From Salisapilia sapeloensis CBS 127946 (lineage: Eukaryota > Protista > Oomycota): a stretch of 64,000 bases of DNA. The notes under the pieces are model-generated. The model was not told the DNA's origin and did not search any database. It saw only the letters and a program-made list of their open reading frames with translations. This document shows, piece by piece, positions 1-64,000 of this stretch. The translations under genes and the position numbers were made by a program. The stretch spans positions 1 to 64,000 of the forward strand of contig JAADVB010000043.1 of NCBI GenBank assembly GCA_023334545.1. The letters are read 5' to 3'. Position 1 is the first letter of the stretch. Each line of letters begins with the position of its first letter.

Positions 1-1034
1 ACTACCTACTCCGGCAGACGACTCGGATCGATCTGAAGCTCCACTATGATACGACGGTTGCAAACTAAAAAGGTATGGTACAGCAGCGCGCGCCCGCGCC
101 CGCGCTCAAGGAAGAAGCAGCTCCAAAGACTCTTGCATCGTTGGATAGTTAAGCAAGTCTGATTTGTGATGAGTCATCTTGAATTCGTCGAGAGTTGCAC
201 AACCGAGTTGAGGTTTGGATACTTCAGTTTGTGTGTGTACTGCGCTTTGCGTGAAGTATGGCAGCGTATCCGTTGGGCGAGATTTTGCTAGCAAGGTTTA
301 CGTCAAGCTGAAAAGCCTTGCAACTTTGTACACACACGACAACTCGAGAGTTGTCACTTCGGCACTACTTGCAGCTGCTAAGTTGTAGATCTTGATCATA
401 CAACCGAAGGCAAAATTATGAGCGTATGCTGCATCACAGTAGATCGAACCGTCTATAATGCATGGCAATTCCTTTTATCACTTAATAAGCAAACGTTTTC
501 GCAACATAACTGGCAATGAGCTCAGGGACATTGCAAAAGCTTTCCTGGCTTCTATACAAGATATTGCATATATATCGTAGCTCAAATTGCCCTCTTCATC
601 TAAAGTGTTACCACCTGAAGCAAGATCATTGCTGCTTCCACCATAACGATAGATCTGAAAGAAAATGTTGAGGTAAAGTCAGCATACACTAGAGTCGTGT
701 TCGTTCAGATAACCGGGTACTATGAAAAGAAGCATGGATGGATTGTAATAGAAATCAATGCCCAAGTCTTTGATGGTTCGTCTTACTCTTATGCCACTAT
801 CCACCTTTCCATTGCTATTCACATATATCATTCGCTCCTCTATCATGCTTCGGAGTGCAATAGTGTCGAGAGTATCGTGGTTTACGGCCAAATGACCTTC
901 GGGTTGAAGTTGCATTCGATTTACTTGCGATGTTGAGCTCTTCGCCAATTCACTAGGACGGAGTACAGTGTGAGTCAAAAGTGTCTTCTAATTATTTTAT
1001 CTATCACTGTATTATGCCTGCTCCGAAATAATAG

Positions 1035-1282
1035 CGAAGATCTCAATAGCGCAAGTAGAGCGAAGAGCTCACCGAGTCTTTCGCGCGCTTTTTCAAATGT
1101 GCACATTTCGAGCACCAGGCGTGATTTGAAGTCTTCTCGAAGATGGTTTCCTCACAATTACATCCAAGACGAAGACAGAGGTAGACCAAGAACGAGTAAG
1201 GCCGAGTTCATTGAGAGTACAGTCGAGGATGATGCGAGGCAAATTATGCGATATGAAAATGAGCACGTGCGAACTGTAACAG
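1035..1282 (+). CDS. Probable internal exon of an unresolved multi-exon gene (possibly the 5' part of the Sfi1-like gene)
   Basis: Strong GTGAGT donor at 970 and aataatag acceptor at 1034, then an open frame EDLNSASRAKSS...EHVRTVT ending at a GT donor near 1283. Product not recognised. Confidence 0.35.
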
Positions 1283-2365
1283 GTATTAAACCTTGGTGAT
1301 CCCACTTTTCCTAATTGACGAAAGAGGTAGGTTATATCGAGCAGGTATTCCGATTCAGGGCTAGTTTCTTCCGAAGCCGTCATCTACCTGTCGCAAATTC
1401 CATACAGATCATGCTATAGCGAGTATGACAATGGAAGCCTCAATTTAAACAAAGGATGAAGCTCTAGAGGCAAGTTGAACCAAGAATCTAGAGCAGCATC
1501 TCAATTATCACCATTGGTCACTTGCTTTATATCCTAAATATGGTGGGAAAAGTTATATTGAAGTGTCTCGTTAGATTTCAATGACAAATGGCAAAGCAAA
1601 TCGGCTATTCTCAACGAACGCGGTATTGACTGAGTCGATTATCATGAATAGAATTACTAAATGCGAATCCCAATTTTGCCGAATCGAAACTCTACGCGAA
1701 CACGGCCTAGGTGTATTGTAAATAAACGCGTGGACATCTAATCTAGAACTTTTAAATGATACTAATATGTTAATCCTGCCGAAGAGGATTGCCTGGATAC
1801 TTTATTCCTTGATTCGTACGAGATAACGTTAGTGAAATGGGACGAAATTGGCAAATGATTCTTGGCATGCTAATAACGAGTAGATCGATAGTTTTCTAAG
1901 ATGGCAATTTTAATGCAGCAAGATCGCGGGATACTTTGTGCTGGAGGCGAGCAGCGGTGGCTATCAAGTACTTGCTTTAGTCATTACAGACCGAAATTAC
2001 TCTTTACACTTTCTTCCCACAGACAGATCTAGAAATCCAACCGTTTAAAAGGAAAACTTCCTCGAAGTTAGCCGAAGCTTTTTGAGCTTACAATGAACAA
2101 TTGCCAAGTCATGTCATCTACTTCAATACATCACCACTATCCACTCAGACCATGCGAGCTCCCAGTAGATGCATCAATGCTTGTGTAACGAAAATATTTG
2201 TATAAACTTTCAATAACCTACATGAAGAGCACATACCTCTTGACTATGTCGCATTCACTATCTATACCTTGTCACGCTCGCATCTTATTCACGAACCTGC
2301 ACGCATCTGCGTACGGCGAAAACCTGGGATTCACTGAGCTTTGTCTGCGATCTTCTATTTTGCAG

Positions 2366-5300
2366 CATTAAACACCTTGCAAACATCATGGAAGACTCGA
2401 AGAGACGTTGGTGCTTCGCGGCAGCGTATCATTCGAGGCTACTTCAGCTACGTACACTAAGGTCTATGCAAACTGCAGTGCGAATGGAGCGTAAGAAGCG
2501 TCGTCGACGCGCTCTCGCGGCTAATTTATATCGTTATTCTCTCGGCTTAAAGATCCTAAAGGGATGGAGAGCTCAAACACTGCGCCTTCGAGCACGTAGA
2601 CAAGTAGAGAATTGATCCTAAGGATTGAGGCGCAGTTGAATGACTCATGGATATTGACATTGTAGGTACTTGCAACTGCTTCGCGCATCGGTGGCCGCTT
2701 TCGAATGCGTCTGACTTTCCAGAGATGGCGATTGTACGCTGATAAATGCCATCGCACTCCTCAGTGTCACAGTTCTCACAAGATACATGCATTGTCCGAC
2801 TTCAGTGAGCCTGTTCTCATGCCTACAATACCAGAAGGCCAGCTTATCCAGCCGAAAATGAAGCTAGTATTGACAGCGATATCCAGATATCATCTCCGCA
2901 AAGGATTTAGCAAATGGAAGTACTTGGTCGACAGCCTCCGGACAGCATTGTCACCTAGTAAACCGTACTTATGCCGACAGCTCGCTCGCTTTCAATGCCG
3001 TCAAGCCCTTTATAGATGGCATCGTTCCCTCACTCGATCGAAAGAGCGATCAGTACTTCGACTTCGAGCCTACTTCTTTCTATATTACCATTTGATGAAA
3101 ACTTCCCTCCAACGCCTTCGAGCTTATGCTCGTAAACGTAAGCAGTATGAAGCCGTGCGTAGGAATGTAAAACATAGGCTTGAACGAAAACTGTTGTGGG
3201 AAGCCATGTACAAGTGGAGTGGTCAACGATCCACTCGGAGAGCATTAATGGGATGGCATGACGTTGCTGCCGCAAGAAGACAGCAACGCTTTTTACTTCA
3301 ATCTAAAGCGAATGCCTTAGCACAAAGGTATGAAGGCCGACTACAGCGGCAAGTGTTCCAGTTGTGGAGGTCTTTATTTGAAGAGCGAGGGAAAGGAAGG
3401 ACTTTGCGTCAAGCATTAGAAAAACATTTCGTACTAAAGATGCTGCAACTTGGCTGGAGACAATGGTTAATACTCGTATCTAAGATGAAGCACTTAGAGG
3501 AGTTTCAGACCAAGAGAAGAGCAAAGGTGATGCAACAGATATGGGATGTATGGAAAGCACGGACGAAAGAGAAGACTTTAAAAGAGCTCAATCGCAGGAG
3601 AGCAGTTCGTCATCGATATCTAGGTCTACTAAGAGCAGGTTTTGAAAAGTTAAGAGCTAGATTGGAGCGCAGACAAACTCTTTCTCAGAAGGTTGTGGAG
3701 CTGGAACAGAAAACGGCTAGAAAGCAGAAAGCGGAATCATTCCGAGCTATGGTTATGTACGTCAATCGAAAGCGGGAGATAAAAGTTCATGTTGCTCTTG
3801 CTGATCATCATTATCGTATCAACGTCCTACGACGGACTTTTGTCCATAAACTGCAGACATATACACATAACCGTTTTAGACGTCGAGAGAAGATGCAGCA
3901 AGCGATCGAGCATTGCCATCAAAAGAAAATATCTACTACATTTTCCCACTGGAAAACTTTTCTGTACGGTGAACAGCTGAGATCGAGCCACCTCAAGTCT
4001 TTATACCTGTCAATGAAAGCAGAGAAAGATCGAGCAATGTGCCAGCGTGTTTGGAACAATTGGATGGAGTACGACCAAACGAAGCGAGTGAATCGGATTG
4101 TTAATGCAGAAATGCGAGGACGATGGCAAAGGCTCGTTTTAAAGCGTACGTGGGGCCAATGGCAGAGTGGCATATCGGCTATCCGATGTGAGTATGCTGC
4201 CTCTGAAAGAGCAAAACGCCATGCTGCTCTAATACTAAAGAAACGTATGCTCCAGTGGTGGCATGAACGCATCGTGGATAGGAAAACGTATCGTGAACAG
4301 AATCGAAGAGCGCTTGTGCAATGGAAAGTAGCGAAGCAGCGTCCGTGCTTTGAGGTGCTAAGAAAGTATGTTGATAAGAAGAAGATGGATCGAGATCGAC
4401 TGCACGAAGCATTGGAAATGCGGCACGAATGGCTTGTTCGAAATGGGTTGCGACATTGGATGACCGGGGCTCTGCATGTACGCTTCGAGCGAGATAAAAA
4501 GATAAGTGAAGGACAGGCAGTACGTACGGCGCAAGTTTGGCGACGTGTGGCAAAGGTTGCAAGACATTGGCGAGCACTTACCTTACGGCGGATGCAGTCT
4601 ACTAGAAATAACAGAGCATACGCACCGCAAGGGACGCATGGTATATATACTAGGCAGCGGGGTCTTGATTCTTTGACATCTCTGCAAGAAACGTTGTTTG
4701 ATCCTACCTCCGTAACTCGAACATTAGGGAGTAGAAGAACAGCAATGCCTCGCACATATGCCAATGATCATGGCGATGGCAATGGTCTTTCATATACGAT
4801 TCACGAGAAAGAAGCATCTATGTATTCTGACTACAAAAGTCCTAGTGGACTGTCGGCGTTTGTCATGTTGCCTCGAACACGCCCACAACCTCGAAAGCCT
4901 GTCGAGTTGCTTGTAAACAACTGGAATGGAAATGATGAAGCAGCTACTTGTCGTCAGAATGCTTCTTATGAGAAGCAGGAGCAGGAAAATGTTGGTGTGA
5001 ATCGAAGAATGAAAGAGCTGAATGACAAGTACGGCTTCCGATTCCAGCCAACGACGACTGCCACTTGTCCTATTGCCACTTCTGCATCTCCAAGAGACCT
5101 AAACAATGAAAATGATGATCAAAGTACAAGGAAGACTCAACCGTATCATCTCTCAACCGTCACGAGAACTGCATCAAGCGATCCAATGTCGCTGCAACTG
5201 GAGAAACTCGAGGACGAGCTGAGTTACTGGCGATCAAGAAAGCTGGAACGAAAGGAGTTAGCCTCATCTATCTCCGATCTTCGTCAACGGGTCCAAACTC

Positions 5301-5551
5301 CTTCTCACGAGTAAGTTAGAATGTTTCTTCTATCCAATACAGTATATCTTATTCTATCCTGCGTGCATGATCTTGGTCGTATCTGCAGACTCTTAGACCA
5401 CAGCGAGCAGCATGAAGGGTATAAGGAACTGCATCGGATGGAGCAAAGGTTTCGTCAACTTGATACAGAGTGGACGGAATCTATCGATCACATTCAAGAA
5501 CTCGTACATGAAGTCCATAAACTTCGGCAAAGCGTCGGCATAGAATCGTGA
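2366..5551 (+). CDS. Sfi1-like centrin-binding repeat protein (5' end unresolved)
   Basis: Long R/K-rich helical protein with regularly spaced Trp motifs (TFQRWR, GFSKWK, ALYRWH, AMYKWS, VFQLWR, TFSHWK, MLQWWH). Introns 2604-2665 and 5311-5388 join ORFs 2388, 2705 and 5321 in frame. An acceptor at 2365 implies further upstream exons. Confidence 0.7.
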
Positions 5552-5568
5552 GCAGTCTAATGAAATAC

Positions 5569-7170
5569 TTATCGAGTGACTTTTGTATATTCAGCTACAA
5601 CTTGGTCCGTAGTATTAAAAGCTTGTTCAAATTCCCCTTTCTCCATGCCGTACTTGTAATACCAATGAAGATACGCATTCGCGTGAAACTGTTGTCGAGC
5701 ACGATCGAGGTAATGCGACATACTTGGCAAGTGATGCCCATTATTAATGCAGAAGGTGATGGAGCTCCCAGCATCAGCGTGGTTCCACATCTTTTTGTCA
5801 GAGGAAGTTGTCGCGAAAGTCGAGTTAGAGGTATTGTTTGCAGTGATAAAATATCGCTTAGATAGCTTTTCAAGCTCACTTTCGCAAGATTGAGGAAATG
5901 TACTAGCATTATGTCGGGTACAGAATCCTCGGATAAAGGCAATGTTAGCAATCGATTTGGAGATTGCACACTTAGCTTTAGGCTCGACAAATGCCTTCGC
6001 AGTCGCACGAGCTAAGGCTGACATTTGGCTCACGTCGTCAGTCTGACTATCACAGCTCGTCGTCGTTTCCACCGGTAACGCGTGATGCATGCGATATCGA
6101 TAAAATAAGTTGTCATGCTTTCTACTTTGTTTCTTGTAGTAGCCCAGAGGTAATGGACAGCTAGCTGCGAGACCTGTTTTAATGTCTAGGTACTTCATGG
6201 ACTGGATAGGACAGGCTGCTTGTACAAACTCTGGCAGGTTGAAAGGTGACATCGTATATTTTTTACCACGACCGATGGTGTAAATGGGCATGACTATCCC
6301 GGCCAAATCTGTCGTCGCGTTAAGGTTCATTTCTTCTAACGTCACTCTTTCAACATCTTGATTGATGTCATCGTTTGTATGGTCAATTTGATTGTCAAAG
6401 GTCGATGGACACTTGGGCTTGGCCATCAACTTTAATCGACGCATTCGTTTCCAGTATTTGACCGAGTGCACGAGGTCATCATTCATTTTAAATACGACGG
6501 CATCAGCAAATTTATGAAGCTTATCAAATGCAAGTACAGAATTGTAACTTTGGAGTGGAGATTGGGCGACGTTACAGGATGGAGCAATTGCGGTAACTAA
6601 GATATTGTGCTTTGGTTCCATGTCGCGAATAGATTCTAGCACTCGAGAACCTACACCTGAGCCAGTACCACCGCCCATGGAGAGTGTAAGAATGGTGCCA
6701 TTGTATCTGTCCAATGTCTCCATTTCTTTCTGAAAGGATTCTTGTATTTCCTCCATCAGCTCTTGATTTTCAACTAGCTTGGGTTTACTTGCCTTATGAA
6801 TAGAGCGATGTGCCTTGACGATCCTTCGAATGTTAGCAACAGATCGCGCTTTGCTCGGCTTTAAGTTTCGAGCCGGCTTCGCCGAAGAGATTGAATCTAT
6901 CTTATATCCCATAGCCCAATTGTTACCTCGGCCAGACTGACTGATGTTCCAGTGAGCAGGTTGGAAATCTGACCGACATCGATGAATCATGCTATGTACC
7001 ACCTTTGGCTCGGTATCCACAAGAATACAGTGTGCTTTCTTATCATGTTGCTCATGAAAGAGAGGTGAGTGCAAGGTTTCCACTGGTTCTAAAGAGCTTA
7101 ACGAGGCTAGACGCCAGAAGGGTTCACACATTTGAATCCCGCCCTGCCCGATATGAACGTACAACGACAT
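5569..7170 (-). CDS. Divergent tubulin of the delta/zeta ('cryptic') class
   Basis: HIGQGG, ILVDTEPKV, SGRGNNWAMGY, tubulin signature MGGGTGSG, NAYLHWYYKYGME. GRGNNW and AYLHWY resemble zeta/delta tubulin rather than alpha/beta. Intronless, 533 aa. Confidence 0.85.
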   Translation of the reverse strand: MSLYVHIGQGGIQMCEPFWRLASLSSLEPVETLHSPLFHEQHDKKAHCILVDTEPKVVHSMIHRCRSDFQPAHWNISQSGRGNNWAMGYKIDSISSAKPARNLKPSKARSVANIRRIVKAHRSIHKASKPKLVENQELMEEIQESFQKEMETLDRYNGTILTLSMGGGTGSGVGSRVLESIRDMEPKHNILVTAIAPSCNVAQSPLQSYNSVLAFDKLHKFADAVVFKMNDDLVHSVKYWKRMRRLKLMAKPKCPSTFDNQIDHTNDDINQDVERVTLEEMNLNATTDLAGIVMPIYTIGRGKKYTMSPFNLPEFVQAACPIQSMKYLDIKTGLAASCPLPLGYYKKQSRKHDNLFYRYRMHHALPVETTTSCDSQTDDVSQMSALARATAKAFVEPKAKCAISKSIANIAFIRGFCTRHNASTFPQSCESELEKLSKRYFITANNTSNSTFATTSSDKKMWNHADAGSSITFCINNGHHLPSMSHYLDRARQQFHANAYLHWYYKYGMEKGEFEQAFNTTDQVVAEYTKVTR

Positions 7171-7420
7171 CTTATAAGCTTAATAAATGCACCAGATAGG
7201 ATTTATACTTCTCTACTAGGTTCATGTACCTAGTCCGTAAGCTGACGACACAGCAGTTTGCAATCGCTGAACGTAGCGAGTAAAGTGCGAGTTGGAACAA
7301 GATAAGGGGAGAGCCGGTCGTGCTGATAGTCGTCCTCAATACCGCTGCAATTTCTAGCAACGGGTGTGAAAGCAAAAGGATCTAAAATTAGACTTAGCAT
7401 TTGCAAAGTCACGAGATGAG

Positions 7421-10400
7421 ATGCAATCATTCCACAATTCGAGTTTGCTGATGGATATATCAGCAATGGATGGAGAAAACAAGCTAGTAAAATCTCCGGC
7501 GGGGAATAACGAGGTCCTAGAAGTTTCATGTAATCGATCAACTTGCAGTCAAACTCCAGAACACCATGATGCGAAAGAGCAAAAGCTGGATCCTACCATC
7601 CAGAAACGAGATAGTGGTGCCTCAATAATGAGATCACTGTCTTCTAAAAGCGACAGCTTAAAGTATCTGCCGATGACCAATTGGTGGAAGCACAACCTTC
7701 CAGTCTTCGCGAGGCATCGTGGTACCTCATTTTTCTGTTCGGGTCATATAGCTACCTACCTCGGCAATAGTACATTCATGGTTGTATTTGATGACGGTTC
7801 AATCGACTACAGAATACGGCGTGAAGATATTATCATCCGAGAAGTTGCTCCGCTAAACAATGACTCCACTCAGATGGCAGCGAAAGACCCTTGTCCAGAA
7901 GTTGAAAAACCAAAGGATCCGCTTAAAACTATACACAATTTTGTGTCTAACCGCTCTGGAAGTATCAAGTATCTTGAAGTCGGTCCGTCCATCCATCAAA
8001 CGCAACAATCTAGTCGGGGTGTTAGCAGTGTGGCTTGGAAAGATCGGCTACTTGATCTCGAGCCGATAGTGATCGACTTTTCAAAGCATCCGCCACGAGA
8101 GATAAAGCTCAATCTTTATACACATGACTCTGAGCATAAAGAAATTTGGACTGACACTCCATCGTCTGATGAGCTGGCTCAAAATTTGATCTCGGCCGAG
8201 TTAAATATGATGCATCCTTTAGATAATGGAGTACGATACACAGAGGACTCGACACAACTCAGTGACTCAGATGATGACAGTGAAGAGGAGTTTGTGACTC
8301 CATGGCAGCAAATGACACAGACACTTGGGATGGCCAAGTCTCGCACCAGACCCCGGCGCAGCAGCATATCCTCTGTATCACAAGTAGATCGAAATTCTAC
8401 TTCGGTTAAAATGGCGGCAAACTCAACACCAACGAATCCGACAGGCTTTAAAGCATGTTTGATAAATATGTTTCGAAGGGCCAGGTCGTATGGCAAAGTG
8501 ATTCCTGCGATGAACAGTACAACAGGTGACGATTTACTGTTCAAGTCACTTTCGGAATTAGAAAAAGCGCTTTCTTTGCTAAAGCAAGGCCAAGCGCCAC
8601 AGCGTGATGAAAGCTCCCATGCATCGTTTCCGCGGCTCCTTGTGAAGCAGTCGAGTAGTAACGTCGGATCATGTGGAACTGATAGAGTGGTGTTCGACAG
8701 ACCTGAAGATGGATTGCGCGTGTATGGCTCCATCCAGAGTAAATTGTGCAATGGTAATCTTGAAATTGTGACCGAAGGCCAGAATACAGTGCACGTGGAA
8801 GTAGTTCCTGCATCTCGAGTGGAACTTTTACCTTCACTTTCCGAGCTAGAGATGCAAGTAGCGGACCTAAAGCATCGACTGGATGTATTATATACTGGCC
8901 GCAAGGTACAAGTAAGTTTATATCCGGGGAAGAAGTTTACTGGGCAAGGCGTGATCACGATGGAATGCGCGGACAACACGTTTCACGTTCTTATGCATAA
9001 TCGGATTCGACTTGCGAACGTCCCAGCGGATAAACTGATGCCAATAATCGAGAAACGCCGTCGTGCAGAAATCGTTATCACGGACAAGCAATTCATTTGG
9101 TGTTTTAATAAAACCAAGGCATACATAGGCGATCTCGTCTACGTCAAGTGCTATAATGCGGATGACAATTTGGATTGTTTTTATTCGAAACGTCGTGGAT
9201 CGATCATTGGTGGCGATTCTAGCTTTGGAGCGGAGGAGAAAGTGGGCATATTAAACGGTGTCTATTCCAATAATACTGCTGCCGTTGATTTCGCAGATGG
9301 AAGTTCAGGTTACCAGATACCTCCACAATATATTACGAAGAAGAAGCGGCAGCGACCCAATATTGACCTCGATGTCTTGTCGCTTAAGAATGCAGTGTTA
9401 ATGGGTGCTAACCCAGAAACACTCGATGTCGGTTACCAGGTCAAAGCAGACCACCCTATGAAGGGGTCAGTTGAAAGTTGTACGGTTATTAAAAGACATC
9501 CGTCTACAGCGTGTGATCTGCACTTCTCAGACGGTACCATCGCCTTTGAAGTGTTTCCTTCTCAAATGCTGTTAGTTTCTTCATCGAATGCACCTTCTCC
9601 CGCCATCTCGCCACGTTCCAATCGGTCTATGGCTGCATCAGCAGGAAGCGGTAGAAGTGCAAAGCACTTGCGATTATCTTCTGAAATACATTACGATTTT
9701 GCCGTCGGCAAATATGTACTCGGATGGAGCAATCGTTTCGGTAGATACTGCTCTGCAAAAGTCTATGCCAGATCACACAATAAGCCGGCCACAAATATAA
9801 AATATGGTACGTCCATGAACGACATTTCGGAAGCAGACGATTCACTTCCGCTGATGTATACCATCGTCTTTGACTACGGTGAACTACGTGCGAACGTACT
9901 GGAAAGCAATCTTGCACCACTTGACGATGGTGATGCGCTTCACCCAGCAGAGAAGCTGACTAATTTTAGCATCGACACCATCGGCTTTGAACTAGCACCG
10001 TCCAACTTTACCATTGGAGAAGCAGTGATGGCTCGCATGTACAATAGCGGACGATACTTTCATGGCGTCGTTGAGGCGGTGCACTTGTCCGACCGTACTT
10101 GCACCGTGCAATTCGATTCTTCAGCCAAAGATGAGCGGGTTCCTTTCACAAAGATGTTTTCGGTAGACGCACGCAACCTGTACCAGTCCATTAGCGGCAA
10201 ACAGAAGAATCAGTCGGACTCGGCAGACTCGTCCAACAAGAAACGTCGATGGTCAGAGCGGGCCTTCCGTCGCGTTTCGAGCACTTTGACGGATGGATCT
10301 GTGACTGGGACTCGAAGAATGAGGAGATCGAGTAACAATGGTTCTATCAGCAGCATGATCGTCTCAGCAGCTGGATCACTTGCCCGAGCTCGACAACTAG

Positions 10401-10510
10401 TGCATCGGGATGAAGAGCGTGAGCCGAGCAAATGGTCACCTCGGCGTCTCAGCTCTGCGTTCTTTGCAAAGAAGCATGTTGAAAGAGCCCCAGAACGTCC
10501 GGATGCGTAG
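7421..10510 (+). CDS. Multi Tudor/SH3-like barrel repeat protein, 1029 aa
   Basis: About six modules of the type (F)xVGxxVxA...Y/F.G.V.......Y.V.F.DG, e.g. FTIGEAVMARMYNSGRYFHGVVEAVHLSDRTCTVQFDSS and GHIATYLGNSTFMVVFDDGS, separated by Ser-rich linkers. Confidence 0.6.
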   Translation: MQSFHNSSLLMDISAMDGENKLVKSPAGNNEVLEVSCNRSTCSQTPEHHDAKEQKLDPTIQKRDSGASIMRSLSSKSDSLKYLPMTNWWKHNLPVFARHRGTSFFCSGHIATYLGNSTFMVVFDDGSIDYRIRREDIIIREVAPLNNDSTQMAAKDPCPEVEKPKDPLKTIHNFVSNRSGSIKYLEVGPSIHQTQQSSRGVSSVAWKDRLLDLEPIVIDFSKHPPREIKLNLYTHDSEHKEIWTDTPSSDELAQNLISAELNMMHPLDNGVRYTEDSTQLSDSDDDSEEEFVTPWQQMTQTLGMAKSRTRPRRSSISSVSQVDRNSTSVKMAANSTPTNPTGFKACLINMFRRARSYGKVIPAMNSTTGDDLLFKSLSELEKALSLLKQGQAPQRDESSHASFPRLLVKQSSSNVGSCGTDRVVFDRPEDGLRVYGSIQSKLCNGNLEIVTEGQNTVHVEVVPASRVELLPSLSELEMQVADLKHRLDVLYTGRKVQVSLYPGKKFTGQGVITMECADNTFHVLMHNRIRLANVPADKLMPIIEKRRRAEIVITDKQFIWCFNKTKAYIGDLVYVKCYNADDNLDCFYSKRRGSIIGGDSSFGAEEKVGILNGVYSNNTAAVDFADGSSGYQIPPQYITKKKRQRPNIDLDVLSLKNAVLMGANPETLDVGYQVKADHPMKGSVESCTVIKRHPSTACDLHFSDGTIAFEVFPSQMLLVSSSNAPSPAISPRSNRSMAASAGSGRSAKHLRLSSEIHYDFAVGKYVLGWSNRFGRYCSAKVYARSHNKPATNIKYGTSMNDISEADDSLPLMYTIVFDYGELRANVLESNLAPLDDGDALHPAEKLTNFSIDTIGFELAPSNFTIGEAVMARMYNSGRYFHGVVEAVHLSDRTCTVQFDSSAKDERVPFTKMFSVDARNLYQSISGKQKNQSDSADSSNKKRRWSERAFRRVSSTLTDGSVTGTRRMRRSSNNGSISSMIVSAAGSLARARQLVHRDEEREPSKWSPRRLSSAFFAKKHVERAPERPDA

Positions 10511-10562
10511 TAAAATAGAGCAAACCTGAAGTGATATCCAAATCGATGCCAATGTATTTTTC

Positions 10563-11408
10563 TTATGAAAGCGTAGAGATGAGCGAGACTACGAGGATAG
10601 CAACGAGTAGACCAAGACCACTGTACAACATCATTTTCGTGCGAGAGCATGAGCAGAATTTGGTGCGTTTGTCTGCTTCTCGCACCTGTTCCACTGCTGC
10701 GCTCGTATTGTCCTTGGCCTCTTGCGTATTCTCTGCGATCTCAATGACAGCTTCACCCTGATCTTGCACTAGTCCGTCAATCTCCTGGAAGGCAGCATTC
10801 ACTTCTTTCATCTGGTGCGTAATGTGGATAATATCCTCCTCACGTTTTGCTAGATCGTCTTCATCATATAACGTCACATTGGCCTGTGCGTAGATCTGGT
10901 CTTCATTATAATTGGAAAATTCAGGCTTGGCTTTCGATTTGCCGCTCTGATGTGGCGCCGGCTCCTTCGTGCTGGGCAGCATTTCCTCCTGGAAGGAGGA
11001 AGAGGAGCGCCGAATGTCATCAACCGACTGACGCTCGGATTCTGTCAAACGTTTACAAGTATCTTCAAAAATACGGAGCTGGTTCTTGAAATCCGAAGAT
11101 AGCTTTTTCAATTGCGTCCGACGGCGACGTGCTTGCGGTCCGTCAGCATTCCGAGCTGCCTTGGTCAACTCTTGTAACCGGCGTTTAATCTTCGAAACGA
11201 GTTTCTGTCCCTTATCAACTAGTTCCTTTACTTGGTCGTGGTTGGACCGAGTGTCCTGGGGTGTGTTGAAAAGCGACATCTTCTGTGCGATCGACCGCGT
11301 GACCTGATTAAAGCCTGAAATCCCCTTCGACGTCTCCTGCGACAGCTTCTCGAACCGATCGTCCGACATGCCGCCTGGTGAATTCACCGACGTGTACTGG
11401 TCCCCCAT
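10563..11408 (-). CDS. Qa-SNARE syntaxin, syntaxin-7/12 (Pep12)-like
   Basis: Habc helices (QLKKLSSDFKNQL), SNARE motif REEDIIHITHQMKEVNAAFQEIDGLVQDQGEAVIEIAEN, C-terminal TM helix. Confidence 0.85.
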   Translation of the reverse strand: MGDQYTSVNSPGGMSDDRFEKLSQETSKGISGFNQVTRSIAQKMSLFNTPQDTRSNHDQVKELVDKGQKLVSKIKRRLQELTKAARNADGPQARRRRTQLKKLSSDFKNQLRIFEDTCKRLTESERQSVDDIRRSSSSFQEEMLPSTKEPAPHQSGKSKAKPEFSNYNEDQIYAQANVTLYDEDDLAKREEDIIHITHQMKEVNAAFQEIDGLVQDQGEAVIEIAENTQEAKDNTSAAVEQVREADKRTKFCSCSRTKMMLYSGLGLLVAILVVSLISTLS

Positions 11409-11599
11409 GGCGTCTGTGGTGCGCGGATGGAAACAATCGAAGTGGCGATGGGGGAGGAGGCGTCGCGATGGCCAGTTTGACTGACGTCTAGGCGATCATA
11501 TAAACGATTTGTGATTCGTCCGTTTGTGCACTACTTGTGAATGTTTATACAGAGAAAGGGCAGCCACGGTGGATTATAAATATACTTGGTGTCAGAAAG

Positions 11600-13149
11600 A
11601 TGTGTTCGGATTTAGACATGTCTGCGTCAAACATTCGTCGAAAGCAGATACCCACCCGTCCATCAACGGATGCGCCTCCTGTTTTAAGAAGGCTACATGT
11701 GAGTATTCCGGTAAAGAATGTCAGTCGAGTGACGGATATGATACCAGAGTCGCTTGAAGCGGTGCAGCATGAGTACGCGGTCTCGTACTTGGAAAAGTTG
11801 GGTGCTACCATCACACCAGAAAATATTGCGACGGTCTTGGCCAACGTCCCACTGGATAGGTGTCAGCTTTCAATTGATCGGAAATTGAATAGCAATGCCT
11901 ATTCCGAAGAGTTGAATATTAACTTGTACCCTCAACCTTTCAAGGACACGTGTGCACCGAAAAGTGACGACAACAATGAGTAGGCACCTTTTACACAATA
12001 GTAGTACTCTCTGTGCGTATGGTAACTTTACAACGCAGTAGTGAATATGCTATGAAAGATACACTTTCGAAAGAAGTAGTTAACGCACTCGAATCACCAC
12101 AGTTCAAAGTCGGCCACGTATCCATGACATTTGAAGATATGAAGCACAAATATTTGCTACCTTTTCGGACTGCTCACCAAGTAAATGAGACTTTTTTAGC
12201 CCAGTACGCTATGAAGACGGATGCCAAGATACTCCGAGAAGTTGTGACTGCTGATGAACTGCTTATCGAACGAGCAAGGCAGCGACAGCTTGAAAGGAAA
12301 AGGGATTGCAGCGTACCACCGACAGTAACAAGAGAAAGCGTCCAAAGTATCTTGACAAGCTTTTACGCGGTGCTACCCTTTGACGAACTGCAAATGACAC
12401 CTCTACTGCAGGCAGAGTTTCGACAACTTTTACTTTCCAAGGCAGCGATTCAAGTAGCTATCTCGATTGTCAATTATTGCTATACAGATGTGTTCCGGCC
12501 CATCGTATCCGGTACATGTAATAGTCCGAATAACGCTACTACGCATGGCCGTCTTTCGGTGATACTTGACCCATTTAACACCATCAAACGACGACACTGT
12601 CATCGAATTGAAGGTGTTAGGCTCTTTCTTCCTCTATTTGTGCTTGGAACTCGAATTTGCGTCGAAACGGTGCTTCGAAATACCTACCCGCTTAGCTTTG
12701 AACATGATAAAGAGGAGATGCTTGCAACTATGACAAGCGTCGATCGCACTATCTCTACCATTCTCGATCCAGGAGAGCATTTTCGACGCATAAGTGCACT
12801 AGAGAGCTCATGGGAATCCACTTTTGTAATGGCATCTTTTGAATACCAACGTGCCAAACGCAAAGAGAAACTTCAGGATAACTACTATCGAACAAGTGAA
12901 GCCGTGCAGCGGATGCTTCCACACCCTGTCGCTGGTCAATGTCGGAAGATCGTTGCTTGTAAAGGCGGGTCAGCGATTTCGCATTTCGCCCGGTTGCAGC
13001 AACACGAGACCATGTCATCGATACTGCCACCAGCGACGGTCCCACCACGTTCACCAAAGAAAAATGGCAGGGTGAGCGGATTGAAAGAGCAGCTAGAGCT
13101 ATTGAGGATTACAACTAAAAGCAAAACGAATCGAAGAAAGTGTTCGTAA
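11600..13149 (+). CDS. Hypothetical protein, two exons
   Basis: Intron 11980-12038 (GT-AG, phase 2) joins ORFs 11537 and 12013 in frame (...DNND/SEYAMK...). Globular-looking core; family not recognised. Confidence 0.6.
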
Positions 13150-13178
13150 GATGCTTGTTCTCTTACTACCCGATGGGC

Positions 13179-13628
13179 TTACTTTTCAGCCATGAGTTTA
13201 TCCCAAATAGCTTCGCTATCTTCGCGAAGCATCGCGACGAGGTCGCGACCTTGGGAAGTAATCCTTTCAGCGTCTTCGTCCAAAAAGGCTAAATGTGGAA
13301 TCGTTCGGACGTTAAAGGCAGCACCGAGCTTGGCACGCAGTACTTCCTCTTCAAATGGCACAGAGCAAAAGTCCATTTCTTTGTAGTACTCTTCGTAGGA
13401 CTCTGCCGTGCGGTCCGAGGGCACGAACACGACTTCCATATCCGGATGCGCCGCTTTTAACTCCTTATAAACCGAGTTAAAGATAGGCGTGAACTGGCGG
13501 CATGGCGGACACCAGCTCGCGCTGAAGTAGATGCCAACGAGCTTCTTGTTGTTCAGCACTTCCGTCGTCGCTTTGACACCGGCCTTGGTGCGAAGGACGT
13601 CTCCGAATAGTTTGGTCCAAGCGCTCAT
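13179..13628 (-). CDS. Nucleoredoxin/tryparedoxin-like thioredoxin, copy 1
   Basis: GIYFSASWCPPCRQFTP active site, EVVFVPSDR, FNVRTIPHL cis-Pro motif. ATG at 13628 (MSAWTKLFG) matches the starts of the paralogs. Confidence 0.92.
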   Translation of the reverse strand: MSAWTKLFGDVLRTKAGVKATTEVLNNKKLVGIYFSASWCPPCRQFTPIFNSVYKELKAAHPDMEVVFVPSDRTAESYEEYYKEMDFCSVPFEEEVLRAKLGAAFNVRTIPHLAFLDEDAERITSQGRDLVAMLREDSEAIWDKLMAEK

Positions 13629-13791
13629 GACTAATTCTCCAAATCCTGATGCAAACCTAGCTTGGTATAATTTTAAAATTGTGACGTTGTCAAAAGCAGA
13701 TGACTGATATGTCGATGTTAGCGTAAACGAGTCGTGTCGGTCCACTTACCAACAGCCATAAGCCGACTTTGATTCTACTAGCCAAACCATC

Positions 13792-14265
13792 ATGAATGCC
13801 CCGTGGAGCGAGATTTTAGGTGCCCAATTGCGCACCAAGAGCGGCGTTAAGCCTACGGACGAGGCTCTTGCCGGCAAGAAAATCGTCGGCATCTACTTCA
13901 GTGCGAGTTGGTGTCCACCGTGCCGTCAGTTCACACCAGTGTTGACGAGCATGTATGATGCTATGGTGCAGGCGCACCCGGACTTTGAGCTCGTGCTCGT
14001 GCCATCCGACCGTACGGCTGAAGCGTACGAGGAATACTATGCCAAAATGGGCTTTTGTTCCGTCCCGTTTGAAGATGAGGAGCGTCGTGCCATGTTGGGC
14101 CAAGCGATGCAAGTGGAAACTATCCCGAAACTCGTCTTCTTCGATGGTAACGTCAACATCATTGGCTCCAACGGCCGTGATGTCGTTGCGGCGCTGGAAG
14201 GTGATGCTGAAAAGGTGTGGGAAGTGCTCACGAATCAACCGACGGACAGCGAAGAGCAGCAATAA
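13792..14265 (+). CDS. Nucleoredoxin/tryparedoxin-like thioredoxin, copy 2
   Basis: GIYFSASWCPPCRQFTP, ELVLVPSDR, QVETIPKL. Confidence 0.92.
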   Translation: MNAPWSEILGAQLRTKSGVKPTDEALAGKKIVGIYFSASWCPPCRQFTPVLTSMYDAMVQAHPDFELVLVPSDRTAEAYEEYYAKMGFCSVPFEDEERRAMLGQAMQVETIPKLVFFDGNVNIIGSNGRDVVAALEGDAEKVWEVLTNQPTDSEEQQ

Positions 14266-14320
14266 GTACAAGTAACGCAAAATAGACTTGACATAGACGT
14301 GACAATTACACCCGACTCTC

Positions 14321-14332
14321 AGAGAGAGAGAG
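14321..14332. repeat. (AG)6 microsatellite between convergent nucleoredoxins
   Basis: agagagagagag read directly. Confidence 0.5.
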
Positions 14333-14389
14333 ATGTTCAAATGAGAATAAACTACTCGTGTGGAAAGAAATTCCTTGTATTTCAATCTT

Positions 14390-14836
14390 TTATGGAGAAC
14401 TGAGCTTGCTCCAGAGCGTTGGGCAGTCGCCATTGACCTCCACAACGAGGTTCCGTCCATCCTGCGTGATGATCTCGCCCGCTTCGTTGAGGAAAACAAG
14501 GTGTGGGATCGAACGGACGCCAAATTTCGCGCTGAGCTCCGCCTTGGTTTCACGGAACTCAAACGGAAGCGTAAGGAAAGACATCTTCTTGTAGTACTCC
14601 TCGTAGCTGTCTTCATCCCGATCGGCCGTGACAAAGATGATTTCAAATTCCGGATGCTCCTTGACCATTTTCTCATATGTTTCATTCAAAGTGGGGGTGA
14701 AGCCTCGGCACGGAGGGCACCAGCTCGCACTAAAGTATAGCCCGATCACTTTCTTCCCCGCCAAGAGCTCGGACGTGGACTTCTTGCCCTCCTTCGAGCG
14801 CAACGTGTCGCCTAGCATATCCTCGAACGCTCCCAT
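14390..14836 (-). CDS. Nucleoredoxin/tryparedoxin-like thioredoxin, copy 3
   Basis: GLYFSASWCPPCRGFTP, EIIFVTADR, FGVRSIPHL. First ATG at 14836 (MGAFEDMLG). Confidence 0.92.
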   Translation of the reverse strand: MGAFEDMLGDTLRSKEGKKSTSELLAGKKVIGLYFSASWCPPCRGFTPTLNETYEKMVKEHPEFEIIFVTADRDEDSYEEYYKKMSFLTLPFEFRETKAELSAKFGVRSIPHLVFLNEAGEIITQDGRNLVVEVNGDCPTLWSKLSSP

Positions 14837-14934
14837 CTTTCTTTTCTGTTTTGTGACAGGACGGACAGCCTGTCTAGTAGGACAAAGCACCAACAGTACA
14901 CACAAAAGAAAAGAAAGCGTCAACGGATCTTTTT

Positions 14935-15607
14935 CTATTCCTCTTTCGGTTCAGACGTCTCGGCGGATGCTTGGGTTTGTCGAGCACGCTTCTTAGTCAA
15001 GTGGCGGTTCAAACGCTTGCTTTCAGGATCAAACTCACGAAGCACGACCGTCAAGTGGCTGTACGGACGGTTTTCAATGCCAGTGTTGCCTTTGCCCATC
15101 GGGCGCATGCGCTTGAGGACAGATCCCTTGTTGACAAAGCACTCGGCAATTTCCAAGTTCGACGGTTCAATGTCATACCGAATATCGGCAAGGTTGACAG
15201 CGTTCTGGACCACCTTCCGAACAACTTCTGCCCGACGCTTACGAGAAAACTTCATCTGAGTCAGCGCGTTTTCAGCTGGTAGACCACGGATCTGGAATTA
15301 ATTTTAAATGCATAGGTCTATTGTCAATATCTTCCTCTTCTTTTTGTCTATTCATAAAGTTTACCTGCTGGGCCAAGTATGTGAGCTTCCGCGGACTGCC
15401 ACGAATGCCCTTCTTCATGGTTTTAATGATACGCGCATCGGCGGCACCAGTGGTTCCGAGGAAGGCGCTTACGGGCTCTTCACTCGCGTCCGAAACGTTG
15501 CTTGTCTCGGTTGCAAATGAAGCGCTCACGCCGGCGCGACTGGCCAGGGCGTTAGTAGTAGGACGCAGCGACAGCGTCGAGAGCTGCGTGCGGCATCGTG
15601 CCAACAT
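14935..15607 (-). CDS. MRPL22: Mitochondrial ribosomal protein uL22m, two exons
   Basis: Presequence-like N-terminus, KGIRGSPRKLTYLAQQ/IRGL joined by intron 15292-15364, then VQNAVNLA, ECFVNKG, YSHLTVVLRE; 199 aa. Confidence 0.9.
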
Positions 15608-15713
15608 GGTCCTAATGTGCGGTGGCTTTATGCGTTTGCCGTCCACGAAGTCAAAGCATACTTAATTCAAGATACAAGGTAGGTACATGATTCGATAAAA
15701 TGCAATGCATTAT

Positions 15714-15723
15714 GGCCAATCAG
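15714..15723 (+). promoter_or_regulatory. CCAAT box (NF-Y consensus) about 110 bp upstream of MRPL22
   Basis: GGCCAATCAG matches RRCCAATSR at a typical distance. Function is inferred only. Confidence 0.4.
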
Positions 15724-16262
15724 AACATTAACAATGCTTGTGATGTACTTTGGTATTTGTTTTATAGGTTCGCTATCTACATGCATTTGTGCTTTTATAA
15801 ACAACTATTTAAATTGATAAGTTGCTTAGATACCATACAGTAAGGCGAGTGATTTCTCGCGAATGTGGTATAAATTAATGCATGACGACTACGCACCAGA
15901 TTTCCATCGTCTTGGTTTCGAGTCGCTCCTACGCTGTTTTCTGGCACTCCACCGAATAGAATCAATGTTTTCCTCATAGTGTTTGTGTACATGAAGCACG
16001 GTTTAAACGATTTTTGCTGTCATAGTATCTAGAATGAAGCGCACTGCAAGAACAAACAATTTTATCATTAAACAGTTAATTAAAGCTCTATTTTTTATCG
16101 TGCTTTCGGTACGAACGACTTTAGTAGTTTAAGCGTAAGTCCGCCGTCCAAACGCACTCATATCGACCATCCTGATCAGCAGGATTGGCACCGTGTCATG
16201 CTTTAAAATCAAAAGAAAAGTTGATAACCATTCAGTTCGACAGCGAGTGGTCACATCTTGAT

Positions 16263-18200
16263 TTACTCATCCATACCCTTGACCAGGGATCGGAAGCATG
16301 GTAAACATAAACAAACGTTGACTTCCGCCATTTTGCACTCATAAATAAGATAAGGGAGTGTATCGGCAAAGTCTCGAGTTGTACGGTTGCTATCTGCAAC
16401 TATACCGAATAGTGTACGCAGACTCCTGGTGCTTGCGCTTTCGTCGGACACGTACGACCCTCAACACACGTGCCGTAGTTGACACAAAAGTAGGTCTAAA
16501 ATAACCGACATATGATGAGCATACCGTAACCCACGTGTAATAAATACCTCTGCCCATAGCTTCCGCCTGCAAAGCGTACAACCAATTGATCAGGCGAAGT
16601 CCAGTGTATACGACTACAATCCAGACAAACGATGAAAATACCAGTAAGCACGAGTTGGCTTCTGTAAGCACCAAATATCGGTTAGTCCATCTCGAACGTG
16701 TTCCTCTATTACGGAGAAGTACAACGGAGATGGAGCAGCCCATACCTTCCACATTTCTGAGCCGCCTTCTTGACTGGTGCCAGCCGCGAACACCAAGGCC
16801 ATCGTGCTCGCATAGCTCTACTTTAGCCTCACTGACCATAATTTCTCGTCCTCATACACTTTCACGCATGCCATAAATACCGCTGCACACACTTGAGACG
16901 ATAGCAATGCTTCACAATTTTTACCAAACGCAAAGCTTCGTATTTCCCGAGGTTTGCAAGTGCATCAAACAATTTTCGCTTTATCGAGTACGGAAATCAC
17001 TTGAATGGGCATTTCGATCGCTTCCTTAGATCCTACGAAGCATTTTACGACCTATTTACAAATCAAGTGAGCAAATAGTTTTCCTGAGCGTAGTTTCACT
17101 TTACCTCCGGACGTTATACGCGAGCTCTCCTTTTTAAATCGCTTCTCGAGTTATTTCTACCCGTTCCTCTGGTCCAATTCTGAATTAGGCAAAAATGAAT
17201 GGTCGTGCTCATCCTTCTTCATTTACCATTCTTCGTATGAGCGATTGTATCACGTCGCTTGTTCCTGACATCACAACGGAAGCCTGTTACGTCATGTCTG
17301 CTGTTCGATTCATCAGAACAATACACCGCCTGCTTGTCAAGTGGTCCACTCGCATGTCTCTCATATGTCTCCAACGACAATCCTTGTCGATCAATGATAT
17401 CCTCGAAACGCCGTCTTTTAAAACGACTTAATATTCATGACAGAGGTCATTGACGATCCACCAACAGCTTGTATCGCTCCCATCTCTTGTCATCCAGTCC
17501 AAAAATCATTCCAAGCCCTTCCATGCTAGCCAAATACTGCTTGTCCCGACCGTAGAAGCGCAAACGTCCACTGCCAACACGCTCCCAAAACCCGGTATGC
17601 CAGGTTAAAAGCTCTTACTCATCTTCCCATTCCCTGCTTGAAGATGCGTCTGGAATATTTTTATGGCCCACTTTTTATGCCAACATCGAAGCTCATGGCG
17701 ATTCCGGCGATTGTTCAATTGTCTTGTGGAAGGCATTGAAGCCATATTTCCACTCTTCTCTTCCCTAAAACTTGGAGAAGACCTTGCTCCTGTTTAGCCT
17801 CGAATCCACTATCCCGCGACAGCAGAAAAAGCAGCTGAAGGTTATAATTAGACGACCATAATGTAGGTCTCATTTTTCACCGAGCATGCATGATGGGATG
17901 CAGATAGTCAGATCGGCCGGCAGAAATGCCGCTTCGTGACCTCCTTGTCCTTGCTTCCTTCCAAAAAGCGCTTCCTAAAAAGTATCGATTCCATTCTTCC
18001 GTTCCTGCTGCGCTCCACAGCATCTTCTGGTATTTCCCCCTGATTTATACGAGCAGAACATACCCGACCGTACCGTGTATCAGCGTCGGATCGCCACTTC
18101 CTTGTCCAGGTTTCCATGAAGTCGACGGACGAAGCGTTAACTGCGTTGAAAAGTCGTTTGACCGGCGCTTCGTCACACCGCTCCTTTTTTCGTGACAGTC
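16263..18200 (-). CDS. Probable intron-rich gene, structure unresolved
   Basis: Protein-like segments bounded by splice signals on the minus strand (e.g. GRLRFYGRDKQYLASMEGLGMIFGLDDKRWERYKL; AEAMGRGIYYTWVT). No complete model; boundaries approximate. Confidence 0.3.
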
Positions 18201-18679
18201 ATCACGTCTTTTGCACATTAGCACGACCACCGTTCGCCTTTGCAAATTTAGAAGACAAAATTGCTCTCTCCCTAATTTACAAGGTTAGAAATTGGACTAC
18301 TAATTGCTTATCTATGCACCATTCGGACGGAGAACATACCTAGGTGAAGTGTAAATACATCATTCGAGCGCTGCAATAATTGCCATTCGGGGACATCGAC
18401 GTGTCGCTTCCGCGCGAGTTATGAAAGGAAGCGAAGTAATGGCAGGGAGAGCTGGGGCAAGGTAGATGAGTTAGGATCCAGGAGCCATAATGCCTCGTCA
18501 CATGCCGACCACCGTTTGAAGTTTAGTACCACTCGCCTTCCGGAGTACTTGCACATGTGTACTCAGCCTTCTCTTTCTTTAGTCGCAAACGAAGAAATCC
18601 GCGCCATGATAAGTCCATTTAAAGTCGCATGCATTCCGCAACACACAAAATTCTCGAGTTTCCATGTGTCCTGTACACA

Positions 18680-19110
18680 AGCACACAGGAACACCGCTCG
18701 ATATCTTGGACTATGCACGAAATCCACGGATGCAAGGACGGCACTTACTGAAGGACGACGACGCATTCTCTACACTCAGCCGTTGCCATGATTAGAGAAT
18801 AGGATTCATGATTATCATATTGATATAGGTTACCATTGCCAAGTCGGTCATAGTCATTCGCGGTGCCCTGTGCACTCATACTCCCTTCTCATAACCCAAT
18901 GTGTGCATGAAGGCTATATGAGCTTGGAGGAATGGCTGGTCAAATTCCATTCTGACATGCACATCTATCCGTGAGCAGTCACATAGATATGCAGTATCAA
19001 GTACTATAAGACTACACTCGATGTAAAGAAAAGCATGACCAAGTACGTTTCATGCATGATGGCTGACTGCAGAAGAATGAATAAAAGAGATCGAGAAAGG
19101 TCTAGATGAT
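18680..19110 (+). CDS. Probable small exons of an unresolved gene
   Basis: Segments GTPLDILDYARNPRMQGRHLLKDDD, HEGYMSLEEWLVKFHSDMHIY and IKYYKTTLDVKKSMT can be linked by GT-AG introns, but the joins are not unique. Confidence 0.25.
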
Positions 19111-20058
19111 GGAAAACCAGAATTAGTGCCATCTACTGACACTTTAAGATTTATGCTAGGATTTGTGAACGCACAGTCTCCAGAGAATGCATTGCGATTC
19201 ATCGACTTGCGAACTGATGTGTGACTGGCGACGACGCCATCAGAGACTTCACATCGGGGGACGTTGGTGTTTGAAAAGATCGTGATATAACGGGTATCAA
19301 GTCCAGTCTGGCGGGCAAATATCTTGTCTTTTGTATAGAAGCTGCTCTCGGACTGGACTACGACTGTGCACCATGATGAAGCTTCCTGCACACGTTTAAA
19401 AGCTTCAAAGCAAGATTTTCCTACCGTGGTGATATTGAGGGAACAGTGTCCAAGTAAGACGCATCCTGTTCCGCCCAAATGATGAACGACTTGAAATGTA
19501 TGGTAACTTCGCGCACACTGATGAAATGCTCGCTGCTCTCAATGCACCCTCGCAAAGACACGATGGGCAGAACAACGCTCCTACTATCCATCCATTTGGC
19601 GCCGTAAAGTTTACAAAACACATCGAAATTAAAGACTGATTTTTCTCCCTCCTACGTTTCCCGTTGATCGCCACGTCCGTCAAGTTTCGTCTTGATAAAC
19701 CTTGAATACATACAGCCTTGCAAGCTCACAAGAAGACGTTGAATCTGTTACTTTGCCTTGTCTTTATCTTAGAAGCAATGCACATCTAGAATGGAAGGAA
19801 ACAAATAAAGCAAGTAGATGTAAACGATGTATATAATCGATCGAAAATGAAAACAAGACCTAGTCTACTGCCTCCCAACGGGCTAAGTAGGTATCTGTGC
19901 TGCTTTGAGAAAGGTTAGATATGCAAGGATGCAATGAACTAATAGTTGGCGTATTTAGCAAAGCACACTGGTTTGCAACTTGACTTGAACGTGGACGCAC
20001 CTCGCGTAGTCATAAATTTCAGCTCGTCTCCGTCCAAGTGCTCAATTAGTGAACGATC

Positions 20059-21372
20059 CTAATCCTCGGTCGAACCGTTGGAGCTACTAGTCTCCGACCT
20101 ACCGTAGTCTTGGAGGCCCATGACACGTAAATGATACGAACACATATCGTTTCGTCGACACGGGCCGCCACAGTTATGGACAGAGCATCGCTTTCCTCCA
20201 CCGTGGTAAGCGCACAAACCACCTCCGCGGTCATTTCGGGAGCAACCTTCCACGGAACAGAAGCGAGATCCGCCATGTAAGGCACAGTACGGTCCCCTCT
20301 GCGTCCCCTTGTCACACCCAGAGTGCGCGCATCGCTTCCCTCCCCCATGCAGGCGACAGTACCCACCTCCTTGGGAACTCTTGCAGCATCCATGCTTCTT
20401 GCAGCGACGACCGCCTCCATGCGCTTTGCACAGCGAGTTCGTCTGCGCCGCCTTGTCACATCCTTCGATGTTGCATCGCTTTCCGCCACCATGCTTGATG
20501 CACCGGTCGTTTCCTTGGCTACTCTTCTCACAGCCATCGACACTGCAACGTTTCCCTCCGCCATGCGAGATGCAGTGGCCTTTCGACCGAGCTCGTTTTA
20601 TGCATCCAGGGATATTGCACAGTCTACGTATGCGCTTCGGACGCTTCAAAGCTTTCTTTGGAGTTGCCTTCGAGTGGACTGTTGGCGATGCACTCGAAGA
20701 CACTGTAGAAGTCGTGGAGGATGGGGAAGTCCCTTGTTTGGCCGGAAGTATAGAATCATCTAATTGATCGGCGATGTCTTGTTCACGCAGGAAATCGTCA
20801 CCGACTTCGTTCAACAGCTCTGTGATCGCTGCATCCGAGTGACTACCTTCCAGCACATCCGGCTGTGGTGGCAATGTCGTGCCCACATCTACGTGCGGAT
20901 CACAGAATGGTTCAAAGAGATCAGCGTTCATCTCGCTTTGTGTCTGGCCTATAGCTTGTTTCGTATCTTGATGAAAGTATGTCGTAGTAGTCTTTGAAAT
21001 GACTCCTACGTCCCGCAAGGAGGGCTCTGTCTTTGGACTTGTGCTGGCAGTCGACTCCATGGACGGCCAATCGTATTTGGCTGAAAATTTTTGCTTGCCT
21101 CCTTCGGCCGCCGGCATATGCCAGATTGGAACTTTTGAGACCATTTCGTTCAAGTTCAGGCTCTCGCCCTCACAACTCGTCGAAGGTACAGCTTGGAGGT
21201 TCATTTGGACCGCCGAGCGATCCTTCTGATCACCCCTATCACGCCCACCGGGCGTCCGCACGGCGAAAGCCTGGAGGAGCTGATCAAGGGTCTCGAGGTC
21301 GTTTTCGACCGTCGTAGGTTGGATCGTATCGGGGTGGTGAGTGGAAGGCGTGATCATAGTTCGTGAAACCAT
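20059..21372 (-). CDS. C-x4-C-x9-C-x2-H(GGG) zinc-repeat protein (WRKY19-like repeat; no WRKY domain)
   Basis: Seven tandem units of about 24 aa, e.g. CSVDGCEKSSQGNDRCIKHGGGKR, after a low-complexity acidic N-terminus. Confidence 0.85.
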   Translation of the reverse strand: MVSRTMITPSTHHPDTIQPTTVENDLETLDQLLQAFAVRTPGGRDRGDQKDRSAVQMNLQAVPSTSCEGESLNLNEMVSKVPIWHMPAAEGGKQKFSAKYDWPSMESTASTSPKTEPSLRDVGVISKTTTTYFHQDTKQAIGQTQSEMNADLFEPFCDPHVDVGTTLPPQPDVLEGSHSDAAITELLNEVGDDFLREQDIADQLDDSILPAKQGTSPSSTTSTVSSSASPTVHSKATPKKALKRPKRIRRLCNIPGCIKRARSKGHCISHGGGKRCSVDGCEKSSQGNDRCIKHGGGKRCNIEGCDKAAQTNSLCKAHGGGRRCKKHGCCKSSQGGGYCRLHGGGKRCAHSGCDKGTQRGPYCALHGGSRFCSVEGCSRNDRGGGLCAYHGGGKRCSVHNCGGPCRRNDMCSYHLRVMGLQDYGRSETSSSNGSTED

Positions 21373-22626
21373 GGGTCGTCAGCGAAATGGAAAGTCTTCC
21401 GCGCTGCGCAGATGTAAGACTGACCACCTTTATGTGGCGAGGTTGCGAAGTGAAACACTTCTTGTTCTACCGGCTGGTTTCGAAAGGGTAGGGCTCGGAA
21501 GGACAGAGCAGTTTACAGGGAGCCAAGTTTCGTTCCAACGAGATGATCGACCTTGTATCCGCCGTTTCTTTGCATTACATGTGCAGACTTTTCCCTACGT
21601 TTTCGATAAGTATGCCGTGCCGTGAGAACATGGGCCTCATATGGACAAAAGTGCTGGCTGATCTCGCTGCTTTGACGCTGGTGCAAGTTTCCATACCGAC
21701 CGAACGGGAGCGAGCATTCGAAAGATTACTTCATGGATGCACCCTGCATTCAAGCCAGGATCATCTGATTACTTTCCTCACGCACTTGCCCTAGGATGTG
21801 ATCTCTCTTCGAGCGTAGCTGTTCATTTGCTTTCACGTCCAATACGATAGCATGACATCGATCCTGTCGTGCGTAAGGTCCACGTCGAAAACAAATCGAA
21901 CAAACATAGCAAGGTCATCATGTTGGATTCACAGGCTGCACTGGTTTATGAATGGAGCAGTATTGACAGATGCAGCTGCGTTTCCCTCGTTACGAGGCAT
22001 TCGCTGGCATTATCCTGTCTGAACCTGCTCTAACGCCTTGCGACCTCCGCATTATGACTAGGCTCGCGGTACTAGGAGCATCCAGTGTCTATATCTTTAC
22101 AAGGCAAAGGGATTAAATTCTCGGCAGAATTTACAGATACTGACGGACCATGATCAGTGGTATTGATGAAAATTTTGCTCAACTCATTGACCGTCGTCAA
22201 CAAACTGGCGTTTATTGTTTCTGTCGATGGGTACCGATCCCATCTGCACTAGTTTTCGTTGCTACGAAGGTAGACGTAGACACTAGTGTCCTTGTGAACC
22301 ACCCTGACATCCATGGACTTCATCGTATAAGGCATGATCATTATCCGTAGCTACAACTGGGCGTCGACTGCACTACGTTCTTAAAGATACATGTATACGT
22401 GTTTGACATGTACAAGCACGCTCCATTCGTTTTATCTCGCTCGTCATTGCAATCGTTCTTGTTTCATAGTACAAGGAATAGCTCTTGTACTTGGTAGCAA
22501 CTTTCCTTGTCTCTTTCTGTTCTTTAAAATTCGTGGCAATGTCGAGCAGAATTACTGAAAATGGCGCACCAAGCTCTAGTCCATAACGTAATTCACCAGT
22601 GACCGACAAAGCACTTGTTCATCCCG

Positions 22627-22956
22627 ATGAAGTTTAACATTGCTGTTTCGCTCCTCTGGCTTTGCGCCATCTTCGCCCGTGTTGACTTGGCTGATTCTGC
22701 AATCTACGTTGTCCCTCTCCGCTCTGAAAGCACTGGCGACACACACGGTATGAATCATCACCGTGCAATGGCTACTTGGCGACTAATCTTATGGCATGTA
22801 GATTCAAACCAAGGGATCTTTGGTTGGATCCGCAAAAACACCCCATTCATTATTAAAAATGTTGTAGTGCCGATCCTTAATCAAGCGAGAGTAGCTCCAC
22901 TGGTTGGTAGCCATACAAATCCACCACCCAAACCGCGCCTTTTTGGCCCAACTTAG
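22627..22956 (+). CDS. Small secreted protein; reading frame continues past its TAG stop to 23217
   Basis: Signal peptide MKFNIAVSLLWLCAIFA. Candidate in-frame 54-nt intron 22748-22801 (GTATGA...CTAAT...TAG). ORF 22975-23217 is in the same frame after TAG 22954-22956. Confidence 0.6.
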   Translation: MKFNIAVSLLWLCAIFARVDLADSAIYVVPLRSESTGDTHGMNHHRAMATWRLILWHVDSNQGIFGWIRKNTPFIIKNVVVPILNQARVAPLVGSHTNPPPKPRLFGPT

Positions 22957-23693
22957 GCTCCAAATACTGACACGATGAGTGATCAAGATACGCCAAATAC
23001 GCTTGGACCAGCAAATGTAGCAACATCCCCAACTCGTCGCTTACTTCGCAGACTTATGCCCCTACTTGCTGGTAGTGAATTGTGCGGTATCCGTCTAAGT
23101 CAAACCCAAGACCCACGTCTCTCGGATCTACTTTCTACTCCGAGTATCGACACTAAGGCTGATTTGGGTTTTAAGGGTATGCTTAAACAAATCGCTGTAG
23201 GAGGAAAATGCCCTTAGTCGCCTCGCAGAGCTCCACCTGCACTTGGTCGTCGCAGACGTCGAAATTCGAGCTAGTCGTAAAAGTGCTTAGCACTCCCGAA
23301 ACAAAGTAACGTTTTTCAAATGAAAGCCGATTTGAGTTCATGTATAGGCGTACTATGTCAATGCATATAAGAGAGCTTCGTCTAGTACATATCGAATCAT
23401 CCTACTAGCTCAATATAAATCTATAAACATGGTACGATAGTCATCCACACTTGCTCTACCCTATTCTCCACCACACCACTGCCAACCAAGCCATTTTTTA
23501 TTATCATCAACATCTGCAGCAATGCTAGTATTCTTCGCTTGTTTAGCTGATACAAAATAAGTTTATAGCTACATCAATCTCATCTCAGACATCTCTTGAC
23601 AGTGTAAATCTGGTTTTGTTCTCATTGACCGTATTTTATTGAGACGCATTTGTCCCACTGGACGAGTACCTTCCGACACACTAAATCGATTCG

Positions 23694-25937
23694 ATGGCGC
23701 CGACGACGGAGAAGGAGAACGTGCGTGAGCGTGCGGAGATTGAAGAGCTAGAGCGTCGTATCGCAGAAGAAACGCCTGCGAGAGGCTCCCAGCTACAGGA
23801 TGCCACTTCATTTGATGCACTTCCGCTCTCTCGCGTCTCGAAACTCGGTATGTCGTCTATCTCATGACCTCCAACCATTGTCTTCATCCACTCACGACGC
23901 ATGCTCTAGGTCTAAACAAATGTAAATTTACCAAGCCTACACGTATCCAAATCGGAGCTATCCCACATGCACTCGCAGGGTATTTTTATCTCTTTCCTGA
24001 CCTCTTCTTCCGCCAACTAACATGCTTTATCCATTGTCTAGACGCGATATATTGGCAGCAGCCAAGACTGGGTCGGGTAAAACCCTCGGTAAGACCTTTG
24101 CTCTATTTCACCAATGACAATTGTACTAAATATATCGTGGCTAGCCTTCCTACTGCCGGTATTGGAGAAACTGTATCGTGCTCGATGGGACATTGAAGAC
24201 GGTCTCGGTGCGCTCGTGATTTCCCCCACTCGTGAACTCGCGCTTCAGATATTCGAAGTCCTGCGCACAGTTGGCAAAGGCCACTCGTTCTCTGCTGGCT
24301 TGGTCATCGGTGGTAAAAATTTCAAGGAAGAGCAGCTTCGCATGGTTCGAATGAACTTGCTCGTGTGTACGCCTGGCCGTCTCCTCCAGCACTTCCAACA
24401 GACTCCAAATTTCGAAACCAGTAACCTCCAGCTTCTCGTGCTGGATGAAGCAGATCGTATTCTAGACATGGGTTTCCAAACCCAACTACGTGACATCCTG
24501 TCCTACCTTCCGCCCGACCGCCAGACGATGCTCTTCTCCGCGACTCAGACCAAGTCTATCAAGGACCTCGCGGCCTTGAGTCTTCGAGAACCAGAGTACA
24601 TTGCTGTGCACGAACAGTCGACACAAGCGACTCCGAGCGGTCTCATCCAGAACTACGTCGTGTGTGATTTGGATAAGAAGCTCGACGTTCTCTTTTCCTT
24701 TATCAAGTCCCACTTGAAGCAGAAGACGATCGTCTTTTTGTCCACTTGTCGGCAAGTCCGTTTCGTCCACCAAGCTTTCTGTCGTCTCCAACCTGGTGTA
24801 CCGTTGATTGCTTTGCATGGCAAGTACAAACAAGATAAACGCGTACAGGTGTACTATGACTTTCTGAATAAACCTGCGGCCGTCTTGTTCTGCACGGACA
24901 TTGCTGCGAGAGGTCTCGACTTCCCCAAGGTCGATTGGGTCTTCCAGCTCGACTGTCCAGAAGATGGAGCGTCTTACATCCATCGCGTCGGTCGAACAGC
25001 TCGATATAACAAGCAAGGCAAGGCTTTGTTGTGTCTTACGCCGAGTGAGAAGGATGGGATGCTGCAGGAGCTGGAGAAAACCAAGGTTCCGATTCAGCAT
25101 CTGAAGATGAACCCAGCGAAAGCCATGAGCTGTCGAGAGAAGATCACGTCCGTTGTAGCAAGCGACAAGGATATCAAGGCGTTGGCACAGAAAGCGTTTA
25201 TGTCATACGTCCGAAGTGTTTGTCTGCAGCCGAAGAAGGAGGTCTTTGACGTTTCTCAGCTACCGCTAGATGACTTTGCGCAAAGCCTTGGACTCATGGG
25301 TGCACCACGCATGCCATTCTTGGAAAAGATGCAGTCGAAAGGTCATGAAGAGCTACGAAAGGAGCTGCGTGGCAAGAAGAATGTGAATCGGAAGCTGCAA
25401 CAGCTCAAGGACAAGATCAAGAAGAAGAAGGAGGTCAAGCCGGAGGAACCGGAGGAAGAGGACTTGATGGTCGTCAAGCGGACGCATCGGTGGGACGAAG
25501 ACGTGCCAGAAGCACCTGCACCGGTGAAGAAGAAGCGGAAGATTGACACGGATCCTGTGAATGTCAACAAGGTCGTGTTCGACGACGATGGCAAGCAGGT
25601 CAAACTACTAGAACGACTGTCTGCGAGAGATGCAGATGATGATGAGGATGTGGAAGAGAGCTCGAACCGATTCACGGCACAAGTGGCCGAGAGACTACGT
25701 GCAAAGGAGAAGGAAGATCGGGAACTTGAACGCGAACGAGTCCGAGCGAAGCATCAGAAGAAGCGGATGAAGCAAAAGGGAGATAAGGCAGAGGAAAGCG
25801 ACGACGAAGGTGTCGTCCTTGGCGGAGGTAGTAGCGATAGTGGCGATAGCGAAGGCGATGATAGCGAAAGTGACAGTAACGAAGAGGAAGAGGAAGACCA
25901 GGAAGAGATGGCACTGCAGATGCTACAGGGGCAATAG
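23694..25937 (+). CDS. DDX10: DEAD-box RNA helicase DDX10/Dbp4, four exons
   Basis: After removing three short introns (first at 23848-23909): AKTGSGKT, SPTRELA, TPGRL, LDEAD, SAT, ARGLD, HRVGRTAR. KLYRARW...DGLGAL and ALAQKAFMSYVRS are Dbp4-typical. Acidic tail. Confidence 0.92.
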
Positions 25938-26077
25938 ATAGATAACAACGAGACACTTGATTTGAGTATCCACCAGCCCGTTCATATAAGATTTTCTATA
26001 CTTTAGCCAAGTGCGTCGTGGATTGAGTGTCAGCGCCGAGTGGCTGCCAGGATGGGTCTTTGGATCGCCGAGAGTAA

Positions 26078-26710
<633 letters not shown>

Positions 26711-26913
26711 GCTTTTTTTGCTGCATGTGTGGGAAGAAAAGAACGGATTTCGTAGTTGTAGAACCATTTCGCACGAACACTAAAGTCATGACCTTCACGC
26801 GTGACTTCTCGAAAATTGAGATTTTTTTACTAGTATGCCTTGTGTTTCTCTCTGTGCTGCGTTCGAGGCGGAAGGATCTCTGTATATCTATCAACCCACC
26901 ATTCAAATTCAAC

Positions 26914-28566
26914 ATGGCGACGGAAGACGCATGCTCGTGGTGCGAAGAGGCCGAGTGGATCCTCTCATGCGCAATGTGCGACCCGAGACGTCCGCCCAAG
27001 AAGCTTTGTGCTCATTGCACAACGCTGTGGCATGCTCGTGGTTACGCGAAGCAGCACACGCTCATCACAAAGGACGGGGTCGAGCGAACGTACGAAAGGT
27101 GGGCAGAGGGAGAGTCGTTAAACGAGCAAGAAGAGGCAGTGGCGGACGAAGGTGAGCCAGGGAGGAAGCTTTCCCTCGGCGAACTGCTCGCCAACTTCTC
27201 AGAAGATGAGGAAGAGATGGAAAAGCTCATGGAGCACGTCCAAGGCGCGATCGCGATCGTGGATGCCATTTGCTGCGTCAAGTTTGCCAAGTGTAAACAA
27301 CCCGAGTGCCTGACCGTGGTTGATCATATTAGCCATTTAAACCAGGATCGGCCGTGTCAAGAAGAAGGGTGTAGACAAATTGGCGAGTACTTGGATCACG
27401 AGAAGAACTGTATCCACGATTATTGTCACTTTTGCGTTCGAGGTGCGTACTATCTAAATGTATGGAAGGAGCAGCTCGTCATCTCTTTTGTATCTAGTCA
27501 AGCAGCGCAGGCACTCGGCTACGAATGCAGCCTTGGATCACGTGATCTCTGAATTGAAGACTTCCCTACGCGTCGCTAGTGGCGATGCGGATAAAAATTT
27601 TAGGCAGCAGCAATTGTCCAACATTCGACGTCGACAGACAAAGCACGAGGAAGCGATGGAGCGTTTGAACCGAGTAGTGCGTGAAGCCCACTGGCCTATA
27701 TTTAACTTTCCAGCCTTTCAATGGCATTTCGATCAGCCGTATGTCAAGGTAGTATGCATTATGGTCTGCAAGCAATGAAGCTTATCCTCAAGATAGAGAG
27801 AGGTCGTGGAAGAAGATCAGCCGCAACAAGAGCCTTCCTATAAGTACACGAGTACGACCTCCTTTAATGGTATTTTTATCTTAATGCTAAAGTTTGTATA
27901 GATGAGACTGAAGCGAAGGAAGAGATAGATTTTGGATCTGCCGAGGATCGAATCCGGGACCTGATCAGTCATCGAAGTCAGTCGGATGAAGCACAGCAGG
28001 AGTTTGAGCAAGTATTACGCACTGGCTTAGCGATTGTTGACTCGACATTCTGTTCCCATGCCAAGGCGAGTCGATGCCGACTGGATTGCCATCAGTATCT
28101 AGAGCACATGCAGCATCATCTAGACCTGAATGTCTGTCACCATCCAACATGTGCTTCTGTCGAGTATCATTTCCGTCACATCACGTCCTGTAAAGCTGCT
28201 GAACAAGAGGACGACTGTGAATACTGTCTCAAGATTACCGAACGGGAGTACGTGCGTGCGGTAGAACAGATGACGCGAGAGCATCCAGCGGCAAGAGCAC
28301 GCGTGCAAGGCATTATGGATCAGATGAAAACGTCGATGGAAGAGGATACGCCACAAGAGCATGAGATTGCCATGATCCAATTACAGGATGAACTGGATCA
28401 AGTTACGACGAATAAACGTGAGTTGGAGGAGAAACTGGAGGAAGCAAAACAGAATTTACGCTTGTCGCGAGATAAGATGAAGAAGACACAACAGACTCAT
28501 GGCAGGTGGAAGACGAGTAGCATAGCGGTCCCACCACACTTTGTGGAAGTAAAGAGCAAGAAATAG
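26914..28566 (+). CDS. B-box plus two TAZ-like Cys/His modules plus coiled coils; multi-exon
   Basis: CSWCEE...CAMCD...LCAHCTTLWH...H resembles a B-box. Two related modules AIVD..C...C....C....H...H....C....C........H...C.....C..C. GT-AG introns link ORFs 26686, 27458 and 28108. Confidence 0.65.
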
Positions 28567-28742
28567 CACGTTTCTAGGTCGAGTCTAGCTTTTGTACCGC
28601 ATGTACCGTGAATGTACCACATGAGGTCGTTACGACGACAGAGCGCGAGTTCTTGGCCTCTGCTGCGAGTACCGTACAAGCGTAAGCTCATCATTTAATC
28701 GACCTCGTTGCACGGCAGAGTGATACAAGAGACGACTGTAGC

Positions 28743-31700
28743 ATGGTTGATAGTGGGCGTTCACGACTACCGCCTCAATCGGTCCCAGAAGATGAAGAGC
28801 TGTCCGAGTCGATCATTCGACCTATGCACCGCCGCAGTTCATCTGCAGGAGACACGGGAGGTATGGTAGGATTGTCTGGTCGTAGTTACAACGGCAGTCT
28901 GGAACGTGGCGATTTGGCAAGTGCTTTGGCACTCGAGTCTGGGCGACCGACGGCAGGCAGCGATGCTTGGTCCAGTGCCTATAGCGAACCCAGCAGGAGT
29001 AGCAACACAAGTGGACTTGGATACCGACCGTCGGATCGATCATGTATGCCAGTATTCTTGCATTAATAATTAATAGCTATGATTAATCGCTTGGATATTG
29101 TAGCGGTGCTATCCACCAGTCCTCCATTGCCCGAGGATAGCACAGTGACAGCAGAAGATGTGATTCGTGAGAGCATGGCTAGTAGTCGTAGCACAGCGTT
29201 ATATGCCGATCAGATGGACTTAACTCTAACTCGTCGGTCGGATGCGCTGTCCATGTCCATGTCCGGTCGATCCGACAGCTTCGCCTTCTCCTTTTCAAGC
29301 CGAGGAACCTTTCGGCGCAGTACATTGTCCGAGCAGACTTTTCGAGAATCAGAGCTCTTTGAACCCGAGCGTGAACTCTCCGATGAAGACCTGAGTAATG
29401 TCCTAAAGGCTCGGACAGGTGATAGTAAGCTCTTAGAAGTCACGAGTATTAAGGAAGAGGATGAAGAGGCTGTCAAGTATGAGAACGCTAAGAGTCGATG
29501 GGCGCAGCACGTGAAGCTCAAAGCCCAAAACTTTCTCTACAGCACCATGTCCGGGAAAACTCCGTCACCACCAACAAAGGCACACGATGCACCTGTGGCA
29601 GCTTCACCGGAGGCTCAGGAATGGGCTGAGAAACAAAAAGCGATCTTGTCCAAGAGTGGTGAGACGGGCGGATTCGACCTACCGATTCCTTTCGCAGGTA
29701 AGAATGTCGTTGGGATGGCCAAGTTCCAAAAGTGGAATCGATGGATGCACGATCAGTATCAGAGTAACATTGGCAAAGTCGTCCAGCGAGCTTTTAAAGA
29801 CGAGATTCAGATCGGAGGTGAGAAGATAGATCCTAAGGTCCTCATCGCGATTGAAGAAGTCGTAAAGAACCCACGGATGATGCGATACTATGCTGCTTGG
29901 TTGCAGACGACGCACGATGAGAGCAAGCTCTTTTTCCTCGCGTCCTTTGAAGAGTACAGGCAGTTCTGGTGCACCTTACGATCAAACTATCAGGAGCAAG
30001 ATGCATCCGTCGCATCATCTCGAAGTGGCGTCCACTTTTCCAAAGATGATGCGCTCCTCGTACGTAGCTTTGGTGTGAAAATCGCACAAAAGTACTTGAC
30101 CAAGTCTGCTCCTTTCCACATTGGCTTCGATCTCGTGAACTCGGACGTGTTACGAGCCATTAAGCGCGACTTGGCAACAGGCGGAGACCCGTCTTTACGT
30201 GCGTTCGATCGTGTCGCGACAAAGGTGAAGCGTGAGATGATGGAAACGTTTTCTCAGTTCCGTACTTCGGAGCTGTATGCCGAGATGCTGAGCTCGATCG
30301 ATCGAGAGGTGATTTGTCTAGAAGACATGCTGATGAACCAACGACTAGCGCACTTCTTCTGGGTCTTCCTCTTCCAACATGACTACCATCGAGAGCTTGC
30401 GCTTTGGGTCGAGATCGAGTACGACTTCAAGCCTGCCTACCGACAGTACATGACGCTGCTCAAGTCATCCAACAGACGAAAGGACCAGTATGAACAAGCT
30501 GCGTACTTGTGTCGAAAGCTCTTGCGGTACATATCTGCAAAATACTATCCTGGTGACGACGACATGAAGCGACTGGACAAGTCGCTCTCGACGTCTTGTG
30601 CGAAATTGCAGAAGGAGCAGGACGACATCTTGGCTCGCTTCAGTCTCATCCACTTGGAGCTGTACCAGCGTTTCATAACTAGTCGAGCGTATGCCGAGTT
30701 TGCTTTGTATAAAACACCTAGTGCAGACCAGGATGAGTCTATTGATGATCCCATGCGCCTCTCGCAGCTACTACTAGAGTACGGTCTACGTGCCCATCAC
30801 TGGCCAGATGCGTCTCGAGAGAACTTGAAGAAGCGATCGTTGGAAGTGCTGCATACTGCCAGAGGGTATGAAGCCCTTTGTGGCGTGCTGACGTTTGAAG
30901 GGATCCTCGTGCAGGACAAGATCGAGTTGAAACTTCGACAGCATCCGTTGGCACATGACCCTTCGCCGTTGACGATAGACAAGTCGATTAAAAAGTTCCT
31001 CGTTCCATGGAGTGAGGAAGAGGAAGTAGTGCTCCAAGCACCTAGTTGTCCACCTCCTTTAGCGTTTAACTTTCGCATGGGCGACGGATCTGACGATATG
31101 TTTGCTGCGACTGTTGTCATGTACAAACCAGCGCCGTTGCTGACGAAAGCACAGATGGAGAATGAAAAATTAGACCCGGAGAAAGGAAGTAGATGGATAC
31201 CGTATGGAGTCTGTATGATCTCCAAGTTTCCACTGGTAGAACTACTTCGGGAACGTGTTGCAGAAGCGTATGAATTCATTTTGGAGCTAGAGACGATTGC
31301 TGCTACGAAAGAGCAGAAAGGAAGTGGACCGGGAAGCTATCCGAACTTTATACTGGAGTCAAGTACCGAACCGTTCCGACTGGACAAGAAGCTTGTGTCG
31401 AAACTGTCGAGGTCTGTGTCAGCGGATAGTATCTCTCGCTTCCATCAGGCCACACCTGTGGCATTGGCGTCTGCTTCTCCTCAGTCGTGTATGTCGTTGC
31501 AGACATCGACGTCGATGCTCACGACGCTCCCGAGACTCGACTACTCCATCCGACTCTTGTTCGATTCGCTCGACGTACCTACTGTTCTCACTGCCTTTAC
31601 GTCCATTCTTCTTGAAAGTCGTGTACTTATCATTTCGTCCTACTACTCAGTCGTGATGAAAGTATGCGAGACATTGCGAGCACTCGTCTATCCTCTTCTG

Positions 31701-32306
31701 TGGCCACACGTCTTCCTGCCTATGCTTCCTAAAGAGCTTTTGCAGTACCTCGAATGCCCTACACCATTCATTATTGGTGTTGCAAGAGGTTTGTTGGATG
31801 AAGAGACAATGGACGATGTCTTGAACGATGACGTCGTGGTGCTGGATCTTGACAAGGGACGAATTGTGTCTGGAGAGATGCCATGCCCACTACCTACTTC
31901 CGTCCAGGACGTACTGAAAGAGTCACTGTTTGAATGTCTCAAGCCGAACGTGAGCAAAAGCGATCATGTGTTTGCCGATCACTTTCCAACTAAGCCTCAT
32001 GCGTTCCCTGAAATTGCCGTCCGTAGACTCTTCTACCGAGCCGTAAGATCTCTTATCGGCGAGTATGGTTATTACAGATATGTCTGGACGGACGAGTACT
32101 CAAAGCAGCGGACAGTCTTCTTTGATGAAGCGAGCTACCTCGCAGCATCTCCTGTTGATATGCGTGACTTTCGAACGTTATTCATTGCAACACAGGCTTT
32201 CAGTGAGTACATTGTGTCGTATTACGGCTTTGAAGATGAAATCGCGACCGTGAGGCGAGTAGAAAAGCGTTCGAGTAGTTCAGGTGCGAGTCCGAAACGT
32301 ACTTGA
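28743..32306 (+). CDS. RGS-RGS-DENN domain protein, two exons
   Basis: Intron 29045-29103. RGS-like YYAAWLQ..ESKLFFLASFEEY...IAQKYL...AP and LEDMLMNQ..FFWVFL..ELALWVEIEYDFK. uDENN AFNFRMGDG, cDENN ILLESRVLIIS...YPLLWPHVFLPMLP...LECPTPFIIGV, dDENN FIATQAFSEYI. Confidence 0.85.
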
Positions 32307-32424
32307 GGTACGAGTAGCGCGTACGTTGGTTAGAATGGTACATGTGCATTGTTTGACGTGCCAGAAAGATAAAGAGAAATACGTTTGATCGATGTTCGTT
32401 GTTGGATTTACTCGATCTATCGTG

Positions 32425-34661
32425 TTAGTGTCGTCGGAAGATCGTCAACGCGCAGACGATAGATGCAAAGATGGCAGTTGGTACAAGGACCTTGTAGCTG
32501 CGAGCAAGTTTCTTCTTCTCAACTGAAGCTTGTCCTAACAGTAGACTCTCGTCATCGAAAATGGACGATCGAGTGCGTTGGAAACGGCTGCGGTGCACGG
32601 GTGTCTGGACGGAGAGACCCATCTCCCGGTCAATGATCCGATAGAGCATCGCCACGACAGCTTTCCCGGAGTGTTTAATCATGGGTGTTTTGTTCCACTG
32701 CTTTGTACTGTCGGCGGACTCATCGCTAAACGTCTGGCCTTGTAGCATGACAGGCCGTTCTTGATAGCTCATCTCTTGTGTGGGTAAAAGGAGCTCTTCG
32801 CCTCTTTCAAAGTACGGAGCTAGGACGTTCGAGTCTGGTTTAGTGTTATTTGCAATCACATAGTCGATAACGTCATGACCAAGGTACGAAGACAAGATGT
32901 CCAATGTGTCGTGGAGAGAGTATCCGTCTGTCTGACCACACTGGGTAGCAACGTTGCTGACGTAGACTGTAGCTCCTGAACTACGTTGGATGGCATCTCG
33001 TATACCAGGTACCAGTAGAGGAGATATGATGGATGTGTAAAAGCCACCAGGACTAAGTACAATAATGTCAGCGTTCTCAATTGCTCGAACGGCAGGTGTA
33101 AATGCTTCTGCCGCTTCATCTTTCAGGAACACTCGCTTGATAGGAGCTTTCTTTTTCTCTGTTCCTGTGCTTTCATCTATAACGGTTGGACTCCGGACAT
33201 TCACCTCAGATTCAACGATCGAGCCATCTTCTAACTCCGCGCAAAGCTCCGTGTTTGCTAGTGTCGCAGGGAATACATTGCCGTGAAGGTTGAGAATGTC
33301 TGAGAGAGATGTGACAGCTTTATCAAAGCCGCCTTGAATATCCGTCAGTGCTGCCAAAAGTAAATTACCAAGGCTGCATCCGTCCATAAAGTTTTCTTGG
33401 AAACGATAGTTCATGAGCTTGTTCATTAATTCATCTACACAGCACGAGGTATAAGACAATTCGATGAGGAGAGGAGATGACTGTTATATTACCTGAATCC
33501 GACAACGCCACCATGCAGTTTCGGATGTCGCCAGGAGGAAGCATGCCGAGGTACTTTCGCAATACACCTGAATGTCTCCCAGAATCAAAGACTGTGCATA
33601 CTTGTAAGCAACAGAAACGTGTCAGCTATGAAAGAGTATGAAGTACCAGTGACAACGGCTGTAAGGTCGGCAGGGTAGTGTCTCAATTCTTTTAGCAGCA
33701 CTGCCAGACCAGTGCCGCCTCCCACAGCCACAATCTTCGGAACGACTTCCTGTTGCTCTGCTAGCTTTACAACTGGACCAAGTTCTTCAATAGCTGATAT
33801 CTATTTGCAAGAAATTTGAATGCTGTAATTCGATCCATACACGTAGCAGGAGAAAGATTATAATATACCTGAAAGTCCGATTGCTCACGTTCTTCCGTCG
33901 GCATCACATTAGCATATGTGCCATAAAGCTATTTAAATGGATTAATGGCTCAGCAATAGTGTATTTATATGAGTAAATAAGGAGTCCGGACTGACCATTC
34001 GGACGGTGATGAAGCCAGCTTGATTCGCTGCCTTAATTTCATAAAACGCTTTTCTGCCGACAAAGACAACAGCAGATGGTGGTAACATTAAACGCCTACT
34101 AATCTCTTTCATTGCGACAGTCAGCTGACTCACAGTCGGGTTTGCAGCTACACTAACGCTTTCCTGGAAGAAATCGGACAGTCCGAGTGTTTGGAGGCGC
34201 TCCAACTGCACTTCTCTTTTACCAATGAGCACGAGCCCCAGGCGATAGTTACTAGCTCTTAATTCCTCCAGCGTCTTGTTCGAGTGCTCGAATGGTTCAA
34301 TCGTCTGCGCTTCTGGAATTCGACTGGCGTAATAAGCATCGACGACCCTCGATCCAGCAGCCGAAGACAGCTTCCCATCCTTCACAAGGCTATCTACGAA
34401 AAAAGGGAAGCGTTCTCGATATCCGTACGCAGCGCGAAAAAGCTGAATGGCTTCCACAGCCTCACTTTCGCTCACAAATGCATGCTCCTCGACCAATTGT
34501 TGGACGCCTCGGTCGATGGCGAAGTGAGCGAGGGATCCCGTATGGTCATACAATACATCATCTAAAATCATGACAACAGCCTGTATTCTCCTCTTCTTGG
34601 GGTCTATTTGAAAGCTGTTCATTGTTTCATGTAGCTCATGCATAGAGATAGATGCTGCCAT
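32425..34661 (-). CDS. Fusion of a degenerate HAD-IA domain, a YvcK/GlmR (CofD-related) domain and a C-terminal TM helix; five exons, 662 aa
   Basis: Exons 34661-33996, 33928-33869, 33800-33647, 33591-33493 and 33434-32425 total 1989 nt with all introns GT-AG and frame-consistent. YvcK motifs [50 protein letters not shown]. Confidence 0.88.
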
Positions 34662-34817
34662 TCGGTCTCGAGACCGTTAAATGAATTTGTATCGTGCTTA
34701 GCTGTCAACTTGAAGCTCGTATCGAAATGTTACATCTACTTTACGAAGGAATTTGTATTGCGTTGGTGCAGTGTTTTATGGACGCGGTAATCACCAGCAT
34801 AAAGAAGGTGGAGAATC

Positions 34818-35636
34818 ATGGCCGAGCGCAGTGCGGCACAGGACGCGGTGATCAAGGTCTTGGTACTTGGAGATGCTGCCACGGGTAAAACGAGTATCAT
34901 CAAGAGGTATGCCTCCTTTGCAGTGAAAGAACAGAATCCCGTAGCAAATTATCATGGGGGTTTATCGAATAGATATGTTCATGATGCCTTCTCGGAGCAG
35001 CATCGAACGACTATCGGCGTGGATTTTGCACTGAAGGCTGTCACTGTGGATGGAACGACAGTCCGTCTTCAGCTGTGGGATATTGCAGGTACAATCTCTC
35101 CTTTGAAGGTGCTTCTACACTGGGTTTTAATGGAATCTGCATGCAGGTCAAGAGCATTTTCGAGCTCTAAACCGAGTACCACTACAGATATGAATCTTCC
35201 TGCTACTATATCTCTGATGAACTACTTGTAGGTGTACTATAAAGATGCACTTGGAGCTCTCCTCGTGTACGACATGTCTCGACCGGAAACCTTTGACAGC
35301 GTCTTGAAGTGGAAGCACGAGATTGACGCGAAAGTCGAGCTTCCGAATGAAAAGCCGCTTCCTGTGATCCTTTGTGGAAACAAATGTGACTTGGCGAATG
35401 GTGCGGACGCGACGGCATTGGATGAATTGTGTGAACAGCATGGATTTGCCGGGTGGTTCGAGACATCTGCAAAGGAGAATACGAACATTGAGGAGGCCAA
35501 CCGTGCACTTGTGACGAACATTTTGGAGCATCAAGACATTTTTGAAAAGAAGCTGCAGTCAAAGCGTACGGACACGGTCCGTCCATCGCAATCAGACTCT
35601 ACGAGTGCCCAATGCAGTTATTGCTGCACCTTTTAA
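34818..35636 (+). CDS. Rab GTPase, Rab32/38/29 family; four exons, 212 aa
   Basis: [19 protein letters not shown], family-diagnostic WDIAGQE, GNKCD, FETSAK, C-terminal CC. Exons 34818-34906, 34973-35088, 35147-35175 and 35232-35636. Confidence 0.92.
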
Positions 35637-35719
35637 ACACTTGGATGCTAAAGGCGGTACGAATCAAATAACATGGCAACGGTACTCTTAAATGACGTTG
35701 CATTTTATTCCTGCCTTGC

Positions 35720-36700
35720 ATCAAAAACTGGTTCATTGATACACAAAGGTGATATTCAGATACTCTTCATGTCATCATTGAAACCTCTTGTGCTTCTTTC
35801 TTTCTACACAGTTCAGGCAGATAAGCAAGCGCCATCAATACATATTTACCATCATGGTTCGACCGTATTAGTAGATATTTTAAAGTAGAGCATGGCAGCA
35901 TGAAGGTGGACTGAAAGAAGCTTAAACCCATGCAAGTACGTTTTGTAGGTTCAAGGTGAGAATCAGTTATGCAGCGCTCCTTGGAATATGACAATACTGC
36001 CTCATCCCCTTTGCACGCCCCCATGTAGATAGATAGCGTAAGAAAACAACTGGGCACCTAGAATCAGCATGCTATAAGTTTGGATACCCTAGGGGACTAC
36101 ACATACGCTTAAGGAAGTCATGTACGATGACATCGTTATAATTACGAAGCTTAACATAGAACATTTTTCCTGTTTATAAACAGCTTAGTGATTGTGTATG
36201 ACTTGGTCGCCTGTTACAAGGTTTCTAATCGTGTCGTAGCTTTGGGCGTAAAGTGGATCATCTAGTAACAGTAGTTAAGTATCCGATACAACCAAATCCT
36301 TTAAGTGTCTGCCTTTTGTATCGAGCGCTTTTAAAGTAATTGGGCTTAGCTACCCTGTCAAACTCTTATAATTCCTAAGCTTTGGAAACCACCGCCTATG
36401 ACGGCTAGAGCAACAGAAATGTCATGCAAAATGATAGACATCTGTCATGCTTCTTATACTTTGTATCTTATAAGAATGTCCGTGTTGCCGACAGCATAAA
36501 CGAAATGACCACCGTCGGAGGCACTCAGTATGATTTTATCCGACTTGTAGTTCATATAGAAACTCTAGCTCTATCGACTAGACTAAAACCTACTAACCAA
36601 CCGACTTTGATATAACAAATGATTTAATCTACCAGTTTTTCCTTTAAGTAACTTGTCAGGACGATGACTACGAACAAAATGCCTTTGAACTCATCTATGT
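35720..36700 (-). CDS. Possible intron-rich gene, unresolved
   Basis: Short protein-like segments flanked by AG/GT (DDPLYAQSYDTIRNL; KMFYVKLRNYNDVIVHDFLK). No full model. Confidence 0.2.
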
Positions 36701-36822
36701 ATCGACCATGACGACGTCAACTCTAGCTTGACAGAGGAGGTAAATCAACACTGCAACTATATCAGTTAGAATGAAATTTGAAGTTCGTAACAGTACTCAT
36801 TGAGTGGCAAACAAATCCCCGA

Positions 36823-37311
36823 ATGATCATGGAACGAGTAGCTCGTGACGGACGGATGCTCGTGCGCACGTTTGCCTCTAAGAGCAAGCAGGCGAAGAAG
36901 TCAAAGGGTGTCTCGGGTGATGGCAACTTTGAAATGATGCTCCGCGCCATTCGTGGCCGAACACCTGACGCGTAAGCTCCACATTCACACTCGTGCTACA
37001 TCCACCTTGCTTTATTGACAACGCTTATATCCTCTAGCGAGCCATTCACAGATGAAGAGAAAGCTCGTCATGCCGAGGTGGCCAAGGTGTTCAACCGCAA
37101 CACGACGATCGAGCACAATCACTTCATGAAGGACTTGCAGACGAAGATCGATCTCAAGTGGGACGCCATCAATGCTCTTCCGGCAGAACTGCAGGAAGAA
37201 GCTCTCGAGCAAGACTTTGCGCCTCCTCCACCAGGCCGATTCATGGCGACGTGGACGCCACCGATCCCTGGCTTCAAGCGTTACGTTGGCCAGGAAGATG
37301 AAGACGACTAA
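36823..37311 (+). CDS. Mitochondrial ribosomal protein mL40-like, two exons
   Basis: Presequence-like start (RTFASKSK), intron 36972-37037, AINALPAELQEEAL...ATWTPPIPGF resembles the mL40 C-terminus. Confidence 0.7.
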
Positions 37312-37357
37312 CTAGACAACAAGCACGCTTCCTAAACCATATTCGTACATTCTATCT

Positions 37358-40272
37358 CTACATTACTTGATCCTTGGTCTTTTCCGCCGACGGATGCTTG
37401 TACCACCACTCCTTCACGTTACGTTGGATCACCAGCGACGCCAAGGCATGCGTCTTCATTCGGGCAAAGTTCTTTCGACATAAAGCACCTCGAGTAGCCG
37501 CCTGGACTTTGATCGTCACGTTCTTCGCCTGGAGAAAGCTGCGTCTCGCGAGCATCGATCGAGTCGCTGCTTGCACAGTCACTGCCGCTCGTTCCCGTTC
37601 CGACAGTTCCGTCGGCTGTTTGACGAGAGGCGTTTCCATCGACTTGGCTGCTTCATGCAACCTCCTTGTCGTCTCTCGCATCTTCTTGTAATTCCGTCGA
37701 AGGAGCCACAGACGAACGTTGTGCTGCAAGACTTTAACTTCATCTTCCAACGAACTACGCTCTTCGGGACCCATGAGCTCCATCGCTCCTTCCAGCTTAG
37801 ACTGGTGCGCTTCATCATCTGCAATGGCACTCTTGACATCCGAGTCCATCGCATCACTTTCATAGTTCGACACGACGTCATCTCGCAAAGGAGACACGAA
37901 CGGAGAGTGCATACTAGCATCCCCCACACTACTCGCTTCTCCTACACTCTCCTTCCGTCGAGATGACGAGTCTCGACTAAAGCTCAGTGTCAACGCGCAC
38001 TTGTCATGCAGACTCATGGTCGAGAACGCACCCATGAGGAACTTGCGATTCGTCTCGTGGTTTTCATTCGTATACGTTGCTTGCATCCCTCTCCCTCCAC
38101 CTACTTGCTCTTCGTCGGATGCAACGTTCATACGCAGTCGCTTGGCCATATCCGCCTGCCCTGACTTTTCAGCTCGATCAGCAGGTGTGCAGCCATCAAA
38201 GTCGAGGGCAAAGAGATCAGCACCCGACGTGAGCAGGACGTCGACAACTTGCTGATGACCACAGCCTGCTGCTAGGTGCAGAGCTGTCTGACCTTGTGTG
38301 CTCTGCTGATTCACGTGTGCGCCGTGAGACAGTAACAAGGGAACGAGACGAACGTAGTTATAAAAGCAAACGTAATGCAAGAGACTCAGTCCGGTCTCGT
38401 CTAAAGAGTTGAGCTCCTCCAAGAGCTCATCGCTGGAATGTGCGACGGCTACGAGTTGCTGCACGACGCCTTCAAGTAACGAGTCAGAGAGAGATTCAAG
38501 CTCCTGGTCACTTAATTGGTCCACCGTTCCGTCGTCCGCAGCGCCTGTCGGAGACGACAGTGGCGTCGGCTCTCCACTAGAAGCAAACGCTGGTGTCTGC
38601 TGGTCTGATGTGTTGTCTATGGAAGCTTTCTCGTCCACAAAGTTGGCGAAGGGACTGGAAGACGTGATGGCATTATGAAACTCGGACAATCGCTCGACAA
38701 TTCGAATCTTACACTGTCGATCGTCGACTATCATGTACTAGTTATAAAGGATCAAATGTGTTGATGTAGAGAATGGGGACGTACGTTCTGAGTCACCAAA
38801 GGAGAAGAGGTTGGAGACATCAAGAGCGGTGGAGCTTTCTGGTATATTCGTAGGCGTGATAGCGTAGCGACTGCGTTTGCCAGTACCTTTGATCATGTTC
38901 GATCCTTTTAAAGGCGATGTAGATTGTACTGGTGTATCCACATCTGTATCCATGAACTTTTCATTGTACAAAGCTTTTCGTCCGACTGGAAGAGGCGGTG
39001 ATACTTGGTCTAAACTACGATAGCTAAAGGACTTGATGCTAGACACGCGTACTAGTCTCGCGTTGTCGTCACGCTGTGCGACGAAGAGGTCGACGATGCC
39101 CGACTCCTTGGCTCGTGGAGCTAATTCAGTCATTAGATCATGAAGAAGAAAGGTATTGGAGAGATGGCTACCTGTACAGCGAAGGACTGTGTCGGACACA
39201 CGCTCAGTAGCGACAGGTGAATGATTGCCAAACTGGACAACCACCTCTGGCTCATTTTCGCTAGTGACTTTCGTAGGTAGACTGGCATGGAGGCATACGA
39301 GGATCTTTGCACCGCCATGAACAAAGTCCCAGTCGGGTGAAAAGTCAGAGATATCGACGACTGGATCTGATACACTTTCTCTTGTATCATCTGTAGGTGT
39401 CGGGATGTATGGGACGTCCTGAAAGTCTAACATGTCGTTGAATGAAAGCCTGATGTCGTCACTGTCTTGGCGTAAGAGCTGATCTGCAGAGACGCAAGTC
39501 GAATTTTCTCCTACTGTGTCATGCAGGAGATCCATGTCGAAGTCATTTTTCATGATACTGTCGACGGTTTCATCAGATAAATTAGCCTGAATCGAGTTAT
39601 CTGAAGATGGTATCGTGGAGGCTTGGGAAGATGGCTGTACGGGATCCGGAACGGTAGAAACACTCTTGTCTCCCGCTCGACTGACTTTCTTATTTGCTTC
39701 ATCGAAATAGTGAACGAGGACGATATGGTGGCTCGAATCTCGAAGTCCATAGCTCCGACGATGAAAAGTCTAAATGGATACTTGAGCCCCATAGATACTT
39801 TTTATAAGACAATGGATGGAGACGTACGCTGACTTCGGATGAATGGACGTACGTTCCGAGAATAGTGGTCTCCCGATTGACAACTAGCTTCGCTCGATCT
39901 TCACGAACCTATGATATACGCATTAAGCACTGTTTAACGAATAAAGAGAAGAGGAGGTGTACTCGTCCAGTGTCTTTCCGAATCTGCCATTTCCATCCAT
40001 CGTTCTTAAAGTTAGGGAGTACAGAGGAATCGTACAGCAGGAGCGTTCCACCTATAGCCAGACAATACGGTGAGTATGTGCACGACATGTCGAAATCCGG
40101 TGGCAAGTCTCATCTTACTTTGGCACCGAGGATGGACCTGTGTGTGAAGTGGCCATCCAATCCGGTCTTGGTGCGTGAGGACGAATGCTAGCTCATCTTT
40201 GACAAGCCAACGTCGAGTCGCTGCTTCTTGGATGCGAGCTGCACGACCAGCAATCGTGCTGCCGTCAAACAT
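37358..40272 (-). CDS. CAMTA: Calmodulin-binding transcription activator (CG-1, TIG, ankyrin, IQ); multi-exon
   Basis: CG-1: RRWLVKDEL, FKNDGWKW, VREDRAKL, YVHS, FHRRSY, IVLVHY. TIG: ISDFSPDW. Ankyrin: GLSLLHY, GQTALHLAA. IQ: AAVTVQAATRSMLARR, VQAATRGALCR. Confidence 0.92.
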
Positions 40273-42393
40273 CGCACTTATGTCCGACAGTTTGTGCTTT
40301 GTACCGAGGCCTTTTTATTTTGCAGCTGAATAGACGCGGTACATACTTTATTCAAGTTGATGAGCAGTGGTCAGTGAATCAATACAGGATCGCGTGTTGA
40401 ACCCAAAATGATTCTAAACACTCCCATCTCATTTCTTAGAAGACACAGCAGGATGCGCATTTTAATCGTACTTGTGGTGGAAGCACGGCTCAAGAGTACA
40501 CAAAGCGTCAGAATAATATGTTTGCATTATTTGCCGTGCCACTGATGGATTACCTAGTTGTGTACATATAAGTCTTACAAGAAAAGTCGGAGAATCGAGT
40601 TAGATACGCTTCTACTTGGACCAGTCACTAAAAAAATGGATTTCTGGTTCTCGAATAAACTAGAGGATATAATTTTCAGTTGGTGCCTTTGTGTGATATT
40701 GGTATGGAGCCGATTGATTTACAAAGAGCTCGAGCTCATGTCATCATGGCCAGGTTTCCATTAATCCACTCTATGGTTTGCAGTGTGGTCGTATGGATCT
40801 GAAACCATTCTAGCAGGCTTCAAGAAAGCAATCGTTGTAACCCAAAAGACTGATTCGTGGTTTAACTTTTCTTGTGCTGGAATCGCGCGACTCTGGAAAA
40901 AGTGGATCCATTTTTGTCTTTTCACTTTGACAATTGGATGTTTCGCACATAGTACTTTTGAGCTGATAAGACCTGCGATAACTTCGCACATTGCTTTTAC
41001 TCGAAGACAATTAGTTTCATTGGTTTGTGATAAACTCATAAAATCTTTATTTCTTTTTATAAAATTATATCGCTCTGTTCAATTGCTAGTTTCCAATCTC
41101 AATTTGTTTCTTGGTGGCCAGTAACTACCATCACAATGATAGCAATGATGTTAGTACTGAATTCGTTCGCTGCTCTTAAGCAAGGTACAAGCTGTCCAAA
41201 GAAATTAATGTTTGTACATAATTACGAAAAATTTACTGCCATTACCGAGCAGTAAAGTTGCCATCGACAAAGAGATACTTTGTAGCCCCTAACTCTAATT
41301 GAATACACAACAACAATGGACTAAAGTTACACGCACTAAAGAACCTAGATTGTACTGTCGCGGAAAAACGGAAGCATGCGAAGTATTGATTAAAATGAAG
41401 TCACTCATACAGCAATGTACCACGGTTTGCCATGGAGCAGTGACTCTCACAAGATTTCGCTTTCAATTCAGCAGCCTCTTTATAATTTATATTTAAATCA
41501 ATACTGTAGTATTTTGCCAATGCCAAGTTTCCATCAACAAATCTATAGACTCAAAGTCTTGTCTTTTGTCATTTCTTGCATTTCAATTCATTGCTTTTAG
41601 CAAAGACTGCACTTTAGTCACAACGTCACCTTAGCTTTTGTACACGATTTGTGGAAAGGAGAATCTACTTTGATTTGGCGCATGCTGTCCAATGCAACTG
41701 AAGATTGATCTTGCACACTTGCAGGTAACCAAAGTACCAAGGTAAGAAAGCACATACACAGCTTTTTGTATCCTATTTTCTCAATATGAACTGTAAACGG
41801 AGTCACTACATTTGTAACTCGAGCAGCTTTAAAATTTGGTTCAAGTTTGGATATGGAAACTCAGGATCGTACTGATTACACTAAACCACAGTTGCTCACT
41901 TCATTTACTGCATGTTACTTCATGCGCATCACTGTCTCTATTCATTATATACTCTATGCTCCTAGTCGACTTCAACGATACTTCATTCCTATCGATCCCA
42001 CTAGATCTGCGTTCTTGCATACGCAGCTAGTCTTCCTTCATTGTGTGGTAGATCATCCTTCATGCATGCTACATAATTGCGACGCTCTTCACGCCTAAAA
42101 AGGATAGAATGGTCGATTAGTTGCTAGGACAAGTAGGTCATTTTTGCGAGATGTGTCCAAAACTTCGCGCGTGTCCAGTCTTCTAGTGCCATGTCACATT
42201 TTCAGTATGCTAGGTCAATATGCCTTGCTTCCGACCTAGAAGGTATGATGGCATCAACCCTACTTTGAAAAGTTTCCGTGCATCTTCCATGCGGATGTAG
42301 TCACCCTGTTAACCTTTTCAAGATCGCGTCAAGGTACATCTGGATGAAACCGAATAAAGCCTAGTGCTGTCATTTTAGTTTTATCTTCGTACA

Positions 42394-42402
42394 GCTCACT
42401 TC
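42394..42402 (+). promoter_or_regulatory. Oomycete-type initiator (INR)-like element
   Basis: GCTCACTTC lies 20 nt before the SPR ATG and resembles the GCTCAYTYY core of the oomycete INR. Confidence 0.4.
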
Positions 42403-42421
42403 ACCTCAAGATCTTCATCCA

Positions 42422-43574
42422 ATGCGTTCAGCAGTCATCGTTACTGGAGCTTCACAAGGCTACGGTCGTAGCCTCGTTATGGCCTTCGCAAACAATATTC
42501 CTGAAGGAGATATCGACTTTGTAAGCTATCTATAAATTAATTTGTTGTAAATGTGAATAGTATCTCACTTATATACTAGTACTTGATGGCGAGAAATGAA
42601 GATGGCTTAAAGCAAACCGAGTCGGAGCTGCGTAAAGCATGGGATGCCAAGGTCTATCGCTCCTTACCACATTTGAAGCTGCAGACTGATCGTGCAAGTA
42701 GAAAGTTACCAATCGTGCTGTGGGAAGCTTCTTGATGACGGTCGATCTTTCGAATCCTACCGACTACACAGTCAAAATCGACGCTGTTATCAGCCAGGTA
42801 CTGGTTATGCGTCAAGTTTTACTACATATCATTAATTTATCCCGACATTTAGTTGAAAGCGGGCAACTACGATCGTCTTTACTTGGTTCATAATGCTGGT
42901 TCTTTAGGTGAGCTTGGTTATGCACAAGAAGTAAGCTCACCTGAAGCCATCAGCTCTTACATGGAGCTGAATGTGAACTCTCTCATTTGGTTTAACAAAT
43001 GGTATTTCCTATCGCTTCAAAACTCACATGGATTGAGCTGATGATCATGTAGTTTCATCGAAGTATTTGGAGCGAGTCGGGAGGAGCTTGACAATAAGAC
43101 GCCACCAGAGACAGACCAACGCTCTCTTATAATCAACATCACTTCGCTTTGTGCAATCGAACCGTTCGTGACCCAGCAGCTCTATTGCCTAGGAAAAGCT
43201 GCACGAGACATGCACGTACGCGTGATTGCGGGCGAGCAAGAGCCATCTCCGAAGCTACGTCTACTGAGCTACTCGCCAGGTCCTATGGACACTGACATGC
43301 ATGTGACCATGCGTGGCTCGGACAAGCTTCGCAAAGACCTGAACGAGATGTTTAATAGCCTCAAGACAGAGGTTTATCTACTAGACATATTATACTTAAC
43401 AGTGGCTAATATGATTGTAGGACAAGCTGGTGAAGACGGATGAGTCGGCTCGCCGTGGTGTCTGCTTGGCTTTGAGTGGCAAGTTCGAATCGGGCGCTCA
43501 CATTGACTACTTTGGTAAAGTTTTTGCTTACTACTGACATCTTCATTCGATTGAAAGTGGCTGTGCACGGTTAA
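42422..43574 (+). CDS. SPR: Sepiapterin reductase-like short-chain dehydrogenase; multi-exon
   Basis: VTGASQGYG, LVHNAGSLG, INITSLCA, YCLGKAARDM, SYSPGPMDTDM, FESGAHIDYF. At least five short introns. Last codons uncertain (stop at 43537 or 43574). Confidence 0.88.
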
Positions 43575-43658
43575 ATAGACGAGACCGCGTTGCCGTATTA
43601 AACGAAAGAGGAATGCAAATACAACGCATTGAATGCTACATGCTGTTTATTCTGTTTC

Positions 43659-44477
43659 TTATATGTGATAGACATGTCCACTCATGATGCTTACACTTTT
43701 CATCTGTGCCATCGCTCGTTCGTTCTTGCTTTTCATCTTACGATCGTGCCATGCACGTCGGCTTTCATCCTGAAACTCGGCTTCCCAACTAATCCCAGGA
43801 ACCTTGACAAGCTTCGCGCATGTAGAGGATGGCAAGAGCTGCTGGTAGGTTGCTATCGTCGCGACTTCCTCCACACCAGCAACGTTGCCTTCTATCCGAA
43901 GTCCCTCTCCAAGCAATGGGAATCCAACCTTTGTGAGCAAATTCAAGTCCCATATAGCGAGTGTGTTCCAAGGACTTGTTCTGCCATTAAGCTCAACGGG
44001 TTCTGAAGATGCCTGGAAACTATGACCAGGAAGCGCAGCACCAACAACAAGATCGGAATCCAAGTCCATGCAGTTGGAAAGGTAGGTGATAGCAGTAACA
44101 TCCACCTCGATTTCCACAGATTGCAGGATAAGCTTTGTGATGTTGGATGGGAAAGCAGTGGCAGCTTTGGACACGATGGCGTTCAGAGCTGGGACAAAGT
44201 GTCCCCAGTACGCAATTGGAATGATATGGATAGAAAAGGAAGATTCTAGTGCGTGAGATGTTAATCGGTTCAACAGGCTGTAGATAGAGGCTGCAAGAGG
44301 AGTTGTAGAGTCATGCGCAGGGTTTGGAAGGCCAAACGCGATCAAAACGCCATTGGAATAGCCCTTCGCTCGTTCACAAAACTGCAGTAGCTGTTGCAAT
44401 TCACTATCAACATCAATCGGAGCAGAGGTATCATGATAGGACCAGTGAGTCCTGGTGCCGACAACAGTATCGCTCAT
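43659..44477 (-). CDS. Uncharacterised 272-aa globular protein, intronless
   Basis: Motif-rich: WGHFVPALN, VVGAALPGH, LNGRTSPWNTLAIW, GVEEV, WHDRKMKSK. Function not recognised. Confidence 0.7.
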   Translation of the reverse strand: MSDTVVGTRTHWSYHDTSAPIDVDSELQQLLQFCERAKGYSNGVLIAFGLPNPAHDSTTPLAASIYSLLNRLTSHALESSFSIHIIPIAYWGHFVPALNAIVSKAATAFPSNITKLILQSVEIEVDVTAITYLSNCMDLDSDLVVGAALPGHSFQASSEPVELNGRTSPWNTLAIWDLNLLTKVGFPLLGEGLRIEGNVAGVEEVATIATYQQLLPSSTCAKLVKVPGISWEAEFQDESRRAWHDRKMKSKNERAMAQMKSVSIMSGHVYHI

Positions 44478-44776
44478 TTGCGTTGGAAGTTGTCAGCCAC
44501 ACGTTCTCTGAGTATAACTTCAATAGGAGTTGTTCATCTGCATCAGAGCGATAACTCTGTGCGCGTACACGGAAGGTATCGATGGATTTGCACACAATAC
44601 GATAGGACCATTGGAAACAGAAAAAAGGAGAGGCACTCGAATTGTAGTGCGTAACTTTATTCTTGTTCGCTTATATGTTGGCTGCTTCTTGTGAGACGTG
44701 GCTGTCGTACGTGGTTTGCATCGTGGCTTTGTAGGGCCGTCTTGTAGCTACAACGCTTCGAGTCTCTACTGTATGC

Positions 44777-45426
44777 CTAGATGGAATAGAGACCAAACAC
44801 AGGCACCGTGTCCGATAGATCCTATGCACATTCAAACGTAAGTCTTCTCGTCCAGGCGATGGGTATTTGCATCATTCTCAAGGACATACTTGTAGTCGAG
44901 AAGATTTGATGATGCATCCACATTCCACCACTTCCGAGCCAACTTTTGCGATGAGTTCACAAGTAGCTTTCAATGTACTTCCCTATGGACCATAGCAGTC
45001 AACTTCGTATAAAATTAAAACGCTAAAGTACGTCTAACTCACTGTCAAGACCATGTCGTCGATGATTGCGACGCGACTACCGGCCGGGATCGCATCGTCA
45101 TGGATCTCCAATCGGTTCGTCGTAAATCCTGTCTTAAACTCAACGCCGACGGTATTACCAGGCAGCCTCCGTGCCTTGCGTATAGGCACGAACGGAAGTT
45201 TTAACGCCAATGCCAGTGGCGGTCCAAAGAGAAAGCCTCTCGCTTCACAACTGGCAATATGCGTGAGCTCTTGGTCCGCATATCGTTTCGCGAGTGCATC
45301 AATCGTAGCTTGGAAAGCCTCGGGTTGTAGCAAAAGTGTGGTCACGTCTCCGAAATGCACATCCGGTTTCACTGACATAACACGGATGTGTTCCTGCAGC
45401 AGCTCCTGTATCTCGTCCTCCGCCAT
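44777..45426 (-). CDS. Adenine phosphoribosyltransferase-like protein, divergent; three exons, about 173 aa
   Basis: EARGFLFGPPLA...PFVPIRK, PRPP-type motif IIDDMVLTGST across intron 44983-45042; second intron 44822-44889. Confidence 0.85.
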
Positions 45427-45732
45427 CTTGCGTAGCGGAAGTTCAGAAAAATAGGAACATACACGTCTCATCTCCTGCCGATTGCGTCGATCATTGCGAG
45501 ATCGTTGCCCTATCTGTTTTCGCGCACTGTTACTTACGCCGGCAATAAACTGGGCCGACTGTTGTACCTCGCACACTATACGACTAAACCGGAAGAGCCG
45601 GGTATCGACCAGGGGTGCCGTCCGGAGCACGCACTTTCGTCTTCGAGCGTAGCGTCATCCACTACCTTGCTTCTGCTCTAGTTGTACTATTTGTTCGTTG
45701 CCAACTTGCACCCAGAGTGTGAATAGAAGAGG

Positions 45733-47124
45733 ATGGCGAATGGCGGGGGACCATCGACGAGACCAGCAGAGGCAGCCGACCAGAGTCAGGAGTCGGTGCG
45801 ACTAGTACCGATTAAAAGCCAAGGCAGCAATGAAACCATTCACATGCACAATTCATCCCGTGAAGAGCTCCAGGCGCTATTACTACGTACGACGCAAGCG
45901 CTGGATAAAATCGTCACGATACGAGAGTCCATGGAAGAGTTTGTCGACTTTTCACAGTTCACATCCGTCCCACGCACGTCTTCATCGAATCGTTCAGGCC
46001 GGTCGAATCTGCAGCGACACTCTAGTGAAGAAATTCCGGTCGCTGGAGGAGCTCCGAATGCAACTCGAACGACAGTGGCTTCCAGTTATGACAGTACGAC
46101 CGGTTCTTCCGGGTCAGAGGACCCACTTCGATCGACGAACTCGACGAACTCAACAAACTCGGATGAAGAGACCTCTGGAGATGTTCCGAGTGAGCTCTTG
46201 ACTGGTCATCCGAGACGCAATGGATCTCTCACTCGACTTGATGAAAGTGAAAGTGAGAACGACCTGGATGACGACCTGGATGACTTTAGAATACAGAACG
46301 ATGGTAGCGAAGGCTCGATAGAAGGTAGTGATCGCATGTCAGAGTTTATATCGTCCGATCTATCGACATTTAAAGCTGAGCGACTGGAACGTATGACTCG
46401 ATTGGAAGTGTCATATCATGACGGTCTTCCGCGAGAGTTCTTTAATGCACTAGGTAGATTCTTATATTCCCATGTGGAAGTCAAGACGAGGCATTCCAAG
46501 TTCAATTTCTACAAGGATGCTTTCGTCGGTGCAGACGCTGTTCGTGAACTCGTCGTCTGTGGCTTTTGCGAAGACCTACCGAACGCACTGCGCATAGGCA
46601 ATGTTCTCGTTCGACTTGGTTTGATTCAACACGTCTCGAGAACAGATGACCAACTGCATAACACCAAGGACAACTTTTACAGATTTACTCGAACCATTGA
46701 GCAGACCATCGATGAAGTAGAAGAAAGCGTCGGCGAGAGACAGAGTCACCAACGCATGTCCATCAACGCCATGACCCAGCGCGAGTCCATGTTGTCTCGT
46801 GAGGCATCTGCCACCATCCAATACGATTTCTCCAAGGCTTCCGATGAAGTCCATGCTCTCGTCGCGGAAGAAGTGCTTCCAGTCATCTCACGTGTGCTCC
46901 ACAAGATCTTGGAGCGTAAGAACAAGTTGCTTCAGTACAAGGGCTTCGACGCCTGTTTCTTAGGGAGCGAAGCTGTTGGGACATTACGTGAATTAAGACT
47001 CGCGACGTCCGTAGTGGATGCTGTCCTGATAGGTCAGAGCCTACTGGACGACGGGATGGTAGAACCGATCCCGGCGAGCGTGACGACATTCCAGGACAAG
47101 TACATTTTCTATCGACTGGTTTAG
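45733..47124 (+). CDS. Tandem DEP-domain protein
   Basis: FYKDAFVGADAVRELV...ALRIGNVLVRLGLIQHV...FYRF and FDACFLGSEAV...AVLIGQSLLDDGMVEP...FQDKYIFYRL, after a long Ser/acidic N-terminus. Confidence 0.85.
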   Translation: MANGGGPSTRPAEAADQSQESVRLVPIKSQGSNETIHMHNSSREELQALLLRTTQALDKIVTIRESMEEFVDFSQFTSVPRTSSSNRSGRSNLQRHSSEEIPVAGGAPNATRTTVASSYDSTTGSSGSEDPLRSTNSTNSTNSDEETSGDVPSELLTGHPRRNGSLTRLDESESENDLDDDLDDFRIQNDGSEGSIEGSDRMSEFISSDLSTFKAERLERMTRLEVSYHDGLPREFFNALGRFLYSHVEVKTRHSKFNFYKDAFVGADAVRELVVCGFCEDLPNALRIGNVLVRLGLIQHVSRTDDQLHNTKDNFYRFTRTIEQTIDEVEESVGERQSHQRMSINAMTQRESMLSREASATIQYDFSKASDEVHALVAEEVLPVISRVLHKILERKNKLLQYKGFDACFLGSEAVGTLRELRLATSVVDAVLIGQSLLDDGMVEPIPASVTTFQDKYIFYRLV

Positions 47125-47268
47125 ATGGCGTCGTAGGTGTCTCTAGTGTATTTAACATTTCGGTTTGGTCGGAAGCGCTTGCGAAAGGGATAAGAGTAAC
47201 GATACAGTTTTTGTCTTTATCCAAGTTCTTTGTACACTTCTACATGCCACCTAGACGACCAACGAGGC

Positions 47269-50200
47269 CTATCGTCCAGCAGTCGAACAGTCTGGAACCC
47301 ACGGCGTCGTCGTCGAGTCCGTTGAACTCGTACTCAGCTGCTCACCGTCACTATGCGGGACGTTGCCGACGTGATCAAAGTGGGTCTCACCCTTGGCCAG
47401 CACGAGAGACAGCGAGTGTCCTCGCTGTCGCTCTTTATCGTCCGCATCTTTTGGCTGTTCCTTGCGCTTTCGGACGCGAAGACCTGTGGTATGCCGTCGC
47501 TGGACACGTCTCTCCAAGTCGCTTTCGATACCGACTAGATACCTGTGCATGGCATTGAGGAACCGCCGTCGATACGAGATCGGACTGATGACTGTCGGAT
47601 TCCGGAACATAAGACTCGCTTTCGACGTTGACTCCATCTTCTTGAGAAAATCGAACTGGTGCAAGTAGTCGATCAGACCAACAACCACACGTCGCTTCTC
47701 TTCTTCAAAAACCATCAAGATCGAGTAGTCCACGACGCCAGCGTAGCACAAGAACCCCGTATCGTTCGTCACCGCAGCTTCAAACATGTCCAAGTCCTTT
47801 TGGTAGACAGGTACGGGTATCCTTTCGGCCAAATTACCGTCCAAGAGCACTGGCTTCTCCGTCGTCAATTGGGCGTTCGAAATGGACTCGACGTCGCTCT
47901 CATCGTTACTTTCTTCATCACTCGACGTGTTATACCGACGTCGTAAAATACCTTTTAAGTCATACATCTGCGCACGTTGGAAACCGTATGCGAGATTCTC
48001 CATCACGACAACGTACGTCACGCGCTTCCCACCCTTCCGTCCTTGTGTGATCTTAAACAGCCCCAATACCTTACTCAACACCGTCGGAGTGTCCTGTGCC
48101 AAGACACGTGCCATGAACTTGAAGTAGTGCGGAGCCATGTGCAAGAACATGTTAAACTCCGTCGCAGAGATACCTTTAAGCAAGTATCTCTTGTCCAGCG
48201 TCTTGCTGAACAAGGCACCAGACTTGCCTCCAGTCACTTCCCACGCGCGGCTCATCGACAACGAGTTGAGGAACTCCAAGTTACCAGGCTCAATCAACGC
48301 CCGAAGAGCGTGGAACTGCGCGGCGAAGAAACTCACGACCTGCACATCTCGCTGGACTGCATTCTCTTCGAAAAAGAACTTAGAGTCGGTATGCTGGAGC
48401 TCACTCGAGCTGATTTGACTCAAGTACTGCTCCTTCCTCGCTTCGGATCCTGGAAACTCATACGTCGCATGCCTACTCCCTCTCTTCGCGTTCTGAATCG
48501 CTTCGTCACTACGCAACGTCTCTTCCAGTCGCAAGTCCGACGGTACGTCGATCGTATTGCCCAAGTACCCTTCCAACTGCTCCACATACGCCTTCGACGT
48601 CAGTGTAAATGCGATGAGGGAGCCTAAATCCTTGTCTGACACACGGACGACGTAGCCATTGACGCCACGAGGTAGCTCCAAGTGTCCATCACGTAGCGTC
48701 TGTGGGATTTCATGGTACGTCCGAATGCGAATGGACTCTCCGGCAGGACCGTTGCTAGATGTCGATACAGGTCGAGCGTTGTCCAGTAGCGACGTCGTTC
48801 GATACGCCTTCTTCTTCTCTAAAGACCCACCGGCAGCCGTTAAGATCGCCGATAGATTATTCGGCGCACTACGACTCGATCGACTGACAGACACTTCTTT
48901 TGGTGAGCTCGTGAACCAATCTGGCGGGATCCGACGCTTCGTCGGAGATTCGACAAACACTTTCTTGATCGTCGCATGGACAGAGGATGGAGCGAGGCCG
49001 ATCATACTGTTATGTGCATCCATCGCTTCGTCAAATAACTCTTTCTTCAAGCTATTGCACTGCAAGACACAAGGCTTTGGATCTCGTTCCATCAAGTTTG
49101 CGAGCTTGACACGAAAGACGGCGGAAGAACTCTTGGTGCGTACACGTAGTTGCTCAATTTCATCTCGTGGCGTATGTGCATTCCCAGATAACATCTGAGC
49201 TGTCGAGACGAGACTGTCTTCTAGAATATCCAAGTTCGAGAGCACGACGGACGTCACGGCGTCGATGGCAGCCTCCATATCGCGTTCGAATGAACGTAAA
49301 AAGTCGTTTTGAAAGTCTTCATTCACCACACCTTTCGGGTACATAGTGGCTGATACGAGATGATACGGTCGCCATGCACGATGGTGTCGATGTCCACACT
49401 CGGTATTGGTGTTATCGGCTGGTGCGACGATCGAGCCTTCGTCCGTGGCGGTACTAGATCGCAATCGACGTAATGTCCTGGACCTGAAGAATCCATGTGA
49501 GCTACTGCTTTCTGAATCTTCGGCAAAGAACGATTCGCGACTGCGGATAATTAGTTCACTGATCGCAGACAGCCATTCCGACCGCGTGCGTGCATCGACG
49601 GCGTTCAGACGTAGCTTGTGATCTCCTTTGACCACGAGGAACTGGAACTGATGCGGATTTGTTGACTCTTCCACTTGCAGCGTTGTGTGTCGGTCGATTA
49701 AATCTTCTCGGATCTCGACCAAAGACGTCGCGTCCTTGAGACACACGAGAGAGCTCGTGTCAAGTCGGAGGTAGAAATACCGAAGCTTCCAACTGCGTGA
49801 GAGGGATCGACGGAGACCCAGCCATCCTTCCATCTGAATGTCCTCGCCGTTCACGTGGACAGTCTCATAGTGCTCTGCTTTCCGAGATGTTGGTGGTAGT
49901 TGTAAATAGGACAAAAATGAATCGGAATGTGTTCGATAATATAGCTTTGGTGTCAAATCCGTGTCGTCATCTGGAGACGGAGAAGCCTTGTCTGGGCTTT
50001 CATCCGTCAGCAATCGCGTTTCCGACGGAGGTCTCTTCACTCGCGTACGTATCCATCGTCTTCGTCGGACAAAATGGTAATAGTCTCGCTTACACTTGCT
50101 AGTTCCGGATGCTAGACGTTGGTTGATACGTTCGACGGAGGAGCCGTACGTCCACCCTTCTTCATCACACTGCGTGTACTCGACGTCCGGTTGCCATGGA

Positions 50201-50421
50201 TGACTCCACATCCATTCAGGTGGGATGGTATCAACTTCCGTCGTCACGTGCTTTTCATCCAAAGTATTCAGCCGGTCGTCGTCATCGGAGCCTAGGTTAG
50301 CCGCAGCAGACGTGAGGAGACGGAGGGTGCTTCCCCCTCGATCACAGAAGCGTTCAAAGACCCATCCGTGAAAAGGCTGAAAGGACTGGACTTCAAAGAC
50401 CTCTTCGACTGCAGACTCCAT
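47269..50421 (-). CDS. Fab1/PIKfyve-type PIP kinase with N-terminal DysF and PH domains
   Basis: DysF: EVFEVQ..W..DEEGWTYG..VRRRRWIRTR. PH: MEGWL..SWKLRYF..RSEWLSAI. Kinase: SLIAFTL, TGGKSGALF, VVMENL, YDLKG, DYSIL, GLIDYLHQF, PTVISPISYRRRF. Confidence 0.88.
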   Translation of the reverse strand: MESAVEEVFEVQSFQPFHGWVFERFCDRGGSTLRLLTSAAANLGSDDDDRLNTLDEKHVTTEVDTIPPEWMWSHPWQPDVEYTQCDEEGWTYGSSVERINQRLASGTSKCKRDYYHFVRRRRWIRTRVKRPPSETRLLTDESPDKASPSPDDDTDLTPKLYYRTHSDSFLSYLQLPPTSRKAEHYETVHVNGEDIQMEGWLGLRRSLSRSWKLRYFYLRLDTSSLVCLKDATSLVEIREDLIDRHTTLQVEESTNPHQFQFLVVKGDHKLRLNAVDARTRSEWLSAISELIIRSRESFFAEDSESSSSHGFFRSRTLRRLRSSTATDEGSIVAPADNTNTECGHRHHRAWRPYHLVSATMYPKGVVNEDFQNDFLRSFERDMEAAIDAVTSVVLSNLDILEDSLVSTAQMLSGNAHTPRDEIEQLRVRTKSSSAVFRVKLANLMERDPKPCVLQCNSLKKELFDEAMDAHNSMIGLAPSSVHATIKKVFVESPTKRRIPPDWFTSSPKEVSVSRSSRSAPNNLSAILTAAGGSLEKKKAYRTTSLLDNARPVSTSSNGPAGESIRIRTYHEIPQTLRDGHLELPRGVNGYVVRVSDKDLGSLIAFTLTSKAYVEQLEGYLGNTIDVPSDLRLEETLRSDEAIQNAKRGSRHATYEFPGSEARKEQYLSQISSSELQHTDSKFFFEENAVQRDVQVVSFFAAQFHALRALIEPGNLEFLNSLSMSRAWEVTGGKSGALFSKTLDKRYLLKGISATEFNMFLHMAPHYFKFMARVLAQDTPTVLSKVLGLFKITQGRKGGKRVTYVVVMENLAYGFQRAQMYDLKGILRRRYNTSSDEESNDESDVESISNAQLTTEKPVLLDGNLAERIPVPVYQKDLDMFEAAVTNDTGFLCYAGVVDYSILMVFEEEKRRVVVGLIDYLHQFDFLKKMESTSKASLMFRNPTVISPISYRRRFLNAMHRYLVGIESDLERRVQRRHTTGLRVRKRKEQPKDADDKERQRGHSLSLVLAKGETHFDHVGNVPHSDGEQLSTSSTDSTTTPWVPDCSTAGR

Positions 50422-51008
50422 GATCGCCCGACCGGCAGGAAGGGATGTGACCCGTGAAAGTGAGGAGGAATGTGGATGGTGAGGGAATCGCCCTCGAAAC
50501 GTAGAAAGTCGGAACGAAAATTAAAGCGTTGACTGGACAACGGATCGTGTCAGCACAAATGCAGACGCTTGAATCTCCGTACGTACAACCTGAATGGCGA
50601 AAGTCTCGAGCGTATTTGTGCCCGTAAAGCTGAAGTTACGTCGACACAATTTGCGCCTTCCGTACGTATCACTTGGATTACGAGCGGACACACACGGCCG
50701 TCGACGTGGACAGCGAAGTCGTTCTACAGAAGAAATGACGCACAAACGATCTTAATGCTCGCTACGGTGCTCGCCACGATAACGCTTGTGAGTGCCACTC
50801 CGGTCAGCGTGCTGCCGATATGCCTTTTTCGCAGTAGCGTCCAATACCTTCAGTTGCTAATTTGCGCTTCCTGCACCAAACGCCATACGAAACAGAGTAG
50901 ATTTAGCCAAAGTCTCAACAACTTGATTATTCCATACTTGGGGTGTTAGAAATCCAGGCGTCTATGTCTAACGGGTGGAAAGCTCGATGGATGCAGTCAC
51001 CTGCAGCT

Positions 51009-52757
51009 TCATAGGTACGTGGCTTCACTAATAGTCTCAGGTGGAAGGTTGGCCTCGTTAGCAGGTCGTGTCGCCTCTTCTTTTATGTCTGGACTACTGG
51101 ACTCGAACATGGATGCAGCGCTCACTTTGCCTCCAGTCTTCAAGGGACTGTCGCCACCTGTACTGGTGCGACGATGGCTCGCGCAGAGATTCGTAAGCAG
51201 TGGAATCAAGTACTTGTTATCGAATTGCAGAAGTTTCATGTGTTTATGCGGACGCACGTTCCGATCGAGTGCATGCTCTTCTTCTGGCTAGTGGATATGG
51301 AAACTTAGAGAATAGTATTTCGCATATGAAACAAACAAGCACGTACGCTCAGCTGTGGGATACCGAGGAAACGGAGCATATAGACCGTACCACCACCCAT
51401 GACAAAAATGGAGAGTAGGATGGTGACCATCGTCGTGGCGATGATCTCGTTTTGCTTTTCGCCCGGAAACGACTTGGCCAGTGCAAATGCCACAGCTCCT
51501 CGTAAGCCACTGTACCAGATCATGTGCTGCTGATTGAGCGTGATCCGGTGCTCATTACGACAGCAGTTAAGCAAAAATGTTAGTGGGTAAACATGGCAGG
51601 CTCTGGAGACGAGGCAGAAGAGCGCTGTGAAGAGAATGAACCGGAGGTTGAATCCGCTTTCCAGTGCAAAGACAGAGAGGCCCAAGTCTACGAGACTGTT
51701 AATATGATTCGACTTGTGGTGGAAAAGAATGAGAACTAACTTAGAAAGACCATGGTTTCCGAGATGTGTGCCAGCGTGTTGAAGACACGAGAACAGCTAG
51801 ATCAATGTTAAACAGTTGTAGCGAGAACAACATAAAGTAATAAACGTACACTTCCTGTGCCTCTGTCGAAAGGTTCGGAGATGCATAGTGTTTCATAGAG
51901 ATGCCAGCAAAGATGATGGAAACCACTCCAGACATCTCGAGGACTTCGGACACTACAAACGGCAAGTAGGAGAACATTATGTACACCCCAACTTCATGCA
52001 GCAGACAGGACTTGAGGTTACTGTACTTGAAGAGCAAGGCTGGTATCATACCAAAGGCGATACCGATCATCGTAGCACCAGCAAAGATCAGCATAAACTC
52101 AACGATAGCCATCAGCATAGGCTCCATCGAGTATGAGTAGCCGATGAACTTGGAGAAAGTCGAGAAGAGGCAGATAGCAACAGCATCATTCAATGAGCTT
52201 TCACCAAACACAAGGTAGAATAGCGTAGGATCGACATGTAGCTCTTGGAAGACAGCTAAGACAGATACTGTGTCGGTGGCACTAATGAGAGATCCAAACG
52301 TAAGACTTTCCGCTAGGGATAATCTTGTTGTCCATCCTGCTCTGCCCACGATAAAGACTAGGAGACCAGTGACGATGCTCATGATCATGGTTCCAAAGAT
52401 GGAGTAAGTCAAAATGGGCACGATGTTCGTGAAGAAGTATCGTCGCTTCATGGTGTATCCTGAATTAAAAATGATGGGAGGTAAGAGAGCAACGAAGAAT
52501 ACACTCGGATCGAATTGCATGAGCGATACGGAGATGGTGTCCGGTTTGAGTGCACATACAAGACTCGCTGCCATGCCGACGGCGATCGTTGCCCCTGCCT
52601 CTGGTAGGAAATGCCACTGTAGCTTGTACGTGACGAGGTTGCTGACAATTATCGACAGCATAAGCAGTAGTAACACTGCTGTTGCAAAGCTTGAGAGTTC
52701 ATACTCGTCACTCTTGTGGGATTCAATGAGCACCTCGGGTATGCCGGATGGTGACAT
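51009..52757 (-). CDS. Na+/H+ exchanger (CPA1), NHE8-like; four exons
   Basis: FFVALLPPIIFNSGY, FGSLISATDTVSVL, LVFGESSLNDAVAI, WYSGLRGAVAFALA, LQFDNKYLIPLLT. The start could be the upstream ATG near 52838. Confidence 0.9.
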
Positions 52758-52926
52758 GGCCAACAAAGATGTTGCAAAGGTGTCACTCGGAAGGGTAGTC
52801 GGTGTAATCGAATGAAACGACACACGTTCAGTTTCCATTAATAGGCACACCATGAGTTCAATGTACTTGAAGCAAAGACAAAAGTTTATTTATACATGCA
52901 TGCATCTGTACAACTACCTAAAATGG

Positions 52927-54764
52927 TCAATCCACGATGGCATTCTCTGAAATGACTTCCAGACCTGATGCCGAATGGTTTCTGACAAAGTCTGGAGCGG
53001 ACACGATCATCGGATTGTTGGAAGAGTTTGCTCTCGCAGATGAAATGTCGGATACGTTATAAAAACCATTGGTAGGAGGCATCACCCATGGACTGGGAGG
53101 TGCATAGTAGTAACGAGATTGACTGGAATGGGACATTGTAGAAGGTGTATCGATGGCATGTCGGTAGCTAGTTGGCTCGGCCGGACCAGATGTGAAGAAC
53201 CGGACGACATCCTGCGGCGCAGTTCGCCATAACGTAGAGTCATCCCAAGATACATTGGGCGTTTCTGGCACTTCACACTGCCTATTGAAATCCCATCCAA
53301 ATGTGGATGCTGTCGTTGAGTACACTTGCTCCAGTTGCCATGCTAGCTCCGAGCTCTCTTCATGTTGTGGTCGACCTGTAGCACTAGTCCGTAGATGCTG
53401 CTGGTCGCTTACAAGAGCAGCGGGATCCGTATACGCTGCCGCGTCGTCTTCATCTTCTTCGTCTTCATCACGTAGAGCGTCTTGGACATTAACGTCGACG
53501 ATGTAAGAGTCCAACTTGCGCTTACCAGTAAATGACGATCGTTCGCCTAGGTTAAAGTCCGTCGGCTCAAAGATCGATGCATTTGGGTTCAGGGAGGAAG
53601 GTGAATGGATGGGCGTATCAGTGGCTGACGTTGGGACAGTCTCGACGCTGGAGTCGCTTCGGTTATCCAACTGGTCTTCCTCACCACTTGAGCTCGCCGT
53701 ACAGGATGGGGCGTTGCATGATGAAGGAAAAGCAGCTTGTGAAGGAGACTGCGATCGCTGCGTTCGTGCTTTCTTCTTCTTACTCTTCTTCTTTTTCTTT
53801 TTCAAGGATGAGGATGACTTTGGCTCGTTCTTGGTAGACACTTCGAGTAGCAATGACTCCATTTGCTGTCGAGCTTCTTCTTCCAAGTGTGACAAGTAGC
53901 TTTTGAGAATCAACTATATCAACATATCGTTCATGAGTTTATAGACGCATTCTGTCTGCTGGAATGGAAACGCACCTGCTCCACAAGCATCGCAATGAGT
54001 CGTTCGTAATCTTCCCAGGAACTTATCGTTTCACTGTCTTTCACAAATAACGAAGTGAAGTGGTTCGTACTTAGAATATGTACACTTGTGAGAAAGTTAG
54101 GTAGCACGCTGTCGGCTAATTCGATCAGTCGATGCGGATCTTCCAACAGTTCATTCTTGACTGTAAGGATACCCGTCCCGACTTCCATGAACTCCATTCC
54201 TTCCAAAAGTTCATACGCTTTGTCCGAATCGAGGGACTGGGTTGATACATTTTGCAGTTTGGACGATCCTTGCTTTATATCTTTCTCGAGGGATGTATAC
54301 GTTTCTTCCGTGCTTGACGACGCAGCTGTCGACTCTTTGTCAATGTTCTTTGCAGCTTTCTGCTGAGATGTCTTCAGGTGGCGCTGCATGAGACCAACGC
54401 AAAGGAGACTCAAATTCAGCTTATACAGCTGCTTCACAACCTCAGGCTGATCGACAAACAGAATCTGCTGACGTTCGTCGGTACTTAGTCGAGCCCAATA
54501 GGCTCCAATACGCTGATGAGTTGTAGACGCATCCAATGCGGCTGTCGATGGTGGCTGAGGAGCAATCGCAGACATACTGACCAGCTTCTTTTTCGTGTTT
54601 TTCTTGCTCGAGCTACTATGTCGAGTCTTTTTCCTTGCCTTCATCTGCTTCATACTACCAGAGGACCCATTTCCTTGTACTTGATTGTCCACAGCCGACG
54701 TATGCGTCCGAACCGCTAGGTATGCTTTCCAAATTGGAGCTACACAGTCCATCGAATTGGGCAT
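52927..54764 (-). CDS. Hypothetical protein, two exons, with a poly-Lys tract
   Basis: A GT-AG intron after MLVEQ joins ORFs 53931 and 52927. Helical core YWARLSTDERQQILFV; KKKKKKSKKKK NLS-like tract. Start codon uncertain. Confidence 0.6.
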
Positions 54765-55001
54765 GGCATGAGTCAGTATTTCATTCATTGAAAATTGGAA
54801 GACGATCGTTCCAACGATGCATCCAACGTGAAAGAGATCATGCTAAACAATTACCACTCATTTCCTTGATGGCGATCTCCACGTAGAATGAGACTAAGCA
54901 CCTCTTCGCGCACTAGTTCTTCTAGATTTTGTTCGCGTGTTTTGTTTTGTTGTTTTGATAGGCATCAGCCACCATCAGGTGTTAGGTGTTAAGCGATTCT
55001 C

Positions 55002-55304
55002 ATGGCGAGCGCAAGGGACCGAAAGGTGGCACAGGAGCTGAAGCAGGCTTGTGAAGAGACTGCAGAGCAAGCTATTGCTGCTACGAAAGCGTCTGGACAA
55101 GCGTCTCGAGTGCACCATAAAAATCGCAAGTTTGGTAGTCGCAAGGAGGCGATGGCAGCCAAGGTTTGGACAGGACAAAAGAATAGCATGTCGAGAAATT
55201 TAATACGAACTGGTGGGTAGATCGCTGCAGCAAAAGCTAAGCGAGAGGCAAAGGCTGAGCAGCGTGGTCAAAATGGGGGTGCCAGCGCTGAGAGCGATAA
55301 ATAA
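55002..55304 (+). CDS. Small basic Ala/Lys-rich protein (about 80 aa), two exons
   Basis: MASARDRKVAQELKQAC...KEAMAAK, GT-AG intron, then IAAAKAKREAKAEQRGQNGGASAESDK followed by TAA. Confidence 0.55.
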
Positions 55305-55580
55305 CAGGCTGTAGAGCATCCACTTGTGCCTCTGTCATCTTACTCTTAGAAGAGCCCTGTATCTCTCTGCTTCGTCCTGCGTATTTGGATAGGCGGAAAC
55401 GTTCACTCGATATACTGAGGCTTACTTCTGCCCTCTACTCTACCTCCATGATCGGTTTCAAGATCGATGACTAGACTGTGTCGTCCGTTTCTTCTTTTCA
55501 TGCGTTTTTCAATTCCCTCCAGGCGTCAATGATCACTTCTTTTTTATCGCTCAAGTGTTTCGAGTCTGTAGCAACACAAA

Positions 55581-58500
55581 ATGGTCGATGAAACGGGAGA
55601 CGAGGAGGAGGTAATAGCATCTCCTCCTCGAGGACCAGCCAAACTGTCAAGCAAGTCAACAGCATCTTCTGGTTGTGGTGTGCTCTTTGCTCTATTACGG
55701 AAAAACTGGATTGTGAAAAAGCGCCATCCATACGCCACGCTCCTTGAGCTCACTGCACCTTTAATATGCATCCTATTGTTCTCAATCCTCAAAACTGTGA
55801 ACAATCCAACCCACGTCCCGACCGGGTGGTCAAATACGCTTTCAGCCGATAGCAACTCAGTAGATGGTACGAGCTGGCCATTGAATCTACAAACGTCCAT
55901 GAAGGAAATGGTTGACAATAAATTAAACACATTCGGGATCGTCGCTGATGAGCGGCCGAATTATTCCATGATAAATCCTAGTGACAACACCGCGTCGGGC
56001 ATCGGCTCTCTCTCGGAAATTGCAAAGTCTCCGTATGCAATGATGTCCTTCCTATCAAGCTTAGAGATTCCGAATTTCTATTTTACAGAACCAACAATGA
56101 CCGGATTGATGCTCAACATGGCACTCTCATCCGTGAAAGAAGCACAAAACTTAAATGGTATTAGCAATGAAGATTTAGTCATGTGCTTCGTGCAAACTGT
56201 GCTTTTCGGGCATACGCGCGTTCCATCTCAAGACGATGGCATTGGCAGAAACGATGATGTACCCAAGGAATGCCATGATCGTGTCATACCGTACAAGATC
56301 GGTATCGCACCAGATACGCCGTACACTCGAAACTACTTTTCGAAGTTACTGGAAATGTGGTATCCCAGCATCCCATTGCTGCCTCTTGTATATGGTATTT
56401 CTCCTCTTTCCTCACCCTCTTTCGAGACCTCTCGCATCTTCTTTGCAAATGAAAGTGCGTTGGAAGACTACGTTACCAGTACAAGCTATGGGGAAGACAT
56501 TTATCATCCACGACTCTATGCAGCACTCGTCTTTAATGACTTTCCAGACGGCACATCAGCTCCGATTGGGGACATCCAAGGACACCCGATATCGTATTCC
56601 ATTCGTATGAACTCTTCATCAGAGGATGGTAGTGGTATGTACAAGGTACCTCGTACCCTAGATGTCATTTCGTTTGGTGAAAATCCGCTCCGTCGTTCGT
56701 TAAAACCAGGCCGACTTAGGAGCTACAGCATTACTGGATTCATGACGCTGCAGACAGCAGTTAGTCGATTTCTGAACTGTATGCCAGATTGGGACCCCGC
56801 TACACAGTCAACGACTGGTTCTTGCCAAATATCAGAATCGACTTCCACTTCAGGTGCTACATTGGAGAATGGACAAGACTTGGATACTAGACTTTTACAG
56901 CAGATCGAAAACGATACAGTGGTCCAGAGCGTTATTGGTGCAATGACTTCTTTGCAAAAGTTTATGAAGGTAGCAAAGGCTGCTGGTGTAATTGAAGACA
57001 TTCCTGGGATGAAAATTTCATTCGTGGAGGCATCATTGGATATGAATCTCTCGATTGCTGACATGCCAGCACAATCCAAAGATCAACTACTTCAGTCATT
57101 TCGTCAAGCACCTCAGCCATACCATGGCGCTGGTATATTTGTAAGCCCTGTTGAAGCTTATGACGATGTTGCATTCTTTGGTCATCTTCTTACAGTCTTC
57201 CCACTTGGCTTTCTCGTATCCTACCTGTACGCATTAGCACGCATGATCGATGCATTTGTCTCGGAGAAGGAAACGCATTCAAAGGACTTGCAGCGTATTA
57301 TTGGAGCTCCAAATGCATATATCACATTCTCCTGGTTGATAACTTATACACCAATCATCCTGGCGGCATCACTTGTCCAAACCATGTTTTCGAAGCTACT
57401 TCTATTCACAAATTCGGACTTTGGACTCTTACTTGCCTTCCACGCGTCTTTCTACAGTTGCACTTGTGCGTTCTCGTACTTCATCAGTGCTCTCTTCGAG
57501 CGCACGCGGACGGCGACAGTAGTAGGCTTGGCAGTGTACGTAATAACCTTTTTCATCTCCTTCTTTTATCAAGAAACGACGGGGGAGATGATACGGACAG
57601 TATCTTGTGTCTTCCCTCCAATGTCACTCTTCCAGGCTGAGCTGATTCTCGCGTTATCGGAAGAAGTAAGCATGGGAATGACGATACAGACAATGTCGAG
57701 CAAAGTATATAACTTCCGCTTTAGTTCGTCCATCTACATGCAAGTCTTCGACACTATCTTTTACTTCCTTCTAGCCATCCTGGTAGATCACATCATGCAT
57801 CATCGCACTGGGATTACCAGACATCTTCGACACATGTTGCTAGGAGCGAACCTAGAGACACGTCTAGCCAAATTTCAATCTGCTACAATTCACACCAAGC
57901 AGGACAGCAAATTACAAAATGAAGAATTGGAAGCTGTACAACATACCAGCGTTAATTTGAGTCCTAATAATGAAACTCCTTTCATTGAGCCCTTGGATGC
58001 CAGTGACTTTAAGCAGCAGGAAGAGGACGGTCGAGCAGTTACGATATCCAACCTTCGGAAAGAATTTTCAGTTCCAGGTGGAAAGAAGGTCGCTGTGCAA
58101 GGATTGTGGTTGAATCTGTATGAAGGTCAGATCACGTGTCTACTAGGCCATAATGGTGCTGGGAAGACGACACTTTTGTCGATGCTGACAGGCGTGACTA
58201 CACCGACCAGTGGAGACGCCAAAGTGAATGGCTATTCCGTCGCGAACGACATGGCAAATGTTCGTATATCCCTTGGCTACTGTCCTCAGCACAGTGTTCT
58301 GTATGGCGAACTGACAGTTGAAGAGCATTTGACGTTTTATGCTCGCATTAAAAAGATCCCGGAGGAGAACAACGTAGCAAAGGAGGCTATCGAAACGAAA
58401 ATGAAGGAAGTAGGTTTGATGGAAAAGCGCAATGTAGCTGCGTCTGCGCTGTCTGGAGGCATGCAAAGACGTTTGTCACTTGCCATTGCACTACTCGGCG

Positions 58501-61500
58501 ATAGTCGAGTCGTAATATTGGATGAGCCGACGTCAGGCATGGATCCGTACACAAGGCGCTCGATTTGGCCAATGATCCGATCAAGCCGCCGTGGTAGAGT
58601 CATCATTTTAACGACGCACTTTATGGATGAAGCTGAAGTTCTAGGTGACCGCATTGCTATTCTAGCAGAAGGTGAACTCAAGTGTGCAGGATCTGTATTC
58701 TTTCTGAAAAAGTGTTTCGATGCTGGTTACCGTCTTTCGTTCGTCCAAAGCAGCGAATCAGTCGGATCAAATGCCGACATGCTACGGGATCTTGTCCTGA
58801 CTCACGTCGAAGGATCCAAGCTCATGACTTGTGTTGGCACTGAAGTTTCTTTCCATTTGCCATTCGACGCCACTCATTCATTTGCTCATTTGTTTCAAGA
58901 AATTGAAAAGCGACAAACGGAGTTAGGCATCCTGTCGTTTGCCATCTCGGTCACGACGCTAGAAGAGATCTTTGTGAAAGTTGCGAGCGGTAATGCAAGT
59001 GTTGACGGAATGGCAGAAGAGTGGGATGAAAAAGAGAAGATCAATTCAGATGATGGACCACGTGATGGCTTGGATATGTCTTCTCCCGACACTACACTTA
59101 AAAATGACCGTCACATGCCGAGTATAAAACTATGCAGGTTTACTACTCAACTACACGCTTTGATCCTCAAACGGATTCGATACGCACGAAGAGATTTGAG
59201 AATGTTTCTATTTGGCATGTTCCTACCAACTATTGTTATGGTAGTTGGTGTCTGTGCGCTCAATATGAACATTTTGACCAAGAACGATGTCAAACTACCG
59301 ATGGCGATTGGAGACCAGTTTCAATTGGAGGCTCGTGAGTCTATTCCTTTTGCTTGTACTGGTAACAGTGGCATGGATGGCTGGTGTGAAAGTCTATTCG
59401 AACCGGCCTACTTTCATGGTGGCGATCCAGAGAGAGTGGAGATGCCATCAAAGGTATATAGCGGGTATAAAGACCCTTCTGTCTTTGGAGTAAACATCAT
59501 GGACTATTCTATGCCGATAAACGATACGCTGGGGTATTGTGTTCGCTTTGGTGAGCTGTTTTTAGATCGAAGCCTCGGCATCGAGCCGTCTGAAGACGAT
59601 GTTGCTGCGAAGTATGGACAACAAGCGGGGTTCTTGGTCTATGGATCTGCGAACGAACGCATTTTATCGTATAACATGATCGTAAACACATCAGAGGATC
59701 ATACAGCACCTTCTTACAAGGCAGTGATGGATCAGTCCATTCACCGGTTCTTACTTTCCCGAGCTTCCCCGACGAATGCTATTCAGAGTAACGTGACGGT
59801 GAAAGTTGCGAGCTATCCATTCCCACTGACATTTAAAGCCCGGAGCGCTTTTAACTCTATTGTCATTCTACCCATGGTCCTTCTAACCGTTACATCCTTC
59901 ACGCTAGTCACTGGTGCGCTGATGCCTTTCATAGTCAAGGAAAAGTATCATGAGCAGAATGCAAAGCATTTACAGCTACTATCTGGAATGCATTTGACAG
60001 CCTATTGGTTAGCAAATTGGGTCGTGGACTTTGTCATCTACCTCTTCCCCATGGCAGCTGCGCTCATTACGCTGCGCGTATCTAACATCACAAAGAGCAT
60101 GATGACACCTCGTCTTGATGAAGACGTGTGCAGTGGATGCACCGAAAACGTCCCGTCAGCAGTGATGGTGCTCATGCTATTGTTTGGTGCAGCCGTCGTC
60201 CCATGGACGTACGTTCTCTCTCAGTATATGAAAGATCCTGGACCTACGTTCATCTATACTTCCATTGTCGCCGTCCTCGCCAGTATCCTTCCACTAAGCG
60301 TAGCATTCGTCATGGGTTTATTCGATTCCACCAAAGCTATTGGCGATGTGTTGGTCATGGTATATCGTTTATCCCCTCTTTTTGCATTCGGCAATGGACT
60401 GATCAATCTCGTCTTGGCGGATATCACGGCGATATTCGGAATAACCTTTACGACTAAGAATGCTTTCTCTCTTGAGATTGCAGGTACGGATATGCTTTAT
60501 CTTGGACTGGAAGCGCCGATCTACTTTGCAATGACAATCTACATGGACAAAGTAAATCTGAAAGAAATTCCGTCAATTCAAGAATGGATTCTTTCGTTCA
60601 TCAGGTTACCATTGAAACCAACAGAGGTCATGAAAGCGAGTGCTCTCACCAGCTTGGAAAAAAGTGAATTGCCGGATGATTTAGATGTGGCAATCGAGGC
60701 GAATCGAGTATATCAGTCGAGTGCTCAGATTGTCATTGGCAATGGCGAGACGAAGGATGACATTGTCCAGTTTCAAAGCTTACGGAAGGTGTATCCGAGT
60801 GGAAAAGAGGCCGTGAAAGGACTATCATTCGGTCTTAAAAAAGGAGAGTGCTTTGGCTTCCTTGGTACTAACGGTGCTGGCAAGACGACAACAATGAAGA
60901 TGCTAACGGGCGACTTACTTCCGACGTCTGGTACCGCGTTGCTTGCAGGTCGAGACATCATCTCTGAGCGTAGAAAAGTGAGGCAACAGATCGGTTACTG
61001 CCCACAGTTTGATGCCCACTTGGACTTGTTGACCGTGCTTGAGCACTTGCACTTGTACAGCAGTCTCAAAGGCTTACGTGGTGACTTCCATCAGCAAGAA
61101 GTAGATCGCGTTCTTCATAAACTAGGTCTTCAATCCTTTGCAAACAAACTCGCAGGTAGCTTGAGTGGTGGCAACAAGCGCAAGCTGTCCGTGGCGATTG
61201 CCATGCTAGGTGAACCACCAATGCTATTTCTGGACGAACCATCGACCGGCGTGGATCCATTCTCCCGTCGATTCTTGTGGGACGTCATTTTGGACGTTTC
61301 GACAAGGTCAAAGCGCTCGACTGTCATGCTCACGACGCACTCAATGGAAGAATGCGAAGCTGTATGCGGTCGTGTGGGTATTATGACTGGCGGTCGATTG
61401 CGGTGCTTTGGAAGTATTCCCCATCTAAAACACCGATTTGGACGAGGTTTGCTCTTGGAGTGCAAATTCGATCTACCATCGTCACGAGACATCTCAGCTC

Positions 61501-62078
61501 TGGTCGGTAAAGTCCAGTTGTTTATCAGCGAAGAGAGCTGGACACACGTGTCGTGTTTAACATTGTCTCATGTATGCCTCTTCTTGGGCAAAGAAGAGAG
61601 AGCAGCATGGATATTGGAGCCTGGTTTGCACCACGCAACAGGCTCTGTCGTTCGAGATCAGATGGAACGAAATGGAGATGTACTTGACTTGGAGCAATTC
61701 TGCCGCTGGTGGCTCCTAGAAGACCGTATTGAAAACCTTTCCCAGTTTCTAAAAACCTGTCAAGGTGGTGTCCCGACCGAGATCAAGTTACTCGATCGAC
61801 AGTCTGACTTTTGTCGATGGCAAATGTCTCCGATGGATGGAGAAAGCACGGATGTGAAAGTGGATGAGGGTCGACCTGGAGACGGTAGCATCAGTCCGAA
61901 GCTCATAACGACAAGTGCGTGTCGGAAATTACAGATTTCCACCGTGTTTGAATCTCTGGATGCTGCCAAGGTGGATCTCGGATTGAAAGAATACTGCTTA
62001 TCTCACACGACGTTGGAGCAGATTTTCCAGTCCTTGGCGAGTAGCATGGACAGTAGCACGCAAGACCAGACGGTATAA
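55581..62078 (+). CDS. Full-length ABCA-family transporter, intronless, 2165 aa
   Basis: ABCA-type KNWIVKKRH N-terminus, two large exoplasmic domains with TMDs, NBD1 GHNGAGKTT/LSGGMQRR/ILDEPTSG, NBD2 GTNGAGKTT/LSGGNKRK/FLDEPSTG, TTLEEIF and TTLEQIF motifs. Confidence 0.96.
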   Translation: MVDETGDEEEVIASPPRGPAKLSSKSTASSGCGVLFALLRKNWIVKKRHPYATLLELTAPLICILLFSILKTVNNPTHVPTGWSNTLSADSNSVDGTSWPLNLQTSMKEMVDNKLNTFGIVADERPNYSMINPSDNTASGIGSLSEIAKSPYAMMSFLSSLEIPNFYFTEPTMTGLMLNMALSSVKEAQNLNGISNEDLVMCFVQTVLFGHTRVPSQDDGIGRNDDVPKECHDRVIPYKIGIAPDTPYTRNYFSKLLEMWYPSIPLLPLVYGISPLSSPSFETSRIFFANESALEDYVTSTSYGEDIYHPRLYAALVFNDFPDGTSAPIGDIQGHPISYSIRMNSSSEDGSGMYKVPRTLDVISFGENPLRRSLKPGRLRSYSITGFMTLQTAVSRFLNCMPDWDPATQSTTGSCQISESTSTSGATLENGQDLDTRLLQQIENDTVVQSVIGAMTSLQKFMKVAKAAGVIEDIPGMKISFVEASLDMNLSIADMPAQSKDQLLQSFRQAPQPYHGAGIFVSPVEAYDDVAFFGHLLTVFPLGFLVSYLYALARMIDAFVSEKETHSKDLQRIIGAPNAYITFSWLITYTPIILAASLVQTMFSKLLLFTNSDFGLLLAFHASFYSCTCAFSYFISALFERTRTATVVGLAVYVITFFISFFYQETTGEMIRTVSCVFPPMSLFQAELILALSEEVSMGMTIQTMSSKVYNFRFSSSIYMQVFDTIFYFLLAILVDHIMHHRTGITRHLRHMLLGANLETRLAKFQSATIHTKQDSKLQNEELEAVQHTSVNLSPNNETPFIEPLDASDFKQQEEDGRAVTISNLRKEFSVPGGKKVAVQGLWLNLYEGQITCLLGHNGAGKTTLLSMLTGVTTPTSGDAKVNGYSVANDMANVRISLGYCPQHSVLYGELTVEEHLTFYARIKKIPEENNVAKEAIETKMKEVGLMEKRNVAASALSGGMQRRLSLAIALLGDSRVVILDEPTSGMDPYTRRSIWPMIRSSRRGRVIILTTHFMDEAEVLGDRIAILAEGELKCAGSVFFLKKCFDAGYRLSFVQSSESVGSNADMLRDLVLTHVEGSKLMTCVGTEVSFHLPFDATHSFAHLFQEIEKRQTELGILSFAISVTTLEEIFVKVASGNASVDGMAEEWDEKEKINSDDGPRDGLDMSSPDTTLKNDRHMPSIKLCRFTTQLHALILKRIRYARRDLRMFLFGMFLPTIVMVVGVCALNMNILTKNDVKLPMAIGDQFQLEARESIPFACTGNSGMDGWCESLFEPAYFHGGDPERVEMPSKVYSGYKDPSVFGVNIMDYSMPINDTLGYCVRFGELFLDRSLGIEPSEDDVAAKYGQQAGFLVYGSANERILSYNMIVNTSEDHTAPSYKAVMDQSIHRFLLSRASPTNAIQSNVTVKVASYPFPLTFKARSAFNSIVILPMVLLTVTSFTLVTGALMPFIVKEKYHEQNAKHLQLLSGMHLTAYWLANWVVDFVIYLFPMAAALITLRVSNITKSMMTPRLDEDVCSGCTENVPSAVMVLMLLFGAAVVPWTYVLSQYMKDPGPTFIYTSIVAVLASILPLSVAFVMGLFDSTKAIGDVLVMVYRLSPLFAFGNGLINLVLADITAIFGITFTTKNAFSLEIAGTDMLYLGLEAPIYFAMTIYMDKVNLKEIPSIQEWILSFIRLPLKPTEVMKASALTSLEKSELPDDLDVAIEANRVYQSSAQIVIGNGETKDDIVQFQSLRKVYPSGKEAVKGLSFGLKKGECFGFLGTNGAGKTTTMKMLTGDLLPTSGTALLAGRDIISERRKVRQQIGYCPQFDAHLDLLTVLEHLHLYSSLKGLRGDFHQQEVDRVLHKLGLQSFANKLAGSLSGGNKRKLSVAIAMLGEPPMLFLDEPSTGVDPFSRRFLWDVILDVSTRSKRSTVMLTTHSMEECEAVCGRVGIMTGGRLRCFGSIPHLKHRFGRGLLLECKFDLPSSRDISALVGKVQLFISEESWTHVSCLTLSHVCLFLGKEERAAWILEPGLHHATGSVVRDQMERNGDVLDLEQFCRWWLLEDRIENLSQFLKTCQGGVPTEIKLLDRQSDFCRWQMSPMDGESTDVKVDEGRPGDGSISPKLITTSACRKLQISTVFESLDAAKVDLGLKEYCLSHTTLEQIFQSLASSMDSSTQDQTV

Positions 62079-62162
62079 CATTTACTTTTACAATAGCTTA
62101 CAGATATGAAAGAGACGCATATCAATAGAATAGCACTTCTATTGCATTACGTTGTGCCACAG

Positions 62163-62822
62163 TTACTTGTAGACGCGTGTTTGCACATCGAATTGGATAT
62201 CGATGACGTCTTGAATGCCTGCCGATAGTTTCGAGTTGGGGAACACTGGACCGACACCTGCTGGCGTCCCAGTGATGATCACATCACCTTCCTCCAACGT
62301 CATAATCTTGCTCAGATAAGAGATCAAGAATGGGATCTTGTGCACCATATCACTTGTGTTGCCATTTTGACGCAATTCGTCATCGACTTTCAACCACAAG
62401 TTAAGGTTGTGTGGGTCCTCTATCTTGTCCTTGGAGATCATGTCGCTGATCGGAGTGAACGTGTCGTATCCCTTAGCATGTGCCCACGGCAAACCACCTT
62501 GTTTCGCCTTCGCTTGGATATCTCGAGCCGTCATGTCGATTGCAAGCACATACCCAGCGACGAGATCCATACTATCCTTCTCACTCACATCCTTTGACGT
62601 TTCACTGATCACCACACCGAGCTCAACTTCATGATGCACTTCACCGATCCCAGGCGGTAGAAGTACACATCCATTATTCTTGACATAGCTCGAGGTCGGC
62701 TTCAAAAAGAACACGGGGTCCTTCGGAGCAGCCTTTGCACCCATCTCCTTGGCGTGTGCCTCATAATTTTTGCCAATAGCCAGCACCTTCTTGCCAACGT
62801 CAAGCAACTTGCTCCCGCTCAT
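62163..62822 (-). CDS. FAHD1: Fumarylacetoacetate hydrolase domain protein (acylpyruvase/oxaloacetate decarboxylase)
   Basis: AIGKNYEAHAKEM, FFLKPTSS, HHEVELGVVI, DMTARDIQ, AKGYDTF, GDVIITGTPAG. Confidence 0.93.
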   Translation of the reverse strand: MSGSKLLDVGKKVLAIGKNYEAHAKEMGAKAAPKDPVFFLKPTSSYVKNNGCVLLPPGIGEVHHEVELGVVISETSKDVSEKDSMDLVAGYVLAIDMTARDIQAKAKQGGLPWAHAKGYDTFTPISDMISKDKIEDPHNLNLWLKVDDELRQNGNTSDMVHKIPFLISYLSKIMTLEEGDVIITGTPAGVGPVFPNSKLSAGIQDVIDIQFDVQTRVYK

Positions 62823-62887
62823 CTTGTCGTCTCCCTGTCGTACGCCACTAGGACGCGTCTCTGTGTGTCCATCTGTCGAGGAATTAA

Positions 62888-62902
62888 CCAATCAATGACG
62901 TC
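62888..62902 (+). promoter_or_regulatory. CCAAT plus TGACGTC motifs in the FAHD1/next-gene divergent gap
   Basis: CCAAT at 62888-62892 and TGACGTC at 62896-62902, within a 202-bp divergent intergenic region. Confidence 0.3.
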
Positions 62903-63024
62903 GTGCTTGAAGTTCCTTATGACTTAACTTGAGTATGGAATCAATAACTTTTTTGTTACCTATCACCTGCCACTTTTCTCACGAGTGTTCTGGAGCTGAT
63001 TCGACTACTTGCACTAGACGCACG

Positions 63025-64000
63025 ATGCCGCTCGGGGATAAATTAGGCAAGCCCTTTGGTCTTCTTAGTAAACTAGGGAAGAAGAACAAGGAGGACGAGA
63101 CGTCCGATGCGAATCGACACTCGTCCAGCCATCATGCGAGCCGGTACTCGTCTCACGCCAGTTCAGCGTCCCGACATCGGTCCCACGGGACGCAACAAGC
63201 CTACTATCCGTCGGTCACGTACGAAAGAATTACGCCTGGGTCGAATGACTCGCGTCCCCCTCCAGCACCAAAAGCGCCGTCCCCGGCGGAAGTAACGGTA
63301 CGTTACGAGTCTCAGCAAGCGCAAGCTTTTCCGACCTCTTCCTTCCCTCATGCCAACGACAGTCATTCGAACCACTCTTCCCCGAACGTTTTCCCAAGTC
63401 CACAACAAGTATATTACGGGAATAATGCGTCGCCTATGGATCCCATGGCCCAGCAGAGTCAGTCCAAGTTGCCTCCCGTCGCCGAAACACCTCTGCGTCG
63501 TCATATGGACTCGCCGGACTACACCAACCTCCGTCGACGACAGGACGGACAGTTCCCTTCGCCATCCACAGACTCGTCCCACTCGTCGTTGCGATCACCC
63601 AACTTTCCTACCCCCAATGGCGCTGTCGATACTCGGAATAGCGGTCTCGAGAACCGGAATGGAGGTACGCCTGGCTACCATTCCGACGGGTCGACGCCAT
63701 TTTCCGTCGTAATGGAAGAATGGATGAGTCAGCTACGGACGCCGACACCAGATGTGACGCTGCTGCCGTCTCCCTTTGACTTTAACAAGGACACACCGAC
63801 ACCATTGGATCGAGCAGACGACATTCGACGCATCCAAGAAGCTCTGATGCCAACGCCAGAAGACCGGAATAGACAGCCGCCGCCGAATTTGAAGACACCG
63901 CCACCGAACGGACGCCCACTAGTCGATGACATCGCGTCCTTGTGTCACGACCTTCTCTCTCAGAACATTACGCAGCCGCAAGCGAATTACGGACGTAATT
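63025..64000 (+). CDS. 5' part of a gene truncated by the window edge; disordered Ser/Pro-rich N-terminus
   Basis: The frame from ATG 63025 (MPLGDKLGKPFGLLSKLGKKNKED) stays open for 325 codons to the window end. It is absent from the ORF track because it has no stop. Confidence 0.8.
   Translation, partial: MPLGDKLGKPFGLLSKLGKKNKEDETSDANRHSSSHHASRYSSHASSASRHRSHGTQQAYYPSVTYERITPGSNDSRPPPAPKAPSPAEVTVRYESQQAQAFPTSSFPHANDSHSNHSSPNVFPSPQQVYYGNNASPMDPMAQQSQSKLPPVAETPLRRHMDSPDYTNLRRRQDGQFPSPSTDSSHSSLRSPNFPTPNGAVDTRNSGLENRNGGTPGYHSDGSTPFSVVMEEWMSQLRTPTPDVTLLPSPFDFNKDTPTPLDRADDIRRIQEALMPTPEDRNRQPPPNLKTPPPNGRPLVDDIASLCHDLLSQNITQPQANYGRN

Follow-up and report, generated by a model that had tools for sequence, protein, structure and literature searches.

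No class of Rab activators is larger than the DENN proteins, and a central question about each of them is how it is recruited. We describe here a gene of the oomycete Salisapilia sapeloensis CBS 127946 in which two RGS-homology domains precede a DENN module. The best solved relatives of this module are DENND1A and DENND1B (connecdenn, Rab35 exchange factors; PDB 6ekk and 3tw8), with which it has the hallmark motif of the core DENN (cDENN) domain in common; ahead of the cDENN lies a putative uDENN-like region, and a borderline dDENN comes after it. DENND1, however, has no RGS domains and carries a clathrin/AP2-binding tail, and the oomycete cDENN differs from that of DENND1 in having a lineage-specific insert and a putative uDENN too divergent for Pfam.

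Other relationships are seen with proteins that contain RGS domains. SNX13, SNX14 and SNX25 have one RGS domain within a PXA-RGS-PX-PXC arrangement, whereas the oomycete protein has a duplicated RGS fused to a predicted Rab exchange factor. Pfam searches of the whole protein and of pieces of it find no PXA, PX or PXC domain, and it is thus not a member of the SNX-RGS sorting nexins, its RGS domain being the only SNX13-like part. D-AKAP2 (AKAP10), compared here by layout only, likewise has two tandem RGS domains without a known G-alpha partner, but its C-terminus consists of a PKA-anchoring helix and a PDZ-binding motif where the oomycete protein has the DENN module. The RH-RhoGEFs (p115RhoGEF, LARG and PDZ-RhoGEF) and an Entamoeba RGS-RhoGEF also place RGS homology N-terminal to a small-GTPase exchange factor. 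They have a single RGS-homology domain and a DH-PH module acting on Rho, whereas the oomycete protein has two such domains and a DENN module predicted to act on Rab; G-alpha-12/13 binding is established for the RH-RhoGEFs and is hypothetical for the oomycete protein. Membership of the RH-RhoGEFs is likewise rejected, as the C-terminal module is DENN and no DH or PH domain is found with Pfam.

Gene structure and the DENN module

The gene lies in a 64,000-nucleotide stretch of contig JAADVB010000043.1 (the window), with the features listed below. Residue numbers are those of the ORF starting at Met 29079; adding 92 gives the number in the spliced protein.

28743..29043, + strand: exon 1, which opens with the start codon and encodes a Ser-rich N-terminus over 100 codons and one further base
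29044..29103, + strand: intron of 60 nt, GT..AG, phase 1, exactly absent from the contigs of runs X1 and X3
29104..32306, + strand: exon 2, the remaining coding sequence including the TAA stop
29104..29850, + strand: conserved region without a known domain (invariant columns in a 13-orthologue alignment)
29853..30284, + strand: RGS1, predicted SNX13-type RGS-homology domain with a long alpha4-alpha5 insert (Pfam PF00615, aa 259-402)
30318..30701, + strand: RGS2, divergent RGS-homology domain (aa 414-541; Pfam, orthologues and paralogues)
30972..31148, + strand: putative uDENN (longin-like) region (motif only, aa ~632-690)
31188..31856, + strand: core DENN domain (Pfam PF02141); a variable insert occupies aa ~740-800
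32121..32213, + strand: dDENN (Pfam, aa 1015-1045)
34818..35636, + strand: Rab32/38-type GTPase gene with introns (PDB matches)

An unbroken ORF of 1075 codons occupies 29079-32306 (+ strand), and exon 1 is part of an upstream ORF (28743-29066). The X1 and X3 runs come from two samples of one study, and their contigs (100% identical) lack 29044-29103 and show that the GT donor at 29044 is used; the 29043/29104 junction is in frame when the sequence is read across it, and the spliced coding sequence (28743-29043 plus 29104-32306) specifies a product of 1167 aa. X1 and X3 were assigned as RNA by guess and their contigs are described as transcript-like; we read them as RNA because the 60-nt intron is exactly removed. 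This is the only splice joint in these contigs between 28600 and 32400, and the RGS and DENN parts therefore share one transcript. The gene is expressed, has two exons, and carries all of its domains on a single spliced transcript.

The best relatives are in Globisporangium, Lagenidium and Phytophthora (52-60% identity), and orthologues are alignable from the motif SPPLPEDST onwards. Exon 1, searched separately from exon 2, has no family match in Pfam, and no Pfam family scores above its cut-off in the region 29104..29850, in which the 13 orthologues nonetheless share invariant Ser/Thr-rich and basic motifs such as FRRST-SEQ, ELFEPERELS and KFQKWNRWM. These are likely to be regulatory or phosphorylation sites, and phosphorylation control is suggested because basic and Ser/Thr motifs are invariant within the N-terminal 235 residues.

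The cDENN domain scores 111 bits against PF02141 (cut-off 23.4; aa 800-926) and contains the hallmark motif PLLWPHVFLPMLPKELLQYLECPTPFIIGV. It matches DENND1B (3tw8) at 4.5e-16 as a single sequence and at 1.2e-22 as a profile, and an hhalign comparison with a Mucor DENN protein (probability 98.8%) places the start of the domain at aa ~704. Judged by its sequence, the core of the DENN module is intact, and its conservation is high. The dDENN scores 24.5 bits here, below the cut-off of 26.8, and is matched in 13/13 orthologues (best E 3e-7). Pfam uDENN (PF03456) matches none of the 13 orthologues, but the region at 30972..31148 contains the motif FLVPW...LAFNFRMGDGS..FAATVVMYK, and a weak uDENN match (E 0.0038) of the paralogue P0049 maps to the same residues; the region is a probable, statistically unsupported uDENN. 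The original prediction of a complete u/c/dDENN module holds for the cDENN, is borderline for the dDENN, and is slightly overstated because the uDENN is represented by a motif and the weak P0049 match.

The two RGS-homology domains

RGS1 is matched by Pfam PF00615 with 38 bits (cut-off 23.9), and in a sequence search of the PDB its sole significant match is the SNX13 RGS domain (2.6e-6), with RGS8 at 0.11. The best structural match of its model is also the SNX13 RGS domain (7wf6; Z 14.6, rmsd 3.1, 140/145 residues aligned), followed by SNX25 (Z 12.7) and canonical RGS domains (about 12); the RGS chains matched at Z 10-12.7 number in the dozens. Further matches include the Axin RGS-homology domain (7y1p, Z 11.9; 1emu, Z 11.4), the Entamoeba RGS-RhoGEF (4gou, Z 11.0) and the rgRGS domain of PDZ-RhoGEF with G-alpha-13 (3cx7, Z 10.5). 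Among Atlas clusters, that of SNX13 ranks first. As modelled, RGS1 has an RGS fold that is nearest to SNX13, with which it has the long insert in common. We note that the advantage of SNX13 is modest, at about 2 Z units over canonical RGS domains.

A more complex picture is seen with RGS2. The whole of the 117-position Pfam profile is covered, with a score of 16-16.7 bits (E 0.01-0.017) that is below the cut-off, and the position matches Pfam RGS in all 13 of the orthologues (best E 3.3e-5). In paralogues P0047, P0048, P0053, P0055 and P0059 the best Pfam RGS stretch maps onto RGS2, and the position scores 34-44 bits in P0048, P0053, P0055 and P0059; by this alignment RGS2 is the homologue of paralogue positions with RGS scores. 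The RGS domains matched by the stand-alone model are those of SNX13 (Z 8.9, 113 residues), RGS4 (7.8) and Axin (7.5), with generic helical bundles at Z 7-9.3 interspersed among them, and Foldseek finds nothing below E = 1 with the model alone. Chance matches only were obtained with the profile against solved structures (e.g. FosB and heme oxygenase) and with the single sequence against the PDB at E up to 10 (one match, bacterioferritin). Since the fold search is ambiguous, the assignment of RGS2 rests on the Pfam matches in orthologues and paralogues. An hhalign comparison of RGS1 with RGS2 gives no similarity (probability 0.5%); the profiles, with a Neff of about 1.8, lack the depth to reveal the duplication.

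The low Pfam score, the lack of a PDB sequence relative and the ambiguous fold search would be expected if RGS2 were a helical linker, or if two adjacent genes had been read as one. Such an artefact is highly improbable, however, given that the ORF is unbroken, that the transcript-like contigs cover all of the domains minus the 60-nt intron, that the layout recurs in more than 40 oomycete proteins in three clades, and that RGS2 is the better-scoring RGS in five paralogues; a fusion artefact is rejected on the unbroken ORF and the spanning contigs. The original prediction of two RGS-homology domains ahead of DENN in one gene is accordingly borne out by Pfam, by orthologues and paralogues and by the X1 and X3 contigs, with clear profile and structural matches for RGS1 and a mixed outcome for RGS2.

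Neither domain has the residues expected of a GAP. The residues Asn88, Asn128, Asp163 and Arg167 (RGS4 numbering) we take to be the G-alpha switch contacts of GAP-active RGS domains. In RGS1, aligned with RGS8, S-E-E-N is replaced by D-E-S-K and Asn88 by Lys283; this Asn is missing from SNX13 too, which has His. The Asn128 position is Gly349 here and Gly in most orthologues, with Asn found only in those of the Peronosporaceae (Phytophthora, Bremia and Plasmopara), Asp163 corresponds to a variable residue at 389, and Arg167 to Gln393 (Glu in most orthologues). RGS2 has Y-H-R-E-L-A-L-W in place of S-E-E-N-x-x-F-W, such that Asn88 becomes Glu439, and Glu occupies this position in RGS2 and in all of the paralogues; the loop corresponding to Asn128 has no conserved Asn in the orthologue and paralogue alignments. 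Other residues stand in for Asn88, Asp163 and Arg167 in RGS1 and RGS2 alike and throughout the paralogues, and most of the replacements at contact positions are invariant. The two motifs from which the loss of the E-E-N Asn had been predicted (HDESKL and YHRELAL) are present, and HDESK and YHRE are invariant among orthologues. Because the G-alpha contact and GAP residues are replaced, we class RGS1 and RGS2 as predicted non-GAP RGS-homology domains, a reading that had been proposed from the missing Asn and that stands with the other contact residues replaced as well. Assignment to the GAP-active types (R4, R7, R12 or RZ) is rejected on the same four positions.

Distribution of the layout and the neighbouring Rab gene

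The RGS-RGS-DENN layout is present in more than 40 oomycete proteins, which form three paralogue clades, each with members in both Peronosporalean and Saprolegnialean oomycetes; on this distribution the layout is ancient, and the clades are older than the split between Saprolegniales and Peronosporales. An exhaustive search with a profile of the RGS pair gives 23 matches at E <= 0.001, and the ten named ones examined are all from oomycetes. The profile is narrow, and the lineage restriction therefore holds for the RGS pair and not for an RGS-plus-DENN layout in general. A word-based search for RGS with DENN outside of the oomycetes, using the paralogue alignment, returned nothing but DENN-only proteins (Mucor, MADD), and tells little about non-oomycetes because known oomycete paralogues were missed as well. 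NCBIfam has no corresponding family. The fusion had been put forward as uncharacterised, and in a literature search we found no paper describing such a protein, nor is it mentioned in the oomycete G-protein reviews examined; its domains are not new to the databases, however, as UniProt and NCBI entries of family members already bear automatic RGS and DENN labels, and the layout is oomycete-wide.

The gene located about 2.5 kb downstream had been described as a Rab32/38, and its best PDB matches agree with this (Rab32 and Rab38, 2e-35; Rab7L1, 2e-23; Rab10, 4e-13). A Rab32/38 orthologue is found less than 3 kb from the RGS-DENN orthologue in five of eight genomes; in Phytophthora sojae and Bremia the two genes have a head-to-head arrangement. 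Lagenidium, Albugo and Aphanomyces lack the linkage. The linked genes lie within a generally syntenic block, and the linkage may be residual synteny. By its linkage, the Rab32/38-type protein is a candidate partner.

Possible partners of the RGS pair

We give about even weight to the prediction that the gene product is a DENN-family Rab exchange factor with two tandem non-GAP RGS-homology domains upstream. In such a protein the DENN module would activate a Rab and the RGS-homology pair, acting in targeting or regulation, would bind a GTPase in its GTP-loaded form, this binding serving to place the exchange factor or to switch it on. A tentative proposal, made by analogy and held at clearly less than even weight, is that the partner of the pair is itself a Rab-family GTPase, in which case the protein would act in a Rab cascade or as a positive-feedback exchange factor. 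The SNX13 RGS domain is reported to bind Rab5-GTP and that of SNX14 the GTP forms of Rab9, Rab11, Rab32 and Rab38 (PMC13596360, a 2026 preprint), and for D-AKAP2 the tandem RGS pair is reported to bind Rab4-GTP and Rab11 (PMC2781703). Because RGS1 is nearest to SNX13, and because the RGS domains of SNX13, SNX14 and D-AKAP2 are reported to bind GTP-loaded Rabs, a Rab-to-Rab arrangement is at least as likely as one involving G-alpha, and we think that a Rab partner is somewhat the more likely. SNX13 was originally described as a G-alpha-s GAP, an observation that weighs against a Rab partner.

If the pair instead binds activated G-alpha (GPA1) as an effector-type sensor that recruits or activates the DENN module, the protein would be an 'RH-RabGEF' comparable to the RH-RhoGEFs, and vesicle traffic would be coupled through it to receptor signalling. 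RGS1 has an RGS fold by Pfam and by its structural model, there is precedent for RGS-plus-GEF proteins among its structural matches (3cx7 and 4gou), and the Peronosporaceae orthologues retain Asn at the Asn128 position. Loss of the GAP residues is itself compatible with such binding, as the rgRGS domains of RhoGEFs bind G-alpha-12/13 through other surfaces without canonical GAP residues. We nevertheless consider a G-alpha partner unlikely, since neither domain retains Asn88, Asp163 or Arg167 in any of the paralogues and Asn128 is mostly Gly, and since the nearest relative of RGS1, in both sequence and structure, is SNX13 rather than an R4 or R7 RGS or an rgRGS. Moreover, Phytophthora possibly has a single G-alpha, and if so, three ancient paralogues would have to share one partner. 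The further suggestion that the protein connects heterotrimeric G-protein signalling directly to Rab activation, and could in this way control zoospore vesicle release, we regard as doubtful. Alternatively, the RGS pair could be an autoinhibitory module, or a scaffold for a non-GTPase partner or a membrane, with DENN switched by N-terminal Ser/Thr phosphorylation. Consistent with this, RGS1 has a good structural match in the Axin domain, and the RGS domain of Axin binds APC; both DENND1 and DENND3 are known to be autoinhibited by other regions; the N-terminal RRST-type motifs are invariant; and conservation is very high across the whole domain as opposed to one recognisable face. This explanation also seems rather unlikely, in that the closest characterised classes by sequence or layout (SNX13/14 and the tandem D-AKAP2) bind GTPases.

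Across the oomycetes, which include major pathogens of crops and animals, three paralogues have been kept in which two RGS-homology domains are fixed to a DENN module. Should the RGS pair bind G-alpha, these proteins would provide a direct G-protein-to-Rab link, for which we know of no precedent. If, as we prefer, the pair binds GTP-loaded Rabs, the proteins would represent a Rab cascade, or a feedback exchange factor, that is hard-wired in nature, and would provide independent evolutionary support for the recent claim of SNX-type RGS domains as Rab-binding modules.

Gene structure, expression and orthologues

The RGS-DENN gene includes an uninterrupted 1075-codon ORF on the forward strand of the window (29079-32306), with a 107-codon ORF directly upstream (28743-29066). 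In the sequence, a GT donor begins at 29044 and two AG acceptors keep the reading frame; a 60-nt GT..AG intron at 29044-29103 is exactly absent from transcript-like contigs of public sequencing runs X1 and X3 (two samples of one study; 100% identical), which show no second joint within 28600-32400. Because the contigs skip exactly this segment, two exons are assigned. We take X1 and X3 as RNA since the intron is precisely removed, their RNA status being otherwise the tool's guess; the gene is expressed, and all of its domains lie on one transcript. Residues are numbered from the Met at 29079 (add 92 for the spliced protein), and the two exons were searched separately.

Features of the RGS-DENN gene (window coordinates)
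28743-29043 and 29104-32306, + strand: RGS-DENN gene, 1167 aa, from the ORFs and the X1/X3 contigs
29104-29850 (ORF aa 10-258), + strand: N-terminal region with no known domain and with motifs invariant across all orthologues

The invariant N-terminal motifs are SFS-SR-TFRRST-SEQ, ELFEPERELS, TSIKEE, AKSRWAQHVKLKA and KFQKWNRWM. The RRST site resembles a basophilic-kinase phosphorylation site, which would suggest phospho-regulation of the predicted exchange factor. The gene is convergent with the minus-strand HAD-YvcK gene, with 118 bp between the stop codons (32306-32425); the 5800-nt X1 contig extends about 2 kb past 32400 into the HAD-YvcK region, and the 3' ends of the two genes may therefore overlap.

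A word search returned 38 proteins, all named ones being from oomycetes, with identities of 59% in Globisporangium ultimum, 57% in Lagenidium, 51-54% in Phytophthora, Plasmopara, Bremia and Peronospora, and 46-49% in Albugo. Most bear the name 'UDENN domain-containing protein'; 'RGS domain' is the title of a single NCBI entry. Mean column identity in a 13-sequence alignment is 56%, and every domain contains long invariant runs. The protein shares at most about 60% identity with database proteins, and in the maximum-likelihood tree described below it falls outside a group of Albugo, Phytophthora, Globisporangium and Lagenidium whose support is only 85/88; it may come from an oomycete lineage thinly covered by public protein sets.

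Two RGS-homology domains and a DENN module

RGS1 matches Pfam RGS at aa 259-402 with 38 bits (cut-off 23.9). Its sole significant sequence relative among solved structures is the RGS domain of SNX13 (2.6e-6 by single sequence, 1.5e-5 by profile), the next being RGS8 at E = 0.11. An AlphaFold2 model of aa 236-560 (mean pLDDT 71; RGS1 blocks 73-91) has as its top structural match the SNX13 RGS domain 7wf6 (Z 14.6, rmsd 3.1, 140/145 residues), with SNX25 next (Z 12.7 and 12.5) and canonical RGS domains, of which there are many, at Z 10-12.5. SNX13 also ranks first as a cluster in an ESM Atlas shape search.

A more divergent picture is seen with RGS2, which spans the whole Pfam RGS profile but at only 16-16.7 bits (E 0.01-0.017) in the window's protein and matches at this position in 13/13 orthologues (best E 3.3e-5). 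Profile and single-sequence searches of solved structures found no relative, and hhalign detected no similarity between RGS1 and RGS2. A stand-alone model (pLDDT 73) matches SNX13 RGS (Z 8.9, 113 residues), RGS4 (7.8), Axin (7.5) and SNX25 (7.3), with generic helical bundles in a similar range. The deciding evidence comes from oomycete paralogue proteins: the best Pfam RGS stretch aligns to aa 414-540, which is RGS2, in P0047, P0048, P0053, P0055 and P0059, and to RGS1 in P0039, P0049 and P0054, while P0047, P0051, P0054 and P0059 each have two reported stretches. RGS2 is thus very probably a genuine but divergent RGS-homology domain.

The roles of Asn88, Asn128, Asp163 and Arg167 in RGS4 are known from its complex with G-alpha-i1. 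HMMER alignment to RGS8 places D280-E281-S282-K283 of RGS1 at the S-E-E-N motif and Gly349 at the loop Asn (Asn128 in RGS4 numbering); S282 and K283 are invariant among the 13 aligned sequences, Gly349 is shared by all but Phytophthora, Plasmopara and Bremia, which have Asn, and E389 and Q393, equivalent to Asp163 and Arg167, vary among orthologues. RGS2 has the motif H-x-E-L-x-(F/L)-W in the window's protein and in every paralogue, with Glu at the Asn88 position, and no conserved Asn was found in its loop in the paralogue alignment. Since the contact-residue equivalents are replaced, both are judged from sequence to be of RGS-homology type and to lack the GAP signature, in line with the original proposal, which was based on the missing Asn of the E-E-N motif.

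Pfam matches DENN (cDENN, 111 bits, aa 800-926) and dDENN (24.5 bits, aa 1015-1045) in 13/13 orthologues, and the best solved relatives of the module are DENND1B and DENND1A (1.2e-22, profile). The hhalign match with a uDENN-DENN-dDENN protein of Mucor begins at aa ~704 (probability 98.8%), so the cDENN is complete and carries a lineage-specific insert. The original prediction of a complete u/c/dDENN module holds for cDENN, and dDENN is borderline in the window's protein (Pfam cut-off 26.8); uDENN has no Pfam match in 13/13 orthologues, and a candidate uDENN is marked only by a typical motif at aa 632-690 and by the weak uDENN match of paralogue P0049, which aligns there. The RGS-RGS-DENN layout itself is confirmed.

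NCBI labels P0049 (Phytophthora ramorum) 'DENN domain and WD repeat-containing protein SCD1', apparently a mis-transferred name, since the Pfam matches in this paralogue are RGS, weak uDENN, DENN and dDENN, with no WD repeats.

Distribution and paralogues

When 1.84 billion representatives were searched exhaustively by HMMER, an RGS-pair profile matched only 23 proteins (E <= 0.001); 10/10 of the named matches checked are oomycete, and almost all full-length matches contain RGS, DENN and dDENN. All ESM Atlas clusters joining DENN and RGS in a feature search are likewise oomycete. With the paralogue alignment as query, a word search yielded no RGS plus DENN protein outside oomycetes, a blank that weighs little because the search missed known paralogues too. 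A maximum-likelihood tree contains three paralogue clades, two at 100/100 and the third as two sub-clades beside the outgroup, each with Peronosporalean and Saprolegnialean members, which makes the triplication older than the split of these lineages.

Our literature searches found no paper with RGS and DENN in one protein, and the oomycete G-protein papers examined do not mention the fusion. PF00615 and PF02141 are already in the precomputed annotation of several relatives and the paralogues share the layout, which is therefore visible in automatic annotation, present in several genes and unstudied as far as literature searches reach.

The Rab32/38-type neighbour and possible partners of the RGS pair

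The nearby Rab32/38 gene was correctly recognized, its best matches being Rab32 and Rab38. The block of syntaxin, E2 enzyme, TAZ-like gene, RGS-DENN and HAD-YvcK is syntenic in general.

Rab32/38-type genes near RGS-DENN genes
34818-35636, + strand: Rab32/38-type GTPase gene; Rab32/Rab38 2e-35, Rab7L1 2e-23, Rab10 4e-13
Window and loci L004 and L005 of other genomes: orthologue downstream of RGS-DENN, just past HAD-YvcK
Phytophthora sojae L002:8859-10001: head to head with RGS-DENN, 246 bp apart (gene calls)
Bremia lactucae L007:9031-10001: head to head with RGS-DENN, 114 bp apart (gene calls)
Lagenidium, Albugo, Aphanomyces: no orthologue within 10 kb of RGS-DENN

Two nested inversions would interconvert the two arrangements, and the head-to-head genes, at these distances, may share a promoter in P. 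sojae and B. lactucae. The linkage is a lead, not functional evidence.

The protein is spliced and conserved; its DENN core is intact, and both of its RGS-homology domains have lost the GAP residues. G-alpha, the partner originally proposed, is an unlikely one, its case resting on analogy with RH-RhoGEFs, whose rgRGS domains bind G-alpha despite missing GAP residues. The RGS pair needs a different reading because RGS-Rab binding is reported: the tandem RGS pair of D-AKAP2 binds Rab11 and GTP-bound Rab4 (PMC2781703), and in a 2026 preprint the RGS domain of SNX13 binds Rab5-GTP and that of SNX14 the GTP forms of Rab9, Rab11, Rab32 and Rab38 (PMC13596360). We tentatively favour a Rab, a possibility rather than an expectation, since SNX13 is the closest relative, the RGS1-RGS2 pair matches the tandem layout of D-AKAP2, the family has three paralogues and the neighbourhood includes a Rab32/38 gene. 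The remaining probability falls to autoinhibition or a different partner. The original interpretation is partly supported overall.

The preprint raises the question of whether further non-canonical RGS domains likewise bind Rabs (PMC13596360). With the DENN module a predicted Rab exchange factor by homology, the simplest reading is that the RGS pair would sense the state of a GTPase and thereby position or switch this exchange factor.

What the first reader, a model, noticed from the sequence alone, without database searches (positions are those of the whole stretch)
32425..34661. Pseudo-HAD + bacterial-type YvcK/GlmR + tail-anchor fusion, hidden by four introns (best candidate for an undescribed system)
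Seen: the ORF track shows two separate ORFs, but four frame-consistent GT-AG introns join them into one 662-aa protein. The N-domain follows the HAD-IA layout (reminiscent of archaeal-type TIGR02253 proteins) yet every catalytic motif is altered: motif I DLDD reads ILDD (nucleophile Asp lost), motif II Thr reads LVLIG, motif III KP reads NP, and motif IV GD reads GR. The C-domain has bacterial-style YvcK motifs (GGGTGL; LPPGDIRNC; GNL) with DDGGSSG changed to DSGRHSG and GPGS to SPGG. It ends in a hydrophobic helix plus basic tail ([21 protein letters not shown]). Established: Bacillus YvcK/GlmR binds UDP-GlcNAc and tunes hexosamine/cell-wall precursor supply. Inference: a prokaryote-derived, intronised, membrane-anchored sugar-nucleotide sensor or enzyme with a dead phosphatase as a ligand-binding or regulatory module, plausibly tied to wall or glycan precursor control.
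Basis: partly seen in the sequence, partly recalled or inferred. Interest (0 to 1): 0.85.

Follow-up and report, generated by a model that had tools for sequence, protein, structure and literature searches.

The report
Oomycete HAD–YvcK gene of prokaryotic origin
A spliced, expressed oomycete gene encodes a membrane-tethered protein, a dead phosphatase domain joined to a bacterial-type sugar-nucleotide-binding YvcK/GlmR domain, that was inherited as a ready-made fusion from prokaryotes, is conserved across oomycetes and appears never to have been studied.

Summary
Exon 1 is a HAD-fold domain lacking the nucleophile Asp (ILDDV) and the motif IV Asp (GR). Exons 3-5 are a contiguous CofD/YvcK domain. 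The last 21 residues are a hydrophobic helix plus RRH.

The fusion is not an oomycete invention. HAD-YvcK proteins of about 560 aa, with the same linker, occur in Planctomycetota (anammox Brocadiales and others), Lentisphaerota, Latescibacterota, a Coxiellaceae MAG and DPANN archaea. Their phosphatase motifs are intact. Trees of the whole protein and of each domain place the oomycetes, with a few unnamed eukaryote-like metagenomic sequences, as one clade inside this prokaryotic family. The donor is unresolved. Yeast YNL011C is far more distant.

Orthologues are annotated in many oomycetes as "gluconeogenesis factor", all with the dead HAD motifs and nearly all with the tail anchor. I found no paper on them.

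In prokaryotes the fusion sits beside, or is fused to, a phosphohexomutase and a sugar-1-phosphate nucleotidyltransferase. The likeliest role is a membrane-tethered nucleotide-sugar sensor or regulator; this is untested.

It is a new variant of a known kind, of moderate interest.

The parts
33996..34661 (-). Exon 1 (aa 1-222): start codon and the whole HAD-fold domain. Motif I is ILDDV at 34554-34568, motif II LVLIGK at 34218-34235, motif III NPT within 34134-34148, motif IV VGRK within 34050-34064.
   Evidence: Pfam PF00702/PF13419 and TIGR02253-like match; motif alignment; coordinates; transcript contigs start at 34665-34686.
33929..33995 (-). Intron 1 (67 nt, GT..AG, 34% GC)
   Evidence: Joint 33928|33996 in all 4 RNA runs; GC content.
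33869..33928 (-). Exon 2 (60 nt; [20 protein letters not shown]): the inter-domain linker
   Evidence: RNA joints on both sides. It aligns with the linker of contiguous prokaryotic fusion ORFs, e.g. Jettenia LHGRYKNEPSMNEYDRPHYK.
33801..33868 (-). Intron 2 (68 nt, GT..AG)
   Evidence: Joint 33800|33869.
33647..33800 (-). Exon 3: end of the linker and start of the CofD/YvcK domain, with GGGTGL at 33705-33722
   Evidence: PF01933 profile positions 1-29; coordinates.
33592..33646 (-). Intron 3 (55 nt, GT..AG). The acceptor used is at 33592, not the upstream AG at 33601.
   Evidence: Joint 33591|33647. Orthologues read TAVVTVFDSGR with no extra residues.
33493..33591 (-). Exon 4: FDSGRHSG (33566-33589) and LPPGDIRNC (33515-33541)
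   Evidence: PF01933 profile positions 29-61; coordinates.
33435..33492 (-). Intron 4 (58 nt, GT..AG). The position is probably shared across oomycetes.
   Evidence: Joint 33434|33493. Database models of a Pythium-like protein (P0168) and of Aphanomyces astaci (P0021) carry extra in-frame residues exactly after ALSDS, which looks like a retained intron at the same site.
32425..33434 (-). Exon 5: the rest of the CofD/YvcK domain (SLGNLL, SPGG...[31 protein letters not shown]), a low-complexity spacer, the tail anchor and the stop codon
   Evidence: PF01933 profile positions 65-269 and TIGR01826 at 198.6 bits; PDB homologues 2ppv/2o2z.
32428..32490 (-). C-terminal tail anchor: hydrophobic helix [18 protein letters not shown] (32437-32490) plus basic RRH (32428-32436)
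   Evidence: Highest hydropathy window of the protein, 2.08. The same feature occurs in nearly all oomycete orthologues. In the AF2 model of the P. infestans orthologue it is helix 673-689, after a disordered spacer.

Best explanation
Shown. The locus is one expressed, five-exon oomycete gene for a 662-aa protein. It has an N-terminal HAD-fold domain without the catalytic nucleophile, a conserved linker, a YvcK/GlmR-type (CofD-superfamily) domain and a C-terminal tail anchor. HAD, linker and YvcK together descend from a prokaryotic HAD-YvcK fusion gene. That gene entered a eukaryotic lineage once, before the oomycetes diversified. It then gained spliceosomal introns and host-like base composition.

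Inferred from the sequence comparison. In the line leading to oomycetes it lost the phosphatase catalytic residues and acquired a membrane anchor.

Inferred mechanism. The protein sits on the cytosolic face of an internal membrane. It works as a nucleotide-sugar (UDP-GlcNAc-like) binding sensor or regulator, not as a phosphatase. The YvcK domain binds the nucleotide sugar: the Tyr matching B. subtilis GlmR Y265 is kept and R301 is Lys. The inactivated HAD pocket serves as a phospho-sugar-binding or protein-contact module. Two of the three residues needed for Listeria GlmR uridyltransferase activity are absent, so regulation is more likely than catalysis. The probable pathway is hexosamine or NDP-sugar supply for glycan and wall synthesis.
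For: Gene model and expression: spliced transcript contigs in 4 runs.

Domains. The AF2 model of the P. infestans orthologue has pLDDT 85.6, and its CofD part matches YvcK structures 2hzb/2o2z with a target-normalised TM-score of 0.93-0.95.

Prokaryotic origin:
- After oomycetes, the best hits are fused proteins of about 560 aa.
- The full-length tree gives the eukaryote clade 100/100, inside the prokaryotic fusions.
- The CofD-only tree gives 97/85.
- The HAD-only tree gives 100/98, nested among the HADs of fused proteins, with 18 of 23 stand-alone HADs outside.
- The linker is conserved.
- Bacterial YvcK proteins are 31-34% identical; yeast YNL011C is 14%.

Age: orthologues occur in both the Saprolegniales and the Peronosporales lineages, and the gene tree follows these two lineages. 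Gene GC is 48.3% against 47.5% for the window.

Dead HAD: all oomycetes read [IMFTL]L[DE]DV and G[RK], where prokaryotes read FDLDDT and GD.

Tail anchor: conserved in oomycetes and absent in prokaryotes.

Nucleotide-sugar link:
- GlmR binds UDP-GlcNAc (PMC7525490).
- Listeria GlmR makes UDP-GlcNAc (PMC10128056).
- DPANN and Scalindua loci carry a PGM/PMM mutase and an NTP_transferase next to or near the fusion.
- Bacterial proteins of about 930 aa fuse CofD, NTP_transferase, Hexapep and HAD.
- Brocadia has a UDP-glucose/GDP-mannose dehydrogenase next door.

Residue mapping: D40 kept, D41 is S, N198 is P, Y265 kept, R301 is K.
Against: No binding, activity or localisation data exist for any member of the fused subfamily. 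The residue mapping rests on an alignment offset to the 2o2z chain, not on a Listeria or B. subtilis sequence aligned here. The Listeria result was a triple mutant, so the role of each residue is unknown.

The D-S-G-R signature is family-wide and could support a different chemistry, so the YvcK domain may still be an enzyme. The CofD domain is very strongly conserved (75-79% identity across the Pythium/Phytophthora lineages), which fits catalysis as well as binding.

The gene-neighbourhood evidence comes from two prokaryotic lineages plus the fusions, and it is not universal: Brocadia lacks the mutase and transferase neighbours. The target membrane is unknown.

The trees are unrooted. The prokaryote-to-eukaryote direction rests on outgroup rooting with weak basal support (77/83) and on parsimony of distribution.
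Confidence: 0.55

Rival explanations
1. The YvcK domain is an active enzyme anchored at a membrane. It would be a nucleotidyl- or phospho-transferase acting on a sugar phosphate or NDP-sugar, like GlmR uridyltransferase or CofD/FbiA phosphotransfer. The dead HAD domain would only hold or present the phospho-sugar substrate.
For: [quoted passage not shown] CofD/FbiA are true transferases of the same fold. GGGTG, D of DSGR, LPPGD, NxxTQxGQTD and the H of the C-terminal motif are invariant from prokaryotes to oomycetes. The CofD domain is the most conserved part of the protein.
Against: D41 and N198, two of the three residues mutated in the inactive Listeria GlmR3, are S and P/T in oomycetes. GPGS is changed to SPGG in oomycetes only. 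No activity has been shown for any member of the fused subfamily.
Confidence: 0.28
2. The protein is a scaffold or adaptor whose ligand pockets no longer matter. Both domains would be pseudoenzymes kept for protein-protein contacts at a membrane, for example with GFAT (the eukaryotic counterpart of GlmS) or a glycan synthase, as B. subtilis GlmR contacts GlmS and YvcJ.
For: B. subtilis GlmR acts through protein contacts with GlmS and YvcJ (PMC7525490). The oomycete lineage changed both the HAD catalytic motifs and YvcK motifs (SPGG, N198 equivalent) and added an anchor.
Against: The nucleotide-binding glycine loop and most pocket motifs are still invariant. That conservation is hard to explain without a small-molecule ligand. 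The yvcJ/rapZ partner gene was not seen next to the prokaryotic fusions examined.
Confidence: 0.12
3. These are two separate genes (a HAD gene ending at the stop at 33942 and a YvcK gene starting at the ATG in exon 2), or bacterial contamination, or a vertically inherited eukaryotic UPF0052 gene of the YNL011C type.
For: The ORF track alone shows two ORFs, and exon 2 contains an in-frame ATG.
Against: Single spliced transcript contigs cover both domains in all four runs. The gene has four spliceosomal introns, host-like GC, and RGS-DENN and Ras-family neighbours. Fused orthologues exist in more than 20 oomycete genomes. YNL011C is only 14% identical and ranks 29th, behind 28 bacterial proteins.
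Confidence: 0.03

Closest known systems
Prokaryotic HAD-YvcK fusion proteins (about 555-570 aa), annotated 'UDP-N-acetylglucosamine-binding protein YvcK' in Ca. Brocadia, Jettenia, Scalindua, Loosdrechtia, other Planctomycetota, Lentisphaerota, Latescibacterota, a Coxiellaceae MAG and DPANN archaea
   Same: Same domain order, a homologous linker, the D-S-G-R-x-S-G signature and 36-39% identity over the full length. Both domains and the whole protein group with them in trees.
   Different: The prokaryotic proteins keep HAD motif I DxDxT, the motif II Thr/Ser and motif IV GD. They also keep GPGS and the Asn matching GlmR N198. They have no C-terminal membrane helix and no introns. None has been characterised experimentally, as far as I could find.
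GlmR (formerly YvcK) of Bacillus subtilis and Listeria monocytogenes: a UDP-GlcNAc-binding regulator of GlmS and an accessory uridyltransferase
   Same: Same fold: B. subtilis O06974 gives TM 0.94 by the hit at 33% identity. The match passes the TIGR01826 cut-off. GGGTG, LPPGD, GNL, TQxG(E/Q)TD and the Tyr matching Y265 are conserved.
   Different: GlmR is a single soluble domain of about 320 aa in a yvcJ-glmR-whiA operon. DDGGSSG there is DSGRHSG here. The N198 equivalent is P and the R301 equivalent is K. This protein has an added pseudo-HAD domain and a tail anchor, and it is eukaryotic and intron-bearing.
CofD/FbiA (2-phospho-L-lactate transferase of coenzyme F420 synthesis)
   Same: Same superfamily and Pfam family PF01933; the fold is shared (6uvx, 3c3d).
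   Different: Only 12-16% identity. TIGR01819 scores 22.8 against a cut-off of 257. I did not check oomycete genomes for an F420 pathway.
Saccharomyces cerevisiae YNL011C (eukaryotic UPF0052 protein)
   Same: A eukaryotic protein with a CofD-like fold.
   Different: 14% identity, rank 29 behind 28 bacterial proteins. It has no HAD domain and belongs to a different lineage of the family.
TIGR02253-type HAD-IA phosphatases (Pyrococcus PH1655, PDB 2hoq; Methanopyrus glyceraldehyde-3-phosphate phosphatase) and N-acetylneuraminate-9-phosphate phosphatase NANP
   Same: Best structural and HMM matches of the N-terminal domain, with a HAD-IA core-plus-helical-cap layout.
   Different: TIGR02253 scores 60 against a cut-off of 170. 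The nucleophile Asp, the motif II Thr, the motif III Lys and the motif IV Asp are all replaced.

Membership tests
HAD superfamily (PF00702 / PF13419) | Profile match above the curated cut-off (Rossmannoid HAD fold) | tested here: met
   PF00702 scores 40.9 bits (cut-off 26.4) and PF13419 39.0 bits (cut-off 23.8) on exon 1. Structural matches are 2hoq and NANP.
HAD superfamily, as an active phosphatase | Motif I DxDx(T/V) with the nucleophile Asp, and a motif IV acidic residue (GD) | tested here: not met
   ILDDV replaces DLDDT and VGRK replaces VGD(R/K). The same holds in all oomycete orthologues, while the prokaryotic fusions keep both motifs.
TIGR02253 HAD subfamily | NCBIfam score above the cut-off of 169.75 | tested here: not met
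   60.2 bits. It is the best-scoring HAD model but far below the cut-off.
YvcK/GlmR (TIGR01826, within PF01933) | Profile match above the curated cut-off | tested here: met
   Exon 5 alone scores 198.6 bits (cut-off 196). Exons 3 and 4 add 27.5 and 37.8 bits, covering profile positions 1-61.
YvcK/GlmR | N-terminal GGGTG loop and the conserved LPPGD, GNL and TQxGxTD motifs | tested here: met
   [21 protein letters not shown] and [11 protein letters not shown] are present.
YvcK/GlmR as a uridyltransferase (Listeria GlmR) | D40, D41 and N198 (the residues mutated in inactive GlmR3) | tested here: not met
   Mapped through 2o2z numbering (chain index + 2): ADDGG corresponds to FDSGR (D kept, D is S), and TSVLPN corresponds to TSIISP (N is P). 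The mapping is by alignment offset, not by a direct Listeria alignment.
YvcK/GlmR as a UDP-GlcNAc binder (B. subtilis) | Y265 and R301 | tested here: inconclusive
   The Tyr is conserved (LAPYFERG aligns with 2o2z Y265). The Arg of the C-terminal RHD motif is Lys (MIKHSG) in oomycetes. Binding itself cannot be tested with these tools.
YvcK/GlmR | yvcJ(rapZ)-glmR-whiA operon context | tested here: not met
   This does not apply to the eukaryotic gene. In the prokaryotic fusion loci examined, the neighbours are endonuclease V, UDP-glucose dehydrogenase, PGM/PMM and NTP_transferase, not yvcJ or whiA.
CofD proper (TIGR01819, F420 synthesis) | Equivalog score above the cut-off of 257 | tested here: not met
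   22.8 bits.
Tail-anchored membrane proteins | A single hydrophobic helix within about 30 residues of the C-terminus and no N-terminal signal or other membrane helix | tested here: met
   The only window with hydropathy above 2 is aa 641-659, followed by RRH and the stop. The next best window (1.69) lies in the globular domain. The orthologue model shows a helix there. Membrane insertion itself cannot be tested here.

The most novel reading that the evidence does not exclude
Oomycetes, and some unidentified protists, run a GlmR-like metabolic checkpoint of prokaryotic origin. A tail-anchored double pseudoenzyme or sensor reads UDP-GlcNAc or hexose-phosphate status at an organelle surface and gates hexosamine or wall-glycan precursor supply. 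I found no counterpart of the fusion outside oomycetes among named eukaryotes. If plants and animals lack it, it could be an oomycete-specific control point and a selective target.
Probability: 0.22. Interest if true: 0.7.

Novelty: new variant of a known kind. Interest (0 to 1): 0.5.

Why it matters
YvcK/GlmR is a much-studied bacterial cell-envelope checkpoint, and it is regarded as essentially prokaryotic. This locus shows a clear eukaryotic descendant of a little-known prokaryotic HAD-YvcK fusion. It is fixed and expressed in a whole class of major plant and animal pathogens, and it has been remodelled in an informative way: the phosphatase was killed and a membrane anchor was added.

It is a clean, ancient interdomain transfer that a published systematic screen of oomycete HGT does not list (PMC5023847). 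Among named eukaryotes in the searches, only oomycetes turned up. So it is a candidate lineage-specific node in nucleotide-sugar and wall-precursor metabolism.

The prokaryotic side matters too. The fused subfamily, with its phosphohexomutase and nucleotidyltransferase neighbours and its four-domain fusions, gives a testable context for what YvcK-type proteins do outside Firmicutes.

Tried and rejected
1. My first splice model used the acceptor AG at 33601 (665 aa). RNA joints show 33592, giving 662 aa.
2. The two-gene model, with an ATG in exon 2, was rejected by the spliced contigs.
3. Brocadiales as the specific donor was suggested by the first hit list but is not supported. In the full-length tree the eukaryote clade sits in a polytomy with Lentisphaerota, other Planctomycetota and a clade rich in DPANN archaea, and Brocadiia are one step further out.
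4. In FastTree a group of stand-alone CofD proteins of about 335 aa appeared as sister to the eukaryotes (82). IQ-TREE moved that group elsewhere.
5. I tried to name the unnamed eukaryote-like homologues by cluster look-ups, contig context and the Atlas. These showed only eukaryote-type neighbours (MACPF, PRMT, Nop53, Topo II) and 60-66% GC, with no taxon.
6. Literature searches for oomycete + HGT + CofD, 'gluconeogenesis factor' + Phytophthora, and PITG_00501 found nothing; a search for '2-phospho-L-lactate transferase' with oomycete names listed only oomycete papers that lack the enzyme term. One search was wasted because 'HAD' matches the common word.
8. The spliced 662-aa protein could not be handed to the structure and search tools by reference. 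Exons were searched separately, and the P. infestans orthologue was modelled instead.
Full report
**Observation**

The minus strand between 32425 and 34661 carries two ORFs of 239 and 344 aa. Reading the strand, I built a five-exon model.

Four runs whose Logan contigs hold about 80% of the sampled words of the stretch were laid on it. The runs come from three samples of one study. Each gave a contig of about 2.04 kb covering roughly 32372-34686, with four joints: 33928|33996, 33800|33869, 33591|33647 and 33434|33493. All are GT..AG on the minus strand.

The contigs lack the introns, so they derive from spliced RNA. The two ORFs therefore lie on one mRNA.

The intron 3 acceptor is nine bases downstream of my first guess.

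The introns are 55-68 nt long and 32-41% GC. The exons are 48% GC, like the window as a whole at 47.5%.

The neighbours are an RGS-DENN gene and a Ras-family GTPase gene. The gene is therefore a resident eukaryotic gene and not contamination.

**Domains**

Exon 1 matches the HAD profiles PF00702 and PF13419 above their cut-offs. Its best NCBIfam model is TIGR02253, but far below that cut-off.

Exons 3, 4 and 5 match consecutive parts of PF01933 (profile positions 1-29, 29-61 and 65-269). Exon 5 alone reaches the TIGR01826 (YvcK) cut-off. This continuity independently supports introns 3 and 4.

The nearest solved structures of the C-terminal domain are the structural-genomics YvcK proteins 2ppv, 2o2z and 2hzb.

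An AlphaFold model of the P. infestans orthologue was built on a 52-sequence alignment. It has mean pLDDT 85.6 and pTM 0.69.
- Its CofD part superposes on 2hzb/2o2z with a target-normalised TM-score of 0.93-0.95 at 34% identity.
- Its HAD part is closest to Pyrococcus PH1655 (2hoq) and to NANP.
- The model ends in a helix (residues 673-689) after a disordered spacer.

In the window protein, the only strongly hydrophobic 19-residue stretch is aa 641-659. It is followed by RRH and the stop codon.

**Relatives**

Searching with exon 5 found oomycete proteins first (54-77% identity). Next, at about 1e-52, came a large set of proteins of about 565 aa carrying HAD plus CofD domains, from anammox Planctomycetota.

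A profile search returned full-length fused orthologues from many oomycetes:
- Phytophthora (PITG_00501 and many other species), Nothophytophthora, Peronospora and Peronosclerospora;
- Pythium, Globisporangium and Lagenidium;
- Aphanomyces and Achlya.

Most are named 'gluconeogenesis factor' and carry both Pfam domains.

The search also returned six unnamed clusters of 640-733 aa from metagenomes and Logan assemblies. Two of their contigs carry eukaryote-type genes: MACPF-EGF, PRMT and Nop53 on one, type II topoisomerase on the other. These contigs are 60-66% GC. I could not name the organisms.

A scan of species-representative prokaryotic genomes found the full-length fusion in:
- Brocadia, Scalindua, Loosdrechtia and other Planctomycetota;
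- DPANN archaea (Iainarchaeum, Woesearchaeota and others);
- a Coxiellaceae MAG;
- Latescibacterota.

One further representative is from Lentisphaerota.

**Alignment**

The linker encoded by exon 2 ([20 protein letters not shown]) aligns with the linker of the contiguous prokaryotic ORFs. The whole region from the last HAD strand to GGGTG is conserved. This is independent support for exon 2 and for homology of the fusion as a unit.

HAD motifs:
- The prokaryotic proteins read FDLDDT (motif I), (T/S)xG (motif II) and VGD (motif IV).
- Every oomycete reads [IMFTL]L[DE]DV and VG[RK].
- Peronosporalean-lineage species have also lost the motif II hydroxyl residue.
- The motif III lysine is missing from the prokaryotic fusions as well.

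One unnamed eukaryote-like group keeps DLDDT and GD. Another has TLDDT and GN.

YvcK motifs:
- D-S-G-R-x-S-G replaces the canonical DDGGSSG in the entire fused subfamily.
- The eukaryote-like sequences, oomycetes included, share TVFDSGR, where prokaryotes have TVTDSGR.
- SPGG in place of GPGS is specific to oomycetes.

The hydrophobic C-terminus with a basic end is present in nearly all oomycete orthologues and in one unnamed eukaryote-like sequence. It is absent from all prokaryotes.

**Phylogeny**

I built three IQ-TREE trees (LG+C20 PMSF).

CofD domain: 76 sequences, including 50%-identity representatives from an exhaustive HMMER search. The oomycetes plus the unnamed eukaryote-like sequences form one clade (97/85). 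It lies inside a radiation made mostly of HAD-fused prokaryotic proteins, when rooted on stand-alone YvcK.

Full-length tree: 57 fused proteins. The eukaryote clade has 100/100 support. It joins a polytomy with a Lentisphaerota sequence, a Planctomycetota pair and a clade rich in DPANN archaea. Brocadiia lie just outside.

HAD domain alone: the eukaryote HADs form a clade (100/98). It nests among the HADs of fused proteins, and 18 of 23 stand-alone HADs fall outside.

Both domains therefore share one history. Within oomycetes the tree separates the Saprolegniales from the Peronosporales/Pythiales lineage.

In a structure search of Swiss-Prot models, 28 bacterial gluconeogenesis factors (31-34% identity for the best) precede yeast YNL011C (14% identity).

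I conclude that an already fused prokaryotic gene was transferred once into a eukaryotic lineage before oomycetes diversified. The donor is unresolved.

Two caveats apply. The trees are unrooted, and the basal node of the fused radiation is weak (77/83). The direction of transfer rests on outgroup rooting and on the much wider prokaryotic distribution.

**Function**

- B. subtilis GlmR binds UDP-GlcNAc through Y265 and R301, and it acts on GlmS and YvcJ (PMC7525490).
[quoted passage not shown] A D40A/D41A/N198A mutant is about 100-fold less active (PMC10128056).

I mapped these residues through the alignment to 2o2z, taking Listeria numbering as the chain index plus 2. That offset fits both the DD pair and the Asn.
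- The window keeps the first Asp.
- It has Ser for the second Asp, as does the whole fused subfamily.
- It has Pro for the Asn. Other oomycetes have Thr, and prokaryotic fusions keep Asn.
- The Tyr aligned with Y265 is kept (LAPYFERG).
- The Arg of the C-terminal RHD motif is Lys (MIKHSG).

Gene neighbourhoods in prokaryotes also point to nucleotide-sugar metabolism.
- In three DPANN loci, a PGM/PMM-type phosphohexomutase and/or a sugar-1-phosphate nucleotidyltransferase lies directly after the fusion or within about 1.5 kb.
- In Scalindua both genes lie within a few kilobases.
- Brocadia has a UDP-glucose/GDP-mannose dehydrogenase next door.
- Several bacteria fuse CofD, NTP_transferase, Hexapep and HAD into one protein of about 930 aa.
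- yvcJ and whiA were not seen.

My reading is that the ancestral prokaryotic protein works in the sugar-phosphate to NDP-sugar pathway with an active phosphatase. The oomycete descendant has lost phosphatase chemistry and probably GlmR-type uridyltransferase chemistry. It keeps its ligand pockets and is tethered to a membrane. That fits a sensor or regulator of nucleotide-sugar supply better than an enzyme. This step is inference. An active transferase remains a serious rival.

**Novelty**

I found no paper on the oomycete protein. The systematic screen for prokaryote-to-oomycete transfers does not list it (PMC5023847).

The protein is, however, annotated with both domains in public databases. 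The fusion architecture is common in prokaryotes, and both domains belong to known families. It is therefore a new variant of a known kind: an HGT-derived, tail-anchored YvcK with a pseudo-HAD domain. It is not a new kind of system.

The points to correct are that the fusion predates the eukaryote and that DSGRHSG is a subfamily signature, not decay.

Noticed in passing
P0202, P0212, P0303, P0315, P0393 (proteins); P0208: Bacterial proteins of about 930 aa combine CofD/YvcK, NTP_transferase, hexapeptide-repeat and HAD domains in one chain. An Omnitrophota protein combines NTP_transferase with CofD. This looks like a whole sugar-1-phosphate activation module fused to YvcK.
   Followed up: partly
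L018:7683-8390, L021:7649-9795, L025:7582-9003; L005:10185-12726: In DPANN archaeal MAGs the HAD-YvcK gene is followed, directly or within about 1.5 kb, by a phosphohexomutase and/or a sugar-1-phosphate nucleotidyltransferase (both in L021). Scalindua has both genes within about 5 kb, plus a second stand-alone HAD gene right after the fusion (L005:7708-8400).
   Followed up: partly
L003 (P0199), L001/L002 (P0209, P0222), P0204, P0205, P0211, P0213, P0216, P0229: Unnamed GC-rich (60-66%) eukaryote-like contigs from metagenomes and Logan runs carry HAD-YvcK genes that form one clade with the oomycetes. One group keeps intact phosphatase motifs, one has TLDDT and GN, and one (P0199) has a tail anchor like the oomycetes. 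The organisms are not identified. L001/L002, with many short ORFs without matches, an ankyrin-repeat gene and Topo II, could even be a giant virus.
   Followed up: partly
Atlas clusters: Two clusters of phage (Uroviricota) proteins of about 570-610 aa carry a CofD domain, some with a Hydrolase_3 (HAD) domain. This may be a separate phage-borne CofD-HAD combination.
   Followed up: no
L023 (Coxiellaceae MAG), 6001-7674: A Coxiellaceae MAG carries a very divergent copy of the fusion on a long branch (1.31). If Coxiellaceae members live inside eukaryotic cells, as I recall, the gene could have reached it by transfer.
   Followed up: no
window 32300-32400: The 3' ends of the plus-strand RGS-DENN gene (stop at 32306) and of this minus-strand gene (stop at 32425) converge within about 120 nt. 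In run X1 one 5.8-kb contig runs through both, so the transcripts overlap or abut.
   Followed up: no
window 34662-34817: Only about 156 nt separate this gene's ATG from the ATG of the divergent Ras/Rab-family gene. The transcript contigs start 4-25 nt upstream of the ATG, so the 5' UTR is very short and the two genes probably share a promoter region.
   Followed up: no
window 33592-33601: Two AG dinucleotides nine bases apart could both close intron 3 in frame. Only the downstream one (33592) is used in the assembled transcripts. Contigs would not show a rare alternative form.
   Followed up: partly
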